30,046 nt of DNA from assembly GCA_964016885.1 (NCBI GenBank), contig CAXHJY010000597.1:1-30046 (forward strand), in the 5' to 3' direction. Source of the DNA: Eledone cirrhosa (Eukaryota). This document shows, one piece after another, positions 1-30,046 of the stretch. The position numbers were made by a program, and so were the translations under genes. How positions within the stretch are numbered: position 1 is the stretch's first letter; each line of letters begins with the position of its first letter. The notes under the pieces were generated by a model that saw only the letters and a list, made by a program, of their open reading frames with translations, searched no databases and was not told the origin of the DNA.

Positions 1-1353
<1,353 letters not shown>

Positions 1354-1358
<5 letters not shown>

Positions 1359-1588
1359 TTTAGAAACACGCAGATACATGCGGACGCACACATATATACA
1401 TGAACGCATCCGCACCCAACTGTGAGTTAAGGGTGCCAACTTCACCGATGTTGCTCAATGAATTGGTCTGTCCCAGTCATTCATTGAGCAACATCGGTGA
1501 AGTTGGCACCCTTAACTCACAGTTGGGTGCGGATGCGTTCATGTATATATGTGTGCGTCCGCATGTATCTGCGTGTTTCTAAATATAT
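1354..1588. repeat. Perfect 110-bp inverted repeat with 15-nt loop
   Basis: atatatttagaaacacgcag...ttgctcaatgaat (1354-1463) vs attcattgagcaa...gcgtgtttctaaatatat (1479-1588). Confidence 0.95.
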
Positions 1589-1851
1589 TAATAACTCCCT
1601 CTGGTCGAGCAATCTTTGAGGTGTGGGGTCAACTGGAAAGCTTCCATTACTCATAGTTCTCGCCTTCATCACTACCTCTTCTACGGCCTCGATATGAATA
1701 CCCCCTCCGCCTCCGTGGTATTTTCTTCGTGGTTATAAGAGGCTTAGCTCTGTTTCTCGACCGTTATATCGCGTGACTATCTCCCCCTCCGCCTTTTGAG
1801 ATTCTTTCTCACGTCGTGTAGACGCGTTCTTGAGACTAATAAAATGAGGTA

Positions 1852-1939
1852 TCCTCTTGATAAGTCGGCAGACCTCGCAAGGACTCTATATCTTTGATAT
1901 ATTGTTTTTGTTTATGCCACGAAACTACGTAGTCGAGGA
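1852..1939 (+). ncRNA. Type I hammerhead ribozyme, U3-A8 core variant (copy 1)
   Basis: Stem I tcctc(1852-56)/gagga(1935-39); core UUGAUAA (1857-63); stem II gt(c)ggca/tgccac with ~44-nt loop; GAAA 1921-24; palindromic stem III ctacgtag; GUC triplet, predicted cleavage after 1934. Confidence 0.75.
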
Positions 1940-2441
1940 ATTTAGGAACAGTTTAGGTATGATACATTTTATTACTAATTATATCTAAATGTTTCTTCTC
2001 TCTTCATAATGTATTTTTTACTCTGATACTGGTTCAGTCTAGTTCAAACTGAATTGGTCTGTCCCAGTCATTCATGAGCAACATCGGTGAAGTTGGCACC
2101 CTTAACTCACAGTTGGGTGCGGATGCGTTCATGTATATATGTGTGCGTCCGCATGTATCTGCGTGTTTCTAAATATATTAATAACTCCCTCTGGTCGAGC
2201 AATCTTTGAGGTGTGGGGTCAACTGGAAAGCTTCCATTACTCATACTTCTCGCCTTCATCACTACCTCTTCTACGGCCTCGATATGAATACCCCCTCCGC
2301 CTCCGTGGTATTTTCTTCGTGGTTATAAGAGGCTTAGCTCTGTTTCTCGACCGTTATATCGCGTGACTATCTCCCCCTCCGCCTTTTGGGATTCTTTCTC
2401 ACGTCGTGTAGACGCGTTCTTGAGACTAGTAAAATGAGGTA

Positions 2442-2529
2442 TCCTCTTGATAAGTCGGCAGACCTCGCAAGGACTCAATATCTTTGATATATTGTTTTTG
2501 TTTATGCCACGAAACTACGTAGTCGAGGA
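2442..2529 (+). ncRNA. Type I hammerhead ribozyme, U3-A8 core variant (copy 2)
   Basis: Same fold as 1852-1939 at +590 offset; the only change lies in loop II; predicted cleavage after 2524. Confidence 0.75.
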
Positions 2530-2604
2530 ATTTAGGAACAGTTTAGGTATGATACATTTTATTACTAATTATATCTAAATGTTTCTTCTCTCTTCATAAT
2601 GTAT

Positions 2605-3032
2605 ACATATATATATATATATACATATATATATACATATCTGCATATATATATACATATCTGCATTGCTTTATTGTACTACAATAAAACTCATCTCCTA
2701 CATTATATATATACATATATATATACATATATATATACATATATATATACATATATATATACATATATATATATATATACATATATATATGTATATATAT
2801 ACATATATATATATATATACGTATATATATATACATATATATATATACATATATATATATATACATATATATACATATATATATATATATACATATATAT
2901 ATACACATATATATATATACATATATATATACACATATATATACATATATATATATATATACATATATATATACACATATATATATATACATATATATAT
3001 ACACATATATATATATACATATATATATACAC

Positions 3033-3069
<37 letters not shown>

Positions 3070-3084
3070 CATATATATATACAC

Positions 3085-3132
<48 letters not shown>

Positions 3133-3451
3133 GTATACATTATATATATATGCATACCTATATACATATATATATATATATATGTATATACATACATATA
3201 TATATGTATATGCATACCTATATACATACATATATGTATATGCATACCTATATACATACATACATGTATATATATATGCATACCTATATACATACATATA
3301 TGTATATATATACATATATATATATATGCATACCTATATATATACATATATATATATGCATACCTATATATATACATATATATATATGCATACCTATATT
3401 CATACATATATGTATATATATACATATATGTATATATATATATATGCATAC

Positions 3452-3494
<43 letters not shown>

Positions 3495-3514
3495 ATATAT
3501 ATATGCATATATAT
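2605..3514. repeat. (TA)n microsatellite with TACA/TGCATACC variants; contains a small insert at ~2661-2704
   Basis: Direct reading. Confidence 0.95.
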
Positions 3515-3824
3515 AACGGTGATGTATTAGTTTGCGAGGCTTATGATATGAAATCGTGTGTCGAAACAAATATTGTTATACTTGGGGAGGGTCATATTTG
3601 TGTAATATTGCCAGAATTAATAACAGAACAGAGCAGATGCGCAACGAAAGAACTTTGATAAACTGTATTTTTGACCGTGGTCAGTCAATGGCAACATTGA
3701 GGACCGAATAAATTAAATTAACCGATATAAAAGACACAGAAGCGAAAAGCAAAAACCAACCTAACAGTGAGTGTGTTCTGTTATTAATTCTGGCAATATT
3801 ACACAAATATGACCCTCCCCAAGT
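3515..3824. mobile_element. Short TA-embedded interspersed element with a 51-bp terminal inverted duplication
   Basis: 310-bp unique island between TA tracts; 3580-3630 is the exact reverse complement of 3774-3824 (143-bp spacer). Family not identified. Confidence 0.6.
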
Positions 3825-3855
3825 GTATATATAAATATATATATATATATGCATA

Positions 3856-3893
<38 letters not shown>

Positions 3894-3903
3894 TATATAT
3901 ATA

Positions 3904-3939
<36 letters not shown>

Positions 3940-4568
3940 TATATATATATATATATGCATATATATATATATATATATGCATATATATATATATATGTGC
4001 ATATATATATATATATATGTGCATATATATATATATATATGTGCATATATATATATATATATATATGTGCATATATATATATATATATGCATATATATAT
4101 ATATATATATATATGTGCATATATATATATATATATGCATATATATATATATATATATATATATGCATATATATATATATATATGCATATATATATATAT
4201 ATGCATATATATATGCATATATATATGCATATATATATATGCATATATATGCATATATATGTATATAAGTATGCATATATATGCATACTTATATACATAT
4301 ATATGCATACTTATATACATATATATGCATACTTATATACATATGTATGCATATATATATATATATATTTATATATATGCATACTTATATACATATATAT
4401 GCATACTTATATACATATATATGCATACTTATATACATATGTATGCATATATATATATATATATTTATATATCTGCATACTTATATACATATATATGCAT
4501 ACTTATATACATATGTATGCATATATATATATATATATTTATATATCTGCATACTTATATACATATGA

Positions 4569-4620
<52 letters not shown>
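3825..4620. repeat. (TA)n microsatellite with TGCA / TGCATACTTA higher-order units
   Basis: Direct reading. Confidence 0.95.
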
Positions 4621-4626
<6 letters not shown>

Positions 4627-4992
4627 AGATAGATAGACAGATAGATAAAAGTGTGTGTGTGTCTGTCTGGGTTAGTTTAACCGAATAGAAATCTTCCAGA
4701 ACATTCTCTCATTGTTCTATATTATCCCGTAGTCTTTGCAGAATGTTTGCAATCATTTTTTGTTTCTTTAATCTTATGTCTCTTGCTATACACCCTTGCC
4801 TACTTCCTCCATTTTCTCTGCCACGTGGTGTGTTCTCTTCTCTGTTTTTCTTGAGGCTGTGGTGGGGAGGTGCACTTTTGTCTTATATCATCATGTTACA
4901 TTATTATACGCTATATGCTTCGTTGATGGTTTTTTAATCTATCTATCTGCCTGTCTGTATATCTATTTGTGTCTGTCTATCTATCTATCCAG

Positions 4993-5505
4993 TTGACCAC
5001 CGAGTCCATTGTCATAATCAAACCGCCACCCTCCTTTGTGTGATAGCTATGGCGAAAGAGGTTGTATGGTGGACGAGGTTAAAAGGGCTGAGGTCAGACA
5101 CCTTTCTCTCCGGCCAACAACTGATTCTCTTTTTCAAATACCACTTTGGAAGAAGAATCAGGATGGAGAGAGAGGTGCTGTACCCCAGCAAGTTTTATAA
5201 AAGGTGGGTGAAAGTGGCGAGAATGGCCCGAGTGGTTGGGCCTTCTCTCTATATCAGCCTGTAGGTTGAGGAAAAAGAAGAGAGGAAAGGGGTACTCACT
5301 CTTCGTACTCCTGGAGATGAGGATTGCACATTTTTTTCGTGGGTATGTGCTACCCATATGAAATGTCTCTCCCTATTGGGGAAAATCGATTAACTTTTAA
5401 TTTGCATTTGTGATAGTATTTTACACGTTTTTATTGTATGTAAACGCCCCCCTTTGTAATTGTCCCCTTCTTTTGTGCCCCTGTGGCTAATAAAGAAACA
5501 TATCT
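4993..5505 (+). mobile_element. 3' fragment of an L1/Tx1-like LINE (ORF2 C-terminus plus 3' UTR), copy 1
   Basis: ORF 5040-5264 IAMAKEVVWWTRLKG...FFKYH..RRIRMEREVL...FYKRW fits the AK..VW..R...R...E...F..RW pattern of L1/Tx1 ORF2 C-termini. The UTR ends tgtggctAATAAAgaaa plus a tatc/tc tail, and (ctat)n lies upstream. Confidence 0.65.
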
Positions 5506-5515
5506 CTCTATCTCT

Positions 5516-5865
5516 CATTTTGGATGGAGAGGGAGGTGCTGTTCCCCAGCAAATTTTATAAAAGGTGGGTGAATGTGGCAAAGATGGCCCGAGTGGTTGG
5601 GCCTTCTCTCTATATAAGCCTGTAGGTTGAGGAAAAAGAGGAAGAGAGGAAGGGTGTACTCACTCTTGGTGCTCCTGGAGATGAGGGTTGTACATTGTTT
5701 CGGGGTGTGTACAACCCCTGTGTAACGTCTCCCCCCTATTGGGGATTTCAATTGTTATTTCTTATTTTATTAATAGTTTTATTTTCATATACCTGTATGT
5801 AAACTCCCCATTTGTATTTGTCCCCTTCTTTTGTGCCCTTGTGGCTAATAAAGAAATTTATCTAT
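5516..5865 (+). mobile_element. 3' fragment of the same L1/Tx1-like LINE, copy 2 (tandem to copy 1)
   Basis: ggatggagagggaggtgctg...cctgtag (to 5624) nearly matches 5161-5264; homologous UTR ends AATAAAgaaatttatctatctatc. Confidence 0.7.
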
Positions 5866-6001
5866 CTATCTACCTATCTGGCTGTTTGTCCGTTTGTCTA
5901 TCTATCTTTCTATCTATCTATTTGTCTGTCTGTGTGTCTATCACTCCCACTCTATATCTCTCTATATATAATATATATATACTCTGCCATCATATATATA
6001 G

Positions 6002-6051
<50 letters not shown>

Positions 6052-6526
6052 TAAGTGTATATATACGTACGTGTATACATATAAATATATATATAAATGT
6101 ATATATAAATGTTTATACATTGTCCATGTATATGTGTGTGAGTATATATATATATATATATATATATTCATATATACGTTTGTGTATATATATATATAAA
6201 TAAATATATATATATATACATATATCCACTTGTATGTGTGTGTGTACGGATAGATGGATGTTGATAGAAAATGTTTCCTATTATGTTTTATTTTTGTCAA
6301 TTTCAATGTACTCCACAACATCTAATTTCGATTTGATATATACAATCAAATAAATACATTTGAGTGTTCGATAAATGTAGAAAGTTAACCACAGATATCG
6401 TAGAATGCCAATATATTTGTCTGTCCAATTTTCCACTCCACATCTCCCAAACCTACACCTTGCCCTAACCCAACTTTTTTCTTTCCAATTTTAACCTTAA
6501 GCCCACCAAGATTCATAAAAAAAATG

Positions 6527-7676
6527 TCAACACCATCGACACCACCATCATCCCCACACAACACCACCATCAACAACACAACCATCAACACTACCACCAA
6601 CACCACAGCCACCACCAACACCACAGCCACCATCAACACCACCATCAACACCACAACCATCAACACCACAGCCATCAACACCACAGCCACCATCAACAAC
6701 AATAACAACACCACCACCATCAACACCACCATCAACAACACAACCATCAACACCAACACCACAGCCACCACCAACACCACAGCCACCATCAACACCACCA
6801 TCAACACCACAACCATCAACACCACAGCCATCAACACCACAGCCACCATCAACAACAATAACAACACCGCCACCATCAACACCATAGCCACCACCATCAC
6901 CATCACCATCACCGCCACCACCATCACCATCACCAACACCGCCACCACCATCACCATCACCAACACCGCCACCGCCATCACCAACACCACCATCACCAAC
7001 ACCACCAACATAAACAGCACCCCACCAACACCATCTACACCACAGCAGCCACCATCAACAACAAAATATAGCAACACATCAAAAATAAAAATAAAAAAAT
7101 AATCGAAAACAATGGAATACAACCAAACAGCAACAACAACAGCAACAACAACACCAACACCAACAACACCCCCAGCAACAAGAACAACACCACCAAAAAC
7201 ACCACCACCAACAACAACACCACCAACACCAACAACACCACCACCAACAACACCACCAACAACACCCCCAGCAACAAGAACAACACCCGCAACAACACCA
7301 TAAACAACACCAACAAAAACACCACCACCACCAACAACAACAACAACACCACCAACAACAACAACACCAACAACTACACCAAGAACACCACAACCACCAA
7401 CAACATCACCACCAACAACATCACCACCAACAACATCACCACCACCAACAACATCACCACCAACACCACCATCACCAACACCACCACCACCAACACCACC
7501 ACCACCACTATCACCAACACCACCACCACCAACACCACCACCACCAACAACACCACCACCAACAACACCACCACCAACACCACCACCACCAACAACACCA
7601 CCACTACCACCAACACCACCTCCACCAACACCACCACCACCACCAACACCATCACCACCAACAACAACAACAACAC
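6527..7676. repeat. Compound (CAC/CAA/CAT)n trinucleotide tract
   Basis: Direct reading; source of the Thr/Asn/Val-rich ORFs. Confidence 0.95.
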
Positions 7677-7884
7677 CTCTTTATTACCTTAGCAGAACTA
7701 AATCATTAACAGAATATTTCTTCCTAAAATCGTACTGTAACTAGAAGTTATGGTGGAGAGTGAATACGAAAGTGAAAGTAGACTAACTTTGGCACCAGCA
7801 CTTCGTTATTTTACTAAGGTTTCATTTCCATCAGTTACCGCGTTAATTACATATAGCAAAACACCCTCATCGCACAGTCCACCT

Positions 7885-8095
7885 CCTTCTCGCTCCATCC
7901 TCTCTCCCTCTCGCTCCATCCTCTCTCCCTCTCGCTCCATCCTCTCTCCCTCTCGCTCCATCCTCTCTCCCTCTCAACATCCTCTCTCCCTCTCAACATC
8001 TTCTCTCTCTCCATATCTTCCCTCTCTCCATATCTTCTCTCTCTCCATATCTTCTCTCTCTCCATCTTCTCTCTCTCCATCTTCTCTCTCTCTCT

Positions 8096-8128
<33 letters not shown>

Positions 8129-8548
8129 CTCTCTCTCTCTTCTCTCTCTCTCTTCTCTCTTCTCTCTCTCTCTTCTCTCTCTCTCAACATCTCTCTCTCT
8201 CTCTCTCTCTCTCAACATCTTCTCTCTCTCCATATCTTCTCTCTCTCTCTCTTCTTTCTCTCTCTCCATATCTTCTCTCTCTCTCTCTTCTTTCTCTCTC
8301 TTCTCTCTCTCTCTTCTCTCTCTCTCTTCTTTCTCTCTCTTCTCTCTCTCTCTCTTCTTTCTCTATCTTCTCTCTCTCTTCTCTCTCTGTTCTCTCTCTA
8401 TCTTCTCTCTCTATCTTCTCTCTCTATCTTCTCTCTCTCTCTTTTTCCTCGCTCTTCTCTCTCTCTCTTTTCCCTCGCTCTTCTCTCTCTCTCTTTTCTC
8501 TCTTTCTTCTCTCTCTCTCTTCTCTCTCTCAACATCTCTCTCTCTCTC
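7885..8548. repeat. (CT)n-rich polypyrimidine tract starting with ~4 copies of a 21-bp unit ctcgctccatcctctctccct
   Basis: Direct reading. Confidence 0.93.
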
Positions 8549-8709
8549 ATATATGTGTCTGTATAAATATATATATTTACACACATAGGTATGTATATAT
8601 ATGTATATATAAATATGTGTATATATATATATATATATGGATATCGATATCGATAGGTATATATATAAGTATATAGACACATATATGGATATAAATAGGT
8701 ACGTATATA

Positions 8710-8753
<44 letters not shown>

Positions 8754-8755
8754 TT

Positions 8756-8796
<41 letters not shown>

Positions 8797-8869
8797 TTGC
8801 ATATATATATATATATATATACATATTTGCATATATATATATATATATATATACACATATTTGCATATA

Positions 8870-8912
<43 letters not shown>

Positions 8913-8947
8913 TTGCATATATATATATATATATATATACACATATT

Positions 8948-9012
<65 letters not shown>

Positions 9013-9060
9013 TTGCATATATATATATATATATATATACACATATTTGCATATAGGTAA

Positions 9061-9117
<57 letters not shown>
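8549..9117. repeat. (TA)n tract with a recurring cacatatttgca interruption
   Basis: Direct reading. Confidence 0.93.
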
Positions 9118-9507
9118 CTGATGCTGGCTACTTTCGCCTAAATCCTAAGCTTGCGTCTTAGCCATGGCTGTAGTATGTATTTGCTTTAATTACTATTAAT
9201 ACAACCAGCACCACCACCACTACTACTACTAGTAGTAGCACCACCACAATTACAACTACTACGACCACCAAAACTACTACTACTACAACAGAACGAATCA
9301 AGCCAAAATCAAATTCCTCCAAGATATTGCTACTCTACTCTGTTATTTTCTTGTATTTTTGCAATTTTTCTTGTATTTTCTTGTATTTTTCACTGTTTTT
9401 GTGTTTTCTTTTTATTTTGGCGTAGAACTATTTCGTTTCCTCGTATTTCATTAGCTGGATTTTTGATGTTTTTGAAAAACATTCATAAAATCTTTTTTTT
9501 TATTTTC

Positions 9508-9548
9508 ATATATAAAGATATATATATATATATACATACACACACATA

Positions 9549-9608
<60 letters not shown>

Positions 9609-9612
9609 CACG

Positions 9613-9652
<40 letters not shown>

Positions 9653-10212
9653 CACGCACACACATATATATATATATACTCACACACACATATATATATA
9701 CACACACACATATTTATATACATATACACACACATGTATATATATATATATATACACATATATAAATATATACATATATATACACACACACATATATAAA
9801 TAAATATATATATATATGCACACATATATAAATATATATATACATATATATATGCACACACACATATAAATATATATATATATATATGAACACACATAAA
9901 TATATATATATATATGAACACACATAAATATATATATATGCACACACACACACATATATAAATATATATATATACACACATATATATATACACACACATA
10001 TGTAAATATATATATGCACACAGTTATATAAATATATATACATATATATATATATATATACATATATAAATATATATATATACACACACATATATAAATA
10101 AATATATATATATATATACACATATATATATATATATATATAAATATATATACACACACATATAAATATATATATACACACATATATATATATATATAAA
10201 TATATATATATA
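9508..10212. repeat. (TA)n/(CA)n compound microsatellite
   Basis: Direct reading. Confidence 0.93.
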
Positions 10213-10300
10213 CATTCGTTTGCAATTATCAAATATCCTCTTTTATACGCCATGTCAGTAGAAGCCATTCATTCTTACTCTTGTGTTGGCATGTAAACAC

Positions 10301-10346
10301 AACTGCAGACACTGATTCTGGATGATTACTCTTCGTCAGTGCAGTT
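10301..10346 (-). ncRNA. Minimal type I hammerhead, degenerate (GAAU instead of GAAA)
   Basis: Minus strand: aactgca CUGACGA agagtaatcatcca GAAU cagtg UC tgcagtt. Confidence 0.65.
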
Positions 10347-10604
10347 TACTGCTTACCTGCCAACTGTCAGAGCTAGTGATGTATATATACATATTTTTAT
10401 ATATCACTAATAATTAAAAAATAAAAATTCTCGCTCTACATGACTTAGTACAATATATGTAATCTGAGTTTTTCGAATATTAATAATGATATTCGATTCG
10501 TTTACAATTATGCAAACAGCCTCTTATTTATTTATATATTTATTTTTAAAGCAAAGTCAGTAGAATGAGTCCCTCATTCTTGCTCTTGTGTTGGCATGCA
10601 AACA

Positions 10605-10652
10605 AAACTGCAGACACTGTTTCTGAGTCATTACCCTTCACCAGTGCAGTTT
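10605..10652 (-). ncRNA. Minimal type I hammerhead, degenerate (CUGGUGA core)
   Basis: Minus strand: aaactgca CUGGUGA a gggt aatg actc a GAAA cagtg UC tgcagttt; stem II pairing is kept despite substitutions. Confidence 0.65.
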
Positions 10653-10884
10653 ACTGCTTACCGACCAACTGTCAGAGCTAGTGAAACATATATGATTTTT
10701 TCTAAGATATACAGTGATTGATCGGCTTAATTTGCATATTAGCAGACTGGCTGATCAGTCAGATCTGCATATTTCCAGGCCCACTGAAGGCCAGTCAGTT
10801 TCAGTTATACAAAGAGCCACTTTTATAAGCCATGTTAGTAGAAGGAGCCCTTCATTCTTACTCTTGTGTTGGTATGTAAACAGA

Positions 10885-10928
10885 ACTGCAGACATTGTTT
10901 CTGGATGATTACCCTTCATCAGTGCAGT
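10885..10928 (-). ncRNA. Minimal type I hammerhead ribozyme, intact core
   Basis: Minus strand: actgca CUGAUGA a gggt aatc atcc a GAAA caatg UC tgcagt; 6-bp stem I; GUC triplet; predicted cleavage between 10891 and 10890. Confidence 0.85.
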
Positions 10929-11152
10929 ATACTGCTTACCTGCCAACTGTCAGAGCTGGTGATGTATATATACATATTTCTATATATGAATATATATATA
11001 TTCATACTTATATATATATATATATATTTATATTTCAACACACGATTTCATAACAAAAACATTGCAAATTAAATACATTGCCATGACATGTATGTATACT
11101 TCTATATATATATATACAATTATACACACTTATATATATATATATATTTCTT

Positions 11153-11234
<82 letters not shown>

Positions 11235-11449
11235 TTTATATGTGTATTTATTCAATGTTTACGTCGTTGTCCATTAAATTCTGGTGGCTTCGAGTTGGTT
11301 ATTAGGAGAAATGGTGTTTAAATATAACAAATTAAACAATCGGCTGAAAAACTTGTTTAAGTCATGAAATCAACGAAAGTATAAAGTAAAAGCTATAGTA
11401 GAGTTAATGTGTTGTAACGTATAGAAATATTCACATCATAACACACGTA

Positions 11450-12225
<776 letters not shown>

Positions 12226-12457
12226 CGTATATGTAAGGTGTGAGAGGAGGGAAAATATATAATACAAGATAAAAATATTTAAAAATGTCTATAATCATTA
12301 TCAGTTATTGGTTTTGTCATAACAAGAAACAACGTCCATTAGTTGTCATCATCATCATCATCATTATCACCACTACCATCATCATAATCATCATCATCAT
12401 CATCATCATCATTGCCATCACTACCAGCATCATAAACATCATCATTATTATTACCAT

Positions 12458-12650
12458 GGCGGTGGATTGGCAGTGTCGGTAGAAGGTCGGACGCCATGCT
12501 TTGACGCATAGAGTTATGGCCCTTGCCATTATGTGTTCAAATCCTGCCACGGTTAACTTTGCCTTTCATCCTTACGGGGTCGATAAAATAAAGTACCAGT
12601 AATGCACTGGGTAATTGCTGGCCTTGTGCCAAAAGTAGAAACAATTATTA
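12458..12650 (+). mobile_element. tRNA-derived SINE (octopus OK/OR-like, with conserved central core), inserted in a (CAT)n tract
   Basis: A-box-like tggcagtgtcgg (12468-79); B-box gttcaaatcc (12535-44); core gcctttcatccttacggggtcgataaaataaagtaccag, recognised from memory as a widespread SINE central domain; (att)n tail. Confidence 0.75.
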
Positions 12651-12678
12651 TTATAATCGTCATTATAATTACCAACAC

Positions 12679-12711
<33 letters not shown>

Positions 12712-12898
12712 TATTACCATCATGACTATCATCATCATCATCATAAGTGTAGATTGTCAGACAAAACGTCGTTTAAAATGTTCTGGGCTTGAATTAAAAC
12801 TCCTTCGTGGTTAGCTTTGTAATTTATCTTTCTGTGATGTATAAAAAATATATATATATATGTACATGTATGTACACGTATGTATGTACACATATGTA

Positions 12899-12931
<33 letters not shown>

Positions 12932-12944
12932 ATTATATATATAT

Positions 12945-13144
12945 AAGGTAAGTTATTCCGGGTTGAATCGGAGGTAACCACAGTAAGTAAGGTACTCAAT
13001 ATATAGCAGAGTATAGTATAAAAGTTTTAATATAGATGAGATTCTACAGGACTTGAACTGTTTCATTCTTGAGAAATCATCAGGATTCCTGATGATTTCT
13101 CAAGAATGAAACAGTTCTAGTCCTGTAGAATCTCATCTATATTA
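12945..13144 (-). mobile_element. Family C: PLE-like 3' end (hammerhead, attaaa, ~80-nt tail) with fold-back inverted duplication
   Basis: 58-bp arms 13028-13085 / 13087-13144 with 1 mismatch and a 1-nt centre; TA tracts on both sides. Confidence 0.7.
13084..13132 (+). ncRNA. Type I hammerhead ribozyme, canonical core (mirror copy on the minus strand at 13040-13088)
   Basis: gattc CUGAUGA t ttct ca agaa t GAAA cag ttctagtc ctg UA gaatc: 5-bp stem I, short stem II, 3-bp stem III, GUA triplet. Confidence 0.85.
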
Positions 13145-13379
13145 TATATATATATATATATATAAGAGAGAGAGAGAGAGAGTAGAACAGACAAAATATT
13201 TATTATGTTTTGAATTACGAGGGGTAGAGAATCACTAGATTGAAAACATACTCTCTGTTATGTGTTCTCTGTATATTCTATTAAGAAGAGTGAAGAGGCC
13301 GGTACTTAAACTTTGAGCTCATTAAATTACGTGAGTCTTTAACAAAGGAATATGTATAAATTTATATTTATTTATCATT

Positions 13380-13793
13380 AAACAACCCATTTGTGCCCCC
13401 CCCCCCCCATTGGAGATTTTCGATTGTTATAATTGTTTGTTTCAATATTTTTACACGACTGTATGTAAAATCCCCGGCATGTGTCTTTGTATTGTCCCCT
13501 TATCTTGTGCGCCCTTGTGGCAAATAAAGAAATATATCTATCTATATGTTGAGGAAGACAAACGGGAACACCTACAGAAGGTGCTCCTGGTGTTGAGGAT
13601 TGTTCTATCCACGGGGTGTAAAACAACCCCGCAGTAACGTTCCCCCTATAAGGGATTTCGATTATTTTATTTTTATTTTATATATAGTTTATTGTCATCC
13701 ATTTTTGTTAAATATTTTTATGTAAAACCTCCGCCGTCACGTCTTGTAATGTCCCATTTTTGTACGCCCCTGTGGCAAATAAAGAAATATATC
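13380..13793 (+). mobile_element. Two tandem 3'-UTR fragments of the L1/Tx1-like LINE (13380-13545 and 13548-13793)
   Basis: Homology to 5264-5505 and 5624-5865: gttgaggaa..., gtgctcctgg, ggggtgt...acaacccc, ccccct/cat..ggg/ggagattt, tgtatgtaaa, ttgtcccc, tgtggcaAATAAAgaaatatatct. Confidence 0.7.
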
Positions 13794-14044
13794 TTTGGAA
13801 ATTTCAAAAATCTACATTTTTTTTTTTTATAGAAGACTTTAAATGTTTACAGTCGAAACAAACCAGCAGGAGATTCAGTGATGGACCCCGAGCAAGAGGG
13901 TCTCGCTTGGGGATCTAGCCGGATCATCTGTAGGCAGTTGTTTCTGACAGGACCCGGGGCGGGGGGTGGGGGGTGTAATGTTTGAGGACATTGCCTTCAC
14001 AACCCTCTCAAGAATATGTGGGTGAAGAGGAAGATGGTGAAAAT

Positions 14045-14236
14045 GTATACATATATATATATATATGTGTATATGTGTGCTGTATGTACATTCATATATA
14101 TATATGTGTATATGTGTGCTGTATGTGCATTCATATATATGTGTATGCTGTATGTTTGTCTATATGTATATACGTCGAAATGCAAGCTTGTATTTGTCTC
14201 TGTGTATACATGTGTAGGTGTATTCTGCATGTGAGT

Positions 14237-14274
<38 letters not shown>

Positions 14275-14311
14275 CATACGCATGCCTTAGTGTCTCTATG
14301 TCCGCCGATGT

Positions 14312-14364
<53 letters not shown>

Positions 14365-14461
14365 CTTGCTTCATATATGTATATATGTATAGTTATACAA
14401 CATGTAAGAATATGTGCTTGTATATGTTTATATCCGCCAGTGTGTACCTACACATCCACAC

Positions 14462-14492
<31 letters not shown>

Positions 14493-14623
14493 TATATATA
14501 TACATATATATACATATATATATATATATATACATATTTATACATATATATATATAATTATATATACATATATATACACATATATATATACATATATATA
14601 CACATATATATAAACACACACAT

Positions 14624-14663
<40 letters not shown>

Positions 14664-14720
14664 GCACACACATACATGGGGTACATATATGTGTGTAATG
14701 TATGTGTATATGTATATATA
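14045..14720. repeat. (TA)n/(TG)n/(CA)n microsatellite mosaic
   Basis: Direct reading. Confidence 0.9.
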
Positions 14721-14964
14721 TTTATAGTTATACTACATGTGAGTGTATATGGCCGTGTGTGAGTCACATGAGCAGCTACATTAAATCAACTCTCCCCCAC
14801 CCGGACCCCACCCTATTTTCAAAACAAACAAACACACCCAAACAAATCAAGCAAGATGTAAACACAATTAGAATATTTAGCGGGATTGCACACTTTCTAT
14901 GACGTCGCCATTTTTATTGAAGCGTATCCCGGCATTCCACTCTATTGTAATCTGTTCGTTAATA

Positions 14965-17246
14965 TTACCATCACCACCATCACTACCACCACCATGACAA
15001 CCACAGCCATCATCATCGCCGTCATCGTTATTCAATACAACCACCAACATCGCCATTATCATCATCATTGTCATCATCTCAACGCCGTCACCACCATCGC
15101 CATCATTATCACCGTCATCACCACCATTCAACACCACCACCACCACCACCACCACCACCACCACCACCATTTCCAACACCATTTCCAACACCATAACCAC
15201 CGCCGTCATCATAACCCCCACCACGATCATCATCATCGCAATTCAACACCAACAACCACACCATAACCATCACGACAACCCACACCACACCACCCCACCC
15301 AACCACTGTTTAAAAACACCTTCATTATCATTACCACCACCACCACCACCACCACCACCACCTATTACAACCAACACCAACATAACCTTTATTTTCATTA
15401 TCACCACCACCACCACCACCACCACCCCCACCGCCAGCACCACCACCACCACCACCTCCACCACCACCACCACCACCACCACCACCACCACCACCACCTA
15501 TTACAACCAACACCAACACCAACATAACCTTCATTTTCATCATCACCATTCAACGCACTGCCACCATCACAGTCACCATCATCATCACGAACATCATTAT
15601 TGCCATTCAACAGCACTGTCACCACCATCATCCCCATCATCATCTTGGTTTTTATAATAATAATAATAATAATAATAATAATGGTGATAATATAAATATT
15701 AATAATGATTATTATTTTTTCCCCCATTTCTTCAATATTTACTTCTTCTTCGACAATATTTGCCAACCAACCATAAAAAGTTACATAATAAATCCGATTG
15801 ACTTGTATTAACAACAACAACAACAATAACTAGTATAAAACAAACAACAAAAACAAAAACAAAAACAGCTGCAATATCAACAACAATAATATCGGCAACA
15901 ACAGCAATAACATCAACTAGTATAAAATTAACAAAAACAAAAACAAAACAGCTGTAATAAGAACAACAATAGCAACAATAACAACAATAACAAACAACAA
16001 CAAAAAACAAACAGCTGTAACAAGGACAATATCATCAGAACCACCAGCAACAACAGCAACAATACATTCAACTAGTGTAAAATAAATAACAGCAACAAAC
16101 ATATAGCTGCAATAAGAACTACAATATCAACACCACCACAACTATCAATAACAATAAAAAAACATCAGCTTCCCCAGCATTCCCAGCATTAACAGCAGCA
16201 AGTACTACAACAAAGATGGTAACAACGATAAAATTAACTAGAGCCCAAAAAATAAAACAAAGAAAAAACAGCAACAGCAATGACAACAACTACAATAATA
16301 ATAATAGTAGCTACAACAACAATAATAATAGTAGCTACAACAACAATAATAATAGTAACAAATACAACAAAAACAATGACTACAACTCGAATAAAGGACA
16401 TCAACAACTTCTTTCATCACGCACGACATAAACAACTTATTTATTACTGAATATTAAGGAGAGCAGCAACAACAACAACAACAATAGGAATGACAACCGC
16501 CTCATCAGCAACAACAATTACAATAGCAACAACATCAGCATCAACAACAACAATGACAACAGCAACATCAGCAATAACAGCAACATCGACAACAACGACA
16601 ACAGCAACATCAGCAATAACATCAACAGCAACAATGACAACAGCAACCTCAGCAATAACAGCAACATCAACAACAACAATGACAACAGCAACCTCAGCAA
16701 TAACATCAACAACAACAATGACAACAGCAACCTCAGCAATAACAGCAACATCAACAACAACAATAACAACAGCAACCTCAGCAATAACAGCGACAACAGC
16801 AACAACAATGACAGTATAACTTTATATTAATGACAGCAACAACTACATCCACACCAAATACAACAACAGCAATAATAATAGCAAGAACTACGTCAGCACC
16901 AACATCAACAACAACCACAGAAACCTATATTAACGACAGCATCAACACTAACAACAATAAAAATAACGTCAATGTGTATTAACAGCAACAAAAACAACTA
17001 CGGTTTCATCAAATACAACAACAAGTCTACAAAAATGTGTATTATGGACAACAACAATAAGGATGACACATTTATATTAAGGACAGCAACAAAAACATCA
17101 TCAAATACAACAACAATAGCAACAACAACAATAGCAACAACAACAATAGCAACAAAAACAGCAGCACCACCATAAGCGACAACAACAACAACAACAACAA
17201 CAACACCACTACCTACAACAGCACCACCACCACTACCTACAACAGC
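14965..17246. repeat. Mosaic of (CAC)n, (CAT)n, (TAA)n and (CAA/CAG)n trinucleotide tracts
   Basis: Direct reading. Confidence 0.9.
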
Positions 17247-17311
17247 CCTCTAATGTAATAAATATTCAAACCATTTTTAGTTTTTCAATGTTTATTATCC
17301 CTTGCCAATTA

Positions 17312-17645
17312 TTCCTTCTTTCTTTCGTTCGTTCGTTCATTCGTTCTTTCTTTCGTTGTTTCTTTTGTTCTTTCTTTTGTTCTTTCTTTCTTTCGTTCTT
17401 CCTTTCTTTCTTTCTTTCGTTCTTTCTTTCTTTCGTTTTTCTTTCTTTCTTTCTTTTCTTTCTTTCTTTTCTTTCTTTCTTTTCGTTCTTTCTTTTCGTT
17501 CTTTTTCTTTTCGTTCGTTCGTTCTTTTCTTTCTTTCTTTTTCGTCCGTTAATTCTCCATTCATTCTTGCATTGATTCTCTCATTCAATCAGTTTCATTT
17601 ATATTACATCGTCTCCATTCTTCACAACCCCTCGCGCACACGCAT

Positions 17646-17695
<50 letters not shown>

Positions 17696-18040
17696 ACACA
17701 CACACACACACACACAGACACACACACACACACACATCTTTATAAATCTTTATATTAACAATAATGATTATAACAATGATGATGACGATGACAACGAAGG
17801 GGGTGATGGTGATGATCGTGCTGAAAAAGGTGTTGGTCTTGGTGATGATGATGATGACGACGAAGGGTGGGGATGATGATGGTGGTGGTGGTGATGATGA
17901 CAACGAAGGGGATGGTGATATGGCGATGATGATGGTGACGATAGTCAAGATGACAATGATGGTGATGGTCGTGATGATGATGGTGATGACGGTAATAGTG
18001 ATGATGATGATCATGATAATGCTGGTGATGGTGATTGTGA
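17312..18040. repeat. (TTTC/TTCG)n, (CA)n and (GAT/GGT)n tracts in succession
   Basis: Direct reading. Confidence 0.9.
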
Positions 18041-18044
18041 CGGT

Positions 18045-18165
18045 TAATTGTAAAATGGCTGAAATGCATGGCTGCAGCCATTGTTACTGACGTCATTAAG
18101 CGAGACGGTAAAATGTCCAAGATGGCGGCCAGACGTCGTTGACGTAAGAAGACAGCTGATGACAC
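18045..18165. promoter_or_regulatory. Candidate cis-regulatory island: YY1 and CRE/ATF motifs
   Basis: aaaatggct 18052-60; palindromic TGACGTCA 18088-95; CAAGATGGCGGCC 18118-30 (YY1 consensus); ttgacgtaa 18139-47; CpG-rich relative to the flanks. Motif matches only. Confidence 0.4.
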
Positions 18166-18256
18166 TTACACAATAGGCATTGTCTGTAATTAAATGTGAT
18201 GACAATGACGAGAGAGATTGAGAGTGATGACGACAATGACGACAATGAAAGCAATC

Positions 18257-18625
18257 TTCTCTCTCTCTCTCTCACTCACTCTCTCTCTCACTCACTCACT
18301 CTCTCTCTCACTCTCTCTCACCCTCTCTCTCACTCTCTCTCTCTCACTCTCTCTCTCACTCTCTCTCTCTCTCTCACTCTCTCTCTATACTCTCTCTATC
18401 CTCTCTCGATCCTCTCTCTCTCTCAATCCTCTCTCTCTCGCTCAATTCACTCTCTCTCGCTCAATTCACTCTCTCTCTCTCGCTCAATTCTCTCTCTCTC
18501 TCCTCTCTGTTTCCTCTCTCTCTCCTTTCTGTTTCCTCTCTCTCTCCTCGCTGTTTCCTCTCTCTCTCCTCTGTTTCCTCTCTCTCTCTCCTCTCTCCTC
18601 TCACTCTCTCTCCTCTCTATCTCTC

Positions 18626-18661
<36 letters not shown>

Positions 18662-20750
18662 ACTCTCTCACTCACTCTCTCTCTCCTCTCTCTCTCTCAC
18701 TCACTCTCTCTCTCACTCTCTCTCTCTCACTCTCTCTCTCTCACTCTCTCTCTCACTCTCTCTCTCTCCTCTATCTCTCTCATCTCTCTCATCTCTCTCA
18801 TCTCTCTCTCTCTCTCTCTCTGTCTCTCTCGCTCTCCTTTCTCGCTCTCCTCTCTCCTCTCTCCTCTCTCTCCTCTCCCTCTCTCTCCTCTCTCTCTCCT
18901 ATATTCTCTCTCTCTCCTCTCTCTCTCCACCTCTCCTCTCTCTCTCTCTCCACCTCTCCTATCTCTCTCTCTCCTCTCACTCCTCTCTCCTCTCTCTCCT
19001 CTAACTCCTCACTCCTCTCTCTCCTCTCTCCTCTCTCTCCTCTCCCTTCTCTCCTCTCCCTTCTCTCTCCTCTCTCGCTCACCTCTCTCCTCTCTCGCTC
19101 ACCTCTCTCTCCTCTCCTCTCTCCCTTCTCTCTCCTCTCCCTTCTCTCTCCCCTCCCTTCTCTCTCCCCTCCCTTCTCTCCTCTCTCCTCTCTCCTCTCC
19201 CCTCCCTTCTTTCCTCTCTCCCCTCCCTTCTCTCCTCTCTCTTCTCCCTTCTCTCCTCTCTCCTCTCTCTTCTCTCTCCTCTCCCTCCTCTCTCCTCTCC
19301 CTTCTCTCTCATCTCCCTTCTCCCTTCTCTCACCTCTCCCTTCTCTCACCTCTCCCTTCTCCCTTCTCTCTCCTCTCCCTTCTCTCACCTCTCCCTTCTC
19401 TCCTCTCTCCCTTCTCTCTCCTCTCTCCCTTCTCTCTCCTCTCGCCCCTCCTCTCTCTCTCTCAAATATTTCTCTCAATCCCTTCTCCCTTCTCCCTTCT
19501 CTCTTCTCTCCCTCTCTCTCCACCTCTCTTTCTTCCCCCCCCCCCTCTCTTCCCCCTCTCTCTTCCCTTCTCTCTTCCGCCCTCTCTCTTCCCTTCTCTC
19601 TCCCTCTTCCCTTCTATCTCCCCCTCTCTCCCCCTCCCCCCTCTCTTTCCCTATATCTTTGCCTCTCCCCCTCTGTCCCCCCTCTCTCTCACCTCTCTCT
19701 CCTCTCCTCTCTCTCTCACCTCTCTCTCCTCTCCTGTCCTTTCTCTCCTCTCCTCTCTCTCCTCTCTCTTCTCTCCTCGCTCTCTTCTCTCCTCTCTCCC
19801 CATCTCTCTCTGACCTCTCTCGCTCACCTCTCTCCTCTCCTCTCTTTCTTCTCCTTTCTCCTCTCCTCTCTCTTCTCTCCTCGCTCTCTTCTCTCCTCTC
19901 TCTCCTCTCTCTTATCTCCTCTCTCTCCTCTCTCCTCTCTCTCCTCTCCCCTCTCTCTCCTCTGCCTTCTCTCTCCTCTCTCCTCTCCCCTCCCCCCCTC
20001 CCTTCTCCCCCTTCTCTCCTCTCTCCTCTTCCTTCTCTCCTCTCTTCTCCCTTCTCTCTTCTCTCCTCTCTCTTCTCTCTCCTCGCCTTTCTCTCTCATC
20101 TCCCTTCTCCCTTCTCTCTCCTCTCCCTTCTCTCACCTCTCCCTTCTCTCCTCTCTCCCTTCTCACCTCTGCCTTCTCTCTCCTCTCTCCCTTCCCTCTC
20201 CTCTCCCTTCTCTCTCCTCTCTCCCTTCTCTCTCCTCTCTCCCTTCTCTCCTCTCTCCCTTCTCTCTCCTCTCTCCCTTCTCTCTCCTCTCCCTTCTCTC
20301 TCCTCTCTCCCCCTCCTCTCTCTCTCTCTCAAATATGTCTCTCAATCCCTTCTCCCTTCTCCCTTCTCTCTTCTCTCCCTCTCTCTCACCCCCTCTCTCT
20401 CCCCATCTCTCTCACCCTCTCTCTTTCCCTATCTCTTTCCCTATCTCTCCCCCTCTCTCCCCACCTCTCTTACCCCTCTCTTTCCTCTCTTTCCTCTCTA
20501 TTTCCTCTCTCCTCCCTCTTTCCTCCCCCTCCTCCCCCTCTCATCCCTCTCTCCCCTCTCTCCTCTCCCTCTCTCTCTCCTCCCCATCTCCCCCTCTTCC
20601 CCTCTCTACCCCTCTCCTCTCCCTCTCCTCTCCCTCTCCTCTCCCTCTCCTCTCCCTCTCCTCTCCTCCGCCTCTCCTCTCCCTCTCCTCTCCATATTCT
20701 CTCTCTCTTCCTCTCTCTCTTCCTCTCTCACTCACTCCTTCCTCTCTCTA
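18257..20750. repeat. ~2.5-kb (CT)n-derived polypyrimidine/polypurine tract
   Basis: Direct reading; source of the 851-aa S/L/P ORF. Confidence 0.96.
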
Positions 20751-21556
20751 GATTTATGTATATACCCACCCACTAACTTATCAACACAACAACAGCAGCC
20801 ATCCTGTACATCCGTCATTAGAAATATGAACACCAGTATATTACAATGGTATATGACACAACAGTCAGACATATTACATGGTGACAGACACAAAAGCTTG
20901 TAATATATCACCATTTAAACAATACCCCATTATGCTTACCGCAAACGTTGATTCTTGTCGACGCCATCTTGGTTATTCATAATCTTATGCTTATTGCTTC
21001 TATTGCCATTTTGATTTATTTTCGCCATATATATATTTTTACATATATTATTATTATCATTATTATCATTATTATTTGTTTTTCCTGATAATGTTGTCTT
21101 TGTGTTGGTTTCTTTTTCTCAGTCTCACTTCCTTCCTATCTTTCATATTTTTGTCTCTTTCCTCTTGTTTTCTTTTCTTCTCTCCCCCGATTCTTTGTTT
21201 TGTTCTTACATTCTTTCTTTGCGTTCTCTCTTTCGTTTTATTTTTTTTTATTATATATATATATATTTTTTTTATTATTTTTTATTTTCTTATTTTTTAT
21301 TTTTTTTTTTATTTTTCCTTCTTCTTTATTTTTTCTCCTTTTTTTCATTTCTCCTTATCTTTCCTCCAAAATGGTGAATGTTTGCTTCCTCATTCCTCTA
21401 GCATTCGGAATTTTGAATATAAATTTATCGTTTTCGCCTCAAATATTATGGAATCTTCTCTACCCTTTCACTTCTTTCAATTTCTTCTTCTTTGCCTTCC
21501 CATTCTAAATTATTATTGCTACTATCATCATCATTATTGTTAAATGAGAAAAAAAA

Positions 21557-21588
<32 letters not shown>

Positions 21589-21959
21589 TCTGTTGTGATA
21601 ATTACATTGTGTGCATTCAGTGCACACCAGCGTGCAGCTCTGTGTGAGAGGAAAATGTGCAGTATTTTATTTATTTATTCTTAATTTGTGTTATTTTATG
21701 GTATTGAAAGTGCTCTACGGCTTACAATATAGTTCCCAGCAATGCTGTAATGCTATCTCCTTTAGGCTGTGTATGCATGTAAGACGTTTTATTTACTATT
21801 GTTGTTGTTAAAGTTATGTATCTGTCTATTTCTCCTGTTATGATTCCCAGGGCATCCATTACTATGAAAACCATTTCTGCTTCTTCCATCTCCCTATTTT
21901 TTTGGTATCTCTGTTTCCACTTCTTTATAGCAAGATAATTCCTCTATTTCTCCCTCTAA

Positions 21960-23100
<1,141 letters not shown>

Positions 23101-25901
23101 CATAACTTTGAATAACTTTGAAATGTTTTGGCCAGTATTGGCCCAGGCCATGTCTAACTTAATAGCACCACCTGGCGAAGTCTTTCAATTCAGGATTTGG
23201 GCACCATGGCCCATTCGAGAAGAGAATTACTGTTTGCGGAGACATATCCGGGTGTGGGTGGTTTGTCCGGGATTACTTGGAGGAATTTGTCCAAAGACTT
23301 CTTGAATTTTGTGTGGTCAGTTTCTGTTTTGACGTGTCCTGGTGTGATGTTGAAGAGAGCAGGGCCGATTGAGGTGAAATAATTGTGCCGTATTGTTGTT
23401 ATGAGTTGCGATTTAGATTTTTGAATGGGACGGATAGCACGGGGCCCAAGCCTTGGGTGTATCTTGAAGGCGATGCCAACATCATTTGGGCAGTGATGAT
23501 GGAACATTTTCCACATCATGCAGATAATATAACGCTCACGGCGACGTTGGAGTGAGTAAAGTTTCAGGTTTTCCAATCGACCCCAGTAGTCAAGGTCTGA
23601 CATGCCATCTATCTTTTTCGTGATTGCCCTTTGAGGAGCTTCAAGTTTCATGATACTTTGTTTCGTGTGGGGAGACCACAGTGGACAACAGTATTCAAGG
23701 TCTGGTCGGGCGAAAGTAGAGAAGAAAAAGGATAATGGTGCGGGAATCTCTCGACTGGAAGGTTCTGAGGATCCAGGAACACATTCTGCGGGCCATGTCA
23801 ACTTTGCTGCTTATATGCGTGGTCCAGCTTATGTGCTGTCCACGGTTACTCCCAAGTCTCTGATGTTGTTAGATGCCACGAGAGTTTCCCAGGAGGGAAG
23901 GGAGTACGGGTGTTTCAGAGCATCCTCTTTTCCAAAGTGGATCAGTTCGAATTTGTCTTCGTTCAGTAACATGTTGTTCTTTTCTGCCCATTGGGTAACA
24001 GCCAGTAGGTCTGACTGAAGGCTTATCCGGTCATCCACGCCATTGATGACCTTTTGGAGCTTGGAATCATCAGCGAAAATTTTAATGTTGCTGTGTTTGA
24101 TGATGTCAGTGATGTCATTAATATAGATGATGAAGAGAAGTGGGCCCAACACAGTGCCTTGTGGGACTCCACTACTGACTTTGGCTGGGCTTGATTTGAC
24201 TCCCTCAACTACAACATGTTGGGTTCTGTTTGACAGGAAGCTCTTGATCCACTGCAGCAGCTTTCCAGTGACACCAATATTGGACAGCTTTCTCAGTAGA
24301 ATGTTATGATCAACCCTGTCAAAGGCCTTGCTGAAATCAAGGTAGATAACATCAGTGTTGGAACCCTCTCCCAAGGCTCTCAAAATGTCATCAAAGTGAT
24401 GCAGTAGTTGCGTCAGGCAATCCCTTCCATTACGGAATCCATGCTGGTTGGAGTTCAGCATATTGTTACTCTCAAGGAAGTGGGTCATTCGCGATCTCAC
24501 CACTCGCTCAAATACCTTAATGATATGAGAGGTGAGTGAGATTGGACGGTAATTCACGGCAAGGGATTTGTTTCCCTTTTTGAAAACTGGGACAACAGAC
24601 TGGGATAGAAGGTTTTCTGGCACATATCCAGCATCCAGTGAGTTCCGCCACAGATTGGCAAGAGGAGAAGCAAGTTGGTGTTGACACGCCTTCAAGACAC
24701 AAGCAGGGAACCTATCGGGACCTACTGCTGAATTATGCTTGATTTCCTTTATTGCCGCCAAGACATCAGGGGCGCCAAACGTTATGTCCGATAAGGTGTA
24801 ATGGGGAGTAACATCGCCGATACAGCCCAGATCGGCCATATCAGGATTGCTGAAAACAGAGCAGTATTGTTTCTGCAGTATCTCACCCATGGTTTTAGCA
24901 TTGTCTTGAAGAGTGCCATTTTCATCAATTAGAGGGCCAACAGTAGAGCCAGTGATTTTGTGTTTTTTTGCAAATGAAAAGAACACTTTGGGATTGAGTT
25001 TGATCTTCTCAATGGCCCAGGCCTCTTCAGCTCTTCTCTGATTGTTGATGAGGGACATTATGTTGTTTTGGAGGTTATGTTTTTTAATCTCTAGTGATGA
25101 AATGGCAGTCAAGTTGATGTGTTGCTGCTGACAGTATTTCAGCTTGTTGATTTTTTTGTTCGTTCTCTTAATTTTTCTGATGAGCGTTTTTCTATTTCTA
25201 GGGATTCTGCTCTTAGATTTGTTTATAGTTCTTAATGGGGTGTGTTTAGCACATATGTTTGTAACAGTGTCCACAAATGTCTGCCAGGACTTTTTGATGT
25301 TAGTGGGTGTATGAGTGTGCGTGAAGGACCAGTCGACATGTGCAAGATCATGACTGATCGCTTCCCAGTTTGCATTGTGGAAATCCATAGCGTCAAACGG
25401 ATGGACAGGAGAGATGACATTGGGTTTGTATATTGGACGGTGGAATCTCAGATCACAGAGAACCATGTCATGATCAGAGAGTAGAGTTTTCTCCACTGCA
25501 ATATTGTGGATATTGTCAGTGTGATTGCTGAAAATTAAGTCTAGGACGTTTTTGTGGCACCTCGTTGGTTCGAGCACTAGTTGGGATAGGAAGAAATCAT
25601 CCATGAAGTCAAGAAGCGATTCCACAGCTTCCCTGTCAGAGGTTGAGGCAGAAGAACCTGGTGGCAGGGTGTTTGTGGACCAGTCAACTCCGGGGAGGTT
25701 GAAGTCCCCCATCATTAAGATGTTGTCAGGGTGACGCTCTTGGATGAAACACTTTATGCTGTTGAGGCATTCCTTGAAGCATGGTACAGGCGTTTGGGGT
25801 GGCCTATAGAGCCCAACTACTAATAGGTTGTTGGTTTGACTGAATACAGTGACTGCTTCACAGTATCCATTAGTGAATATGTTCATAGCCTCTGTTGAGA
25901 A
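23101..25901 (-). mobile_element. 5'-truncated CR1-group LINE retrotransposon inserted in (TA)n
   Basis: EN-RT ORF; short 3' UTR with a ggccaatactggcc hairpin and terminal repeat (ttcaaagtta)x2; TA tracts abut both ends. Confidence 0.92.
23190..25900 (-). pseudogene. LINE ORF2: C-terminal part of the APE endonuclease, reverse transcriptase and C-terminal domain; two compensating frameshifts near 23834 and 23725
   Basis: Motifs [29 protein letters not shown] (APE); [57 protein letters not shown] (RT); RPDLEYCCPLWSP, LYSLQRRRER (CR1-type C-terminus). The ORF-track extension to 26378 is only TA repeat. Confidence 0.92.
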
Positions 25902-28092
<2,191 letters not shown>

Positions 28093-28094
<2 letters not shown>

Positions 28095-28765
28095 AACAAT
28101 TAAGTTAAAAGTGTACATCCACATATGTATACTGAAATACTAGTATGCATATAAATACACACACGTATACATATGTACATGTACCGAGTTTTTCACCGGA
28201 CACTTTACTGTGAGTGTCCACCTAGTCTGTATGTAACCAAACAGACAAACCGGGTTTTAGAGTCATACGGGTTTTCAAGGAAACACCTTTCCTCTATTCA
28301 CCAGAGAGCCAGACAGGAATATTGGACTAGTTTCGATGTTATTACATCTCATCAGCAATATATACCCATCTTCCGGCTTCTCTAGAGAATCGTAAAAGCA
28401 CATATCATTATATGCTTTTTCTATGAAAATTAGTAGTGGGCAGACTAATTTGCATAGAACGTGAGTTGTACGCACCGGTTCAGCGGAAACGATAAAAACA
28501 AATAACGAAACGAAATCAAATTTCGTTTCGTTTGTAACTCACTTTTGTATGACTGACGCTTAAACAATTAAGTTAAAAGTGTACATCCACATATGTATAC
28601 TGAAATACTAGTATGCATATAAATACACACACGTATACATATGTACATGTACCGAGTTTTTCACTGGACACTTTACTGTGAGTGTCCAGCTAGTCTGTAT
28701 GTAACCAAACAGACAAACCGGGTTTTAGAGTCATACGGGTTTTCAAGGAAACACCTTTCCTCTAT
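28093..28765 (-). mobile_element. Family D: 468-bp unit in partial tandem (205-bp direct repeats 28093-28297 / 28561-28765) carrying a minimal hammerhead
   Basis: The direct repeats differ at 2 positions; hammerhead at 28319-28361; internal hairpins; TA-rich flanks. Confidence 0.8.
28319..28361 (-). ncRNA. Minimal type I hammerhead ribozyme, fully canonical
   Basis: Minus strand: atattg CUGAUGA gatgt aata acatc GAAA ctag UC caatat; 6-bp stem I, 5-bp stem II, palindromic CUAG in place of stem III; predicted cleavage between 28325 and 28324. Confidence 0.92.
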
Positions 28766-29625
28766 ACATACATACATATATATTAATAAAATAATGAATA
28801 AACAAAGAACCAGTTCCTTATATTAAAAAAATTCATCATTTTACGATCGTTTCTAGGATATATATGTGTTAGAGTTGATATGCATATTCTATAGATCTAT
28901 GTACAATATTTATACAAACTATCAGAGGGAATATACAACCTACACATATATATGCTGTCTTCAGAAATAATGATATTTGTTTATTGAAAAAAACCAAAGA
29001 TTCAATACAATAGGTCTGTTTGGGAACAGGTTTTGAATTGACCAATAGTGAGATAGTGAGGGTCAGGATAGTAATATAGTAGTAGAAGAACCTTAAATTA
29101 TAGGTAGAGGAAGGTAGAGTGCAGTTTTGGATGGAAAACAATATTATGAATGAAGGATTATATTAGGGAAGAAATAGGTCTTATGCTGACCTCAGAAATA
29201 ATTTTATTTTTTTCATTGAATAAAACCAACAAAGATCTAATATATTCTGTCTGTTTGGTAAGAGGTTTAGAATTAACCAATAGAAAGTTAATAATTGGCC
29301 AAATGGTAAAATAGGTCAGGTGGTCAGTAAAAGGTATACAAGCAGTTGCTGTTATAAAATAGTAATGCCAATACAAATATCTAAGGTGACTAAAGTTTTA
29401 AGATAAGAATTTTAGTAAAAAAATACATCTATGAAAAGAATATAAATTAATTTAATAGATGGGTATATTTATATTGATAAAATTATACTAATACATATAG
29501 ATATGATAAATAAGAGTTAGATGCAGTTGAAAAGTGGTGTTAAAGATGAGGGGAAATTAAAAGAATATAAAAAAAATATGTATATATATACTTATACATA
29601 TATATACATACATATATGTACACAT

Positions 29626-29693
<68 letters not shown>

Positions 29694-29709
29694 TAAAATA
29701 ACAGATTAA

Positions 29710-29760
29710 AGTTTAAGCAAAGAATCGCTGCTTTCACCCTTAACGGGATCTTCTGAAACT
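29710..29760 (-). ncRNA. Type I hammerhead-like fold with U4A core change (family F, within the TA-flanked island 29690-29940)
   Basis: Minus strand: agttt CAGAAGA t ccc gttaa ggg t GAAA gca gcgattctt tgc UU aaact, then AATAAA and a TA tail. Confidence 0.6.
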
Positions 29761-29938
29761 AACAAAGTCAATCTGTAAACGCAGAACTGGATATTTCAAA
29801 AAACGTTGCAGCCGGAGGAAGACAGGAAGACGATACTTTGGTTCGTGGTAACGTTCGCTGGCAAAGAACGGGAAAAAACGAATAGTACGTCATTAATAGG
29901 AGCGGTGAAAAACAATTACGCGCAAAGACAAAACCACT

Positions 29939-30046: not shown

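What the first reader, a model, noticed from the sequence alone, without database searches (positions are those of the whole stretch)
10213..10975. Ageing three-unit minimal-hammerhead array on the minus strand
Seen: three units with predicted cleavage sites 305 and 278 nt apart. Spacers have diverged strongly while a ~135-bp block around the ribozyme is conserved. Stem II changes keep pairing (gggt/atcc vs gggt/actc). Copy 3 has an intact core; copies 1 and 2 each have one core lesion. The unit size falls in the range known for metazoan retrozymes. Inference: either an old retrozyme array or repeated insertion of related subfamilies at one site.
Basis: partly seen in the sequence, partly recalled or inferred. 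Interest (0 to 1): 0.7.

Follow-up and report, generated by a model that had tools for sequence, protein, structure and literature searches.

The report
Decayed, duplicated hammerhead retrozyme fragments
This is a worn cluster of three fragments of a common 438-base mobile repeat carrying a hammerhead (self-cutting RNA) motif; the 278- and 305-base spacings come from missing parts and a likely local duplication, not from a real repeat unit, so the site is likely inactive debris of a known kind of element.

Summary
The three hammerhead motifs and their 278/305-nt spacings are real, but this is not an array of ~290-nt units. All three belong to a dispersed family (1,019 exact hits of one 30-mer; roughly 5,000 copies) whose head-to-tail period is 438 nt (median of 77 dimers). 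Its insertions carry the Penelope footprint: (TA)n targets, inverted arms, and one tailed plus one short end in 26 of 27 two-armed loci. The window holds a 5'-truncated piece A, a nearly whole unit B and a piece C. The 'diverged spacers' are different parts of the unit. The A/B junction is unique in the genome and lies in a microhomology. A and C share a unique 5' junction and three private changes, so one is likely a local duplicate. All three lost 3 nt of the self-complementary stem III; B and C have core lesions; the intact-core copy A lacks the unit's predicted promoter. In dispersed copies the core decays about as fast as the flanks. No encoding partner and no RNA data were found. The scan already noted other retrozyme families in this genome. 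Verdict: decayed locus of a new family of a known kind.

The parts
10799..10962 (-). Piece A: 5'-truncated fragment of the family unit (positions 180-325 of reference copy L021); hammerhead with intact core, C3 10922, predicted cut after 10891; lacks the predicted promoter
10963..10987 (-). TA-rich 5' flank of A, shared with C
10797..10812 (-). A/B deletion junction in an imperfect ~13-nt microhomology; about 155-160 nt missing relative to a head-to-tail dimer
10410..10810 (-). Piece B: nearly whole unit (position 31 to the tail); hammerhead with A6->G, C3 10644, predicted cut after 10613; 19-nt AT-rich insertion
10730..10737 (-). Octamer ATGCAAAT in B, 93 nt upstream of C3; part of a predicted snRNA-type promoter
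10416..10427 (-). T-rich end (T5-A-T6) of B's Penelope-type tail
10380..10404 (-). Second copy of the TA-rich 5' flank, in front of C
10214..10379 (-). Piece C: fragment 180-331, likely duplicate of A; hammerhead with A15.1->U and a stem II mismatch, C3 10339, predicted cut after 10308
9508..10212 (.). (TA)n-type microsatellite at the 3' end of the cluster
10965..11033 (.). (TA)n-type microsatellite at the 5' end of the cluster

Best explanation
The stretch is three fragments of a dispersed, non-coding 438-nt hammerhead repeat whose copies bear Penelope-type insertion ends and were likely written into (TA)n repeats by a Penelope-like reverse transcriptase; a deletion and a likely local duplication made the 278/305 spacings, and the locus is likely inactive. 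Shown: family membership, unit length, piece map, unique junctions, lesions. Inferred history: (1) one insertion of a 5'-truncated head-to-tail partial dimer (A+B) from a template that already lacked 3 nt of loop 3; (2) duplication of the 5' flank plus A to the far side of B, giving C; (3) a microhomology-guided deletion of ~155-160 nt between A and B, after step 2 because C keeps the undeleted sequence; (4) neutral decay. Inferred life cycle of the family: transcription from an internal snRNA-type promoter starting ~15 nt before the core, self-cleavage as a dimer through the self-complementary stem III, a ~438-nt linear or circular RNA, copying by a Penelope enzyme in trans.
For: Period median 438, range 413-442 in 77 dimers. 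Unit closes on itself with no ORF upstream: of 34 pieces starting at position 1, most are preceded by the unit's own tail. Two 3' ends ~40 nt apart; 26 of 27 two-armed loci have one of each, as drawn for PLEs (PMC8557442 Fig. 2 legend; PMC11167929). Piece map. A/B junction 1 hit in microhomology. A/C 5' junction 2 hits, both here; A/C share 3 private changes in 140 columns, A/B and B/C 0 in 147; A/C distance 9.5% against 16% expected from their private divergences, whereas A/B 17% equals the sum. Short loop 3 in all three, against 0 of 54 in an unbiased sample and 12 of 204 exact hits elsewhere. Stem III duplex -8.8 kcal/mol for the family, -1.6 for A.A and A.B. Hammerhead stems have pairing probability <=0.26 in the folded array.
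Against: The autonomous partner was not found: none of 30 Penelope-endonuclease loci has this hammerhead or tail at its 3' end. A+C are sisters in the tree with support only 0.27, and B is not their sister. B ranks 86 of 114 among A's neighbours and differs from A/C at a polymorphic site; some other loci join pieces of different subfamilies, so B may be a separate insertion. The short loop 3 occurs on several subfamily backgrounds, so it may recur. Neither cleavage nor transcription was tested. The order of events rests on few characters.
Confidence: 0.7

Rival explanations
1. B is a separate insertion of the same family that landed in or beside an earlier A, with C still a duplicate of A.
For: PLEs tend to insert beside existing copies (PMC6765202 passage). 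B is not especially close to A or C. Some loci join discordant subfamilies, e.g. L018 9 of 24 and L037 6 of 19 diagnostic sites agree.
Against: B shares the rare 3-nt loop 3 deletion (0 of 54 unbiased); the A/B junction sits in a microhomology between the unit's 3' and 5' parts, as a deletion from a dimer would; A/B distance is explained by private decay.
Confidence: 0.13
2. All three pieces were made in one insertion by template jumps of the reverse transcriptase, including re-copying of the flank.
For: Complex multi-piece insertions are common in the family. All three share the short loop 3.
Against: A and C share three private changes that B lacks although it covers the same columns, which fits time spent as one DNA copy; C repeats ~25 nt of flank.
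Confidence: 0.1
3. One reading: an old retrozyme array with ~290-nt units whose spacers diverged while the ribozyme block was conserved.
For: Three direct hammerheads at spacings inside the published 170-400-nt range (PMC7229834).
Against: Spacers are non-homologous parts of a 438-nt unit; junctions are unique; core not preferentially kept; window copies are among the more decayed, 7-9% private divergence against a median of 4.2%.
Confidence: 0.03
4. The pieces are pseudo-LTR remnants of a protein-coding Penelope element rather than of a non-autonomous unit.
For: Same end structure; most PLE hammerheads in genomes are truncated single copies (PMC4209133).
Against: Unit joins tail to head without an ORF (77 dimers). 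No Neptune-type ORF in the window; the Neptune-type loci read carry other hammerheads. Only one PLE clade could be probed.
Confidence: 0.04

Closest known systems
Metazoan non-LTR retrozymes (Cervera and de la Pena 2020, PMC7229834; Li, Clavereau, Pollet 2026, bioRxiv 10.64898/2026.07.22.740005)
   Same: Non-coding short repeat, type I hammerhead, head-to-tail copies, GC 37-39%, strongly self-paired as a circle (z -2.5 to -8.4 in 4 of 4 copies), co-occurs with PLEs.
   Different: Unit 438 nt, just above the 170-400 nt given for invertebrate circles; mostly truncated monomers and 1.2-2-mers, no long arrays in the sample; circular RNA not shown; this locus is rearranged.
Penelope-like elements and their hammerheads (PMC4209133; PMC8557442; PMC11167929)
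   Same: 30-40-nt optional tail, inverted 5' arm, (TA)n targets, extra nucleotide between A9 and G10.1, palindromic stem III.
   Different: No ORF. An additional A between C11.1 and G12 in 53 of 56 copies is absent from the published PLE consensus. Stem III is 3 bp plus a 4-nt loop, not minimal.
Newt satellite 2
   Same: Hammerhead repeat with an internal snRNA-type promoter (cited in PMC2220036; original paper not held).
   Different: Promoter here is only predicted from octamer, PSE-like and TATA-like spacing; family is dispersed rather than arrayed.

Membership tests
Non-LTR retrozyme | Type I hammerhead in each unit | tested here: met
   Core and stems in family; 30 of 50 unbiased pieces have an intact core. 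Rfam models did not hit.
Non-LTR retrozyme | Head-to-tail tandem copies | tested here: met
   77 dimers, period median 438. Met for the family; the window's spacings are not units.
Non-LTR retrozyme | No protein coding | tested here: met
   Unit closes tail to head; only a ~66-codon frame, broken in the commonest subfamily by a 1-nt loop difference.
Non-LTR retrozyme | 'Active' locus: two consecutive units with complete hammerheads (Li et al. criterion) | tested here: not met
   Only A has an intact core; B A6->G; C A15.1->U and stem II mismatch.
Non-LTR retrozyme | Self-cleavage and circular RNA | not testable with these tools
   Needs bench assays and RNA data.
Hammerhead ribozyme (canonical core) | C11.1 directly followed by G12-A13-A14 | tested here: not met
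   Extra A before GAAA in 53 of 56 copies and in all three window copies; published consensus has none.
Hammerhead ribozyme (canonical core) | Core more conserved than flanks | tested here: inconclusive
   Copy level 35/677 vs 240/3870, p=0.34 (p=0.02 if polymorphic flank columns are kept). Subfamily level: 0 of 12 core columns polymorphic vs 44 of 432 overall; both stem polymorphisms keep pairing.
Penelope-mobilised element | Optional 30-40-nt tail, inverted arm, AT-rich target | tested here: met
   26 of 27 two-armed loci have one tailed and one short end; ends run into (TA)n.
Penelope-like element (autonomous) | RT plus GIY-YIG ORF between the repeats | tested here: not met
   No hit of 7 Neptune-type ORFs in the window; no linkage in 30 endonuclease loci. 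Other PLE clades not probed.
snRNA-promoter hammerhead repeat (newt satellite 2 type) | snRNA-type promoter elements at host-like spacing | tested here: inconclusive
   Octamer at -76/-77 in 2 of 3 distinct U6 loci; U2 proximal motif aligns with 0/200, 6/200 and 72/200 shuffles as good in three loci; U6 alignments not above shuffles.

The most novel reading that the evidence does not exclude
The family (not this locus) is a self-transcribing, Penelope-mobilised RNA whose hammerhead is a natural core variant with an extra A on both sides of stem II, switched on only as a dimer through a 10-bp self-complementary stem III, and transcribed from three octamer/PSE-like repeats that start the RNA ~15 nt before the core.
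Probability: 0.35. Interest if true: 0.5.

Novelty: new member of a known kind. Interest (0 to 1): 0.22.

Why it matters
The locus itself is ordinary debris, and it warns that hammerhead spacings in decayed clusters can mimic a retrozyme unit size. The family adds one more case of a protein-less hammerhead repeat with Penelope insertion ends, in line with the published proposal that PLEs move retrozymes. Its fixed extra A before GAAA would widen the known tolerance of the hammerhead core if it cleaves; Rfam models missed the window's copies.

Tried and rejected
Rfam: no hammerhead or other credible family (top hits are TA-repeat artefacts). Tandem Repeats Finder does not call the cluster. General mosaicism of insertions: most within-locus pairs agree at subfamily sites, a minority do not (72 pairs): not claimed. 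Splice donor upstream of stem I: seen, untested; the commonest subfamily loses the +5 G. Autonomous partner: not found. Allelic or duplicate locus: flank has 1 hit. Sequencing runs: no RNA holder listed; reads laid came from other family copies and none spanned the locus, so presence of the locus in other individuals is open. Assembly artefact: rejected, the copies differ by 10-17% while other duplicates in the contig are 98.6-99.1% identical. Lunse et al. 2017 and Coats et al. 1994 were not held; the supplement of PMC7229834 and one file of PMC4209133 could not be read and may bear on the extra-A claim.

Full report
Setting. The window is a whole 30-kb unplaced contig (G000:C624) of a 3.0-Gb animal genome, mostly microsatellites and mobile elements. 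Earlier scan notes call the genome octopus-like; I did not check this.

Observation. Three blocks on the minus strand read stem I - CUGANGA - A - stem II - A - GAAA - short stem III - UC - stem I. C3 lies at 10922 (A), 10644 (B), 10339 (C); spacings are 278 and 305. A has all core nucleotides, B has A6->G, C has A15.1->U and an A.C mismatch in stem II. Changes at A6 and at 15.1/16.1 lower activity in tested natural variants (PMC3088659 passages). Rfam has no hammerhead hit.

The family. A DNA search gave 2,206 candidates, 40 scored. A 30-mer 100 nt downstream of the core has 1,019 exact hits, control 0; 16 of 78 hammerhead-picked copies keep it exactly, which suggests roughly 5,000 copies (rough). 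Mapping loci on a real copy shows a unit that runs tail to head. A spaced pattern found 77 direct dimers with period median 438, range 413-442 (the pattern allowed 412-442 only). None of the 20 dimer loci read, and none of 123 other loci, has three direct hammerheads. Copies are 5'-truncated, end in (TA)n at two sites ~40 nt apart, and often have an inverted arm; 26 of 27 two-armed loci carry one tailed and one short end (113 loci typed, 86 single-armed). This is the structure described for PLEs (PMC8557442 passages; PMC11167929 parts 1-2 of 4). Penelope endonuclease matches are abundant (49,212 candidates, 150 scored), but none of 30 loci read has this repeat at its 3' end; two hold a copy as a neighbour.

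Anatomy of the window. Against reference copy L021: A = 180-325, B = 31-396 plus T-rich tail, C = 180-331. The A-B spacer is the unit's 5' part, the B-C spacer its 3' part. The A/B junction has one hit in the genome and lies where the unit's 3' and 5' parts share an imperfect ~13-nt similarity. A and C begin at the same base behind the same ~25-nt TA-rich flank; this junction has two hits, both here. A and C share 3 private changes, the other pairs none. Distances: A/B 17%, A/C 9.5%, B/C 15%; private divergences 8.8, 7.1, 7.3% against a family median of 4.2% (180 pieces). C keeps sequence that A lost at the junction, so the duplication preceded the deletion (inference). Against this: tree support for A+C is 0.27 and B is not their sister (95 pieces).

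The ribozyme. The family stem II is fully Watson-Crick; A and B each carry one C->T to G.U. The family stem III is self-complementary over 10 nt (-8.8 kcal/mol); all three window copies lack 3 nt, leaving -1.6 for A.A and A.B and -4.2 for B.B. The short form is in 0 of 54 unbiased pieces and 12 of 204 exact hits elsewhere, on several subfamily backgrounds. PLE hammerheads with such stems are thought to work as dimers (PMC4209133 parts 1-2 of 4; PMC6765202 passages). In copies picked by the downstream 30-mer, 30 of 50 have an intact core; mismatch is 5.2% in the core, 6.2% in non-polymorphic flanks (p=0.34), 7.7% in all flanks (p=0.02). The four polymorphic columns in the hammerhead are two in loop 2 and two in stem I that keep pairing: a hint of selection on source elements only. 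The extra A after A9 matches the published PLE consensus; the extra A before GAAA (53 of 56) does not. One paper search for such variants listed two papers; the passages read from PMC3088659 do not describe it; Lunse et al. 2017 was not available, so I do not claim it is unpublished.

Promoter. The unit's 5' half has three 33-bp repeats with an octamer or near-octamer. Two of three distinct U6 loci have the same octamer at -76/-77, and a U2 proximal motif aligns to the unit (0/200, 6/200, 72/200 shuffles); both place a start 13-17 nt before C3. This lead came from earlier notes. A and C lack this region; B keeps one perfect octamer but has the A6 lesion and ends in T runs. So the only intact core has no predicted promoter of its own.

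Comparison. The family fits non-LTR retrozymes (PMC7229834 passages and parts 3-4 of 6; bioRxiv 10.64898/2026.07.22.740005 parts 1-3 of 5); the locus fails that preprint's criterion for an active element. Searches for retrozyme+octopus and hammerhead+cephalopod listed no paper on such a family (listings only). The scan has notes on other hammerhead families in this genome, none by sequence on this one.

Verdict. Real motifs, known class, rearranged and decayed locus. Interest 0.22.

Noticed in passing
window 12945-13144: Two-armed insertion of a second small hammerhead family: 117-bp palindrome 13028-13144, cores at +13089 and -13083, arms joined just 5' of the core; similar joins at other loci.
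   Followed up: partly
window 28093-28768: About 1.4 units of a 468-bp repeat (98.6% identical) with a hammerhead core at -28355 and an octamer-like motif; a third family.
   Followed up: partly
window 1354-2604: 237-bp fold-back plus a 99.1% direct duplication with period 591; relative in L070.
   Followed up: no
window 23190-25880, minus strand: LINE-type frame with endonuclease and reverse transcriptase domains.
   Followed up: partly
window 12455-12645: Short interspersed repeat found in many of the fetched loci.
   Followed up: no
L018, L037, L034, L051, L147, L148: Pieces at one locus disagree at most subfamily-diagnostic sites: template switching between RNAs or repeated insertion.
   Followed up: partly
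family tail, many loci: The last ~20 nt of the unit vary strongly and are often oligo(T).
   Followed up: no
G000:C19:31.78-31.84 Mb; C3:307.35-307.45 Mb: Tandem arrays of U6 (~1.8-kb period) and U2 (~2.2-kb period) snRNA genes.
   Followed up: no
L026 / L097-L126: Neptune-type Penelope fragments, some with their own different hammerheads.
   Followed up: partly

Follow-up and report, generated by a model that had tools for sequence, protein, structure and literature searches.

Head-to-tail units carrying hammerhead ribozymes are already known in many animal phyla, molluscs included. In the metazoan non-LTR retrozymes, these units measure 220-240 bp in coral, 350-390 bp in mussel and 330/350 bp in axolotl (Cervera and de la Pena 2020, PMC7229834). 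Their ribozymes have been assigned to the canonical animal type I form (PMC7229834). That form has a helix I of 6 bp, a helix II of 4 bp and a helix III of 1-2 bp with a palindromic loop, whereas 'minimal' designates the variants of Penelope elements, in which helix II has 7-8 bp, helix I has 4-5 bp and an additional unpaired base precedes helix II (PMC4209133). Copying of a circular or multimeric template by a Penelope protein has been proposed as the route followed by animal retrozymes (PMC7229834; PMC7761336; Li et al. 2026, bioRxiv 10.64898/2026.07.22.740005). Partial tandems, 5' inversions and microsatellite targets have been described for Penelope-like elements (PMC8557442), and a Penelope protein was found in vitro to nick AT-rich DNA and to start inside its own RNA (PMC11167929). 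In Octopus vulgaris, 31 Penelope-like families have been recently active; the word ribozyme is absent from the main text of this 2026 Octopus repeat annotation (PMC13282606). A literature search on octopus hammerheads and cephalopod retrozymes, incomplete in its coverage, returned no paper describing a cephalopod retrozyme.

Here, we describe a short element, at 28093-28765 of the stretch analysed, that is probably a non-LTR retrozyme, i.e. a non-autonomous Penelope-like element. It was probably placed in a TA microsatellite when target-primed reverse transcription ran for more than one lap of a circular or multimeric RNA.

Organisation of the element and its junctions

The window, that is, the whole stretch of DNA analysed, comprises 30,046 nt, of which approximately 30% is (TA)n-like. 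The borders of the element were set by comparing the sequence with itself at a lag of 468, and its RNA sense, the minus strand, by the strand of the hammerhead. Its 673 bp amount to 1.44 head-to-tail copies (673/468) of a non-coding 468-bp unit with 37% GC; the 468-bp length and the 1.44 copies are as the original prediction had proposed. That prediction also held for the 205-bp terminal direct repeats with two differences, since 28093-28297 and 28561-28765, compared at lag 468, are 99% identical and mismatched at two positions only (28197 C / 28665 T and 28221 C / 28689 G), and the identity breaks off abruptly at both borders. In RNA sense, the element begins with the upstream, 5' partial copy (205 bp, 28561-28765, minus strand), continues through a single-copy part (263 bp, 28298-28560, minus strand) that holds the hammerhead and, according to the folds, several hairpins, and ends with the downstream, 3' copy (205 bp, 28093-28297, minus strand). 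The latter directly abuts a (TA)n/(TACA)n tract at 27615-28092, which is the likely target; a CATA/TA run of 18 bp (28766-28783) adjoining the RNA-sense 5' end probably belongs to the opposite margin of this microsatellite. Further into the right flank, a diverged AT-rich duplication (28946-29060 and 29190-29290) was recognised by eye.

The longest ATG-started frame of the unique part encodes 35 aa, an 87-aa frame in the same part has no Pfam match, and no Pol III box A/B pattern occurs there. Self-comparison retrieved no second copy of the 468-bp unit within the window. Three public sequencing runs, all from one sample, contain 0.44-0.51 of the element's sampled words; they may represent the source sample and are therefore not independent support, and they are uninformative on copy number and ends. 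Another 17 runs with small shares of these words (0.06-0.16) were set aside, and none of the listed runs with the element's words is an RNA run.

The hallmarks of LTR retrotransposons include TG..CA ends and a target duplication that is short and of fixed length. A TRIM or another non-autonomous LTR element, with 205-bp terminal repeats and the hammerhead in its internal part, would agree with the 99% identity of the repeats and with the dimensions of the locus, as repeats of 100-250 bp and a total below 1 kb fit the 205 bp in 673 bp found here. Bivalve TRIMs (biv-TRIM) come close in size and terminal direct repeats (202-218 bp), and a clear PBS is missing from them as well (PMC6934838). However, the ends of our element read TAAAC..CTAT on the plus strand or ATAG..TTTA on the minus strand; no PBS of the TGG type, judged by a TGG start, lies behind the upstream repeat in either orientation; no PPT is present, the 15 nt before the downstream repeat being 47% and 40% purine in the two orientations; and an exact target duplication is absent, although one could hide in the TA-type flanks. 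No tRNA gene was found in the window. The combination of TG..CA, PBS and PPT, which the original prediction had named as the mark of a TRIM, is thus lacking in both orientations of this single copy, and together with the absent target duplication this indicates that the element is not a canonical TRIM. We consider an LTR-type origin very unlikely. Plant LTR retrozymes also share the size and the terminal direct repeats of this locus, but theirs are type III ribozymes located inside both LTRs (PMC7761336).

The repeats could alternatively postdate the insertion, a monomer having been inserted first and the 205-bp duplication arising at the DNA level by unequal exchange or slippage by the microsatellite, or as an assembly artefact. 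The long (TA)n tract that adjoins the element is error-prone for both assembly and replication. Yet repeats left by a DNA-level event inside a monomer would lie next to each other, whereas those seen here occupy the two ends of the insert, separated by 263 bp; moreover, the two copies differ at two sites, and another element in the window, built from a different unit, is likewise arranged head to tail. Such a later duplication or artefact is, in our estimation, very unlikely.

A canonical type I hammerhead on the minus strand

When both strands of the whole window were scanned with a descriptor of type I hammerheads, a single match was obtained, on the minus strand, with C3 at 28355, C17 at 28325 and CUAG as loop III. 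Among dinucleotide shuffles of the unit, the descriptor matched 1 out of 5,000 in its loose form and 0 out of 5,000 in its strict form. The Rfam model HH9 aligns with 28302-28374 on the same strand (32.9 bits, E=2.9e-6), below its gathering score of 52, and the alignment retains the loop-1 UA and the loop-2 adenines; no Rfam family attains its gathering score in the whole window. Rfam matches to miRNAs and snoRNAs at the locus were rejected, as they fall far under the cut-offs and are due to TA-rich hairpins. The hammerhead-core pattern also had one match each in metagenome and viral contigs; neither the remaining parts of the ribozyme nor the unit accompany these matches, which were read as chance.

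The descriptor scan, the HH9 alignment and a constrained fold place the ribozyme at 28311-28371 (minus strand). In the constrained fold, helix I consists of a distal part of 7 bp, an internal loop UAU/U and a proximal part of 6 bp. The core boxes are CUGAUGA (28355-28349) and GAAA (28334-28331), with a helix II of 4-5 bp between them, while helix III is a single A-U pair under the palindromic CUAG tetraloop, followed by UC. The predicted cut lies between 28325 and 28324. With a helix I of 6 bp plus the distal 7 bp, a helix II of 4-5 bp and no extra base, the features of the Penelope-type minimal hammerhead are absent, and the geometry matches the canonical definition given in PMC4209133. The original prediction of a 'textbook minimal hammerhead' is therefore upheld as regards the hammerhead, by the descriptor, the shuffles and HH9, and corrected as regards 'minimal'. 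It had also located a ribozyme with a palindromic CUAG in the unique part, naming no strand; it is present there, on the minus strand.

In an energy model that leaves out tertiary contacts and magnesium, the active monomer has -8.0 kcal/mol versus -16.1 for a misfolded monomer in which the CUG of the core pairs with loop III (pair probability 0.95). For two molecules, the same model gives -32.8 for a double hammerhead versus -32.2 for two misfolded monomers. The best cofold of all (-35.7), however, is a dimer without the active structure, which lies 2.9 kcal/mol under the double hammerhead. The hammerhead is predicted from these energies to cut only as a pair. A helix III of one pair with a palindromic tetraloop is shared with newt satellite 2 and the axolotl HHR_Amex1, and the newt/axolotl hammerhead of this kind reaches 6% cleavage in 1 h alone and cleaves efficiently as a dimer (PMC7229834). 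Our energy values agree in direction with this poor cleavage of the monomer and good cleavage of the dimer. Unlike these amphibian cases, the genome here is invertebrate-like, and most retrozyme hammerheads there have been reported to possess a stable helix III and to cut as monomers (PMC7761336).

Because there is only one hammerhead at the locus, a 468-nt monomer could not be released by two cuts from this locus alone. Two consecutive units with complete hammerheads were not found here, and two ribozymes are what defines an 'active' retrozyme in bioRxiv 10.64898/2026.07.22.740005. On this definition, the locus is a family copy rather than an active circle-producing locus, and it is likely a dead end for making circles.

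The unit is predicted to be highly self-paired, mainly on the ribozyme strand

Folded as a circle, the unit has a z-score of -9.3 on the minus (ribozyme) strand versus -5.9 on the plus strand (60 shuffles each). On the ribozyme strand, the predicted minimum free energy of the circle is -153.4 kcal/mol, with 68% of the bases paired. The unique part alone yields z-scores of -6.9 (minus) and -4.8 (plus), with 8 versus 3 G-U pairs, and 8 strand folds of four control stretches, taken partly from the flank and partly from the LINE close by, range from -2.2 to +0.9. Folding of the circular monomer, which had been proposed as a check on the original prediction, thus shows a strong excess over shuffles that is best on the ribozyme strand.

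According to the pair probabilities, a long stem is predicted at 28296-28390 (minus strand), with 28390:28296 as its outer pair and the hammerhead at its tip. In the ribozyme stem from +15 to +29, 13 out of 14 predicted pairs have a probability of 0.88-1.0 and the remaining one of 0.5. Since the predicted stem extends from the internal part into the repeat, the repeat boundary is not a structural one. Four further stems had been pointed out in advance, and all are perfect reverse complements where this was stated. Among them, the perfect 13-bp hairpin at 28504-28532, which is independent of strand, was corroborated by its absence from shuffles, as 0 out of 1,000 shuffles of the unique part contained a perfect hairpin of at least 13 bp. 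Another of the four needs qualifying, as the palindrome of 12 nt at 28378-28389 lacks a loop; its predicted partner on the RNA strand is mostly 28297-28307, within the long ribozyme stem. A predicted hairpin at 28196-28221 (minus strand; -11.1 kcal/mol) has both repeat differences at its base, and its upstream twin at 28664-28689 is stronger (-15.7); the differences may stem from two templates or from later mutation.

Other repeats in the window

Several other repeats share the window with the element. At 1360-2604, within (TA)n, a 591-bp unit is present in 1.94 copies that are 99.1% identical, with an inverted 5' piece, a tandem-plus-inversion layout like that described for Penelope-like elements (PMC8557442). 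It contains two hammerhead-like motifs on the plus strand, in which the core is of the U3-A8 type, helix II is long and helix III is a palindrome of 10 nt; cuts are predicted after 1934 and 2524. The U3-A8 core has been reported for Schistosoma Penelope elements (PMC4209133). Having two ribozyme-like motifs, this element is a better candidate for making circles than the 468-bp one. A likeness between the 3' ends of the two elements was attributed to chance, as 760 out of 2,000 shuffles score equally.

Three diverged units (85-89%) of approximately 280-300 bp occupy 10218-10987 and carry hammerhead-like cores on the minus strand at 10922, 10644 and 10339, with both core boxes intact only in the first (10922); the array resembles a retrozyme trimer of some age. 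Rfam recognises neither the motifs at 1350-2620 nor those at 10210-10990, which were identified as hammerhead-like by descriptor or inspection only. Both arms of an inverted repeat (97%) at 13028-13144 bear a short hammerhead-like core, and the whole resembles a Penelope end surviving as a fold-back remnant. Two head-to-tail units of ~360 bp (82%) are found at 5161-5871, with diverged relatives 8 kb off at 13460-13800; they have a GC-rich hairpin, end near AATAAA and contain no hammerhead detectable by descriptor. Two short inserts in (TA)n, at 27413-27614 and 3516-3826, harbour inverted repeats (27490-27614, 92%, and 3580-3630 / 3774-3824, 100%, respectively).

A LINE at 23105-25900 (minus strand), inserted in (TA)n, encodes an APE endonuclease and a reverse transcriptase in two long frames. 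Its best relatives among the matches listed are 44-55% identical. Two of the 120 relatives listed carry an organism name, Argonauta hians in both cases, and with 55% and 52% identity they are top among the matches listed. This LINE was rejected as a partner of the 468-bp unit, with which it shares no sequence. Because it also sits in (TA)n, and approximately 30% of the window is of this kind, targeting of (TA)n is not specific. The segment 12530-12610 bears what we take to be a resemblance to an Octopus SINE. An octopod is the probable host, with a decapod as the less likely alternative.

Retrozyme versus truncated Penelope-like element

At the sequence level, the element at 28093-28765 has the features of metazoan non-LTR retrozymes: a canonical type I hammerhead, a non-coding head-to-tail unit with GC below 45%, a strong predicted self-pairing of the monomer and the absence of LTR, PBS and PPT. 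It differs from them in having only 1.44 units and one ribozyme and in its slightly longer unit. At 468 bp, the unit is just above the range of 150-450 bp given in PMC7229834 and within that of 51-972 bp given in bioRxiv 10.64898/2026.07.22.740005.

Both ends of the element can be placed on the RNA. The RNA-sense start, 28765, corresponds to +28 after the cut site, i.e. 27 nt past the cleavage position of the unit, and is at most 2 nt from the base of the ribozyme stem, which is paired through +29. The RNA-sense end, 28093, lies 232 nt after the cleavage site, with one whole hammerhead crossed in between. A start near the cut site or at the stem base is only suggestive, as either coincidence would occur by chance in roughly one case out of ten by a rough estimate.

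These ends also bear on another origin, in which an internally deleted or heavily truncated Penelope-like element would have left the 205-bp repeats as remnants of its pLTRs and the 263-bp middle as the remainder of its body. The template would be a linear read-through RNA and no circle would be involved, the hammerhead only trimming the 5' end or needing help from a protein. A 5' end 27 nt past the cut position is what a ribozyme-cut linear template would be expected to give, and 5'-truncated partial tandems are the normal layout of Penelope insertions (PMC8557442). In addition, cleavage is dispensable and protein-assisted in an anole Penelope element (PMC11167929), and Xenopus retrozymes are similar to pLTRs (bioRxiv 10.64898/2026.07.22.740005). 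On the other side, the ribozyme here is of the canonical form, while the pLTRs of animal Penelope elements have minimal variants for the most part (PMC4209133), no remnant of an ORF was found, and the entire unit folds far better than shuffles. We regard this origin as unlikely; it departs from the retrozyme reading mainly in the shape of the template and in ancestry.

The likeness to Penelope pLTRs is nevertheless broad and encompasses the 5'-truncated partial tandem, the AT-rich or microsatellite target, the type I ribozyme and the palindromic helix III (PMC4209133, PMC8557442, PMC11167929). Unlike pLTRs, the canonical ribozyme lies outside the repeated part, there is no 5' inversion and no RT/GIY-YIG ORF is found between the repeats, so the element is not an autonomous Penelope-like element. 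No autonomous Penelope partner was found within the window either. The idea that the LTR-like look arises when a structured RNA unit is copied in partial tandem was sustained by the lack of LTR hallmarks and the stronger fold on the ribozyme strand, except that the parallel drawn with pLTRs does not extend to the position of the ribozyme.

For a non-LTR retrozyme, the following course may be envisaged. A multimeric copy elsewhere would be transcribed on the ribozyme strand. Pairing of two hammerheads through the palindrome ACUAGU is predicted to lead to cleavage and to release 468-nt monomers, which might then be closed by a host ligase; a hammerhead on its own is predicted to misfold and remain uncut. 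A Penelope-type RT/GIY-YIG protein would then nick AT-rich DNA, and copying would begin 232 nt past the cut site. As the layout shows, copying passed one intact hammerhead and ran 205 nt into a second unit; it would have ended 27 nt before the next cut site, where the long ribozyme stem has its base. Two published results count against this model: hammerhead cleavage was dispensable for insertion of the anole Penelope element in vitro (PMC11167929), and 8 out of 9 predicted Xenopus retrozyme dimers remained uncleaved in vitro (bioRxiv 10.64898/2026.07.22.740005).

A more specific version, which we put forward as a speculative and rather doubtful one, is that the locus is the footprint of slightly over one lap around a 468-nt RNA circle with a self-locking hammerhead. 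Pairing of the core CUG with its own palindromic loop would leave monomer circles uncut, only nascent multimers would be cleaved, and the reverse transcriptase would stall at the stem base on the second lap, making this an invertebrate, probably cephalopod, retrozyme with a dimer-only ribozyme of the amphibian type.

Implications

This copy is useful because both of its ends map on the RNA: copying would have begun 232 nt past the cut site, crossed one intact ribozyme and halted at the foot of the ribozyme stem. The same end geometry over more copies would tell circular from linear templates, the circular template being a hypothesis in the literature. If true, the self-locked circle would be a worked answer to how the circles of animal retrozymes escape self-cutting. 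More broadly, the element suggests that some short repeats of TA-rich genomes annotated as 'LTR-like' or left unclassified are ribozyme-bearing parasites of Penelope elements.
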